Shown: piece by piece, positions 1 through 64,000 of the stretch | How the letters are laid out: each line of letters starts with the position of its first letter | Position numbering within the stretch: position 1 is the first letter of the stretch | Source of the DNA: Euprymna scolopes | Lineage: Eukaryota | DNA length: 64,000 nt | Assembly (NCBI GenBank): GCA_053919585.1 | Contig: CM132812.1 | Direction: 5' to 3' (one strand) | Notes under the pieces: generated by a model | The model's input: only the letters and a program-made list of their open reading frames with translations | Databases searched by the model: none | Told to the model about the DNA's origin: nothing | Made by a program: the position numbers and the translations under genes

Positions 1-1150
1 ACAGAGCGCACTTGCAGGAAAAAACAAACGGACTCTGCGATATTGTGTGCTTAACTAGGGGAGACTTTAAATATTGGCTTCGAGCCCTTGGTAATTCTCG
101 ACACAATAAATCAAAACTGCAGGCGTTGAAAGACACGAGATATCTTAATGTACAAGATAAATAGGAAGTCAGTACAAAGGCAAATCACATTAATTAGAAG
201 AAAAATTGCCGTAAGAAACGTAATAAAAATGATGATTTAACAAGAAAACTTTTAATTCTTTTAGAGGTGAATGTATGTGGGATATTCCTTTTTGGGCTTG
301 GCCACTTTACTGGAGAGGAGAAAGAAATAGCACAATTTCTCTCTCATAGTAAGGGATTCAGTATACGCAGTAAGATGGCGCAAGGAAGGGTATTTACTTA
401 TTTAAGGGTGATATTTTCTTACGTCTCTGTCGAGTTCGAAGTGTCCAAGCATGGAGATCCAAGTGAACTATTATGATAATAATTATCTTGCATTATTAGA
501 AGTCAACCATTAAAAGAAAAAGATTTAAGTAAACGAGCTTTGTTTTATGTCTAAAAATAAGTAAAATATGTAGAAAAGCTCTAATTAGTATAACAACCAC
601 GGGGAGAAATGGTCAGTTTGTAAAGAGGTAAAATGGGACCTCTTTTATACGATATAAAAGTATCTGGATTAAAAAATTGATATTGACCATAGGATGTTCT
701 ATCCTACACCCAAAAGTAAATAAGCTAGGGAGATCAGATGAAGATTTTAGTCTGAAATAATTAGGGGGTCAGTTAAAGACGAGTTGACCTAAACACTATT
801 TTTATGATGGTGGCTTATTCTTCTTAGCCAAGTGGGTTGTAAGGGGCTAAAGAGTTGTTAAAGTATAGATGATGAATAGAAAAACTGTATGGCATTTGAA
901 AATGCGTACATTTTTATTGAAAAGTGAAAAAGGAAAACAATGTAATATATGATGGGGGAAGATCCTAGTAGAGGCATGACGTAAATTACTTAGAAAATGA
1001 TTAAAAGAAAAGGCTAGAATTGAACCCAGTAATCAAAACTTTAAAGTGAATACATATTGCTATTAAGATGCGATCTCAGGAATTTAGTGAATTGCCATTC
1101 TATTAGAAATGAGTATAAAAAAGTTAGAAATAATAGGCAATGGATTGCAG
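1..1150 (-). mobile_element. Highly decayed Penelope-like RT remnant
   Basis: Ordered degenerate motifs on the - strand: PLIIS-like (~760), LYTN (~590), IMQDNY/SLGSPC (~450-500), KRNIP (~285). Confidence 0.42.
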
Positions 1151-3600
1151 ACTTTTCTTTGGGTGTAAAAGACGTGTGGAGATCGGTGTAATATATAGAA
1201 GAAGCTTCAGGTGGTTGACCATGTCTCTGACGTTACAAAGAAAGATAGATTAAATATATTCAGTTATAATGCTTCGAAATAAGAGTTCAGTCAGAGTCGA
1301 GTTATGACGTTGAATTCGGAGCAGTCAGATGAGGAGACCCGGTCGGAAGCGAATGAAAGGATGACAAGACAATGTAATTCTGCAATAGCAATCGAATTCC
1401 TGATCATCATCATTGCAACCATCTTGAATAAATGCCATGTAATTTGTAAATATTTTCTTGTCATAATTCAACCTGAAAAGTAATGTGGGTTTAGTTGTTT
1501 ATCTTTGTCTGCCCCCTCCTTAATAATGTTTCTTCGTCAGGGTGTGAAAAAACTGTCTTCTCTCGAATTTATATCCTTTCTACTACAGATAATCAACTCA
1601 ACAAGTAACTGTAACCTTCGTCAACGTTGCAGTGTCTCATCATCTGTTATATGAAGCCAATAATGTCTCCATTAATTACATACTATTACACCATGTTTGT
1701 GAATCCAGCACATTTGATAAACATGGGAATTTCAGTAGATTAACACATAAGAAGCTGCAACTTATCAACAACTACAATTTTGTATATATACGCAAATATA
1801 TCCGAAGATTATTCTCGCCCTGGACAGATAACCAAAAATGTTATCAACGTAAAATAATTGTAGTTGTTTCAATATGTTCATATGAAAAATGTTTATTTTA
1901 GTCGCTTTGAACTTTTAATTAAAATTAATAACAGTAAAAATATGTATATGAGATAAATATTTGGTGTATTTCCAATTTTAATTCATGGCATTTATAATTT
2001 AATCAAATATAATTTCGGGCATATGGCTCCGCGGCTCCTGCGTATAAGGCGTTATATAACAGTTCAATGTCCACAAACTCTACATCTTATATTTGGCAGC
2101 GTTGAATTTTGTCTTAGAAGTGTTTTATTGTGTCTGATTTATCAGTGAAAAATGAAACCCATCTAATAATGAAAATGGGGTAAAATCGCAAAAACGATAG
2201 GCCAGTTAGCAGGTCAGTTTCGCGAAATTATTCGTTCATCAAATTTTTCTTTCAGTAAATTGATCGTATCATTTGCAATTTGCAAAAGCTGCTATGGTTT
2301 CAGTCCATTTGTGACGAATTGCAAAACTAAGCTTAACATAAAATACCAAATATGAAATTTGCTAAAATTGAGATGTCAATTTAAAATTCCCCACATCTAA
2401 AAAATAAAATCATCGCACAAAATCACCTCAAATTACTTGCGAACATGAGTATAATAACATTGCAACAGTAGATGTTAAGTGAGGCATTGAAAGAGAGTTG
2501 TGTATATTTTCGATAGGAACTGTAGACCGTTTAAATAATTGTATTCACTTAATATTCATTTCTCATGTAATTTCGAAAACTCTCATAGACTGTGCATTTA
2601 ATTAATGTCTTCCTTCATAAATAATTCACAAAGAAAGTAAACCAGCGAACGATGTGTTTTACCAATACTTAATTAATAAGAATCATATATTAACCTGCAT
2701 ACATAATGCCGCTTTATCGATAATAAGTTAAGATATTGTAAGAATTTCTTCTCCCATAGAAAAGCTTCTGCAACATTAAACGTAACTGTTAAACTTTACA
2801 CATATTTCACATATAAGTAACCCGGTACACTTTTATTTTACGGCTTAACCACAGCTTGTAACTTGCCAACACGTGGTACTGTCTTTTATTTGAAGACAGT
2901 TTATTAAACATTAAACGTATAAATTGAGTTACCAGGAGGTTTACGCATTACTCGATTTGATTTGGCTGCTGTAAAAAATATAATAGAAAACCGATCGTAG
3001 CAAAATATTGCTCCAAAATTATTACTCCAAAATTTCACTTTCATTGTAAGAACACAGAGTAGGGGAAAAGAGGAGAAGGTATCTTGTATATGTTTAATTG
3101 TGACATATCTAACTATATATTTATATACTGTTCTTAAAACGTATTCATTGTCATCCCCTAGTGGGTTTTAATCAGAACAAATGACGATTCATCTATACAC
3201 TATATAGAGGATTAAACGATAAAATTGTCGTCATAGAAAAGAAGACATGATTCCATTTCCGTTTGATTAAAACCGACTTCATTTTTTTATGCAGACCATA
3301 TACTAGTTGGCCAACTGCGTACAAATTGCGAGAGTGATATGATCCTTCTATCATGTTTGAAAGTAGTACAATGTTCAACGAGCCAATTTCAAAAGTTAAA
3401 GAGCTAAGAAGACGGGGGCTGTATCATTTAAACGACCGACCTTACACGTACTGGAATTTACTTTTATAAACAACCACTACCATTTTCAATGCAGTTTAGC
3501 CAGGAATTCCATGATGCATCTATGCTTCTGATCTTCAATAGTATCAGACTAAAATTGTAGGAGGCATTATTTTTAGAAACGCCTCTCGTATGCTGATATT

Positions 3601-3604
<4 letters not shown>

Positions 3605-3652
<48 letters not shown>
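3605..3652. repeat. (TA)n microsatellite (one of many, e.g. ~5283, 19376, 24486, 36629, 43549, 54854, 63664)
   Basis: Direct observation. Confidence 0.95.
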
Positions 3653-3657
<5 letters not shown>

Positions 3658-3906
3658 GTTCGATTGTATTTACAAAATAAAATGAAACTAATGTTTTTTA
3701 CTTGTTTTCTTTATACCTATTTATTATATAAATATTGAGAAGCATGGCGTTGTAGACCTTCGCTGTACTTGTGTGGGTGGTACTCCTGTGTAGTTGCATG
3801 GTATGCTTAAGTAAGCTTTCTTTGGGAAGGGAAGTGTGCATCCTTCTCTTTACACATGAATAACCTCTTGATTATATTAAGCATATTATGAATAAAGAAA
3901 GGTGTC

Positions 3907-3946
<40 letters not shown>

Positions 3947-5278
3947 GTATATATATTTGTATATTTTCGCAGCAAGTCATTATTAAGCACGTCCGATTGA
4001 TAATGAGTTGTGATTTCCCCTATTTTGTTGGATAACTTTTCACTTCACCGAGCGGTCTTTTTTGCTTTTAACCATGCACAATTTTAATATGATGTGAACA
4101 AATATATTGTCTGCTTAATTCATGTCAGTTTCATACGAGACAAATATCCAATATTCGCCCTTTACTTTTCAAGTAGCAATATAATCAGTTTGCAATTAAA
4201 CTAAGAGAAAATATGCCCCATATTCTAATTCAGAAGAGTTAGTTTATTGCTAATCTCCTAAGGTTTCATTTATGAAAAATGGCTACGTGTTTGTACAGGT
4301 ATCTTTTTCAACGTCACAGAGGACCTCCTCTGGAGCGCATATTTTCCGACCTTAATGCCACATTTGTAGGGGTGGGAGAGAAATAAATACCTCCATTTGT
4401 TTCTGATTTAACAAATCTTACCTAGATGTAGTCCACTTATTCTCTCCTCCGAAATAACCTCTTAAGGAATTTACATAAAAATAAAATTTGGAAATCAAAG
4501 TACTTTACTGTGAACTTTTTATAATGTTTGGATGTTTCCTGTTTTTTTTTTTAATTTCTATCTTATAATATTTTTCTTTTTACTCACTTTTACACGGAGA
4601 GCAAAAAATACCAGCATTTGTTTCAGACTTGCAAGGTGGACTGGTCCCCGTCTTGTTCGTTTTTAATCGTAACACCAGCTTGCTATGAGAATACTCTACA
4701 TTTTCTCTTAATATAAAACATAAAGGAAAATAAAAAGAGTGAATTAAAAAAAAAATCGTGTGACGTACTTAACTTACTTCTTCGTGATCACCGCAATATT
4801 ACACATAATTATAAAAAATATAAATATGAAAAAACCTATCATTCCATTAATGTTGTTCCGCGATAGTATTATTTACAACCTACTTAATACTAATTTGTTT
4901 GCTTGTAAAAATAGGTAAAAGTTATAGGCCATTGATTTAGAAGAGTGCTTAATGCCACAGGTTTTTTTTTAGAAAAATGTGGGCTGATTATGTGTATTTA
5001 ATATTAATTGCTATTCATCCTTTTTAATTCTTAACTTTGAATCTAACAGATACTACAATACTTAATCAGCTACCTTAACGGTAAAACAGAGAAACAGAGA
5101 CAATATTAAAATAAAACCATGTATGACATTATAACATAAGTGAAAAAAGAAAAAAAACCTGCTGCTCCTTTCGAAAATTCTCAATGTTTCGTCCCAAATT
5201 TAGGGGACATGCTCATGAGATAATAATTGTTGATTAGAAAAAATAACATATATAGATGAGAGGAGAACCCTACGAAAA

Positions 5279-5336
<58 letters not shown>

Positions 5337-5800
5337 CATAATTCTTTGATGAATACAGAATTTAATTATTGAATCATGAAGGGAAGATTTTATAACTCAT
5401 GATTAAGAGTAAAGGGCGTTTTAAAAAAAAGAAAAAAAGGGCTAAGCAGAGGAACGAAACATATAAGGGGGGTTGCTGACCGGTGTCGCCCTCGCCTTCT
5501 GAACGCTGTATCGAGTGGTTTAAAAAAAATTAAGGCGAAAAATAAAATTACGTAGCATTCCTTTCTTGGTGAAAAAAAAGTGAGAAATTGATTAAAATGA
5601 AACAGCGTTTTTTTATATTTTCCTTCTGTATATCATCGTATGGCTCAAACCTAAAATAGATTCCCTCCGTTTGCAAGGAGCCGGCCTTCTAAACCAAATA
5701 TAAACGATCTCCAACATCTTTAAATGGAATATTGAGTGAGCATGATTAATAATTGAAAATGAGGTCGTGCTGAAATTCGCTGCACATGATGGGGTTGTTG

Positions 5801-5842
<42 letters not shown>

Positions 5843-5845
<3 letters not shown>

Positions 5846-7283
5846 CAAGGAACATATATCTAAAATTTCAAGTGTTTAGACCCCAAATTGTCGGAGGAGT
5901 TTGGTAGAGTTCTCAAAGGTCAAATCGTTGAACTTTAACCCCTTAACAGCCACATTTTCGGCCGAACACGGAGCAGATAGATTTTTCCAAATCTCAGTAC
6001 CATGTATATTAAATTTCAAGTCTGTAGACTAAAAATTAACAGAGTTATTGCGTAGGGAAATGTACACATTCAGACACACAGATACATAGACACATTCACT
6101 TTTATAGATGTACTAGCATTTCAGCCCGGCGGTGCTCGGGTGTTTTGAGGTGTATGCTGAGCAAATAAAAAAAAAAGGGTAATTTTTTTTAAAATTGGAC
6201 CCCTATTATGACCCCTTAAAATTTATTGTTTTGGACTCAACTAAAGTTATTAAGTAAGCTTCATGTCGAAGGAACCTATATCTGAAATTTCAAGTGTTTA
6301 GACCCCAAATTCTCGGAGGACTTTGGTAGTTCTCAAAGGTGAAATCGTTGAACTTTAACCCCTTAACAGACAAATGTCTGGCCGAAAACGGAGCAGATAG
6401 ATTTTTCCAAATCTCAGTACCCTGTATATCAAATTTGGAATGTGTAGACTAAAAAGACAGAGTTATTGAGTAGGGAAATGTACACACACAGACACACAGA
6501 TACACAGATTCACAGACAGACAGACACTTTCACTTTTATAGATATATAGACTAGCGTGGGTGCCCGGCCTTTCCCGGGTGTTTGGAGGTGTATGCTGAGC
6601 AAAATAAAACAAAAAAAAACAGTCAATTTGTTTTTTAATTTAACCCCTAGTATGACCCCTTCACATTCATTGTTTTGGGCTCAAACGAAGTTATTAAGTT
6701 AGATCCATGTCCAAGGAACCTATATCTAGAATTTCAAGTATTTAGACCCCAAATTCTTGGAGGAGTTTGGTAGAGTTCTCAAATGACAAATCGTTGAACT
6801 TTGAACAAATCTTGTAACTTTGACCCCTTAAAAGACAAATTTTCTGCCCGAACATCGATCACATAGATTTTCCCAAATCTCAGTACCCTGTATATCAAAT
6901 TTCGAGTCTGTAGACTAGAGTTATTGCGTAAGGAAATGTATATACACAGAAACACAGACACACAGACACGCTCACTTTTCTAGATATACTAGCATTTCAG
7001 CCCGGTGTTGCCCGGGTATTTGGAGGTACATTCTGAGCAAAAAAAAAAAAAAAACAAACATAAAAATGATATTTTTTTTAAATTCAACCCCATATTATGA
7101 CCCCTTAACATTTATGGTTTTGGGCTCAAACAAAGTTATTAAGTTAGATCCATGTCCAAGGAACCTATATCTAAAATTTTAAGGGTGTACATCCCAAATT
7201 GTTGTAGGAGTTTCGTAGAGTTCTCAAAGGTCAAATCGTTGAACTTTGACCCCTTAACAGCCAAATTACTGGCCGAAAACGGG
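5843..7283 (-). mobile_element. Head-to-tail array of ~4 non-autonomous Helitrons (~437-bp units)
   Basis: Units start on the + strand at CTAG 6113, 6551 and 6989. On the - strand each has a 5' TC/TATA-rich start with a (GTCT/GT)n microsatellite, a GC hairpin (e.g. CCCGGGCAACACCGGG) and a 3' CTAG. The first and last units are truncated. Confidence 0.82.
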
Positions 7284-8289
7284 TAAGCACACCGTTAGCA
7301 TTCACTACTCAGCTAAGCGTACATATTATACTTGACTAGACACGACCAGTACTTGCTTAAAAGCGACTCGCTTTTTATTTAAATATTTTTGGAGAAAGCC
7401 ATGCAAATCACAATTCATGTAATTCATTTAAAAGCGACGAATTTATTTAAAATAAAAGACAATAGTTTTGCATTTTCCACTCCTCATTCAAAGTTGGTTA
7501 CTTTTTCATGAAAATCGACAGAATCACTCTTTATATTCACTAATCAAAAGCCAAGACTTTCTTGAAAAGCCAGCCGAATCACATTTTTAGTTCGTAAATT
7601 TAAATTGACGACTTTTTTCAGATAACACAAGCGAATCGCATTTTTATTTTTTCATGTATAAGTGCCGACGTTTTCAAGAAATTTCAACCGAATCGATTTT
7701 TTAATTCTTTATGTAAACGAGCCGACATTTCTGATGAATCGCTTTTTAAATTCTGTATTTAAAAGCGACGACTTGTTTTTAGAAACAAACCGAATCTGTT
7801 TACTAACTAAGGGGTTTTAAGAAATATTTTAACCAAGGATGTAACTGTTATTTTATGGACGAATGCATTATTTTACGCCGACTTATATTTTGACATTTAA
7901 GGGATAAACGTGTTGTTTCTCCGTATGTGAATTTGTGTGTGTTGTGTGTGTACTTATGTGCGCAGAGAAAATTGGACTGGACACATAAAATAGAGAAAAG
8001 TAGAGAGATATCGGCACAACGGTGGAAGCTTAAAATATAAATAGAAGTTTAAATAAAAATATTTTACACTTTTCGGCGTTTAGTAATGTGTCTCATTACC
8101 TGTCTAAGACCAACAGCTGATTCCTCAATCTAGTTTATTGTTTATACAAACCACAATTATGTTTACATTTATTTTCTATTTTAACATTCCTTTTGGAATA
8201 TTGTTTCAATCATTTTTCCCAATTTAATTGTTTATTTTTCTAATCATAATAATTTATCCAGCGACCCGCCGTCGCTCGAATCAATTAAC

Positions 8290-8341
<52 letters not shown>

Positions 8342-8526
8342 TTTTCACCTTTGACCCTGCTTGCCACAGTTAACACAGATACTACGCTATGATCACAACT
8401 GAAAGAGTCACAACATTACAACGCCAAGTAGCCCTGTTAGCTTTAATATAAAACATATTAATCTTCCGTGTCAAATTTTAAGAAACTATGCATGTTCAAA
8501 CTGCAAATAATAGTGAATATGAAAAG

Positions 8527-8835
8527 TTAACAGTAGCGTCCGCACGACCACTTTTCATCAGAGAAGATCGATATTCCCCGAGATGCATCAGAATGCACCA
8601 TTTGCATTAATGCCTGATGTAAATGTTGATAGAACCGCCTGAGGTGTGGTAATCGATAAGTGTCTAATGAACATGGATTTTCTGCATTAACCGTCGTGTT
8701 CTCTGGGAAAACTCGCAAATGTTGTCGGCGAAGAGGAGGAGGAGGATTTGTAGGCTGACAAATTCTTGGGGTGTACACACGCGAATATATAACTGGCCAT
8801 TTGAGACTTAGCTTAGCACAAATATCAGATAACAT
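8527..8835 (-). CDS. Candidate host coding exon or small ORF (102 aa), product unrecognised
   Basis: Visibly more GC-rich than its flanks, protein-like complexity and no TE motif recognised. Possible acceptor TTTTCCCAG at ~8703 upstream of ...ENPCSLDTYRLPHLRRFYQHL...KWSCGRYC*. Confidence 0.33.
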   Translation of the reverse strand: MLSDICAKLSLKWPVIYSRVYTPRICQPTNPPPPLRRQHLRVFPENTTVNAENPCSLDTYRLPHLRRFYQHLHQALMQMVHSDASRGISIFSDEKWSCGRYC

Positions 8836-9104
8836 GGTATAAGATGTAAGTGTAAATCGTTTTATGCGAAATAGACTTTATTTAAGTTGTTTCGATGTTT
8901 CGCTATGCTGTATACATAACTAGAGTATTCAGTATTTAACTAAAGTCCGCTTTTCTATCAATAGACAATATTACGAATGTCCAAGGAAATTGTCAGACAG
9001 TGGTACAAATGAATAAGGAAATACTAACAGCCGGAGAAAATTCAAGAGAAAGAATAAAGAAATATAATGACAAAAAGCTAAAAGAAATCAGGTAGTATAT
9101 TATT

Positions 9105-9560
9105 TTATTTATTTATTTTTATTTTGCGGACTGTTATCCTTATCCTTTATAGTTGTTGTTTTAACGATGTTTCGGCCAAGTATTTCTCTAGAATTTGTCT
9201 GGTTTTCAACCGCGACGGAATAGAAATGGTGAGGCGTCAACTGATATGTTCAGTAAATTTTGCCTTCCATAGTTGCAGTCGTCTCACCACGTTTTGGCTA
9301 ACTAATTCTCTGGCTGGATTGAAATCGCTACTTACCGACAATGTTCACGTAGAACTGTAAATATTCAACGTCTCTATCCATTGCGCCACGAACAACTATG
9401 GAAGGTAGTAATTACTGAAAATACAGTTGAAGATTCAGCATTCCTATCCCGTCACGGTTGACAACCTGACGAAGGTAAGAGGAATATTTGGTCGAAATGT
9501 CGTTGAACAACAAGTATAAAAGATGAGAATAAAAGATCGCAAATAAATAAAATAAAATAT
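9105..9560. mobile_element. Two inverted copies of a short hammerhead-bearing non-autonomous (PLE-derived or retrozyme-like) repeat
   Basis: 9105-9230 aligns with the reverse complement of ~9440-9560. The right copy has CAAC-CTGACGA-AGGTAAGAGGAATATTTGGTC-GAAAT-GTC-GTTG (9462-9505). Inner segments GCCTTCCATAGTTG and CAACTATGGAAGG are also inverted. Confidence 0.7.
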
Positions 9561-9719
9561 ACAAATTACTCGTCTCAAAATAATTCCAATAATTAAATAT
9601 AATATGTAGTCTGTTATGTTTTCAATAAGCAGCAAACAATAAATCAAATATATAATAATCATAATCACCTTGACCTCCATCTGGTGGCAGTAAAATGAAT
9701 GACATGTTCTGGCCTGGGG

Positions 9720-10403
9720 AAGCACTAGGCTTTGACAAGCTTTTTGGGCTGACCTTTACTCCTGATCTGAAATGGAACACGTACATCAAATTTTCTACCA
9801 AGATCGCTAGAAAGTTATTAGATCATTCTACCACTCCATTAAGTATTAGACTCTCGATGCAATCTTATATCTCTATAACGAATAAATACGTCCTAAAATA
9901 GAGCACTTTTGTCACATCTGGAAAAGAGCTTTTTGGCAACCCTATACTACCTAGATAGAGTTCAGAACCGACTTAAAAACATAGTAATTAATGACTTTTC
10001 TCTTTTTTGCAACCTTGTTTCCCACAGAAGAAACGTTGCGGGCCTGTTCCTACTATCATTTTCATAGCAATTCCTTATCTGAACTCGAAGCCATGCCACC
10101 CACTAGCAACACCACTCTATATTTGTGTCTGAATCTAAACACATATTCCATGAACAAAGATGTTTTTCTAGAACGGTCCGTACCTGGAACACTGTTACAA
10201 CGGCCTGCTTCTCGGCCTCTATCAATATGGAAGCTTTCAATTCAATGGAAACAGGTGTTCTAGTTGAGTAGCCCCCTTTAAAAATCAAAATCTTACCGAA
10301 TCTACAGCATTAACGATTACTAAACTATCACCTTACATTCATTAACACTTATTCTTGAGTGGTCTACGAGCCTTGATATGCGGTGACTCCCTTGTAAAAA
10401 AAA
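9720..10403 (+). mobile_element. 5'-truncated APE-type LINE (CR1/Jockey group-like) 3' end with poly(A)
   Basis: LFGLTFTPDLKWNTYI, LDRVQNRL and a 3' tail CTTGAGTGG...GCCTTG...TTGTAAAAAAAA. Confidence 0.7.
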
Positions 10404-10603
10404 CTATCTATTGTATGCATGAATGCATGGGTGATTATGCGTAATCTTGTTATTCTATCTATCCGTTCTATTCCCTGGGTCGCATTTCATGAGCGAACAA
10501 TTTGTCTATTCTGTTTAACTAAATCTTTTAAATCTTTTAATGCAGGAAATACAAAAGGGAGACGTTCACTAAGTTTCATCAAAATTTCATCTGAAAAAAT
10601 ATG

Positions 10604-11118
10604 TGTAACATAGCGCGTATGGCGCGCGTGTGAGAAAATTTACAGCAGCTTTAGGATAGTTGACTATTGAAAATATTAGGAGCAGCAATCGTCGGATCAT
10701 ATATGCAAATAAGGCAAGCGTGCACGCGATGAAGTCATAGGAAACAGCAGAAAAAAGAAGAGAATATTGTCGAGCAAAGAATCAAAGTGTGTAACAAGGG
10801 GAAAATGGACGTCTTAAATCGAGAGCGAGAAAGCATTGACTATGTCCAGCGTCAGGTGGCGAGGAGAGAGACTTTTAAAAAGCATATGTTTTATGGCAGA
10901 AGTTGTAAAACATGTATGTATGTGTGTGTAAAAAGACTTATGAACGATAATGAAATGTGTTATTGTTGGACGAACCACGAATAAATGTTTTTCATTTGCA
11001 CATTTAAAAATGCTGGGTTGTATTTTCTTATATCCTTCTTTGTTTGTTTGATCCTGTCCCGCTACCAGGCAACGCGTGAATTCGAGTAGGCGAGATGTAA
11101 TAAATCGGTATAGTTACA
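10604..11118. mobile_element. Probable solo LTR (diverged homolog at ~56580-56920)
   Basis: TGTAAC...GTTACA inverted termini, internal AATAAA and near-matching flanks TATG/AATG. Shares blocks AGCGCGTATGG, ATGCAAAT..GCAAG, GTCGAGC and AGGTGGCGA with 56580-56850. Confidence 0.58.
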
Positions 11119-12001
11119 AATGGACTTGAGAGAGAGAGAGAGAGAGGGGGGGACAATTCTTGTCATAATACTTTTTTTTTAATTAAACTAAATGAGTGAC
11201 ACAGCGGGACCTTTCTTGTTTCGTACTTGAAACGTGAGGTCATTCGTCATATCCACTCTCCGACACAGGTGCGTCTTGATCTCCTATAATTCACCTGCGC
11301 AATATTTTACATTATTAACTTATCAATTACAATCAAATTTTTTCAGCCTTAATGATTTTAGCGTTTGGGTACACCTTGCTCTGTATGTAAGTGCTACTTA
11401 CTTTTCCATCAATTTCATTGGCTGTTCGCTTGTAATATTTTTTTTCGTTATTGCCTCTTTAATTGTGCCAAACGGCTGGTTAATCAATTTTGTTTCAGTA
11501 AACATACTGTCCTTACCCAATGCATTCAATAACCACAAAACCATATTTTATGATGACACACACACTGAAACGGGATCTTAATTACAACCTGGCTATCTTG
11601 TTTACGCAGATACAAGTAATTTACTTACATTTTTAACCTTGTGTTAGTCCCATGAGGTATTTTGCCACTTTAATTTTGTTTAAGTGCTCATAATTCCTGG
11701 TTGACATGTTATTTCTTTTCCTCCGCCCAAGTCCGCTCCTAGCTCAGTGAGGACATAGCACACGTGGTATGGCGCAGTTGTATCTCAGTTTTCCTTGAAG
11801 GTGAATCAGATTGAAAGGATATGTTTGTGTAAGGAACTCATATTCATTTTTACTTGCTATTTAAATTTATGGAAATATTTTATGTTTACATTTAAAAGCG
11901 CACATTCATTTTTCTTGATATTTAAGTTCATGGAAATATTCTGTGGTCAGCGTAGATATTAAACAATAACACAACCTAGTGTATCCTGTGAGTATTTTTT
12001 T

Positions 12002-12702
12002 AAAACAAGTGAAGCATGCATGGTCCCCGTGAGTCCTCAGTGAACGAGAAAAAGAAAATATTAAGGTAAGCATCCCCCACATTTAGCCCCAAAATCCGCA
12101 GAGGACACAAAATCCTAGTGAAAATGAATAAACGTTGAAGAATAAGGTCTTAAAATATGTAAATTTGAGTTCTGCAACATGCAAAAAAAGAAATGATTAC
12201 GTCCAGCATTTTCCACCCCAACGTCTTAACATTTTTAAATTTGAGTTCAGTACCATTCAAAACTGCATAATAGACACACACAAACATTTGGACAAGTATG
12301 GAAAAAAGTTCCCAAAACAGAGGGTTTTTATTAGCCCTAAAAGAGCCGATTCGGCACAGCCAAGAGTTATCGCGGAGTATAAATAAACAAAATCATATAT
12401 AAATCAGTTAGTTACAAATTTTTAGAAAGTTTTATGAAAGTCCAAAGCAACAATTTTTTAAGAAACCCAAAAGTGTAAATGTTTAGCCATTTTAACCCGA
12501 AAGGCACCCCTAGAGGGGCTACCGGAGTTTTTTTTCCGGAAAATCTATTTTGTTATTTTTTTTACTAATATCATGTTTAAGGTCCTTAAAAAATTTCCAA
12601 AAAAATTCAAGTCGTAGTTATCGAGAAAATTTGGAAAGACGAACGGACGAACAGACAAGGGTAAATTTACAGGTCCACCCTCCTTTTTTTCAAGGGACCA
12701 AT
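12002..12702 (+). mobile_element. Helentron-associated (HINE/DINE-1-like) non-autonomous element
   Basis: Begins with AAAACAAG after a T-run, has a GACG/GACA short-repeat tract near the end, and ends with a GGTCC...GGACC hairpin. Confidence 0.5.
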
Positions 12703-13429
12703 TATTATTGTCTAAATCTAAGATTTTACAATGGTTCCTTAGTTTTATAATTTATTTTATTATATTATTTCTATTGGTATCAACAAGCTACAAGTGATGT
12801 AAACTGTTCAACAGGGGCTGTAACTATATCCTCAACCAACAGGATAACTATATTTTACAAATTAATTACACTACAAACATTTTTTATTTGGGCTTATAAA
12901 CACCTCATTGGGCTTACTATGTTTGTAACAACCAGGTGACCCACGCAGGATTAAAGGTATGATGTTATTTACATTGGAGAAATCTTGAGGACAAAGAAAT
13001 TTTAAAACATAAATTTAGGACGGTAGAGGCATACACAGCCGTGAAAATAGATAAAAAAACAACTTTTTTTGAAATTTTAGAATATACCAAGTTTTGTATT
13101 TATATTTAACATTATACAAAAACATCTCATGTTTTATTTATTTTAAAAGTTATTTTTAATAATACGCACGGTATTTAAAAAAAAACGTCTGCACCTTCAC
13201 CTAAAATGTTTTTCAAAAGATATCGTAAACGCACAAGATCACAACTAACTTTTTATTCTATAAAGTTAACTTAAAATAAAACATTAGAAGCGTCATCGCG
13301 ATCATCACCATCATCGTCATCATCATCATGATTAATATATTCATTAGTATCATCATTGCTACTATTATAGCCCTCCCCTGGTGGGACATTCATGAAAAAC
13401 ATTCATCCAGCAGAAACCAATGGTAATAA

Positions 13430-13714
13430 TTTCTTCCATTCTTTAAACCTAAACGAAGATTCCATGAACAAAGCTTCTTTTAAAAATTGTGGAACTGTTC
13501 CGTTCTGCTTTGCAAATGATTACAATATGGTCGTAAATGATTACAATATGGTCCAATGTGAACAATTTTTTGATGCTCCCTCCCCTTTAGTAATCGAATT
13601 TACCAAATTTCCGCTACTAACAATTATTACGACATGTTCTCTTTGACTACTGTACAGTCAATAACCCTTATCTTCATGTGACCTTGATTAGTGGTGAATT
13701 TATTTGTAAAAAAA
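13430..13714 (+). mobile_element. LINE 3' fragment, same family
   Basis: TAAACCTAAACGAAGATTCCATGAACAAAGCTTCTT shared with the 21655 copy; ends TTTGTAAAAAAA; contains a local 21-bp tandem duplication. Confidence 0.68.
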
Positions 13715-13890
13715 GGGCAGTTTTTCCTGTCTAAGAACGAAATACAAGTGGCTGTTTTATTTATTTATTCTTTTTTTTTTTTTGTTATATAGAATATTTT
13801 ATGATGTGAGGTTTCTAGCCGTCAAGCAATTCTGAAATGACAAATACGGATGACTTTTTACAATGAAAAAAAGTTATTAATATAATAATA

Positions 13891-14010
13891 TAAATGTGCA
13901 TAATTCACGCTGAAACATCGGTCCCTGTTAGACAACCAAAGTTAAGTTACCTTGAGCGGTGTCAATATTAAAATGGGTGACCATTTGGGAATTCCAGGCA
14001 ATGTGTATAC
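13891..14010 (+). pseudogene. 5S rRNA-derived sequence (5S pseudogene or SINE3 head)
   Basis: CATAATTCACGCTGAAACATCGGT...AAGTTAAG...ATGGGTGACCATTTGGGAATTCCAGGCAATGTGTA is collinear with metazoan 5S rRNA, including box A (AAGTTAAG) and box C (ATGGGTGACC). It is heavily diverged. Confidence 0.75.
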
Positions 14011-16164
14011 CTTCCACGTATCTCTCATTGTTTCCAGTCCTCTAGCAGTTTTATTTGACTGGGCTCAAGCAGTACGATTCAGGAGAGGTGTAACTGGGAA
14101 TTGCATAAACCTTTCGTCACAATTAGCCGCGCAGCTACTCTTTCTGGGGATATCTATTGTCTTATGAGCCTGAACTGCAACATCATAAATATGCTCTTCT
14201 ATTAATATTGATTAAGTCTGAAAACGTAAAAACGAACACATACATACTTTTATGCAGGGTTTCTTGTAAATTAATTGTTAACTGAGTTCTTCCTATTTGT
14301 ATATATCTGCGAATTTTAAAATACTACGTAAAGCTGAAACGCAAGACACAGGCTGACAGAATGCTACATTGTGTGATTTACTATGAGGTCGCATTCTAAG
14401 AATAAATCCTATAATACGAGTATCTGGAATAATAGAGTAAGTAATAAGACCAAACTTCAACAATATTAAAAATTTAAAAAGAAAACCTACGAAACAAATG
14501 ATATAATACAAAGATGTTATATTTTGTGATCATATGCAAAGTATGTAGATGTCAGAATAACTTTGGGAAAAACGTATACCCAATTGTTATTATTGAGACG
14601 GGGCTAAATATTAGCTCCTTAAAGAATGGGCTATGAATGCAAGAGTGGAAATATATGCCATTGGGATGTCTTGTTTGCATTAACATGTCAATAATGTGAA
14701 TACATATGTCCAAGTAATATACATAGGTGAGTATTTGGCAACGTGGCACTGTGTGTGTGTGTTGTTTACTTTATTCTAGTTAGTGTGTGTATGTATGTAG
14801 GAATTGGGTGATTTTGGTCTTTCATCGGCGATAATCAACATGTGCAATTAGCTTGGGAGACCGTATGTTTGAACGTGTTATTCCTATTGTACACCCGTCT
14901 TTAATTTTTCGTTAGTCGCATACTGCCCGTAGTAAACTCAATACGAAAATTCATCTCTCCCAGGATAAATATAATTAACAATACCGAGATAAGCGCAGAG
15001 CACGTACATCCAGCAATGCTCTCAAATTCTCTTCCATTTAAATACTAAAAAGGCTCAAAGATACTTAACATCCGTAATCTAAAGGACGTCAGGGTATACA
15101 CTTAATTTGTACGTGGATATCCTCGCGTTTTTATCTGTTTGTAAACTGATTTAGAATGCGCATTCGTGAATCGTTCACATAACAATGTACTTATGTTAAT
15201 AATAAGTAGGTATGAAAACACTTTGGCCTCATGATTATCCTATGTGACTTACTGTTTTATACTTTGGTTTTAATCCCATCTATAAAATATACATTTTTAC
15301 TTACTAAAAACGAACTGTTTAGAAAAGAATAGTACTCCCACGCACATTTTTCAGATTCTTTCCGTTTTTATTTGCGTTATATATATAATTGTTCACCTTA
15401 TGTAATGCGAATAGCTTATTTTGTATTATTTGGATAATTCTAACTACGATTCTCATATTCAGTGTTATCTTCACAAAGATTACAGCCGATTAAACTTGCT
15501 TTTGTATGTACATTGTAAAGCTAAGGAATTTTTTATCTCGAACTTCNNNNNNNNNNNNNNNNNNNNNNNNNNNNNNNNNNNNNNNNNNNNNNNNNNNNNN
15601 NNNNNNNNNNNNNNNNNNNNNNNNNNNNNNNNNNNNNNNNNNNNNNNNNNNNNNNNNNNNNNNNNNNNNNNNNNNCACTCTACGAAACACGGCATGGTTC
15701 GATATTCGTTTTATGGAAACTGGTACTTGTATTGTAGTAGACCATCTATGTTCGTTAGCTTTGTAAGAATTCAGAAAGTGATAGGAGCCTTCTACCATGT
15801 CTGAAGCTTTCGCAATGTTCAATTAGCGGAATCAAAGATGCACCGCTGTAAAATTCGGACAGTTAAACGCGAAAATGCACAGCTTAACGCAGTTTCTAAT
15901 TATGGTTATTGTATTTTGCGTGGTGTTAAGTATGGACAACATCCTATCACCTTATATCTTCGAAGTCGGCTTGAAAGTCAATATCAAAGTGTATCTTTGG
16001 TGTTGATTTTCAAGTCGACGTTGAAGATGTGAGAGGGCATGATATGGCTCTAATAGGAAACTTTTTTTTCATTACCCTGGGCACGTCTCTGTCATTAATG
16101 ACATTCATGCTATTGGTCTAGCTATTGTAAACCTAGTCTTGGCAGAATTCTTTTGTCAAGAAAA

Positions 16165-16560
16165 ATATGTTTTACTTCTTTCGATAATATAGTTGCTTCA
16201 GACACCTGACGGATTTTATTACCCTGAGGTTCTTTGTCTTCTTAATCACGATCTGGTTTATCTGGCGCCTGAAGAACCTACACTTATAGTTCTCCTTCAG
16301 ACATGCATTCACAGTTGTGCGTGAAACGCTTAAATCTCTGGAAATTTGATAAATAGACTGCTTGGAAGTTGCATCAATTAGTGCTTGGATCTTTTTGATG
16401 AACTTCTTGGTCCGGGTCTTCCTGTTAGTTTCCCCAGCGTTGGGATTCGGCTCCATGACATTTGAAGGGCTGATTTATGCGTTGAGCTGTGCTATAAAGC
16501 GTTAAAGATTACGAGTTTGCATTTTGAGGGTATTGCGCAGAATTTTAAAAACTTGGAGTC
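16165..16560 (-). mobile_element. maT/DD37D-like transposase N-terminal remnant
   Basis: RKTRTKKFIKKIQALIDATSKQSIYQISRDLSVSRTTVNACLKE is a typical mariner/maT HTH segment. Confidence 0.6.
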
Positions 16561-16629
16561 GTAAAGCGGATGGACAGCTTCATCATCCAAAGAAAATGAT
16601 TTATGTTTTATATTTTATTATATATATAA

Positions 16630-16674
<45 letters not shown>

Positions 16675-18049
16675 AATTAATCAATAAGGGTTTCATCACT
16701 CAATGATGAAGCACCCTCCCGACTTTAGTCCTCTAGCTGTGTCCCGAGCTATCCGCCGCAATATGGGACCCATGCGTTGTATTAAGTCATCCCTTCATAT
16801 CATTCTTGGCCCCTCCTAAGCAACATGTTAACGAGGTGCCCATTCCGTTGTCGTAATCGACCATATATTGTAATGTTGTCTGGATACTGGTTTGAAATTT
16901 TTATGTGTGCGTGTGTGTGTCAGCAAGTTGAAATGCATCGTTTGAACATAAACTTGGCGACTTCCGTGCGCGTTATACTCGCCATCAATCATGCCTGGTG
17001 TATGATTTATATTTCCTGTTTATTTTAGTGTTACGTGCCCAGTAGTTTGAGAGTTTTTCGGTTATATATTCCCATACACTCAGACGCACATATGCGCTTC
17101 TACTGTGTCATTTCTCGAGATAAAAAATGAAGGGTTTAATACTATTAATTTAGATATTATAAGACAATAGTAAAAGTATAAATCAAGCAGTGAATAAATA
17201 CGCAATCCTTAGAATACATTGTATGAAAAAACCGATGGGGAAATGCAATTCAGTGATTTATTTTTTGATGTGAATACGGTCCTTCAGGAATATTTCACCG
17301 CTGGTCGATTTTTAATTGCCAATTCTATCGTTTTGCCTCTTGGCCAATTTCAGCATTTCTTTCTTTTTATTTCTGGAAAATGTCCGCCCAACGATTGAAG
17401 CTTAAGTGAATTAATGCAATTTCTGGCTTGAAGCGTTTTTTTAATCGGTTTGCGTAATGTGCTACGCCTGTTTTGGGGATTCTTTAACTCTAATTAATGT
17501 TACATTGATAATTAATGATAACATAGGAAGGATAAAAGGAGGAACACACGTACACAAGGAAAGAGGCGCACACAAGCAAACGCACATAATAGCACACAGG
17601 CGCACTAACAGATACGCATTCGCTACATCTCGACTCTTCTTGCATACACTACTAAACAGGCGCGCGTCCCAACACATGCGTGTGAGAGTACAAGCATATG
17701 ACTGACACATCTCCATGCTCCCTCCCACGCATTCCCACACGGATGAACACACTCACACACATACCGCCACACGTACGCCTATTCTTACGAGTCGATACAA
17801 ATACATACCATTTTTTTTCACACTAGGAAGTTTATACATTTCAATGCGTATTTAATTCCTTACTTGACCTAGTCATACTTATCTGTGTACACAATGATCT
17901 GTCGACCTGACATAAAGATAATCTATCCTATAAGTAACTCTCTACCAAATATTTAAAAAAAACATAATATGCAAAGTTCCATTCGACACAACACTACACT
18001 GGTTAATACGATAAATTGTGAACGTCTCCTAAGGGAGTAATTGACCTGT

Positions 18050-18720
18050 GGCTATATGAAAAAAAAGATTATGAAAAAAGAGTATGGCTATACTGTAACT
18101 TTTGAAGATAAATGCGTTTAAGAACATGAGTGGTATCATAAATGACAACGGGTCCAATCTTTACCACATAGAAATGAAGAGTGTAAGCCACCTAACATCC
18201 AGAAGTAATGGTTGTTTGAGTGGTGGTTACTACACAATACGACACAATAAAGTGTGCAAATATCTCTACTGGGCCATTAGTAAAACATTGGCTATCGAAT
18301 GCAGACATAAGTCCCGGGGGCATATACGTGAAGGGATAGTTGGAAATTAGTCACACATTATCCAATATGGTTCTGTGATTCCTACAGCTACGTACCTATA
18401 AAACGGAAGTATTTAATCTGGCGAAGTTGTATGGGATGAAAAGGGGAGAAACCTTAGTAGAAGTTATATCCCCAATTATGTTGAATTAAACTGAGAGGGA
18501 TAAAATAATGATATACTAAGGACATCGATGTAAAAAGCAAATTGATTCTTAGCAAGTTCTTCAAATGCCCACTAATTAGAGGAGCAACTCATGAAAAAGA
18601 ATTTCAAAACTATCTTGCAAATATACTTAGCGATCAAAGTAGAACACAAATAGAACAATTGCAGCTTGATAGTCGATTAGGATCTTCAAATGATCTCTTA
18701 GTTACAATGTCTAAGATATC
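18050..18720 (+). mobile_element. Old 3' fragment of an R4/Dong-like element
   Basis: KNMSGIINDN...SVSHLTS...YTIRHNKVCKYLYWAI is homologous to the knuckle/RHD region at 37700-37930. Confidence 0.65.
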
Positions 18721-19373
18721 GGGTGCAGGCCTGGTATCTGGTATGGTGCCTCATTTCCAGTTACGAAAAAATAAGTTCTATTTAAATAGTGAAATGTTTC
18801 AAGTATAATTAATGTAATTTTTATCGTGAAACATTTTAATCGGATTACATTATGTGCTACGCCTGTTTTAGAGATTATATAATTCTAAGTAACGTTTCTT
18901 CATGAGGTTGATAACACGGGGAAGATACAACGAAGAGCACAGAGATACTTTACCACATACAGGAGCAAAAAGAGGCGCACACAAACAAACGCACATAGTA
19001 GCACGCACAAATACACACACTAAAAAACCTATACTCACTCAAACGTGCATAAAATTTCTAATATACATTCGAACACAAATACACATATCTTAGTATCGCT
19101 TTTCGTGGAGGGTGACTGGGATTTTGTAACCTTTCTGCTAAATATGCCACTTCGTGTATCTGCAATCAGCGTCTCGACAAAATAAACGATAGTCCATAAA
19201 CGTTAGGCACATCCATTGTGATTAAGGGTTTGACTTGACAGGTTTTATCTTCGAGTCCTGTACCTCATTATGTGTTATTAATTCTCTCCTGATAATTAAT
19301 TATATGCGCAAGAACCTTTGATAATGTAATTGAACGCTGTGTACAATAAGCTAAATACAGACAATTGCCAAGC

Positions 19374-19417
<44 letters not shown>

Positions 19418-20207
19418 TATAATATTATTTCAATTTTCCTTTGTAGAAGGAGTATTTTAAACTCGAGATTTTTTGTACATGAGGAATTCAAGCTTTTGCA
19501 ATATTTTCGATTACTAATACGGGTATGGTCCCTGACAGTCGGGAGCTTCTTTTTATAAACGACGCTGCTAGGGATTGATTAATAAAATTAATTCACGTTC
19601 TGATAACAAACAATCAGAAACCAGAATTGCTCCATAAAAAAATTGTAATATCTGTAGCAACCTCGCATGTGTTTTCCTCGTGTCAACACGGAAAGAATCT
19701 TTTGCTCCATGGCTTCCAACTCAAGAACTCTTTACATAGAACCAGTAAACTACAGGACTTGTGTAGAACAATTAACTATCCGAAACTGTTCTGAAAATAA
19801 ACATGGTTTCAACTTTCTTTCGCATAAAGGAGTAATTATGTCAGACATATCTGCACACACATTACACTCACATGGCACTGTGGCTGGACAATCAAACTCA
19901 TACGTATCAATATATATATATACGAAAACTCACACACATACACACACATACACTTATATTTGCCTCAGTCTTTATTTATACTAAGTAATATATCAAATAG
20001 TCAGCCAACCCACTCATATATATCAGCAAGTCAGTCAAGAAATTGGTATTAGTTAAAATTGAATTTTAGTGCGACAAACCGCAGTGTGTTTACTATTAAG
20101 CTTTACTTTTTCCAGCTCTATTAAAAGATCTTCAAATTTTCCTGTTCTTCATTTGCTTTTACCAGTTTTGATAGGTTTTATTAATTCTTCTAAATAATAA
20201 AGTTCTT

Positions 20208-21320
20208 TCATGACAATAGAATAATTTCTAGAACAAAACCAATTGTATTTTTATTAGCATCGTTTATATTTTTATTTGGTTATCCAAGCGAATTCTGTTC
20301 GATCAAGCTGTGAAACATACACATTTTGCCAAAACGTTGCTTTTCAAATATTTTCGGTATGTTATTATTTTTCATTTACAATTTAATTGGTTATTATTTC
20401 TAAATTGATTTTCCTTTTAAATTATTAACATATATTGCTAAACAACATTTTTTTACACACAGAGAAACGCATGCCAACTCTGATAAAACCCTTATTACAC
20501 GTGCATATTCACAAGTATAATCATTCAAGAAACAACCCATTAAATATGATTAGCTAACAAACGTTCTTTCTTTTTACCCCTCCTACCTTTAATTAATTCA
20601 TCATAATTAGAAATAATAACTTTTACTGAGGTTGCTTTTCCCCTTTTTATCGTATATCAATACGATAGGTTAAATACGTCCGTTTAATAGGTGCGTAGCT
20701 ATAGGAATAGCAGAACCTTATCGGATCATGTTTGACTTATTTCAAACTATTTCTTCAATTAAAATAGAAAGTTGAAATAGTAGAAGAAAAATGTAGAGGA
20801 AAAAGAGAGAAGGATGGAAAGAATAGCGTTTAGTATTAAGATATGCTCGTTTTCAACGTTATTTACAGATATTCAGATTTTCCTGTTATTTATATGTTTT
20901 CTATCAGCTTTAAAATATTTTATTAATTAATCGAAATGATCTTAGAGTCCTCGCTTGACAAGAGAATAATTTCTAGAACAAGACAAAATTGTATTTTTAT
21001 TACAAGCCTTAATATTTATCATTTCTCTAGTTATAAGCGATATTTTCAGCAGAAGATTTCTTTGGTCACATTGAAACATACAATCCGCATTTTGGTTGGT
21101 TATATTGCAACATGCAATGCACATTTTGCTTTTCCAATGTTCTCAGGGAGTATGGTTTTATTATTTACAATTTCATCGCTTTTATTTTTATATTGTTTTC
21201 TATATTAGAGTATTAACATATAATGTTAAAAAAAAATGTGTTAACACACACAGAAACGCATACTAACTCTTGTAAAACCTTACATGCATGGGCACATGTA
21301 TACTCATTCACAACACGACA
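20208..21320 (+). repeat. Old diverged direct duplication (~20208-20530 and ~20955-21320)
   Basis: TGACAA.AGAATAATTTCTAGAACAA..., TGAAACATACA and AGAAACGCAT.C.AACTCT are shared in order. Confidence 0.7.
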
Positions 21321-21654
21321 CATGAAACACACTTAGCTTACAAGCACCCTTTCTTGTATTGGCAGGGTATAAATCAGTCTTTGACGTTTAGTGGGCGAAA
21401 AACTGTTCTATCTGCTTTTTGGTCTAGTAGAGACGGTACGAGTTTATTTTTGGTTCTATTGTTACTTCTGTGGTAAGTGCTAGAACGAGTTTTAATCAAT
21501 ATCCCTGTAAAATAGTATCTAGCTACAACAACTGCCAATAATATACCTCACTCTCTATCTATGCCTATAACTAAATGAACATTTCATGAGCACAGTTTGT
21601 TTCCTAGAACAGTGACTTCACAAGAAACACTCGTCTAGTTGTAAACACTATCAA

Positions 21655-21948
21655 TAATTTCCCCCACTCTTTATCTGTGCCTAAACCTAAACGTAGATTC
21701 CATGAACAAAGCTTCTTTCTTAGAACTGCACGCCTATGGAATTGTCTTCCGTTTTCCTGCTTTCCGGCTGACTACAATATGGTTGTGTTCAAGTCTAAAG
21801 TAAATAAGTTCTTGATGAGCCGTTCCATATAAGTTATTAAATTTACCAAATTTTCATTACTAATGATTACTATATTGACCAATTTCTACTGTACACTCTT
21901 TAACTCTTATCCTTGAGTGGCCTCTGGGCCTTGATAATGTGGTGATGC

Positions 21949-21983
<35 letters not shown>
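21655..21983 (+). mobile_element. LINE 3' fragment, same family, with a long poly(A)
   Basis: SFFLRTARLWNCLP...DYNMVVFKSKVNKFL, followed by the same 3' UTR and ~29 A. Confidence 0.75.
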
Positions 21984-21993
21984 CATAACATGA

Positions 21994-22760
21994 TACTTTC
22001 GTAGTTTAAATCCCGTTTTTCTGTGGGTCTCGCTCGGCAACGGCTGGCGAACGACAGAAACCGCCGGATTATATTGAGGTAACACAGATAATTTTTTTTT
22101 AAAAGACGAACCAAATGAAAGAAAATAAAATTAACAACCTACCGTAATAATTTCTTAAATTTTATTTTTTTTTTATTTTTATTTCTTATAGCAACTGTGT
22201 TACTTTCTGTTTTTTTTTGGGGGGGGTATAATTTTTTTATTCTATGGATTAATGAACAAATATATATTTTTTTTGTTTTGTTTGTGTATGGAAAGATTTT
22301 TGGGTATATTTTACGACCTGCCGTAGCATTGCATAAACACCTCCAACATTCCAATATAAAGAACGGCTTTCGGAATAAACCCCCCAAACATCTCAATGTT
22401 TATAACAGCTATTTTATTCCGACAACGATTCTTAACATGTGAAGGTTAGAATTGTTTCTTTCGAAAGCTAATCTTTACATCGGGAGGTTGAGAGTGTTTA
22501 TACTACGCTAGGACAGGTTGTAAAAAAATATCTTAATTTTCCTTCCTTGTCACAAGATTATTGTTTGAAGAAGCGCAATGATACTTTGCCCTTTCTTTTC
22601 TTTTTAAACACGTTCCTTTCCTTTCTATATTTTTTTTTTACATTTTTACCGTCTGCTCGAGTCTCTCTTTGCTCATTCGGTATAATTGGGCAGTTTTCAT
22701 CGTTCGCCGGGCGTTGCTGAGCGAGACTCACGGAAAAAAAGGCTTTAAACTTCCAAAGTA
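21994..22760. mobile_element. MITE or foldback element with long (~80+ bp) inverted repeats
   Basis: TACTTTCGTAGTTTAAA...GTCTCGCTCGGCAACGGCTGGCGAACGA...ATTATA matches the rc of 22681-22760. Confidence 0.72.
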
Positions 22761-23204
22761 CCAATAATACCGGAGGATTGCTTCTCAGCTTACTATAACA
22801 TAGTCGTTTTAACATCAAACATAAGTACATATTTGTTGAGTCATCTTATTATATAATTAAACTCTATCCAAAGCACAGCACTAATGATCGTCATTTATTT
22901 GTCTCACAATCTACCAAACACTTATTACTCTTTATCCTAAACTGATCCACAGGCTTTGATGAGCAGTAACCGTAAGTAAAATAAATACAAAAATGAAGAA
23001 CACAGATAAATAATGTCGCACACATATTGACAATAACAACACACGCATATACTTCCACGAACAGCCACATCGACAACTAAAACACACGCGCATGCCTTCT
23101 GGACAAAAATGATGTGTTTGCTATCTTGTAACTTGTCACTGTTCAAATATTTCACTTTAACAGGAAATTATATTTTGGCGGGAAGAAAGGACAAATAACA
23201 TTAA

Positions 23205-23660
23205 TCTAATATATAAAAGGATATATATCTGTCTGTCTGTCTCCATATTTTTACACTCTATCTTCTCCGAACCTAAAACTTGTAATGCATCCTTATAGGC
23301 CTCAAATTCTTGGATTTTTATGGACCGTTTTTATGGGTCTTTAGCCGATTAAAATAGGTTTTAGGAGGTCAAAAATGAGTCAAATTTAAAAGGAAAACTA
23401 TGTACATTTTGTACATTCATCTTAGTGTCATTTTAATGCAAATATTTGATTGGTTCATAAGCATGTCGCGTTGGTACAGTGGTAACGGCAACAGCTTTGA
23501 ATGCTACATGTCCGTTACAATTCTAACTGATGGCATTTAAATATTTCTGATTTTTACTTTTAAAATCACGATACTATAATGATATATAAGAACTCTAAAA
23601 AAATGAAAATATTATATTTAAGTTTATTTCACGACCGGGCAAAGTGGGGGGCCCAACTTT
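23205..23660 (+). mobile_element. Degenerate Helitron-like repeat (homolog at ~43200-43480)
   Basis: TCTAATATATAAAA start followed by (CTGT)n, with a GC-rich hairpin-like 3' segment. The interior resembles 43200-43480. Confidence 0.45.
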
Positions 23661-24084
23661 TCCCCACTATTAGGGGGTAATCAATANNNNNNNNNNNNNN
23701 NNNNNNNNNNNNNNNNNNNNNNNNNNNNNNNNNNNNNNNNNNNNNNNNNNNNNNNNNNNNNNNNNNNNNNNNNNNNNNNNNNNNNNNNNNNNNNNNNNNN
23801 NNNNNNNNNNNNNNNNNNNNNNNNNNNNNNNNGAAAGCTAAAAATGAAAGAGAAGGAGCAAAAAGAGTAATTGATATGGGAAAATAGAAAAAATAAGAAG
23901 AGGGGTACGTCTGTATTATTTGGGTTATTGGAATTATTATTAGTGTTACCGGCCCACGAGTCCAAAGTGACCAGGTTTGGCTTCAGAAAGAGTTCTACAA
24001 CTTTATACCCTCTCTCACTGCCCCCTCCTCCCCCGATCTTAAGCCGCTGGACTATTAGTTTAGTCATAGGTCGAAAACATATCT

Positions 24085-24345
24085 ATCGTGATATTCTACA
24101 ACACTAAAGCAAGCCTGATCGCAGAGTATTTGCCGAGCTACCTAGGGTACTTGTAGCAGAGGCATGCACTCAGTTCCGGACAAATATCAGGGCGGTGATA
24201 GAGGCTGAGAGCGGCTGAATTCAAAAGATGTCAGCTCTACTACATCAGAAAACTACTTGAATTGATTTTTTTTTCAATAAAACTTTAAAAATAACACTGT
24301 AGTGCTCTTTACTTTAGGGCGACAACTTTATCGTTTCATCCTGTA
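24085..24345 (+). mobile_element. maT/DD37D-like 3' remnant with TIR
   Basis: NTKASLI...LVAEACTQFRTNIRAVIEAESG C-terminus. Ends TAGGGCGACAACTTTATCGTTTCATCCTG|TA, similar to the TIR at 61389-61417. Confidence 0.6.
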
Positions 24346-24349
24346 TATA

Positions 24350-24384
24350 TTAGGTTGGTGCAAAATAATGTCGTTTTTTTATCA

Positions 24385-24415
<31 letters not shown>

Positions 24416-24482
24416 TTGATAAAAAAATGGCATTTTTTCTTGCATTTAGCCGTTGTAAAGTTCTGTACCCCTCCGGAAAATG

Positions 24483-24551
<69 letters not shown>

Positions 24552-24594
24552 TTATAAATACCTCAACAAACCACATTATTTTTGCACCTAACTT
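24350..24594. mobile_element. Mariner-derived MITE containing (TA)n
   Basis: TIRs TTAGGTTGGTGCAAAATAATG / CATTATTTTTGCACCTAAC resemble Hsmar1/MADE1-type mariner ends. Confidence 0.65.
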
Positions 24595-24612
24595 ACGTTA
24601 TAGCCATTATAA

Positions 24613-24667
<55 letters not shown>

Positions 24668-25374
24668 ACACACACAATTATAAAGTAAAGTGTTCTTAAT
24701 TGTTTATAGCATGTGTAATTTGTGTTAATCATTGTGGTAGGTATGGCGGTAAGTCATCCGCTAAATTTCAAAGACTATTTTATTCCGTGTTGATGCAGGG
24801 AACACGTAATTATAAGCTAAGCATATCTAATGAGCTTTTGTGTATGTAACGACAATGTGGAGTAACCCAGCCGTGGGTATCAATGGGTGGCGTGTGCCCT
24901 CTGTGGAAAAGTGTTGGCATTCGAATCCGTAATCAGTCCAATACGAAAAATAAGAAAATAAATGCAAATTTAGACGCTATCGTGTTCGAGGCGGAAAAAT
25001 ATACGGGCGCTTTCTTTTTGTTCAACAACACTGATATTTTTATCTCGTGCACGTGAGGTTGCTGTCAGTTTCGAAGAAAATGAAAACAGAATTAAGACGC
25101 GATGGAACACTGAGTCTAAAGAATACTTCCAAATCCAACCTTGGTTTCTGTTTTCACTGCTTTGAGAATAACTCAACATTGCCTTGTGAAAAAAAACACA
25201 CGTTCAACATCTTTCGTTTTTAACTCTAACGAATTTACGTGACTAAAATAAGGGTTACTTCCCCGGAGAAAAACTGTAGAAAATATGGCACGGTATGTGT
25301 ATATAGATACGTGGGTGTAATTGGGGGAAGTAAGACTAAGTATGCGTCTCTGCGTGTGAGTTAGATTAACGTAA

Positions 25375-26520
25375 ATGTATTATTCTATGAGAATATGTTA
25401 AAAATATTAGTCTAAAAAAACATGTAACGACTTAATTCTGCATCTGTACAAAATATTATTCTATAAGTATATGTAATAATATAATTCGATAAGAATATGT
25501 TAAAATATTCCATAATAATATGAAAAATCTATTATTCTATACGACCCTGGTAAAAATATTTGTCTATACGAATATGATCATATATTATTTAATAGGACTA
25601 TGTCAAAAATATTATTCTATACTGTTAAGTTTGCAAGTTGAAACAAGTAACGTAGAAAGCAATACAAATGACGACTCAACAAACAAAGGTAGATCAAATA
25701 AGAAGTGTATTAGGAAAAGGTATATTTACAGGATATTTACATAATGGTGTCAAATAAGAGTCTTTGCTGGAGAAACATATCTGCTCTCGGCGGCCTTCGG
25801 TGGCTTCTGGTGAACACACACTCAGACGAACTGAGTCTTCCTATTAATGTGTAATTACTATCCACATATGCAAATGAATGTGTGCCACCACAACATATAC
25901 GAATATGTTAAAATATTATTCTATGAGAATATGTTAAAAATAGTATACTATACGAATATATTAACAAATATTATTCCATACGAATGTATAAAATAATATA
26001 GTTCTATACGATTATGTAAACAATTTGATTCTGTACGAATTCTATAAAAATATATTGAAAATATTATTCTATAACAATATGATAAAATATTATTCTATAT
26101 GAATATGTTACAAATAATATTCTTTCAGAATATGTTAAAATAGTATTGTGTACGAATATTATTCTATGAAAATATGTGAAAAATATTCTATAAAAATATG
26201 TTAAAAATATTATTCTACACAAATGTTATAAATATTATTATCATATAAGGATATGTTAAAAATATAACTCCTAAGAATATGTTTAAAATATTATTCGATA
26301 AAATATGTAAAAAATATTATTCTATACGAATATATTTTCATTATAACTCTAAAAAATGTAAAGAAATATTATTTCATACAAATATTTAAAAATATACATG
26401 AATATTTTTAAAATATTATTCTACAAGAATATGTTAAAACATTTTTCTATTTAAATAAGTTAAAAACATTATTCTATAAAAACATATTAAAATATTATTC
26501 TTTGAGAATATTTTTAAAAC
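25375..26520. repeat. Degenerate AT-rich minisatellite (~27-bp unit TATTATTCTATACGAATATGTTAAAAA) interrupted by the solo LTR
   Basis: Many diverged copies are visible on both sides of 25623-25895. Confidence 0.85.
25623..25895. mobile_element. Solo LTR with 5-bp target-site duplication
   Basis: TGTT...AACA termini, exact TATAC direct repeat on both sides (25618-22 and 25896-900), inserted in an AT minisatellite. Confidence 0.78.
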
Positions 26521-26685
26521 ATATATAAATAATAAGTTAAATCTTAAAGACAAACACAAGTGAATTATAAAAACAAAAATGAAATACATTAAAATAATAA
26601 TTGACCAATGATATAGACAAACAAAGAAAAATCAAATTAATATTTATTTATTTTAACAGGAAAAGAATTAGTAATAACGTATGAC

Positions 26686-26955
26686 TTTTTTTACGAGGAG
26701 GTCACCACGTATCAATTCCCGGAGGCCACTCAGGGATAAGGGTTATTGCATGTACAGTACGTAAGTGTTGAGATTTAATAAAGCGTCTACTAAAGGGGAC
26801 GGTTCATCAGGAAGGTGTTTAAGTTGGATTTGAAGACATCCAGGTTGTAGTCAGGTGGGGAGCAGTCAGACGGAACAGAGTTCGACAGGCGTGCAATTCT
26901 AAGAAATAATCTCTGTTCATGGAATCTACGTTTTGATTTAGGCACACGTATTAAT
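26686..26955 (-). mobile_element. LINE 3' fragment, same family
   Basis: The reverse complement reads ...GATTCCATGAACAG...GACTACAACCTGGATGTCTTCAAATCC...CCTGAGTGGCCTC...GTAAAAAA. Confidence 0.68.
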
Positions 26956-27289
26956 ATGAATTTTGTACATAGATTAGATCAATTTTGTGAACTAAAATAC
27001 ATTTTAATCCATTTAATCGATTTAAAAGTAGACGGAAGAATAAAATAATCACTGAATTAATATGTGTATTAAATTAATTAATTAAACTTTACTCCGTAAG
27101 GTCTAAAATTAGGAATCTAAAATACAAAAATCTGAATAAATTATTGAAATACTGAACAGTAGTAACATTTTATCAAGTAATCAATGAAACTGTACTAGTT
27201 ATTGCTCAAGTTGAACAATCTTATATTCAATGTGTTGAGTATTTATTTTGTTGCGAACTGTTTTCCTCATCGTTAAAGTTTTTTTTTTT

Positions 27290-27500
27290 ATCGGAATGCT
27301 GGGCCTTCTAATTACTGCCTTCCATAGTTGGTGTGGACTCGCAACGTTTTAGTCAACTAATCGTCTAGTCTGTTTTGGGTGGCATTGAAACCGCTATCCC
27401 GTCGCGATTAACTACCTGAACATGGCAACTGGATAAGTTGTGCGAAACCTGGTAAAACAAAAATAAATATGGAGATAAGGATAACAGTCCGCAAAAAAGT
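27290..27500 (+). mobile_element. Copy of the same short hammerhead-bearing repeat, with its 5' half inverted
   Basis: Shares CTATCCCGTC..., a degenerate CTGA...GAAAC core and GATAAGGATAACAGTCCGCAAAA with the 9.1-9.5 kb copies. Segment ~27290-27398 is reversed relative to the 27712 copy. Confidence 0.6.
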
Positions 27501-27711
27501 TAATATTTAAATGATGAAGTCTCATCCCAATAGATTGCAAACAAAAAATAAGATAATATATAATACCATTCGGTACGGACCCAACAATGGCAGAACTGAT
27601 TAGAACGCAAAAATTGAATTTATAAAATCATAGAATCCAACCTTGATCGCCCTTGGGGCGCAATGGTAAGAGGAGTTGAGTTTCTATGGTTCTAGGTGAG
27701 CACTGTCTGAA

Positions 27712-27940
27712 GATAGCGGTTTCAATCCTACACAAAGCAGGCCAAATGATTAGTTGGCCAACACGTGGTTAGACAACAAGAACTGTAGAAGGTTATTAAT
27801 TACTAGGTATACAATTACAACACTGTGCATTTCGATCCCGTCGCTCCTAACCACCTTAAGAAGGTCAAAGGATAAGTTGGCTAAATTGTAGTGAAACAAC
27901 AACAATAAAGATGAGGATAACAATCTGAATAAAATAAATA
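27712..27940 (+). mobile_element. Further degenerate copy of the short hammerhead-bearing repeat
   Basis: GATAGCGGTTTCAAT...ATTAGTTGGCCAACACGTGG...GATCCCGTCG...GATGAGGATAACAATCTG...AATAAA, collinear with the family. Confidence 0.6.
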
Positions 27941-28169
27941 AATACTCAAATTATTGACCTCGTTTCAAAAGATTAAAAAAGATAAAATAATATGTAAGCT
28001 GAAGTGTTATTTGATTCTAGTACACTCTACAACGTCCCATAAATTTAAAAAATATATTAAACTCTAATTAACAAGTATATTACGTTTTCTATTATCACGT
28101 TAAGTTTCGTATATTTGCCTATTATATAGTTACTTTGTGTGTGTGTGTGAGTTCATTTCTACAGGTTCC

Positions 28170-28707
28170 GAGAAGGCTTCGTTAATCTGCAGATTAAAAA
28201 AAAAAAAGGCTAATTTATATATCTGGTAGTTCTTGGAGTACAGGGGAATATTTTACGCTACCTCTGCCTAGGAATATAATAAAATTCCAGCAAATAATTT
28301 CTCCTTAAAAAAAAAACGGATTCATTATAATTTTAAAACAAAACATTGATCAGAAGTGACTTTCCCAGGGCATCCATCGCCAAGCCCAAATATCAGCTGA
28401 CGTGATATTATAAACAAACACAGACGAAATTTCATGAAAGACCTTATCATTATTATTTTTTCTAATAATCCACCAAGCAAATTATTCCTCGTAATATATA
28501 ATTCCATATTGTCGTTGCCAGAAAAGTGATATGTTTTTTTTTATGAATATTCGAAAGAGTTATTGCAGACTTGGTGCCTCTGTTTGAGAATATTTTTTGT
28601 AATTCAGATATAATATTTACCTAATATGACTTCGTACATTATGGAATTCATTATTTCATTTTCTTCTAGATCTTTTTTTGTGCCAGCAAGTTTTAAGTGA
28701 CCGGCCA

Positions 28708-28772
<65 letters not shown>

Positions 28773-29750
28773 GTACACAGAAAATAAAAAGGTGACTTAT
28801 TTACGACTTAGTTTTGGATGTAAATAATTTCGANNNNNNNNNNNNNNNNNNNNNNNNNNNNNNNNNNNNNNNNNNNNNNNNNNNNNNNNNNNNNNNNNNN
28901 NNNNNNNNNNNNNNNNNNNNNNNNNNNNNNNNNNNNNNNNNNNNNNNNNNNNNNNNNNNNNNNNNNNNNNNNNNNNNNNNNNNNNNNNNNNNNNNNNNNN
29001 NNNNNNNNNNNNNNNNNNNNNNNNNNNNNNNNNNNCATCAACTTATCCCACCGTCTTACCATGCATCTTGGAAACTCTATTATAATTTACCAATGAGTAT
29101 TGATAATTTGTATCACTTAGATTATTCAACCTACCGTTATCACTTGGCCTTTATTCTTACAAGGTTTACACCGATGTATGACTCTAACTTCTTCAAATAC
29201 ATATTGTTGAAGTTTAGAATATTTAATTCAAGATTAACACCTCTACCCATTCATTGGTGAGGGGACGAGAGCAATATACTCTTGTAAATTAATAATGGGT
29301 TCGGCTTAAATATTTATACAGATTTCTTTATTTAAACATATTGATATCCGACTTTGGTAAGCACATCTTAAAAAGATCGAAGATACTATCGATCGTAATA
29401 TTGAAGGAATAAAAGACAAATGCTGTTCTTACGATCCAAATAATACAATTAAAACATTTAAACAGGTAGCCTGCCAATCATTCTTTCGGGCACTGTTTCC
29501 ACGATCGATCGATATTTTATCAAAAAGTACGGAAGCATCACCTTGCTATTAGTTTCGCTGTTTATCTGATTTCTATTTGGACGCGTCGCTAATATATAAT
29601 AAAAGATTCACCTTTGGCACATCCCTCGCTTACAGCATACTGGAAATATGTTTCTATAATATCTGCATTATTTAGCAATAAACTGACTATGGGCTAACTC
29701 GGTTATTTCCCCAGAAACCTGACATCGTGTATAATTATATACACATAAGG
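28170..29750 (+). mobile_element. Highly decayed Penelope-like RT remnant spanning an assembly gap
   Basis: PGHPSPSPNIS (P..RPIIS-like, ~28370), IMGSA (AMGS-like, ~29295), SLAYSILEIC (~29625). Confidence 0.38.
28710..28770. repeat. (AAT)n microsatellite (others at ~5805 and ~8290)
   Basis: Direct observation. Confidence 0.95.
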
Positions 29751-30669
29751 ATCGTTTACAAGAAATGCGTTAGTAAACATACTGGCACGAATTTTTCTGA
29801 GTCGTCGCTGAAGAATTCCTCTCTACACTCCCATGACACCAATTGCTTTGCATAATGAAAGTTATTATACACATTAACTTTTATTTAGTACTTTTAAACG
29901 ACCTTATTCAAACCCATGATTCCATAGCGTATTATAAACGAGTGTACCTTTCCGGTGTTATTTATAAAGTAATTTTTCAATTATATATTTACTAGCTGAG
30001 AGGTGGTACGTTGCCCGAAAGTGAAATGAGTCAAAAAATGTTCATCTTCTCCAATACTTTTATGTTATCGATATCGGTGACATCACTCATTTCCAATTGA
30101 ATCAATCAATGTTCTGCTCTAATCGTGGACACACCATGATTGACCAAAAGGACGCTTTACACCCCCTTCCCAGTGACTTAGTTCACAATACATTGTAGTA
30201 TGCATTGTATTGTAGAGAATCTCTATATTGATTAATTAAAATTATTTTTCATATAATAGCTAATATAAAACGTCCGAATAGAAAAGTCAAGTACCATTGG
30301 CCAATTGTGCTTAAAATAGAAGTATTCATTTCGAACTCGCCCCTGTCTTCTCAAGGAACCTACTGTGTATTTTATGGGGAAGGCTTTAGTGCTTGTGCGG
30401 TGCCAAAAGTTGTTGCAATAGGGTGCAAACTTTGGTCAAAATCGATTTATTCTTTTTCTATCACATGACTGATTACCGATTGTCTATAATTATCGGAAAC
30501 ATTCCGATATAAAACCTGTCTAAGAACCGTCTGAGAAACGTACATATGTTTATATAATTAACAAAGTCAGCGAAGTCGTTTCAGAGTTCATAGAAAACTA
30601 ACTCTCTCACCCATTACACAGACACATATAGACACGCAAACACATACGTACGCAGGCATATGCATTATA

Positions 30670-30702
<33 letters not shown>

Positions 30703-30988
30703 ACTTTTTATTGTTTTTGGTATCGCTACATTATTATGAGAACGCTTATGTAAAACAATTAGAGAATTAAAGATAACCATTATTGAACTTCTGTAAAAGC
30801 AAAATCGCCTGATGCAGTATCTAGTAACTATAATAAGGTTACTGAAACATATTAATAATTGTGTAGCGATACATACATGCTTATATAAAAAACATATAAG
30901 TATATATTGATCTATATGCATTGACCACGCTTGTATAAAGCTACACATAATCCTTTCTTTGAATATTCTAAACTTGGAAAAATATGTA

Positions 30989-31680
30989 CACTACTGATCA
31001 AAAATTTAAGACCACTTGAAACCCCCCCCTTTTTTTAAAGATAAATTTTAAACTCTTCGGACTTAAGGTTACCAATACTACAATCTAAAAGGTTTTGGAA
31101 ACAAAAAACTACATTCCAAAGATTTATTTTTAAAATTTATATTTTTATTAAATTAGGCCTTTTAGACATGATCAAAATCATAAAACTAGAGACAAAAATT
31201 CTATTAAATGGTATAAAAATGTACAAAAATGTGTATAAAACATTCGACAATCAAACTTTATAATGCGCTCTACCTCCACTGCTTTTTATGACTTCAAAAA
31301 TTCTTTGGAACATGCTAGAAATTAGGGTTTTCATTAAGGTTGGAGGTAGTCTGTTCCAGTTTCTGAAGATGGCTTCAGGAAGTTCATTTTTTGTTGAATA
31401 TTGTTTGCCATTTTTATAAAAAAATATATTGTCATCTATCCCCAAACATTTTCAATTGGGTTCAAATCCGGTGATCATGCAGGATGTCCCAAGCGATTGA
31501 CCCCATTTCTTTTAGAAAGCTCAAGGTCCGTCTTGCTGTGTGGATTGCAGCATTATCCTGTTTGAATAACCATTCATCATCCACACAAACGATGACCCTC
31601 CATCATTAAAGATGCTTTTGTTAGCATGCTAAAATTACCAGCAGCTGTCTGGCGATCCTGCACAACCTGGAGCCCCATCC
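30989..31680 (-). mobile_element. Tc1-family (DD34E-type) transposon 3' remnant, copy 1
   Basis: TIR-like TA|CACTACTGATCAAAAATTTAAGACCACTTG. Decayed FKQDNAAIH, SPDLNPIENVWG and a C-terminal LISSMFQRIFEVIKSSGG. Confidence 0.8.
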
Positions 31681-32307
31681 AAATATTTACACATTAACTT
31701 CAAGGAATTAATCAGATTCTCCCAACACTTAGAATAACAGGTATCACTCTAGCAACCCCGTGACTATTGATTTATTCTTTTTCTATCACATGACTGATTA
31801 CCGATTGTCTATAATTATCGGAAACATTCCGATATAAAACCTGTCTAAGAACCGTCTGAGAAACGTACATATGTTTATATAATTAACAAAGTCAGCGAAG
31901 TCGTTTCAGAGTTCATAGAAAACTAACTCTCTCACCCATTACACAGACACATATAGACACGCAAACACATACGTACGCAGGCATATGCATTATATATATA
32001 TGTATGTATGTATGTATGTATACTTTTTATTGTTTTTGGTATCGCTACATTATTATGAGAACGCTTATGTAAAACAATTAGAGAATTAAAGATAACCATT
32101 ATTGAACTTCTGTAAAAGCAAAATCGCCTGATGCAGTATCTAGTAACTATAATAAGGTTACTGAAACATATTAATAATTGTGTAGCGATACATGCATGCT
32201 TATATAAAAAACATATAAGTATATATTGATCTATATGCATTGACCACGCTTGTATAAAGCTACACATAATCCTTTCTTTGAATATTCTAAACTTGGAAAA
32301 ATATGTA

Positions 32308-32998
32308 CACTACTGATCAAAAATTTAAGACCACTTGAACCCCCCCCTTTTTTTAAAGATAAATTTTAAACTCTTCGGACTTAAGGTTACCAATACTACA
32401 ATCTAAAAGGTTTTGGAAACAAAAAACTACATTCCAAAGATTTATTTTTAAAATTTATATTTTTATTAAATTAGGCCTTTTAGACATGATCAAAATCATA
32501 AAACTAGAGACAAAAATTCTATTAAATGGTATAAAAATGTACAAAAATGTGTATAAAACATTCGACAATCAAACTTTATAATGCGCTCTACCTCCACTGC
32601 TTTTTATGACTTCAAAAATTCTTTGGAACATGCTAGAAATTAGGGTTTTCATTAAGGTTGGAGGTAGTCTGTTCCAGTTTCTGAAGATGGCTTCAGGAAG
32701 TTCATTTTTTGTTGAATATTGTTTGCCATTTTTATAAAAAAATATATTGTCATCTATCCCCAAACATTTTCAATTGGGTTCAAATCCGGTGATCATGCAG
32801 GATGTCCCAAGCGATTGACCCCATTTCTTTTAGAAAGCTCAAGGTCCGTCTTGCTGTGTGGATTGCAGCATTATCCTGTTTGAATAACCATTCATCATCC
32901 ACACAAACGATGACCCTCCATCATTAAAGATGCTTTTGTTAGCATGCTAAAATTACCAGCAGCTGTCTGGCGATCCTGCACAACCTGGAGCCCCATCC
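32308..32998 (-). mobile_element. Tc1-family transposon 3' remnant, copy 2 (part of the tandem duplication)
   Basis: Duplicate of 30989-31680. Confidence 0.8.
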
Positions 32999-34242
32999 AA
33001 ATATTTACACATTAACTTCAAGGAATTAATCAGATTCTCCCAACACTTAGAATAACAGGTATCACTCTAGCAACCCCGTGACTATTGACCTTAATACAGA
33101 GTATTCAGCTTTTATTACACTTAAAATTACGAATTGAAATCACCCTAACGTTAATATTTACACTCTCGGCACCTAACTTTAATATGATTTTTATAATAGG
33201 GATAGAGCTCAGGCACTTCCTTAATTTAACACATATTATAGCAACAGGTACATTAATACATTTGTATTTACCATATATATATTATTATATTATATCATTT
33301 TACTCGTATTATGTAATTTTAAACTATTTATTTCAATAAACAGCTGTTTTTATTACAGGTTATTATGTTTGGAGCTGTAAATAATTTGGAATTTTTCATC
33401 CAGGTATATTCTATACAAACCGCTTAATGTTTGCACATCGAACTATTTTCCATTTAGTAATATGTGAGCAGCGGATGAACTTCTGACGATCAACGATTAC
33501 TGATATAAACATATAAGATTCGATGGTCGGGTGGACTTTTCAAAATAACCATTAGCTACTAATCTTCTTAAGTAGATTTTATGCCAACTACTCTCTTTGT
33601 TCTAGAAATATATTACTCGTGTATAGATTCACTGATCGTGTTCAATATTACAATTAGCACAGTATATGTTGTTGTTTGCAGGAAACAGGTCATATTGTTT
33701 CTCAGTGTGTAATCTGTTTTGGAGAAGCAACTTACTCATGACACACAGAACATCGATTAGTCTTAATTGAGCTATAGAATACCAACATCTTGTATTATTT
33801 AATCAAAGTTTTGTACATTTTAGGTAAGCATTTTTACTTTATGAAACATTTAAACAATTTGCAAGAAAATTAGACGTAATGTGTGTTCTGAAAGTAAAAC
33901 CTCCTATTTTATTCCACCCTAATAGACTATAGAAAAGTAACAATTCCATTCTCATGATGACTCGATTTATGCATTCATCCCATGAGTGTTTCATTTCTTG
34001 ATTGCATATATTAGCGGTGTGAGATTCTAAGGATGCAACCACTATCATTTTCTTGCAGAAATGCGTCATTGCACTTATGGCAAAAGTATATTGAGAATGA
34101 TGGTGACTATGTAGCAAAAATAAATTCGTTTTAATGCTATTACTCCCATCTTCGTATCTCATCGACTATTTTAAATTTTTTAAAAATATGAAGTTCTACT
34201 CAGGAACGACTCTTGTTCCGGTTTCAGCTTTTTTTCTAAAAC

Positions 34243-34696
34243 TGTAATGGCAATGTTGTTAGGACGAGCAGTTATCTTTTATCAAAGTACTATCGGATGT
34301 ATATGAGTGCTATTATAGCTACCTTAATTACTCTAAATTTGTAAGCAATGTTTAGTTTCAGAACAGTTTCCGATGGTTATTGTTCTACACAAGTCCTGTA
34401 GGTGATTGATTCGCAGTAGACAGTACCGTTTCCGATGGTTCGTTGTTCTGCACAAGTCCTGGAGGTGACTAGTTCTTAGTAGACTGTTCTCGAGTTGGAA
34501 TCCACAGCAAAAGACTCTTCCCGTGTTGCCACGAAGAAACATATACGTAGTTGCTACAGAAAAGTGTAATATTTATGGAGCAATTCTGGTTTCTGATTGG
34601 TTGATAGCAGAACGTGAATTAATTTGATCCGTCAATTCCTAGCAGCATCGTTTCTTACTAGAATCTCCCGACTCTGAGAGATCATACCCCATTATA
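34243..34696. mobile_element. Possible solo LTR with an internal ~60-bp tandem repeat
   Basis: TGTAATGG...CCATTATA near-inverted termini and two copies of GTTTCCGATGGTT..TTGTTCT.CACAAGTCCTG. No clean TSD. Confidence 0.35.
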
Positions 34697-35199
34697 ATAG
34701 AAAAATATTGCAGCAAATACGTTCTTATATTTTGTCCGTAAATGTATCCACATATTTGATGTGAAAATATATGAATAATCAATCGTTTATGTTAAAATAT
34801 TAGAGTGCAGTTCAGATTTAGGAGAAAAATGTAGGCAAATCTTAAATTGAAAATGCAATTCCTTCCAGAAAGCCTTTGCTGTAAGACTCCGGGAAAGAAT
34901 GAAGTTAAATCGCCAACGGGGACACAGAAACAATTGTTGTTGTTTTTGTATTTGTTTTTATTTAACTCACGAAACGGTTCATGTTTATATTTTTGGACAC
35001 GTTTGTTCGGATACACATGTTCAGATCTGCGAGCTTTTTAATAGTTTTTTTTTTTTAACAAGTTATCTTTTTTCCTTATATATTTTTAACGTATTCCTTA
35101 TTTTCATTCGATTAGGGTCGTGCTTATTATTTCACATTCGTTCACTTATATCTAAATTATATTTTATAATTTATGTCATCTACAATATTTTTTTCATTA

Positions 35200-35365
35200 C
35201 AAACATCATCATTGACGTAAGCGGCATCATCATCATAATACTTGTTGTCGTCGTCGTCATCATCATCAACGTAATCCTCCTTATCATCATCGTCGTCACA
35301 ATAATAATTGTCGTAATCATCGTCATCGTAATCATCATCATTATCAGTGTTGCCATAATCATGAC
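35200..35365. repeat. Degenerate (CAT/CGT/AAT)n trinucleotide tract
   Basis: Produces the spurious poly-I, poly-D and poly-M ORFs. Confidence 0.85.
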
Positions 35366-36626
35366 ATAGAATAAAATATTTAAAATAGTTTAAGAAATTT
35401 CTAAATTTAGAGGTCGACAAATAAAATTTTTAAATCAAAATATATTACAAATATTTCTTACTAAAGTAAGAGATATTTTTAGTATATTTTGTATTTATTT
35501 ACGAACTTCAGGAACTGGTTGCTAATACGGCAAACCCACAGTGTTAACATTTCTCGTATCACTTTTTTCTTGAGATAAGGCTTCAGCACTAAATGTGCTC
35601 CGATTAAATGTTTCTGCTGTTACATAATATCATTTAATTCCTGGCATGAGCGAAAGTTGTATGGAAATCACATCAAATTTAATTAACATATACGATTTAA
35701 TATTTAAATCCAGTGTAACTTGAAAAAAGAATNNNNNNNNNNNNNNNNNNNNNNNNNNNNNNNNNNNNNNNNNNNNNNNNNNNNNNNNNNNNNNNNNNNN
35801 NNNNNNNNNNNNNNNNNNNNNNNNNNNNNNNNNNNNNNNNNNNNNNNNNNNNNNNNNNNNATTTTCAAGACTAGCTTTAAGGATAATATTTCATAATATA
35901 GTCCAATGTCTGAAAACGATAATGAATATTTTCATCAACGTAAAAATTTACAATTATCTATATGCGGACATTTCACAATTAATATGTTCGCCTGAAAAGA
36001 TGCAAAACATCTGGTCGTAAGTCAAATATATACATTAAGTATTCAGGAGACGATATAGAAACATAGAATTTTGCTGGCTAGGCAAATTTCTCAAAAGACA
36101 CCACATTGTAAAATCAAAAAGCGTGCCGATAACTGTTAAAGTAAAATTGTATTTCATGTAGTTTCATATGAATTTTATCACATGGACCAAACAACTAGCT
36201 TAATGCAAAATCACCTAATGCATTTCTTACGGGATATCGCTTGGCAACAACAACAACAACAAAATCAACCCTTCGTCAAACAACTTCCCTATGCTCTCTA
36301 CTTGAAAAAAGCAAAACTAAAACCCTTGAAGTTTTTTAACATGTTAAGCGATCAACCACTGTCTTGTCAAAGTTATGCTTCGAGTGTACGTTTAAAGGCA
36401 AAAGAGGAAGAGAAAGAGAAATCAGTGTTGATTTTAGTTGGAACGTTTCCGATACCGTAGAAATGGAGGTATGCGATAAGGTAAATAAACTACAGATAAA
36501 AGGTTATGAAATTTGAGCAGAAAACTTGGTCAAAGAAAATCAGGAGTTCTCAATACTGACAAGTACTAGGCTTGAGGTTATGGAAGGTCGAGGAAATGTT
36601 GACACTTTTATGGGTCTGTTACAAAC

Positions 36627-36682
<56 letters not shown>

Positions 36683-37039
36683 TGCATTGCATTTCAATTA
36701 TAAAAGAAATAGGGGTTGATTTGCCATAGGAGAAGGAGGAATAAAAGAGTAGATACAGAAGTAGGATGTGATGACTTTTTTTAAATTGTATTAGGTTGGA
36801 CTTTTTCTCTGATGAGAAGATTTTGTACGTGCAGTTTTTATTGTTTTGCACGGGACATCAATGGACTGTGTTGACCTTGATTGTATGGGAACTGTTGTCT
36901 ACGAAAGTTGTTAACTGCGAATCAGTTATTAATTATTTGTTTAACAAAGAAATAATTGTGAGAAAATGTTGCCGTGCTGCTAAATACTTAGCGAATTGAA
37001 CTGTTTCGCGATTTTGTCGAAATTGGTTGATTTGTTTTT

Positions 37040-37294
37040 NNNNNNNNNNNNNNNNNNNNNNNNNNNNNNNNNNNNNNNNNNNNNNNNNNNNNNNNNNNNN
37101 NNNNNNNNNNNNNNNNNNNNNNNNNNNNNNNNNNNNNNNNNNNNNNNNNNNNNNNNNNNNNNNNNNNNNNNNNNNNNNNNNNNNNNNNNNNNNNNNNNNN
37201 NNNNNNNNNNNNNNNNNNNNNNNNNNNNNNNNNNNNNNNNNNNNNNNNNNNNNNNNNNNNNNNNNNNNNNNNNNNNNNNNNNNNNNNNNNNNNN
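37040..37294. other. Assembly gap (others: 15547-15675, 23687-23832, 28834-29035, 35733-35860)
   Basis: Runs of N. Confidence 1.
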
Positions 37295-40200
37295 CTCGCC
37301 GTGCCCTTAAGTGCAATTGTCTGGATCTCTTTTGCACTTGGTTCATCAGAAATATTAGTTAGGTTAGACTTCAGGTTCTTCTTCATACACCCTGTGGAAC
37401 ATATGATAACTGGTATGATTGATATCTCCCTAAGATTCCAGTTTATTTTTTATATCATACATGTAGACTAAGGTATTTAGTCTGTTTCTCTCTAGCTCTG
37501 TTCAGACCGCCATGATTAGGAACACTCACTTACATCAAGGTTGAAACTCTCTCTCTCTCTCTCTCTCTCTCTGATTTATTCCATATAACTATGTCAGGTT
37601 TCACATCAGCATTTAGGGTAGGTGGCTGTAGGGATTACATAGTTGTAATGTATGATTTATAAGTCATTTCCAACTGGTCTTTCAGGTTGATGTTCCCAGG
37701 ACTTGCTGTTACAGCGGATGTTTTATTTTTTACAGATGCTCCAGTAGAGTTACTTACATACTCTATCATGTCTTGCTTTACAGGATCCGTCCCCTAGAAG
37801 GACCTTGCAACTTGACATCATATGAATAATACTTTCCATTTGTGTATGGCAGAATCTGCATTTATTGTCATTACTAATCCCTACCATGTTCTTTAAGGTA
37901 TTTGTCATCAATCCTTGGTCTTGAACAGTCATTATGACCTTTTCCTGATCGTGGTTGAGGGCTAATCTTTTGAGCCAGTCCGAGGAACCTTCTTTGTCTA
38001 TGTATTCCTGAGAGAGTCCCCCCTAAAAAAATATTTTGCACGCTTATGTTGGTCCCATTCTTTAAGATTCATCCTTTGGAAGGTCTCAGCATATTTCCGC
38101 CGGCTCTTTCTTGCTATTTCTGTGCCACACTTGTTTGGTGCTTCGTACTTATCTGAGAGACAGCCCTGGTCAAAATGCTTGGCCAGCTGTGTGACTGATG
38201 TTTTCCTGCTGACTCTTGTCTCTTGAATTTCGTATACTATTGAGAAGGTGTGATTCTGGGAGATTCTCAGATACTGACCGGTGCTCACAATAGTTGCCCT
38301 ATGTTGATGATTGATCTCTGAGAGTCCCAGACCTCCTTCTACCGTGAGCCAATACAGCCTTGATAGAAACCGATTTCTATATATTATTTTATGAAGCGTT
38401 AGTAGCTTCCGTGTCTTTACATCTAACCGGTTGATGCATTTTTCTGGCCAGTTAATGATACCAAAGATGTATGTTATTACTGGCATAGCAAGCTAGTTGA
38501 TGGCAGTAATTTTATTTGTATTTGTGAGCTGTGTTTTGCATATTTTCCTCGCCCAGCGTATATATTCTTTACTAATCTTCTCCGTCATCTTGGCATGCTG
38601 TATGTTCTCGTTTTCCTCAATGTCAAGGTACTTATAAGGCTCGTGCTCTTCTAGATCCCTTATGTCGATGTTTTCATTAAGCTGCATATTTTCTGTGGGG
38701 ATCTTCTTCCCAGCTCTGTTTGTAAAGTTGACACATTTGTCTAGGTCAAACTTCATTCCGATGTTATTGGAGAATGTGTGTACTACCTGCAGAAGCTGGT
38801 GCGGATCCGCGTCAGAGCTGGCATACAATTTAGGGGCATCCATGAAGAGCAGATCGTTTACTCTCTTGATTGGATCTTAATGGTGTCCCTGACTCAAATT
38901 ATAGGCGCTCATCGTTTATTTTAGGAGCTTGCTGAGTGGGTCTAATGCGATACAGAAGAGTAAGGGAGATAAACTGTCACATTGGAATATTCCACTTTTG
39001 AGGTTTAGTTCATGGATGATGGTCATTCCTCCATTGTGATTGAATGATATTGTGGTTTTCCACATTTGAATGTGAGCCGCTAGTGTTTGTCTAATTATCG
39101 GATGGATCTTGTATAACTCAAGCACCGAAGTAACAATGTGTGTGGCACGCTGTCAAATGCCTTCTGGTAATCGATCCATGCCACGCAATGGATTTTTTGT
39201 CTCTTCCTACAGTCTGCTAATATGATATTGTGGATCAATAGCTGGTCTTTGGTACCGAGACATCTTCTGCACCCTGTCTGCTCTATTTCAAGGTAGGTCC
39301 CAGAAGATAGGTAGTCACGTATATCGCCGACAATAAGACAATTGAAAAGTTTATAAGTAGTTGTTTGACAGCATATTGGCCTTTATTTATTTGGGTGTTA
39401 GATCTTCTTGGTCTTGGGTATGAGGCTGGTGTCCACCTCTGTCAGCCAGGGTAGTGTTGATTCTGCATCTCTTAGCATCCTGCTGAAGCAATCACTGTAG
39501 TTGTGGTGGAGTGCAGACAATTCATTCAGTCAAAAGTTTTGGACATTTTCTTGTTACCGTACCCGGAGTTATGACTGGTTCTGGCATTTGAGTCTTGGTT
39601 TCGTTGAGTTTAATATCTTCAATCCACTGGGCGTTTTGATTGTATTTGCTTTCTGTTTCAAATAGAGGCCTCCAGGTGGACTATCTATAATAATGGCGTT
39701 TCTTATAATCTGCCTGTTAAAAGTCCTTTGGTTTGCTTTAAATCGCCTATTTTGAATCTGGGAGCTGATCTTGTTCTCCTGGGTTTCAATCCTCTGAGCA
39801 AATGCGGGCATTTCCCCTCCAACTCCCTAGTCGTATATGAAACACCTCAATGTTCTCATGGTGGTATTTGGTACAGTGTTTTCTTGTCGTGGTCTCAAGT
39901 TGACTCTGTACCGAGGGATCTGAAGGAACTATTTTATTTGGCTTAGTTCCTTCCTGCAGAGGTTAAGTTGTTTTTGCAGCTTGGTTTCCAGTTAGGTGTT
40001 TTCTTGAGATTCTGCGCCCTATTAGATGATTGAAGTTGAATGCTCGACTGTTAATTTTTCTGTCGATGTATCGTTCAGCTGCATATGTGATATGGTTGAG
40101 TTCTGTGAGCGTTAGTGTCGCTGGTATTAGCCTCTTGAGAGCGATGTTAACTGGCTATAACAGTCTTTGCTCTTCCGGCAGCTTTGAACAAACGTGGTCT

Positions 40201-41456
40201 GTCCTGCATTGTCATACACCTCATTTCCCCAATCGTGTTGCTGAGCTCCTCCCCCAAAGCTAACGGTTCACCATCTGCGTCTTGGAGTACAACTGATGGT
40301 GGTGATAGTCTAGGTCTTGTGTGGTGATGTAAGTAATGGTATCCTGTTAGGTGATGTAGATTCTTATGTTGGTATTTGTGGGGTTTCCAGCAGAAAGTTT
40401 GTTAAGGCACATGTTATGTAATCCAGAGACTCCAGTGGCACAGGAGTACCAGGAGAGCTGTGCATGTGCTGGGACAGTTGGATGGGTTCTGATGGTAATT
40501 TAGTGGTTGTTGTTGGAATAGGTCTGTGGGAATTTTTATTGGGTTTTCTAGGGGGCATCTGTTGTTCACCAAAAGAGCTGTTATTTTTAAAGGAATGTAG
40601 TCTAGTTCTCTTGTGGTGAACATTACCAGCCTGCTATATGCTGTGTTGTAATTCTACCTGAAGGGATGTTTGCCTTTCTATGATAAAAATGAAAAAGGTC
40701 CCTCTCCAGGTTGTGATTCTTTTGTTTTACATAATATGTTGCCCATATTAGTGTTCACCTCTCTTCCCTTTCCCATACTACCCCTGCATACGTCTTGTCT
40801 CCTAATCCTTTTCACTTATGATAGTCTTCTTTTGCGGTCTTCAGAGCCTTATGTGTAATGGTATTTACTTCCTCTTGTCGGATATATCTTCCCATCTGTG
40901 AGATGAGGCATCGCAGGTTGTGTAATGATGTGTCCGTTTTCTCCGCTGGAATGTTTGAAGCTTTTATTTTCTCGGTAAGTATCTCTCCTGTGCTGCGTTC
41001 CCATTTCTCGCACCTTGAGTAGTGGCAGCAGTGCAGAAGGACCTTTTTCTGTTCGACAGACCATGACTAGTTTTTAATCCCCCTTCTGTTCTTTTGGGGT
41101 CTGTAAAGCAAGAGGGAGGAAAGTCGGTTGGTCCATCTTGATCATGGACTGGTTGATGACCTTGTGTGATGTCTGAAGTGATTGGGGTACCACCTCTCGA
41201 GGCAAGAAGGTTCACATCATTTCTATCCTCTTCCTGCCTAGTGCGTAAACAGTGTGAGGGGCCAATTTGCTCCTGGGCGACGGCCGTCCGATTTGAATTC
41301 CTTTTTTTGTCATTTTTCACGGTTATTCCTCATTGCCCTCGGCTTCTTATTGCTTATTAGAAGCTTCCCTCTACCTAATTCACATAAGCAGAGGGGTTGC
41401 CCCCATCCGCAACCCGGAGGACGCACCGGAGATTGCCGGAGGAAGACCAGCATTTG
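37295..41456 (-). mobile_element. Decayed RLE-type non-LTR retrotransposon, R4/Dong clade-like; 3' end lost in the assembly gap
   Basis: Fragmented single ORF with RT motifs GIFQCDSLSPLLFCIALDPLS (QGDSLSP), LFMDAPKLYA (YMDDLKLYA), IGMKFDLDKC, YKYLDI and GGLGL. Then come the zinc knuckle CRFC..ESIIHMMSSC, RHDRVCK and a KPDIV-like endonuclease segment near 37590. Confidence 0.9.
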
Positions 41457-41599
41457 ATAAATATATATGTTGATGTTTTTAAAATGTTATTAAAAATATA
41501 AAAAAATAGAGAAGAAAGGAAAACAATCAACACAAGAAAATATTTTACAGTGGAAAATTGTTATTTAAATGTAACTTTACGACATTAATGCAGCACAAA

Positions 41600-42620
41600 T
41601 ACAAAAGGAACATAATGAACTCGTTAATATTTAGTAGCGTAGCCCTTCTGCAATTTGACAGCCTGTAATCTTTTGGAATTCCTTGAATCATACTGCATCA
41701 ATACTCCGGAGAAAGGGCATTTCACTTTTCTTTAATTTTTGTCCAAAGTTCTAAATTTGAAATGTTATCATTGCGGAGCTGTTGCTTGATGTAATGCTAT
41801 ACGTTTTCGATAGGTGTGGAGATTGTGTAGGTCAATCCAAACACAAACAAATATCATGCTCTTCCAGGAGACTCTTTACATTGCCAGCCGCCTGAATGAG
41901 AGCATTATCCTACATGAAGATCGGATTGTCATCCAAATTCCGACCAAAGTAGAATAGAAAATGCTCAGTCAACATATTAATGTACTTGGTCGAATTAATT
42001 CCGCATTGCATGCGAACTATAGGTCCTGCATCATTGGTACTAAATTGCCCCACACCAAAACCGAACCTCCAACAACTTGCAGCGTTGAAACTGGGCCCCT
42101 AGGGTAAAATTCCTCGTCTTTTCTTCGACGGACGTATGCCTTCCATCACTGCCTATCCTATTGAACTTACTTACGTCGCTAAAAAGCACTTTTGACCAAT
42201 ATGAAGGGTCATGATCTTCATTGCATCTGACGAAGTCCAGACGGTCTTTCTGTTCTTTACAGAAATCATTGGCTTGCGTCTTGAGGCATATACTCGCAAA
42301 TTAAATTCTTTATTCTGTTTTTGACAGTAGAAAGAGAGCACTTTTTAACAAGATCGCACTGTTGTTGGATTTGGGGAGACGTTTCAAATCTGTTTCTTAG
42401 GTTGCAGATATTGATAGCATTGTCTTCCCTGTTAGAAGTAACCCTACTAGGACCAGATTTAGGAGCATCCCGAAGACTGATGGTTGTTTGGTGATTTTGC
42501 ACACTCTTTCGTACCGTTTTATCGCCTTTCAATCTGCGGCCGATTTCTTAATTGGATAAACCAGAAAGGTGGAGATTAATGAGTGTTGTCGCCTGTTGGT
42601 GGATATTTTAAACTGATTTA
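41600..42620 (-). mobile_element. Decayed Tc1-family transposase
   Basis: HTH region SGPSRVTSNREDN...NRFETSPQI...SLSTVKNRI, then VLFSDVSKFN and IFM*DNA; many stops and frameshifts. Confidence 0.72.
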
Positions 42621-42814
42621 GGGGCGATAATTCAAGCTGGTTTTAAGCGAATTGTTGCTGTGGACTTTCTTTTTGCCTCCTCAATTTGAAGTTATTTGTT
42701 TAATTGACGTGAAGAATAGAATATTTAAATTAAAAGTCCAATATGAACAGGTAAAATTATTGAAGGATGAAAGGCGAATCAAATGATGTGTAGGTTGTTT
42801 AAACACGTACATTA

Positions 42815-42847
<33 letters not shown>

Positions 42848-43544
42848 TAGGTGTTTTCAAGAAAAAGATGTATAATTTGCATTAACAAATTAAATAGAGT
42901 TGTAAATTTAAAAAAACATAACAATAATATTAATATTTATATTACATTACCAAACAGACGAATAAAGCTCAATATTCAAAATAGAGCAAAATTATTGAAA
43001 CGATCAGATTTAAATTCGACAAATTTATTTTCACACCATTCTCTTCGACAAAGAGTAGAAACGAAATACTTTTTCTAGTTCCAAACAGTTTCAATAAATG
43101 GCTGCGTTCATCAGAGGAAACATTCAAATAGTGTTTATAAATTTTACTAATGTCTAAACAGCTAGATGTCTGCCTGTCTGCTTGTCTGTCGCTCATTAGA
43201 TCTAACGGCCTCTCTTCTGTCTGTCTGTCTGTCTGTCTGTCTTCTGTCCATCTGTCTCAATATTTTCTAAACTCTACCTTCTCCGATTGTAAACGTCGTA
43301 GAGCGACGCTGAGGTCACAAATGATTGGATTTTCAAGGGCCGTTCTTTCATAGGCCTTTAGTCGGTAAAACATTTTTAAAGAGTACAAAATGGGTCAAAA
43401 TTTGATAAATCGTTAAACATTTTGTACATTTAGCCTTATTTGTAATTTTTAATCGGCATATATGTGTGTCAGGTTGGTAGAGATTTAACGTAACAAGCTT
43501 GATAGCATTATCTTCTCTATCAGAAGTAACTCTAGTACGACAAG

Positions 43545-43600
<56 letters not shown>

Positions 43601-44379
43601 GTTTGTGCACAGGCGTACCAGAAGAGTGAACAAGTGTGTTGTACAAAAGTGATGCCTCAATAAAGAAGTATTTTGTTGTTAATTAGAAAGAAGAAACTTT
43701 ATTTTTTAAGGAGAAATTGCGATATATTATTTAAAAGGTAAGGGACTTTTTAGTGAAAGCTGTTCCTGTTTTTTTGTTGTTGTTAAAATGTTATTGTTTT
43801 GTGACATATTTTTTGTTTAAGAAGTTGTGAGTTATCGGTACTAAAGGTTTTCTGAAATGTGTTTTTTTTTTGTATTTTTATGGTATTTCTGAAATCGAAA
43901 GTAAGGTGTGATATGAGTTTTTGAAATTTGTTATTGTGTTTGGATGGTTTTCCGTTGGAGAAGAAAGAAAAAAAAACAAAAGAGGATATGAAATAAGCCG
44001 AATATAAATGAATGTTTTTTAATCGATTGGCAGTATGCGAACTTCACTACTTGTACAATTTTTGTCGTCGTATGTTTTCTTTTGTTTTTGTTGTTCGTAT
44101 TGCATTGTCGCGGACTGGACTCAAATGTGTTTTGGATTGTTGACAAACGTAAAGTAATGATTACTTATTAAAGAAATAAGACGAAATATTTAAGCTGTTC
44201 CGAAAAGGAAATATACAATAAAAGAAAAAACACCACCGGTTTCTAATAAAGGAGTCAGCTAGTTCATTTTAAGTTTTGGAAGGGTCAAGTTAAGGCGGGG
44301 TATATTCTAGTTTTCTTAATGGCCACAGAATTGTTTTATTCATTTGTTTTTTTTTTGTTTTTTTTGGGGGGGGGTTTCG

Positions 44380-46600
44380 TAGGATTTTTCACCGAGTACG
44401 CGTATAATCTACAGGAGTCAGAGGAAAATGCTTTCGTAGTGTGATAAGAGAAACCCATTTATCTCGTATGGACATGTGCTTATGGAAGCGCGTTATAGCT
44501 GTGACTGGAAATTATCGTGATCTCGGCATAAACCGTAGATCCGAGATGGCGGAATGATCTGGGTCTGCGGACATTTGTAAAGGTTCATTCTTTGAAAGCA
44601 AGTATGCCCCAACGCAATGCATTGGCAACCACGATGGCAATGGGTCATTGTGTTGCAATCATTCAGGTGTGACAACGGTGTAGAATAAATGCGGTTGACA
44701 TGAGAGATGTTTTGATCATAGGAGGAGTTGTTGTATCCAAATAGCTGGCTAAGGCCTTTAGAGTTGTATGAACGCCGAGTGCCTCGAGATTTGGTTACCT
44801 CAAAAACCCGTCAGGGGATAGAAATGCCACATGCCGAGTCTCCGCATTAGTTAAGGATTTGCTAGGCACCGTAGGTAGATGCAAATCGTTAGGTTTGATA
44901 AGGTGTGCATTGTTCCTTTTTCCACGTCTTTGGTCGTATATTTGTGGAACCGAGAAGATGACATCCCAGTGGATATCTGTGTTACATGGTATTTTCGAGA
45001 ATTAGTGTGCTGACCACCAGAGAGGTTAGAAGCTATTTTTATTCTTTTTTTACCCCCAGAATTAGTAGAATTATTGAATGTCGATAATGAAAGTGAATGT
45101 AAGGCCTGGGATGTTGCATTTATTTTTGTAATGCCACCCGTGGAAAAAAGAGCTTGTCTGTAAAACCAGGACGATGATTCATATGTGTTGATGAGGCAAA
45201 TAGTCTCGATTTGTGTTGAGTGCAGAGGATGTTATCAACCACAAGTAGTGTCAACGGAAGCGAGGAATGTTCCTTGAGTTTAAATGTGGTTTTGTTGAAA
45301 GGCCATGAAGTCCAAGGGAGTTGGTCGTAGTTTCCACTTGTATATATACTTAGCGAACAAACAAGGTCGTATCGTGGAAAACAATAAAGCCCGAGCATTG
45401 CAGGTGCAGAAGGAACATGCTGTTATATGAATCAATCTTTGTGGACGGTTAAGTTGCACCGAAAAGGCATGCGAATAGGGGCTATATTCGCCGTGTCTAA
45501 GTTTTCGGTTTTTAGTAATTTGGTTAATTTTAGTTAAGTTGAATTCATGCCGTCGAGGAAACAAGATGTTTTTAAACAAGTCTCCCCATAAGGAGGCGGC
45601 GATTTTCAAATAGACCCACGAGCCAAAGGTCGCCATTCACTGCAGTCTTCTGTGACAAAAATACCTGTGAGTGAATAAAAGATATATACAACCTTTCGTC
45701 TAGGGTCCATGGCCTTCGTACACCTTTGATTTTAATAGAAACTACTTCACTGAAGACGTTTTTGAATCCTCCCAGAAGAAGGCATTAGCAGAAGACAGGT
45801 TTGTTCGCCATGTATATCCGTATTATATATTATGGCACACACACACATCCTGAGATAAGACGAGCACGCCGTTAAAATATACATTAACCAGGCGGTCTCA
45901 GGCCTGATAAATAAGATTGATAAACAAAAACAATAAATAATACGAGAAACACATAAATAAAGAAATAGAGAACACACAAACAAGTAGATTAGATCACACA
46001 CAGTATTTCATAAAATAATAGTTTAAGGATGTTTGTGAGTTCGGAGATAATTCTAGATGTGAACTAATGTCTTCAAAGATTACACCCTATTGGACAATAT
46101 AAAAACAATTTTGGCCATGTCTCAACCCCACTGAACACAAACGGGTGAGGTTGGACTTATTGAGTAGAACAGAAACGTGTAAATCAAATATTCGAATTCC
46201 CAAGAATGTGAGAAGGAGAAATTTAATAATGTATAAAGTAAATTCGAGAAAATCGCAGAGTAGCTTAAGAAATAAATATGATAATGATTTATAGGCCAAC
46301 TTTCATGAGATTGTGGTGTGGTGAAGTTGGATGAGCAGGACACTGTTATGATTGTGAGGTTTGTTACAGTGATGAGATGTGTGACAACACGAGTGAGAAG
46401 CCCCGATAGTAGGAAACGTCCCAAGTTTGCCTAATCGATAGCGGGGGTGACTCTCGTCAAAAAAACCCTGATACGATATGACCCTGGCCATAGCCGATGC
46501 AGGCACTGATGCCACCCAAGTAAAACATAGCATCCAGAGATGAATCAATGAATAATTAACATTGATTTGATATACTTTATAATTTATTGTAGAGGCAAAA
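44380..46600 (-). mobile_element. Decayed Penelope-like element 5' half, with a degenerate hammerhead near 45690-45725
   Basis: SKSLTNAE, then PPSRIYGLCRDH...ASISTCPYEINGFL (PARFYGLPKIHK...TPTYELAKFL-like). Upstream on the - strand is ACGA-AGGCC...GAC-GAAAG-GTT. Confidence 0.5.
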
Positions 46601-47074
46601 AAAACCCGAAAGACTGTCATGTGTGAACTTTAACTCCATAGATGCATGGTGGGGTAATTAAAACGAAATTACATAATACAATTATACAAAAGGCGGATAT
46701 TCGCCCTAGATAGATTAATTGCATGTGTGTTTTGTGCCGCACACTTAACTAACAGAAGCTTTAGAAAAAATGGGGAAAAATATTAATCCTATAAGAAGCC
46801 ACTGTCCAGGGGAGATAATTGAAAAATATATAGCTAGACTTACTGCATGTTTTTTACAGGGACTATACTGAATTAGAAGGCCTTTTTGATAAGCTATTAT
46901 TGACGAAACGCTTTACCCCGGACCAAGTAGGCAATGTTTCAAGGGAAGATAATAGTTGAAAAAAAATACAGTAGAAATCGAGTTCTCATCCTTAATTAGA
47001 ACTGAATTTCTGTTTTCATAATGAACTATATACAAGGATGTCTATAAGATGTTTTGCTTTTATGATAAACTATA

Positions 47075-47962
47075 TGTGGGGAAAATAGAAACGGACATAC
47101 ACGTGACCTACCTGTTAAGCGCCCACGTGTCTTCTTATCAAGCGCGTTGGAAAGGAAAAAGAAAATCAAGATGGCATCTGTGATATTTAACAGACACACT
47201 CTCGTGTAATCTCGCGAAATTCACGCGGATGAATGTGATATAAAGCAGGTGGCTTGGGAGAGTTTTTAGCTGTTCAGACGCTAAACAGGTGATTTTACAA
47301 GACAGACGGTTACTCAGTGCATTGAGACGAGTGAAGGAGGTTAGAGTACAACAAGCTATTTCGGCATGACGTTGGGATGTGATGCTAAACTGATTCCACT
47401 GTTTGATCGCAGCAGCACTGAGCAGTCAGTACAGGAATGGGTGGAAAAGGCAGAAATGCTATGCCAGCTCAGTAGTGTGAAGCGTCTGGAAGCGTGGTCC
47501 CAATGTGCCTCGCTGGGGATGCATACACTGTATACCAGCAGCTAACAGATAATAAGTAGGACGATTTCACCTGCATTATAAACGCCCTCTACACAGCGTT
47601 TGCATTTGATCCGGTTGCTGCATGGAAAGAGTTTATGGCACGCAAGTTACATTCCGGCGAGACTGTTGATATGTATCTGGCAGAACTGAAGGAGCTTGCA
47701 GTCCTGTTCGGAGGAATATCAGAGAAAGGCCTGGTGTGCGCATTAAACCAACGCGGGGACGGCATCTTGGAAGCACCAATATACTTACGAAACCGACTAT
47801 CAGAGTACCCCCTCCAATGATGCTCGGTGGCAGTATGAAGAAGAACTGCAGACTTCGATCAACAATGGATGGCTACTTACGTACCCCGAGGATGAACTCG
47901 GGCTCCCGCGTGGACTGATTCCCCTGATGGCTGTATTGCAAGATAGCAAACAAAAGATCCGA
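47075..47962 (+). mobile_element. Gypsy/Ty3 LTR retrotransposon deletion derivative: putative LTR, decayed gag and RT N-terminus
   Basis: Putative LTR TG...CA at 47075-47353. From ATG 47366: LIPLFD...VQEWVEKAEMLC...AFAFDP...GETVDMYLAELKELAVLFGGISEK (Gag-like). This is joined to YEEELQTSINNGWL...GLIPLMAVLQ (RT start). Confidence 0.78.
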
Positions 47963-50449
47963 ATTTCTTTAGAAGATAGATGATGGTCGAAAATTGCATT
48001 GGAGAAAAGCTAAGGAGGGCTGAATTAGAGCTATGGTCGAAAATTGCCTCAGAGGGCATCTGGATTGTGTGTGTGTTTGTTTTTTAATTCATGTGACAAT
48101 CCCGGAGTATTGCCGAGTAACCATACTAGTTGCAAAAAACGGCTCGGCTTGGTCGCTGATTTTAAATACATTTTCTTTGTAAAGGAAAAAAGATCCGGAA
48201 ACATTAAACAATATTGCTGGTAAAATGAATGTTTCCAGTAACCTTGTTTTAGTTAAAAGGGTAACTTTTTAAAAGTCACGACCTAGAGTTAGCCGGCATA
48301 TGCGAAAATGGTCGTTGGAAATTTTTGTAGCTTACGGATTTTCATCAAGCGAATAAGCGTAAGTGATATGGCTAATAATCCGATCAAGGCGAACCAGATT
48401 ATGACGTGCGGAGTAAGGATTGGTGTGATCGACCTTTAGCGCAGCCAGACCCCACGCGATCCCTTCTTTTATAAGGCACTGCAGAGCAAGGAAAGATCAA
48501 TTAGTTTGAATTTTGGAGAGAGTTTTTGTTGGGTCTAAATTGAGGGGTTGCGTTATCGTCCGCCCCTATTCCAAAGGAGAACACCGTTAACTGACTGAAC
48601 GATAAGCAAGAAAAATCGTTACTAAAAAAAAGGCCTCGTTGAATTACTATCGAAAACAGCCAAAACGTAGAAAATATAATTGATATATTTTTTTATTTCA
48701 CATGTTAATAACTGTATATGCTTATTTTTTTATTCTGTAATAATTAATGCACAAGCAAAAACTGAATCCAAGATTCCGGATCGATTATTCATTGTTTATT
48801 AACATGTGTGTTTATTTCAGAGACAAAAAAAAACATCTTGACATGATCGTTTTCACCGAACAGCCAACGAGAGAAAGGATCATCAACCTACTGTATCCAG
48901 CATCCGGGCAGCAACGCATATCAACCATCATCGTAGAATCATCTGAGACTGCAGAACAACATACAACTTTACTTGTAACCGGGTATAACTGGGCTCTTTA
49001 GTGTAATACTTAGTGAGCAGTCAGGCTAGTGTTATAAGTTAAAGTTCGCGTCGCTAGCTGTTAACTTTTTAACACCTAGCTTTTACTATTACAGACAACT
49101 GCAACAATAGTGTCTTTAAGCACTATGAAAGTATTCTTTGCTCTTACCGTATTAATCAATGAAGTAAACACTTGAACCCACGTTTGAATGTTTGTATTGT
49201 TTTTTGATAAAAAAAAATTATTTTTCAAAAACCCTAGACTTGATTTCATGTGATGTGAAAAAAATTAACCCATCATAGGAAACGTGTGTAAAAATACCAT
49301 CATAGCCTAAGGTTAAACAAGCACTGCGACAATATCAAGATAGTATCAGCAGATTATTTCAAACGTCACATTTCTCCGCAAATGTCGGTGTCTGCAAAAA
49401 TACTGGGATCAGACGGAGATTAATAGCAAAGCTCGAAAACCAAACTAATCTTACTTTACAGAAACTTACAGAGGATTATCAAAGAGTTTTAAGCGTGTGA
49501 AGCGATTCTAAAACACAAGTCAAAGAAAAGTACACTTCTAAAATGACGCGTCCAAACAAAAAAAAAGAAAAGAAATAAGAAAAAATGAATATGTTCAGTC
49601 TAAGTTTTGGAGAAAACTGTAACTTACCTGATTAGTACGAGTTTCGTGTTTTTTTTTCTCCAAGAAAAATAAAAATTTTAAATGCCGACGTCGCATTTAT
49701 ATGTATAACGGTCATGCAAATTTACGTGGGATATATGCAAATCAGATGCGAGGAAGTTAATTTAACGGGTATAAAAGAGGAGGGGAAAGGAGCCATTGGG
49801 AGAACGCGTTTTGAGACGAAACTATTGAAACTAAATCAGAAAAGATTAATTTTTTTAGTTGTTTCCATGAACGGAAACGTGAAAATGGCTACTCACAGGA
49901 TACAAACGAACAGATTTTTTATAAACAAGACTAAATACCGCTTAGACGATGTTATCGATGTGGCGAACTGCAATGCGAAAAACTCTGTCCATTTCGAAGT
50001 AAAAATTGTCAAATGTGTGGCAGCTTGGTCACAAAATGCTGCATTGTCAGAATAAAAGTAAATAAATAAATAAATAGAGTCCGACAAACAAAATTAAGAG
50101 AGTGTTAACAGTCCTTAAAACGATTTTACTCTGAGTACATCTATTACGTTGGAAGCAATAGAAAAATACATTTCTGTGCGGAATGGCCGCAACATATTCT
50201 GAAGAAAACAACGGCTGTTTTTTAGGTGTTTGCTGGAATATTTTGAAAGGTATGAAGCTGTCTATACATACAACTAACTATTCCGTCAGGTCTGATACTA
50301 TAGTGGAATCATTCTTTTTTTTTAAGCATGGAACGCAGAAATAGATTTGATGTAAGTGTACGGAAGCTATCCCATTCAGATAGAGAGTATCAATATACTG
50401 TACAATAGAGAGGTACGTATGAGCATTTATTACTTTTTATTATCTTCAC

Positions 50450-51100
50450 CGATACGACAGAATGGTCGGTAGAACCCACCGGGGACAGAACGGACAGTGA
50501 ACATAGTTTAGGGCTTGCTGGGAAAAATAATTCGAGGAGACTTACTTACTGACATTCAGTGTCGTGCAGACAGGTAGGATATGGAACAACATGAGTTTGG
50601 TCCCGATCAATAGAGAATTCCTGACAGAACCTCACATCATGTTGTTACCATTCCACATTGTGAACATTGAAATCTCTACATATATAGATGTTATCCGAAG
50701 AATGAGCAGACATGATATTGTTTATTCTCTCAGATATGCTCTTAAAGATGGAAGCTTTACTGTTGTGGAGGTAAATACAAACGCAGTGATGAAAGCAAGT
50801 ACAGTTTGGAAGCAAAGATAGGGTAATTTAGGGTCTCTTCTGAAAAGCAATCTGTAATGTAAGCACACATTCCATGTATATGGTCATCTTGAAGTCAGAT
50901 TTTCATGTTAAGTTAGAGTATCTTTAATTTCAAATTAATCTAGGGAAATAGTCTAATGCCAGTTTCGATTATAAATAAAAGGCCATGGTTAGTCTCCTGT
51001 AATTGGGTTTGAATGTATATCATTAATGTACGAGAAGGGTACCTTATGTGGGATCTACATTGTAAGTTTGGTTTCTGGCTTTGTATTCTTTCAGGAGATC
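50450..51100 (-). mobile_element. Decayed LINE apurinic-endonuclease domain fragment
   Basis: DNIYICRDFNVHNVEW (GDFNVH..W), THVVPYPTC (TQIV.FPTR) and LLELFF (LLDLFL) occur in the expected order. Confidence 0.6.
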
Positions 51101-51789
51101 TTAATAGTGACATTTTGGGTTTTTGAAAGAGGTTGACAGACTTGATAGGAGCAGAGCAGAGACGAAATGTAAGGGAAATAAAAAAGAAAGAATAAATGTA
51201 TTTTTGTAGCCCTATGATAAGGTAAAACTGTAACGATTTCCCACTAATATGCCATCAATAAGGTCCAACAGAAGTTACTGCATAGTCCAGAACTTATTCA
51301 CCAAATGGTAATACACCAACGCAAACATTTTGCACCTATTGATAGGAAAGTCTCTTAGTGGATAATCCAAGGTTCGGATACTTGACTTTCAGGCTGATTA
51401 TGCCAGCCCAGTTAAAACGTTTATCTCCAGCAACCTTATTTGGTACATTGCTACATGTATGGACATAAAAAAAAAATCCAGCATCTAAGGCAATTTCTCA
51501 CAGAAAATACTGCCGATCAAGAATGCAGCCCTTTTTTCTTCCTTTTTCAGAAAAAATCACTCATTCTAAATAAAGACTGAGGGAACAATTAGGGGAAACG
51601 AGGTTATTTGTTAAGGTATAATTTCATTTATTATCGGAACCATGTAATTCGTTTACGCAAAATTAACTAAAAAATATTTTTATTGAGCATTATATACACC
51701 TTTGTTACATTCATAGATTTTTTTTTTACTTCCGCATAAATTTTACTGAGAATAATTAACAGACACACACAGAGACACACACAAACACA

Positions 51790-51838
<49 letters not shown>

Positions 51839-51847
51839 AAGTCGTTC

Positions 51848-51937
51848 ATCATGTATACAAACTAGCATAGAAATTTAAGTATTTCTATTGAATGTAAACC
51901 GGACTGTTTCTTTAATCAGGATATTTCCCCAAAACGT
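51848..51937 (+). repeat. 90-bp direct repeat, copy 1
   Basis: Matches 56264-56353 with one mismatch (CTATTG vs CTATAG). Confidence 0.92.
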
Positions 51938-52319
51938 AATCCTATATTAAATCATCATCCTTGCCAGTCAATCTGACATGCATATACATTTTACATTTAA
52001 ATGCAAATATATCGCTTAAAAAAACAATTACGGACGAAAAGTTTAACTCAATTATATGTGTATATATATATGTATATATATATGTATGTATATATACATA
52101 GATATATATGTATAGATGTATATATGTATTTAGATGTATATATATATATATATGTATTTAGATGTATGTATATATATGTATACGAGTTTATGTAATGCAC
52201 ATTCTGTTGCACTTTAAAAATCATTGAAAATGTTATATCTATATCATGAATTGTTAGAATGAAAGATAATGTTTTTAAATAAATAATAATTTGTGAATAT
52301 ATTGCATGTAAGTATAGCA

Positions 52320-52625
52320 TTGAACTACGTACGCTAGTTGTGAAAATGTTTTCAAAACTCAGGGGTCAATTGTTTTGACGCAAAAAGCTTATCGACGCCC
52401 CCAGGCTTGACTCGTCCCTAATTTTTTCTTTTGAAGATATCGTAAAGAAATGGCCTGTTAACAAACTCGACACCCTGCAATAATTGAAGGAAAACATCAG
52501 GAACGAAGTAAGGGAGTTAGATCGCAATCCAGAGAGTCTGAAATCTGTCATTAATAATGTGTTAGAAAGAGCACAAATTTGCAGAGCAAAAAATGAACAA
52601 TATTTAAAAACATAATTCTTTATAA
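52320..52625 (+). mobile_element. Old internally deleted DD41D-like fragment
   Basis: An N-terminal-like segment (..AAAAGCTTATCGAC) is joined to a C-terminal-like segment (KENIRNEVREL...NNVLERAQICRAKN). Homologous to rc of 57880-58170. Confidence 0.55.
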
Positions 52626-53454
52626 ATACAGATTCCTGGAATTTTATTTTACGTCAAGTTCGAAATCCTTCACTTACTTTTTGGACAGCCTGCAGTAGAG
52701 TTATAGCTAGAGATCTCGTGTAAAAAGGTTTAAACTTGACAGTCATGAAGAAATTTAAAATACTGATAAGCGGATACAACATTACACATATTACAAGTAC
52801 ATTTCCATATAAATGTAATCTCGTTCTTAAGGTTAGACGTTGTTTCGGCGATGTAGCAAGAGGGAACATTTAATTTCCGAAATAATTGACGATATTGTAG
52901 TGTTCGCCCATGCCAATAGAATTTTATAAACTTGTCCTTTATCTAAATCATGCTCGAGAAAAGGGCGGGCATCTAAGCGCGTGTTTATTCATTGAATTAA
53001 TTACTCTCAGCTTGAAAATAATTCAGATATAAGCGCTATCTCAATGAGACAGCAGTCACTTACCAAAGGCAGCTGCATAGATGAAGTGAAAGGACTGGAT
53101 TACGTTCAAGGCTAAGGCAGCATTCCGTTCAAAAAATGTACAACGAATAAATATATGTCATGTAACTTGTTGTTCCTTCGTAAACGAGCATATAATTGAG
53201 TTACCACAAAAGCCTAACAAACTAGATAAATACATCCATTGTTAATTGCGTCTATCTTGAAACACTGTATTTCAAAGCGACTTAATTATGCACTATCATC
53301 ATAAAACTTTTAAATGAGTGTCCCTTTTTCGCCTTATGTCCTTTGGTATACAGCTACATATTAAATAGTATTATTATTGTGGACATGACCTTTTTTCACA
53401 CAGAATATAATTATTTATTATATGTTTTTTTTTAATATTGGTGAGACCTAAATA

Positions 53455-54841
53455 CAGGGGGGGCAAAATAAGGGTCCTATCTTTAAATTTAAATAACTTC
53501 CACAAAATAAAAGTTAAACTCACCAAACTTTATGTGTGTGTAGACTGACCGTTCCGAGATTTTTTGAAATAAACAAAACAAATTTTTGCTGAAAAACACT
53601 TCTTAAAACTTACAAAAACTAAAGTATTGTTTTTTACACTGTTTTGATTTTTTAAAGCAAAAATAATGTTTTCTAAATGGGCGCCGTTGGCGGCTTCACA
53701 CCTTTCGGCTCTTTTTAAAACATTTTCCATAACAGCCTGCAACATCTGAGGACTTAGGGTTCTTATTTCTGTTTCAATATTTGCTTTCAGTTCCTCAATA
53801 TTGTTTGGTTTATTGGCATAAACCATTTCTTTGAGGTAACCCCGTAAGAAGAAGTCATGAGCTGTAAGGTCGGGTGATCGTGGAGGCCATTGTATTTCGC
53901 AACTGCGAGAGATAATCTGATTTCCAAATATACCCTGTAAAAGTGGGAGGGTATCTCTCGCAGTGTGTGCTGTGGCTCCATCCTGTTGGAACCACATCCT
54001 GTCAGGTTTGGGGGCAACCCACGGTTGCAAGAAATTTTGCAGCATTTCTCGGTAGCGGTCACCCGTTACTGTTACCTGATTTCCGGCATCGTCTTCAAAG
54101 AAATAGGGGCCAATTATCTCTTCAGCAGTAACGCCACACCACACCGTGCACTTGAGTGGATGTAATGTGTGCTGCTGAATTATTCTTGGGTTCTCCGTAC
54201 TCCATATTCGGCAATTTTGCTTATTGATGAACCCATCAAGATGAAAATGGGCTTCATCCGACATTATTAGTTTTTTGAGAAAATCGGGATCATCATTGGC
54301 CAAATCCTGGAGTCGCATAGCGTACTCAAGTCTTTTTTCATTATCTCGAGGTTGAAGTTCTTGAACTAGCTGCACTTTATATGGAAAATATCCTCTTTCT
54401 CTTAGCATTCACCGAAGTGAGGTTCGAGAAATGCCAAGTTCTTTTGATCTCCTCCTTGTGGATGTGGATGCATCCTCCTCCAAACTTCTCTCCAATTCCT
54501 CGAAATTTTGAGCTTTTCGTACAGTAGGAGGCCTACTACTTCTCGCCATGTCGGATATTCCTTGTTGGTCCCTAAAACGAGCAATAATTCCTCGGATTGC
54601 TTTTGCCGAAGGAGATTTTCTGGTGTTGTAATGACGCCGATAGATGAGTTGAGTCTCCGAAATCGACTCATTGGATTTAAAGTACCACTCTATTATGAGG
54701 GTACGTTCCTTAGGGCTAATACGGCTCATGCTTGCTTCGGAAGGGGTCCTTTACTTATTCTGAAAAAATTTATTTAAAATAATCAATAAATAAAAAAGTT
54801 ATGAATTTTTAAAAATAGGAGCCTAATTTTTGCCCACCCTG
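53455..54841 (-). mobile_element. Tc1/mariner superfamily DNA transposon, DD41D (rosa/Visitor) family, near full length
   Basis: Imperfect ~45-bp TIRs: left TA|CAGGGGGGGCAAAATAAGGGTCCTATCTTTAAATTTAAATAACTT, right (rc) CAGGGTGGGCAAAAATTAGGCTCCTATTTTTAAAAATTCATAACTT. They enclose the transposase frame. The right flank is TG rather than TA. Confidence 0.93.
53530..54729 (-). pseudogene. DD41D transposase interrupted by one in-frame stop (TGA at 54409-54411)
   Basis: ORFs 54409-54729 and 53530-54408 are contiguous in the same frame (SLR*MLR). There is an N-terminal HTH region. Motifs are IMSDEAHF, WFQQDGATAHT and WPPRSPDLTAHDFFL, with 41 residues between the 2nd and 3rd Asp. Confidence 0.92.
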
Positions 54842-54851
54842 TGGGTGCGTT

Positions 54852-54940
<89 letters not shown>

Positions 54941-56263
54941 ATATATGCTTCCAAAACCATTGATTTTAATAACGCGATTAAAATTTAAACAAAAATACCA
55001 TAAAATAACCAAATGACTGCTCGTCTCTCCTGTTTCTTCCCTCCTGTTTATCTGCAAAGATAGTTAAACAGCATTTGTATTATATATTGAGCCGATGCAA
55101 CGCCGATAAAAATGTAGGCCGGCACACATGCAGATGTTAGATATTGATTTACATTATTTTGTCCCATAAAAATGATCGGAATTGTAATTATCACTGAAAA
55201 AAGAAAGGATTATATTCCATGCCGGGGAGTATATGCTGTACAACAGGAATTTAAAAAATTCAATGTAATATTTTATACATTTACATTTTGGGAATATCGG
55301 TTTATGTCCATATAAGGCAGTTTACATACACCACTAAAAGGGAGTGAAAGAGGGAGGGTACAACAGATGACTGAGTGGTCCAGTGTGATAGGCACACATA
55401 CACAAAAACCCATATATACAGCTAAACGCATTCTTTTATGTTTTGACTTCTCTTGTTTTTGTTTCGGTTTCTCCTTTTTTCGATGGACTGTAAGTGATTC
55501 TAAACAAACTTCCATATAGACGACTTCGTCTGTGTTTATTTTGACAAAAACGACAAGCGAATTTTCAGGCCCAATATTTTTACCTGTGTGGGATATTTAT
55601 TTCAACAGACTTATCTCTACTTTAATTTTTTTTCTCGTGAAATTATCAGAGACAAAGACGAATCAAAGGTGATAGATACTGTATTAAACAAGATCATAAT
55701 TCTCAAACAGCGTCGAGTGAAATGATAAATAAAACTGTACTTATGCATTTCATCAGGTAATTAATAAATGGGACTCATTGATATGGTTGTTTTACTTAAT
55801 CCCAAAAGCGTAAAATAGTTTTACATATACAAGCGTGTATTTTTTGTGTTGTAGAGCTACACCCTGCATTTAGTATAATTAAAAAGAATATATGATTACA
55901 TTATTACGGATTCACACGTTGATTAATTTGTATGGAATTAATATAAAATAATATAATCTGCTATAAAATAATAAGAGTAACGGGAAGTAGATTTTCTTGC
56001 AAAAACTTCCCTTTATGACTATAAACATGGGTGCTACATGAAATGGCATTATGGCAACAACTGAGAGCTGCTTCCGGAAATTAACAAATGGTTTCATTAG
56101 ATTTTAGAATTTTGAATCCGATATATATGTCTCTTACAAACCAATCACACTAACAATAAGGGGACATAAATTTCGCTCATTAAGAAACATCTACTACCAC
56201 TCTCCTATCATACACGTAGACTTTTACTTCATCGGCTACTTTTTCTTCCTACATCTGTCTGTA

Positions 56264-56353
56264 ATCATGTATACAAACTAGCATAGAAATTTAAGTATTT
56301 CTATAGAATGTAAACCGGACTGTTTCTTTAATCAGGATATTTCCCCAAAACGT
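56264..56353 (+). repeat. 90-bp direct repeat, copy 2
   Basis: Matches 51848-51937 with one mismatch. Confidence 0.92.
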
Positions 56354-56574
56354 GAGCCTAACGTAAGTTTTTGTACGTTTAAAAATATCCACATTAAGAT
56401 GTCACATTATAACATAGTTTACGTTTTTTTTTTAAATAAATCATGCATTTTTTTTAATATTAAACACAGGGATACGGCTGGAATAAGATCCTGCAAGTAT
56501 AAACAAACAACCTATTTCACTTTCATTTATCCATGGTACGTATTGAATATGGAACTTTTCTATTTCTGAAAAGT

Positions 56575-56920
56575 TGGAACAGAGCGCGTATGGTCGCATG
56601 TGAGACAATCAGCAGCAGACGAGGGGTGGCTGACTGGAGAAAGAGTAAGCACCAGCAGCTGTTTAAGCTCGCATGCAAATGAGCAAGTGTGTGCGAGCTT
56701 GCGCCCAAGAAAAGGAATAAAATACAATATGTGGTCGAGCGGACAAGCAAGTTTTGCCCTGGGCAAAATGGGCGCGTACAGTTGGGGCTAAGAAAGCGCT
56801 ATCCGGCGGCTTTCGTAAGGTGGCGAGAGGAAAATCTTTTAGAACGCACACGTGTGTATAAAACGAGCTTTGCTACATAATTATGTGCGTTGTTTTGGAG
56901 GATTCATGAATAAATGCATT
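56575..56920 (+). mobile_element. Diverged copy of the LTR-like family at 10604-11118
   Basis: Same motif blocks in the same order; termini not clearly retained. Confidence 0.5.
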
Positions 56921-57745
56921 TCATTTACACTTAAAAATTGGGGTTGAATCGAATTTTTACTATTTTCTGTTTATATTTTTGTGTTTCTTCTTGTGGCGTT
57001 AAAAAGGCACTAGTGCGTACAATAACATCAAACAAGATTTACAAAAAAGCCACAGCATGAGTTAAAAACGAAAAAAAGAAAAGAGAATTTTTACATAATA
57101 TTATCAAACGACTTAGTATATATCGTTGTCTGCTTCAACAGAATCGACAAAATATTTTCGAATTGAAATCAGAATAAAACCGTCCATAATTTTCTATTCT
57201 TCTATAAAAATAACAAGAAACGGTTTTGGTTAAATGTGTAGGCTAAATGAAAATACGAATACGTTTTCGATACTACCAGTAAATATTTAACTGTAACTCA
57301 GCCAGATGTTATTCGACCACCAAGGTGTCATCTCCGCTACCTAGAGACGGTTAATCAACACCTATGAAGGTAATACTGAAAACCTATTTTTCTCCTCCTC
57401 TCCCCCTCTTCCTCAGATTTGTTTTACTGCGATAACAACTACAATAGTGATACTGCTTCTCCTACTACTACTGTGATATTATTGATGTCTCAAGAAAATA
57501 TGAAAAGCATTTAAAAAAGAGAAAATAAGTTGATCAGCGGAGTGAACTTTGTAAAGGAAAGGAAAGAAAGGGGGCAAAAATGTATATTGTCTGCAAAGAA
57601 CTGCTGAACTACAGGTGTAAATCAAAAGTTGAACTTACAATGTAATGTTCTTATTCGTATTGAACTATGTAATACACTATTCGTTTCTGAGAAATCGTTT
57701 GTACTTATGAACTTATCTCATCTGGTCACTTCCCTATTTAAAATA

Positions 57746-58170
57746 CAGGATGTACAAAAAGAAACTGAAGGTTTTTAAATTTAAATAAATATTTTTTGAG
57801 GATATATTTTTATCATTTTAACAAAATAATAGTAAGACAATTGAAAATATTTTGGAGAAAAATGCCCTATTCAAAGAATTTTTCATGAAAAGTAATATAT
57901 TTCAAATGCTTCCCATTGTTAACTTCGCATATTTGTGCTCATTTCTAACCATTATTCATGGCAGATTGCAGAATCTCTGGATTGCAATTTACCTCCCTTA
58001 TTTCGTTCCTGATGTTTTCCATCAATTCTCGAAGGGTTTCAGGTTTGTTAACATTGTGTTTTGACTTTGTCAATCTCTTGCATGAAAATGCTGTCGATAA
58101 GTTCTTTCAGTTAAAGCAATATTCACCTTATTTTGAGAAACAATTCTTCAACTTGCGTACGTGGTTGAAT
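57746..58170 (-). mobile_element. Old internally deleted DD41D-like fragment with one TIR
   Basis: TA|CAGGATGTACAAAAAG end; decayed NKPETLRELMENIRNEIRE...AQICEVNNGKHL. Confidence 0.55.
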
Positions 58171-58442
58171 GCTATCCTTATCCAGAATTAATTTCCCCCA
58201 ACGAAGCTTTGTTCATGAAATCTACATTGCGATTTAGTGATATATATATATATATATATATATAGAGTGGTAGAAAGTGCTGATAGTGATTGTAGCTAGT
58301 CGGGAGTTTTTCATGGAATGTTAACAACAGGATATCATAGAATGAAGCTCAGACAAGTATTGCTATGAAAATAACGAAATTGAAATTATCATATACACCC
58401 TGGCTACTCAAGTATAGGCGAAGGTATGTTTTTCTATATCAA

Positions 58443-58891
58443 CTAGCCTGGGTGCCCGGCGTATCCCGGGCGTTTTGAGGTGTGTATGGAGCAAAGATAA
58501 AAAAGTGGTAGTAGGCAGGCAGGCTCGAACCCTTTCTGCGAAGGAAGAAAAGATCGTGAAACAAAAAACGTAGTTGCTGTTGCGTCCATCGCCAAATCGC
58601 ACTAATGTTTAAATTAAGGTTAGTCAATTAAAAAGAGGGGATGACTTTTGAAAATATTGGCAAAAAAATCACGCCTCCCTGCAAAAATATGCCCAGCTTT
58701 GGGTGATAGAATTAATGTTTTTATTCAATTCCTCGATATTTGTCGTACGAATGGTCACGCTTCAAAAGAATACCGATGACGTGAAAATCCGTCGCCTTTG
58801 TTAAAAGTTTTAGGCAAACATAAAAAGATGCATACATAAATACATACATAAATGCAATTAAACACACAGGTTAGATTTATTATATAGAAGA
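58443..58891 (-). mobile_element. Non-autonomous Helitron, apparently complete
   Basis: The - strand reads A|TCTTCTATATAATAAATC...CCCGGGATACGCCGGGCACCCAGGCTAG|T: 5' TC, subterminal hairpin, 3' CTAG and an A/T insertion site with no TSD. Confidence 0.78.
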
Positions 58892-60126
58892 TGATCGTCC
58901 AGAGAACATTTAAAAAGATTTACATCTGTGGTGTTAATATATTTCGTGGGTTCTTTCTCAACAATTTTTCTTGGATCAATTGGAATCTGCAAATAAACTC
59001 GAAGCTGACCTTAACTCAGTTGTAGATTGAGAGTACGAAACAGATTTAATTGATGGTGTTAAGAGTTAACCTGTGTCTTTCAATTGTTGGAGGACATAAA
59101 AGTGGTGTGCTAACACGGTTGATTCATTTGAATACTCGTTCCTGAGTGTGTATTCAACTAGTATTCTATTATTTTACCATGTCTTATTGTTCTCTAAACT
59201 AATACGCAACGACTTCAGCTGCATTAGAACACGTAATTTAAATTGTAATTGAAATTCGCAGCTGAGTTGTTGTAGTTGTACAGCTGCCAAGTGTAAAGCC
59301 ACGTGCCTACAGGTGTATGGCTTGACGACACATCTCCTTTTATTTGACACAGCATTCTCTTTTCGATAAGTATTTGTAGATTTGTCAGTATTATTAACGG
59401 ACATATTATGTAGTACGATGCCAAGTTTAATAGAAACTGCAGATAATTGAAACATTTGCCAACATGTTCTTGTCTTGTAACCTATCTTTGTTCTTCTTCG
59501 TTTCGACCTGGCCAAGTTGTGATCGCTCATCATTAATGCATGCGAGCATTAGATGTTGCTCTAAGTGTTTTGTTAGTGCCGTTTTATCAACCCACCTAGG
59601 TTGAGTATCGTGTCGGTTTTAGAGTTGGTATCTATCCTTCTAACTTATATCCCCCCTCTTTCTCTCCCTTTGTGTCCTATCTTTCTCTCTATTACACACT
59701 TCTCCGTTGGTTATTAAAAGTCGAAAATTATCAGCACAGGAAACTGTTTTATGAATTAAGGAGATATTAATGATAGATATCATTTTTAATTGCTGCGTCA
59801 TTATTTTATACATTATCTATTACTCCAACTTCTGTCACGCTACATGTTTTTTTCACTTTCTTTTTTTCCTATTTACAGTCGAATTACATAAATATAGAAA
59901 AAGTAAAAATTATTCTAATAAAAATTCTATGGAATAATATCAACACCAATTGTATTTAATTCGTACTTACCGATTTTAATGAAATTAACCATTATAAAAG
60001 TATCTTTCTCACTTTATCTCTCTATTCCTCTCTCTCCCTTTCTCTTTATATATATATATATATATCGAGCCAGAGATGTCTCGTGTCGCGGGGTTCGAAT
60101 CGTTTGACTGGTAGTAATCGTGACAC

Positions 60127-60173
60127 CCTGCACTGAAGAATCCCGAAAAGGATGAAACACTAGTGTCTGTAGG
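60127..60173 (+). ncRNA. Type I hammerhead ribozyme (Penelope/retrozyme type)
   Basis: Stem I CCTGCA/TGTAGG; core CTGAAGA; stem II ATCC/GGAT with loop CGAAAA; GAAA; stem III within the palindrome ACACTAGTGT; GTC cleavage triplet. All core nucleotides match the consensus. Confidence 0.85.
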
Positions 60174-60197
60174 TATTTAATTATTATAGTAAAAAAA

Positions 60198-60244
<47 letters not shown>

Positions 60245-60639
60245 TACTTTCAATAAGTGTTCAGACAGTTTTTGTTCAGTAGTACAAATTGTCGTGAACT
60301 CTTGGAAAATCAGTATGTTATTGCTTATGCGATGACTGACAATATGTTATGATTGCAGGTTCAAATTAACTGCTACAGCAAGAATTAAAATACTTCGAAG
60401 GAGGCTAACATTTCACGGGTGTACGATCAATACAAGTACATATACAAAAAACGATTTAAACATTGAAGAAACCACGTATGTGTATGTATGTATGTATGTA
60501 TGTATGTATATATATATATATATATATATAATACAACACATATATGTATGTGTGTGTGTGTCGAAGTATAATATTATTCCCAGTCCTTACTTCACATTGG
60601 ACATTCATAGATTGGACATTGTTAATGCACTTTACTTAG

Positions 60640-61417
60640 TGGAAGGTCGATTAAAGAGAACCACACTGCAGCTCTATTTTTAAGCTTTTATTGAAAAAAT
60701 CCATTCAGGTGAATTGATTCAGGTCAGTTGATAATTGAACTGGGAGGCTAGCTTTTTCACAAACGCCGACGGGAGCTCGGGTGGATACTCGGTTGATGGC
60801 AGTGATTAGGCTAGCTTCGTGTTGTGGGGTGTCACGATGGTGGTGTTCCCAACGTATGACCAAACAACAGTACTCCAGCGGGTTCAGATCGGGGGAAAGT
60901 AAGGGTCAGTGAGAGAAGGATACTTCTGAATTGTGGGCCGGTACCGAGTCCTATTATTCATGCAAGGATCTACCAGCGTCCACCTGATTGCACCAGGGAA
61001 TAACCACACTATTTATCACAACCAGGTACACTTTGATGTTGACTTAGAAGCCGACTTCGAAAAGGTGAGTTGGCATGATGTGCCCGCTCTTGAAACCACA
61101 CAAGCACATAACCGTGGCCGGAAACTTCGTGACCTGTGCCGACAAGCGTTGAACCATCACGATTTGCATGTTGAGTCTGTTTGCAATCGTTCTTGGATCA
61201 GTAGGGAGCATGAGTTTTAAAGCTACGGATCTCCGATCCGGCTCGTTGAACATTGTGTCATTTTCAGAAATGATAGAAGACTCCTATCGCTATTTTGATT
61301 TGTACACAACTCGGCAACTAGTAGCTGGTCTGCAATAAAAAAAGAAAAACGTTTTTTTTATCAAACAATGGATTCATGTAATCTTTTATAGGGCGGCAAT
61401 TTTATCGTTCCACTCTG
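60640..61417 (-). mobile_element. Internally deleted maT/DD37D-like element
   Basis: TIR (rc) TA|CAGAGTGGAACGATAAAATTGCCGCCCTA; decayed VMCLCGFKSGHIMPTHLFEVG and SPDLNPLEY motifs. Confidence 0.65.
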
Positions 61418-61489
61418 TAATATGCTGTATCTATCCGCTCCAGTTTTACATGGCATCACTCGATTTTTTCTGTTTTGAAATGATCCCAA

Positions 61490-62400
61490 AAGCGAAATCA
61501 GAACTAAAACACATTTGAGGGGAGGATAACAAAAATGGGTGCTATCTGTTATCTTCAAATGTGATCGTGGGATCTGCGTTGGTACCGGTCGTTTATAAAA
61601 TGAAACTCTATCAAAAACTTCTACTAGGGGTTTAAAACTACATTCATTAGAATATTAGGATGAGCATGTTTCAGTTTAAACATAGGTGGCACAACAATAT
61701 TATGGGATGTGCGTTCGCACCGAACGGTCTATATTATGAAAATCTCTCATTAACAATTATAATAAGATATTTCTGAAATTGCATTAAAAACAATTTAATA
61801 TAAGGCAGCATCTTTTGATAATAGGCCCTTTGCAAATATTAAGCACTTAAAATCATTTGATGTCAGCTTGGCTAGTTTAAAATCAGTACAAAATTTGTTC
61901 ACCTTTTCTTAAAACGTTAGAACCTCTTGCTGCTGGTTCAGGCATTTCCAATGTTGAACAAGGTCTGAATAGTTCCTATAGAAACATAATAGTCTCTGAA
62001 AATTCGAAGTCATGGATTTTCCTCGCTAATATGAAGTCAACGAATCGTCTATGTTCGGTAGTTCCCAGTTTTCTTTATAGTTGAGTACCTTTTTTACACT
62101 GGGCTATTGTACATCATCAACGTTTAAAATATATTCATAGCGTCCGTAAAAGGCGGCGAATGGTTTGTCGTTTTTTGGTACTTATTCAAATGTTGTAATC
62201 GAGTTGTAGAGTGTACTCTGTCAAAAGGTCGTAACTTTTTCAGCGTTTTGGAACCGTTTAATGAATTTACAAGTAAGTCTGCAAGTTGTTTTTGCTGTAG
62301 TTCTGTTTTGTGAGATGAAAGTAGTTGGAATTCTAATTGCTTAATATGTAACTCCAGAAACATTTGTCGTTATCTTCCCTCTGTTTTTGGTTGATGATTC
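61490..62400 (-). mobile_element. Possible decayed Penelope-like ORF remnant
   Basis: Leu/Lys/Gln-rich N-terminal-like ORF 62124-62363 followed by ITDSTHFC (IKDSTHF-like). Confidence 0.33.
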
Positions 62401-63659
62401 ATGTGGACATTAAACATTTGAATGACTATTTTATGAAAATCTTCCATATTTAGATTGGAAAAAATATGACAGCTGTTTTACAATGATGAACAACACACAG
62501 ATAACTAAAAAGTTGACAGGGATTACGGTCGCTTTGAAGACCCGTGTACAAACGGTATGCCAGTAAATTTTGACAGTTTTACTTTTTTTTTCGAAAAGTA
62601 ACATTAGCGTGTTTTTTTTTTTTTTAAAGAAAACAGATAGAAAATCTGTTATACTTTTCTTCTTACTTGTTTAGCTATTTTGAGGAACCATTTATTTTAA
62701 TGTAGTCATTTATAATTTTCCACACTTAATATTTTATTTTTTGTAATAAACATTTTTTCTTTTGAACTGTAGTCAGGGGAGAAAAGAAATCTAATCCTTC
62801 GGACAGAATCAAAACAAAATACACAGACAAATTTTTAAAACTAAAAAATTGTAAAAATGTAAAAGATTAATAAATAAAAACAAATAAGTAAAAACTGAGA
62901 CGGCTTTATGTATAAGCATATGTGCGTATGAATGTGAATTGGTCCTTCCATGTCTTGTGACATGTATAAGCATGTGTAAGCATTATTACAACCCCTTCCT
63001 TATAACTTACTATTCCCCGCACCCCTTAACCAGTGTGCATTTGTTGACAACTTAATTTAAACGCTAATACACTTATCATATTTTGTAACCCCCCCCTCCC
63101 TTACCGAAATGTAATGTAAATATACTGGCCCCTTATGTATCTCTCATGCCTTTCCCTTCTCTTTTCTGTTTTTTCATTTCCTTTTCTTCTTTCTTTCTTC
63201 TATCCTCTTTTTCCTCTTATTATTTAATTTTGGCATCCCCTTTCCCCACACCGCCATCTATTTTTAACTGTTAAATGTCACTTGGTATCACTCCTCCCAC
63301 TACAAGTTAACGTTTTTAATATGTTTCACTTCTTTATTTTAGGGCAAGATGCTCAGAATAGCAGATATGGCCTTTATTTCTATCGCCTGATGTGAAAAGG
63401 GATTTTTTAAATATACCAATTGGTTCCGAAACATTAGTGTGCTTAGTATAGCGATTATGTAATACTTGCCTATATGAATAAAAATAATACATTTGGCTCC
63501 TATTTTTTATTGAACAATTAATAACCTAATTTTAATTCATGGGGTTTATATCCTGAATACACTTAACCTGGAATAGATGTGCATATATAAAGAGAGAGGG
63601 AGAGAGAATGAGAGAGAGAGAGAAAGAAAGAAAAATAATTAAGATTGCTACTTATTCTT

Positions 63660-63712
<53 letters not shown>

Positions 63713-64000
63713 CTATATTGTTTTACATTCTATACTGAGCCCCGCTTTATAAGAATGCTCAGTGTAGTAATAATAAAGATATAAAACAATAACATTGTTC
63801 ATCTAAATGGCTCATAAATTCATACATGAATGTACAGTAGATGATGAAACCGTTGTGACACAATGGTGTCGTTACCATTTATGGGAGCTGAGGGCTTCTA
63901 ACCTTGTGAACAACTAGTTTTGTACTTGCGGGGAATTCTACGCGTCTAATGCAGTTGTTGTGTTATTTTAAATATATTAGAATATACCAATCAGATATGA

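What the first reader, a model, noticed from the sequence alone, without database searches (positions are those of the whole stretch)
41315..41456. Candidate structured or pseudoknotted RNA (possible ribozyme) at the 5' end of the R4/Dong-like element
Seen on the - strand: hairpin GCAAT-CT-CCGG[TGCGTCCT]CCGG-GTTGC; a 10-bp stem CCTCTGCTTA/TAGGTAGAGG; a stem GCTTCT/AGAAGC; then GAGGGC, which can pair with GTCCTC overlapping the first loop. All lie just upstream of the ORF start. Known: R2, R4 and RTE elements use 5' HDV-like ribozymes for processing and translation initiation. I could not fit a canonical HDV P1-P4 fold. From memory (unverified), the string GCGTCCTC.GGTTGCGGATGG..., a hairpin and AATAAGCA also occurs in RTE-clade 5' UTRs. 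Inference: a structured RNA module shared across distant non-LTR clades that may be a non-canonical ribozyme or IRES-like element.
Basis: partly seen in the sequence, partly recalled or inferred. Interest (0 to 1): 0.72.

Follow-up and report, generated by a model that had tools for sequence, protein, structure and literature searches.

The report
Conserved pseudoknotted 5' UTR of a LINE
The flagged stretch is a mutated, dead copy of the 5' leader of a jumping gene (an R2-like LINE); in intact relatives the leader folds into four hairpins, probably also a pseudoknot, all kept by evolution, and it matches no known ribozyme, so self-cleavage is open and easy to test.

Summary
Window 41450-41314 (- strand) is the 5' UTR of a decayed LINE with a restriction-like endonuclease (RLE), of the R2 kind.

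That variant occurs once in the 5.9-Gb genome, and 2-4 of its 9 pairs break in each of the six lineages checked by eye.

At least 150 genomic copies in 3 lineages, plus 7 lineages from ENA and Logan contigs (several from Tara Oceans marine metagenomes), share a 115-140 nt UTR. It has:
- SL1, an outer and an inner helix that start at RNA nucleotide +1;
- SL2, SL3 and SL4;
- a proposed pseudoknot between the SL1 loop (UCCUC) and GAGGA, 3-16 nt before the AUG.

Across 12 sequences, 96.6% of pair cells are paired and 12 of 31 pairs show compensatory changes. None of 500 shuffles reached these values, and slid controls reached at most 59% paired.

Nothing in Rfam matches. The SL1 core (GCC-[UCCUC loop]-GGC, then the strand pairing with the 5' end) resembles the HDV/R2 P3-L3-P1' core. 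However, P2, P1.1 and the G.U wobble are missing, so it is not a canonical HDV-like ribozyme.

More distant relatives (about 55% RT identity, or 36-42% over the N-terminal domain) lack the module, and I found no link to RTE elements. The function is untested: a cis element for translation or protein binding, or a non-canonical ribozyme.

The parts
41314..41450 (-). Whole 5' UTR of this decayed LINE copy (RNA nucleotide +1 = 41450)
   Evidence: The 5' boundary is shared by 30 genomic copies. The covariance model R1 hits 41315-41450(-) at 102.8 bits. Coordinates checked.
41426..41450 (-). Remnant of SL1. The outer helix CTGG/CCGG survives with a wobble. The 5' strand of the inner helix is lost in a 7-nt deletion.
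   Evidence: Alignment with family copies. The variant is unique in the genome.
41439..41444 (-). TTCCTC, the SL1-loop strand of the proposed pseudoknot
   Evidence: CCUC is invariant in all 12 sequences and pairs with GAGG.
41400..41420 (-). SL2: CCTCC (41420-41416) pairs with GGGGG (41404-41400) around the loop GGGTTGCGGAT
   Evidence: 100% of cells are paired in 12 sequences. There is one A-U compensatory change (L091) and a U-A in the other register (L094).
41367..41395 (-).
   Evidence: 5 of its 7 modelled pairs show changes on both sides, and 98.8% of cells are paired. In L038 the stem sequence is wholly different but still pairs.
41342..41364 (-).
   Evidence: 3 of 5 pairs show changes on both sides. 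It shrinks to GC-UUCG-GC in L091.
41326..41341 (-). Conserved single-stranded linker (family CGYGGACAAU; here CGAGGGCAAT) followed by GAGGAA, the 3' strand of the pseudoknot (41331-41326)
   Evidence: G119 and C121-G128 (family numbering) are invariant in the 8-sequence alignment. The core GAC..GAGG stays invariant in all 12 rows, though the three linker bases just before GAGG vary in L093 and L094. Pair counts.
41311..41313 (-). ATG that opens the remnant of the single ORF
   Evidence: Translation matches the family N-terminus.
37295..41310 (-). Decayed body of the element: N-terminal domain, RT, CCHC and RLE, with many stops and frameshifts. The last ~140 nt fall in the N run 37040-37294.
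   Evidence: blastn against full-length copy L033 gives 83-86% identity. Frame scan. RVT_1 in relatives.

Best explanation
The finding is the 5' UTR of a dead copy of an RLE-type (R2-like) LINE.

In intact relatives the whole 115-140 nt UTR is one compact RNA. SL1 has two stacked helices that begin at RNA nucleotide +1. SL2, SL3 and SL4 follow. The SL1 loop (UCCUC, often UCCUCA) pairs with (U)GAGGA, which lies 3-16 nt upstream of the start codon. That pairing closes the UTR into a pseudoknot.

Shown here: the hairpin helices are kept by compensatory changes across 10 lineages, and the pseudoknot strands are invariant.

Inferred: the RNA acts in cis at the 5' end of the element's transcript. 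A stable fold that starts at +1 and ends at the AUG fits poorly with cap-dependent scanning. I therefore think the most likely job (about 45%) is non-catalytic: it places the start codon for cap-independent initiation, and/or it is the 5' handle bound by the element's own protein, as in R2. A self-cleaving role is the main rival (about 25%). It is not a canonical HDV-like ribozyme. The copy in this window is itself inert.
For: - The 5' boundary is shared and many copies exist.
- Homologous UTRs occur in 10 lineages, including ENA, Logan and Tara Oceans contigs found through the ORF.
- Covariation: 96.6% of cells paired, 12 of 31 pairs and 20 cells with changes on both sides, 0 of 500 shuffles reaching any of the five measures, slid controls at most 59% paired. 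The trend holds on a plain MAFFT alignment not fitted to the structure and on 8 sequences.
- The pseudoknot helix is chosen by nested MFE folding in 4 of 6 lineages and in the centroid of a fifth. It shows one A-U to G-C double change (L093) and one wobble (L038).
- The AUG lies 3-16 nt after the pseudoknot strand.
- RLE-LINE identity.
- R2 5' RNA is known to direct R2 protein function (PMC2346776).
Against: - No experiment exists, so the function is inference.
- The pseudoknot core CCUC/GAGG never varies, so it rests on conservation, one double change in a 5'-truncated copy, and one mismatch in L094.
- MFE z-scores are modest (-0.4 to -2.75).
- The alignments used were fitted to the model structure, which favours it.
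- Sequence conservation of the unpaired parts could also reflect a DNA-level promoter.
- Relatives in R2, R4 and Dong use ribozymes at this position, which favours the rival.
Confidence: 0.6

Rival explanations
1. It is a non-canonical self-cleaving ribozyme, possibly descended from an HDV-like one. It would cut exactly 5' of nucleotide +1 to free the element RNA from host read-through transcripts. The GCC-[UCCUC loop]-GGC hairpin would act as P3/L3, and the outer SL1 helix as P1. The 3' GAGGA strand would dock into L3 in place of P1.1 and P2, bringing the invariant C of GGACAAU near the site.
For: - The helix begins at +1, and its 3' strand directly follows the inner hairpin, as P1' follows P3/L3 in HDV-like ribozymes (PMC3774820).
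- The loop motif resembles the most conserved R2 ribozyme string CCUCCUCGUGG (PMC5035012).
- R2, R4 and Dong have 5' HDV-like ribozymes, and Dong's was shown to cleave (PMC3774820).
- Insertions sit in the sense orientation inside C2H2 zinc-finger genes, so co-transcription is plausible.
- The unpaired linker is almost invariant.
Against: - Only 1 nt lies between P1 and P3, so there is no P2 5' strand.
- No GG follows P1' to form P1.1.
- The +1 pair is C-G, not G.U.
- The pseudoknot strand abuts P3', so it should stack on P3 rather than under the cleavage-site end of P1.
- No HDV, hatchet, twister, pistol or hammerhead model scores at E<=10 on any lineage.
Confidence: 0.25
2. The main constraint acts on DNA: the first ~130 bp form an internal promoter that starts transcription at +1, as in many LINEs. 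The RNA fold would then be secondary.
For: The 5' ends are precise. The unpaired blocks are strongly conserved in sequence. Many insertions lie in microsatellites that may not be transcribed.
Against: Twelve pairs change on both sides while keeping complementarity. A protein-binding DNA site does not predict that. I saw no Inr/DPE-like pattern by eye (own reading, weak). This explanation does not exclude an RNA function.
Confidence: 0.1
3. The fold defines the 5' end without catalysis, by stalling a 5'-3' exonuclease on read-through transcripts. This would resemble the exonuclease-resistant pseudoknots of flaviviruses.
For: The compact pseudoknotted fold begins exactly at the mature 5' end. 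Insertions are in the sense orientation in transcribed genes.
Against: No similarity to known resistant RNAs in Rfam. No three-way junction or ring topology is evident. This is pure analogy from my own knowledge.
Confidence: 0.05
4. One reading: the fold drawn on this copy is a module shared with RTE and other distant LINE clades.
For: The string GCGTCC..GGTTGCGGATGG is indeed conserved, but only within this family.
Against: The drawn hairpin is unique to this copy. Every scored genomic match has the length of this family's lineages. Relatives at about 55% RT identity already lack the module.
Confidence: 0.03

Closest known systems
HDV-like self-cleaving ribozymes at the 5' ends of R2, R4 and Dong elements (Eickbush et al. 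2013, PMC3774820; Ruminski et al. 2011, as cited there)
   Same: Same place and host type: the very 5' end of RLE LINEs, ending just before the ORF. A helix starts at +1, and its partner strand directly follows a 3-bp GC hairpin with a C-rich UCCUC loop. The loop takes part in a pseudoknot.
   Different: No P2, no P1.1 next to P1', and no G.U at +1. The loop pairs with a strand about 100 nt downstream. Three extra hairpins sit in between. No covariance-model match. Cleavage is untested.
[quoted passage not shown] 2008, PMC2346776)
   Same: A structured, pseudoknotted RNA near the 5' end of an R2-type element that acts in cis through the element's own protein.
   Different: The R2Bm element lies inside the coding region and spans 323 nt. 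This one is the whole UTR. No sequence similarity was seen, and protein binding is untested.
Twister-variant ribozymes at the 5' end of Perere-3 (RTE clade) in Schistosoma mansoni (Liu et al. 2021, PMC8501958)
   Same: A non-HDV RNA fold at a LINE 5' end, used for processing and for translation of the downstream ORF.
   Different: No twister model matches here. The LINE clade and the fold are different.
Microsatellite-targeting RLE LINEs such as Dong ((TAA)n) (PMC3774820, PMC4640811)
   Same: RLE LINE with a single ORF, inserted in simple repeats, with variable 5' junctions.
   Different: The targets here are (CA)/(TA)-type repeats and the linker of C2H2 zinc-finger genes. Clade placement was not tested.

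Membership tests
HDV-like ribozyme | P1 helix of 6-7 bp that starts at the cleavage site, with P1' immediately downstream of P3/L3 | tested here: met
   The outer SL1 helix (1-6 with 24-30) starts at RNA nucleotide +1. Its 3' strand follows the inner hairpin directly. A G-C to U-A double change occurs at pair 4/27.
HDV-like ribozyme | Short (3-bp) P3 closing a 7-9 nt pyrimidine-rich L3 | tested here: met
   GCC/GGC or GCU/AGC, with 3 lineages showing the double change. The loop of 7-10 nt carries UCCUC.
HDV-like ribozyme | P2: a strand between P1 and P3 pairs with the 3' end, giving the nested double pseudoknot | tested here: not met
   A single nucleotide (U or A) separates P1 and P3 in every lineage that keeps the 5' strand of SL1.
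HDV-like ribozyme | P1.1: two L3 cytosines pair with the nucleotides right after P1' | tested here: not met
   P1' is followed by NRCGU, not GG. L3 instead pairs with GAGGA about 100 nt downstream.
HDV-like ribozyme | G.U wobble at the cleavage-site end of P1 | tested here: not met
   The +1 pair is C-G in lineages with an intact end.
HDV-like ribozyme | Catalytic C in the joining strand before the last helix strand | tested here: inconclusive
   An invariant C lies in GGACAAU, 3 nt before GAGGA. Its role cannot be judged from sequence.
HDV-like ribozyme | Match to Rfam covariance models of the family | tested here: not met
   No hit at E<=10 on the window copy, genomic copies or ENA lineages.
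HDV-like ribozyme | Self-cleavage at the 5' end | not testable with these tools
   Needs an in vitro co-transcription assay.
Other small ribozymes (hatchet, twister, pistol, hammerhead, twister-sister) | Match to the family covariance model | tested here: not met
   No such hit at E<=10.
RLE-type (R2-like) LINE | Reverse transcriptase, no N-terminal APE domain, CCHC motif and PD-(D/E)xK-like endonuclease after the RT | tested here: met
   RVT_1 is the only Pfam hit. CRFC..H....C and KPDIV...IEVSVP are read in P0003. R2 proteins in the PDB match at E 8e-24 over RT to C-terminus.
R4/Dong clade specifically | Phylogenetic placement of the RT with R4, Dong and Rex6 rather than R2, NeSL, CRE or Hero | not tested
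No reference sequences of these clades were at hand.

The most novel reading that the evidence does not exclude
A new kind of 5'-terminal self-cleaving RNA. It would keep the P1-P3-L3 core of HDV-like ribozymes but drop P2 and P1.1, and instead lock the active site by docking a distal GAGGA strand into L3. It would let a LINE that lands in zinc-finger genes and microsatellites cut itself out of host transcripts and start translation a few nucleotides later.
Probability: 0.2. Interest if true: 0.8.

Novelty: new variant of a known kind. Interest (0 to 1): 0.55.

Why it matters
Structured 5' RNAs are how R2-type LINEs make their 5' ends, start translation and steer their protein. All described cases are HDV-like ribozymes (twister variants in the RTE-clade element Perere-3).

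Here a sister group of elements, abundant in a 5.9-Gb animal genome and present in marine metagenomes, has a different fold at the same place, well supported by covariation and matching no Rfam family. If it cleaves, it is a new ribozyme architecture and shows how an HDV-like core can be rebuilt. If it does not, it is a compact cap-proximal pseudoknot that must solve translation start or protein loading in another way.

Either result comes from a one-day cleavage assay followed by probing.

Tried and rejected
1. They are unique to this copy. Only 71% of cells pair and there is no covariation.

2. My own alternative helices: CCAUCC/GGAUGG (23-28 with 48-53), a long-range 3-10 with 55-62 helix, and a second pseudoknot GUCC/GGAC. 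None shows a compensatory change, variation breaks the pairs, and all 500 shuffles reach the observed values.

3. A canonical HDV fit by hand fails for lack of P2 and P1.1.

4. Rfam at gathering and at E<=10 on the window, three genomic copies, lineage D, three further lineages and four distant relatives: no ribozyme or other credible hit.

5. A metagenome scan with a conserved 23-mer from the start of the ORF gave one chance bacterial match.

6. Model R1 on the 5' UTRs of relatives at about 55% RT identity (L039, L041, L065), and on L100 (N-terminal domain 36-42% identical), found nothing. Their UTRs fold but look unrelated.

7. A search for further lineages in the genome with R1 returned only the three known length classes.

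8. Earlier notes of this scan held nothing on this element.

9. A literature search for LINEs that target zinc-finger linkers listed no paper holding the term TGEKP.

Full report
**What is at the coordinates.**
On the - strand, window 41450-41314 is followed by an ORF remnant that runs, through many stops and frameshifts and two N runs, down to about 37295. Intact relatives carry one ORF of about 1350-1400 aa. RVT_1 is the only Pfam hit and there is no APE domain. A CCHC motif and a PD-(D/E)xK-like motif follow the RT. The protein matches solved R2 proteins at E 8e-24. The element is therefore an RLE-type, R2-like LINE. The host genome has 5.9 Gb in 925 contigs.

**The observation.**
The window copy is old, only 83-89% identical to any other copy. 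Thirty other 5' ends are about 97% alike and begin CTGGTGTGCCGTC. The window copy lacks 7 of these bases and has three further private changes in the next 20 nt.

The 29-nt variant occurs once in the genome at up to 3 mismatches. In each of the six lineages compared by eye, 2-4 of its 9 pairs are broken. The GAGGGC/GTCCTC pairing is private in the same way.

**Relatives.**
- A conserved 28-mer of the UTR occurs 110 times in the genome.
- A covariance model built here scores at least 150 genomic places at 125-147 bits, in three length classes. These are lineages A (141 nt, to which the window copy belongs), B (128 nt) and F (129 nt).
- Protein homologues of the ORF led to contigs from ENA and Logan assemblies, several of them Tara Oceans marine metagenomes. 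These carry seven more lineages of the same UTR: L038, L063, L064, L091, L093, L094 and L096-L099.
- Relatives at about 55% RT identity (L039, L041, L065), and L100, whose N-terminal domain is 36-42% identical, have the same N-terminal protein domain. Their 5' UTRs look unrelated, and the model does not find them.

**The fold** (numbered on lineage A from RNA nucleotide +1).
- SL1 has an outer helix (1-6 with 24-30) and an inner helix (8-10 with 21-23). Its loop carries UCCUC.
- SL2 is CCCC(C)/GGGG(G), around a loop with UUGC.
- SL3 is 61-67 with 83-89, and longer in some lineages.
- SL4 is 92-96 with 110-114.
- The SL1 loop can pair with (U)GAGGA at 124-129, which lies 3-16 nt before the AUG.

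On 12 sequences from 10 lineages, 96.6% of cells are paired. Twelve of 31 pairs, and 20 cells, show changes on both sides. None of 500 shuffles reaches any of the five measures. Sliding the partners gives at most 59% paired and at most 5 such pairs. A plain MAFFT alignment of 8 sequences, not fitted to any structure, gives the same picture with 4 pairs and 9 cells.

SL1, SL3 and SL4 carry most of the double changes. SL3 in L038 is a wholly different sequence that still pairs. SL4 shrinks to GC-UUCG-GC in L091. SL2 has one A-U replacement.

The pseudoknot core CCUC/GAGG never varies. Its support is that invariance, one A-U to G-C double change in the 5'-truncated copy L093, one wobble in L038, and one mismatch in L094. 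In addition, nested folding picks this helix in 4 of 6 lineages. Three alternative helices of my own were rejected.

**Is it a known ribozyme?**
No Rfam family matches at gathering score, or at E<=10, on any lineage. R2, R4 and Dong do carry HDV-like ribozymes at their 5' ends, and Dong's was shown to cleave (PMC3774820).

SL1 resembles the HDV core. A helix starts at +1. A 3-bp GCC/GGC hairpin closes a UCCUC-bearing loop, close to the most conserved R2 ribozyme string CCUCCUCGUGG (PMC5035012). The partner strand of the first helix follows at once, as P1' follows P3/L3.

Three defining features fail. One nucleotide separates P1 and P3, so there is no P2. No GG follows P1' to make P1.1. The +1 pair is C-G rather than G.U. 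The loop pairs instead with a strand about 100 nt downstream, directly abutting P3', which should stack it on P3 rather than under the cleavage site. I therefore do not file it as an HDV-like ribozyme. A remodelled, still catalytic descendant is not excluded (about 20-25%).

**How it most likely works.**
Shown: a conserved compact RNA occupies the whole UTR, from +1 to the AUG.

Inferred: it acts in cis on the transcript's 5' end. A stable fold at the cap-proximal end that ends at the start codon fits poorly with scanning. I favour a non-catalytic module for cap-independent initiation and/or for binding the element's protein, as the R2Bm 5' RNA does (PMC2346776).

The rivals are self-cleavage, a DNA-level internal promoter (not exclusive of an RNA function), and exonuclease stalling. 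The window copy itself is inert: half of SL1 is deleted and the ORF is broken.

**The cross-clade claim.**
I found nothing that links this module to RTE or any other clade. All scored matches fall in this family's length classes, and the module is already absent from this family's more distant relatives.

**Verdict.**
The structured RNA is real, but the fold is not the one drawn on this copy. It is a new variant among the 5' RNA modules of R2-type LINEs, and catalysis is open and cheaply testable.

Noticed in passing
L013, L045, L050, L053, L054, L060 (genome); L038, L093, L096, L097, L099, L100 (ENA, Logan and Tara contigs); 5' flanks: Many copies sit in the sense orientation inside C2H2 zinc-finger genes, right after the codons for the linker ...HTGEK(P). 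About 8 of 42 distinct genomic 5' flanks, and most metagenome contigs, show this. Most other flanks are (CA)n/(TA)n/ACAT-type microsatellites. The linker DNA (ACTGGTGA...) resembles the element's own 5' end (CTGGTGTG). No paper listed in the literature search held the term TGEKP.
   Followed up: partly
L003, L004, L007, L016, L017, L022, L049, L052, L078, L098; also L024, L051, L089: Full-length copies are often preceded by one to three short head-to-tail fragments of their own first 13-45 nt. In a few cases a whole extra UTR of about 130-150 nt precedes them. It looks as if the reverse transcriptase re-copied the RNA 5' end after reaching it.
   Followed up: no
window 41620-42700 (- strand): A decayed Tc1/mariner-type transposase remnant lies directly upstream of the LINE. 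It reads ...VLFSDVSKFN... and ends ...RLQAVKLQKGYATKY*.
   Followed up: no
L008 and other lineage A copies, nucleotides 136-190 of the element: In lineage A the first AUG is out of frame with the ORF and opens a 17-codon reading frame. The ORF starts at a second AUG 8 nt later. In lineages B and C (L062, L038) the first AUG is in frame.
   Followed up: no
P0209 (protein): A predicted 319-aa protein begins as a C2H2 zinc finger (...HVRTHT...) and continues into the element's N-terminal domain. This is a read-through gene call across an insertion.
   Followed up: no
L041/L042 positions ~150-450: A relative at 54% RT identity has a 5' UTR built of about 90-nt tandem repeats. This recalls the monomer promoters of some LINEs (my own comparison).
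   Followed up: no
L100 positions ~78-250: In a distant relative, the first 13 nt of the UTR are predicted to pair with the strand just before the AUG. This is the same close-the-UTR principle with different sequences. It rests on a single sequence and was not tested.
   Followed up: no
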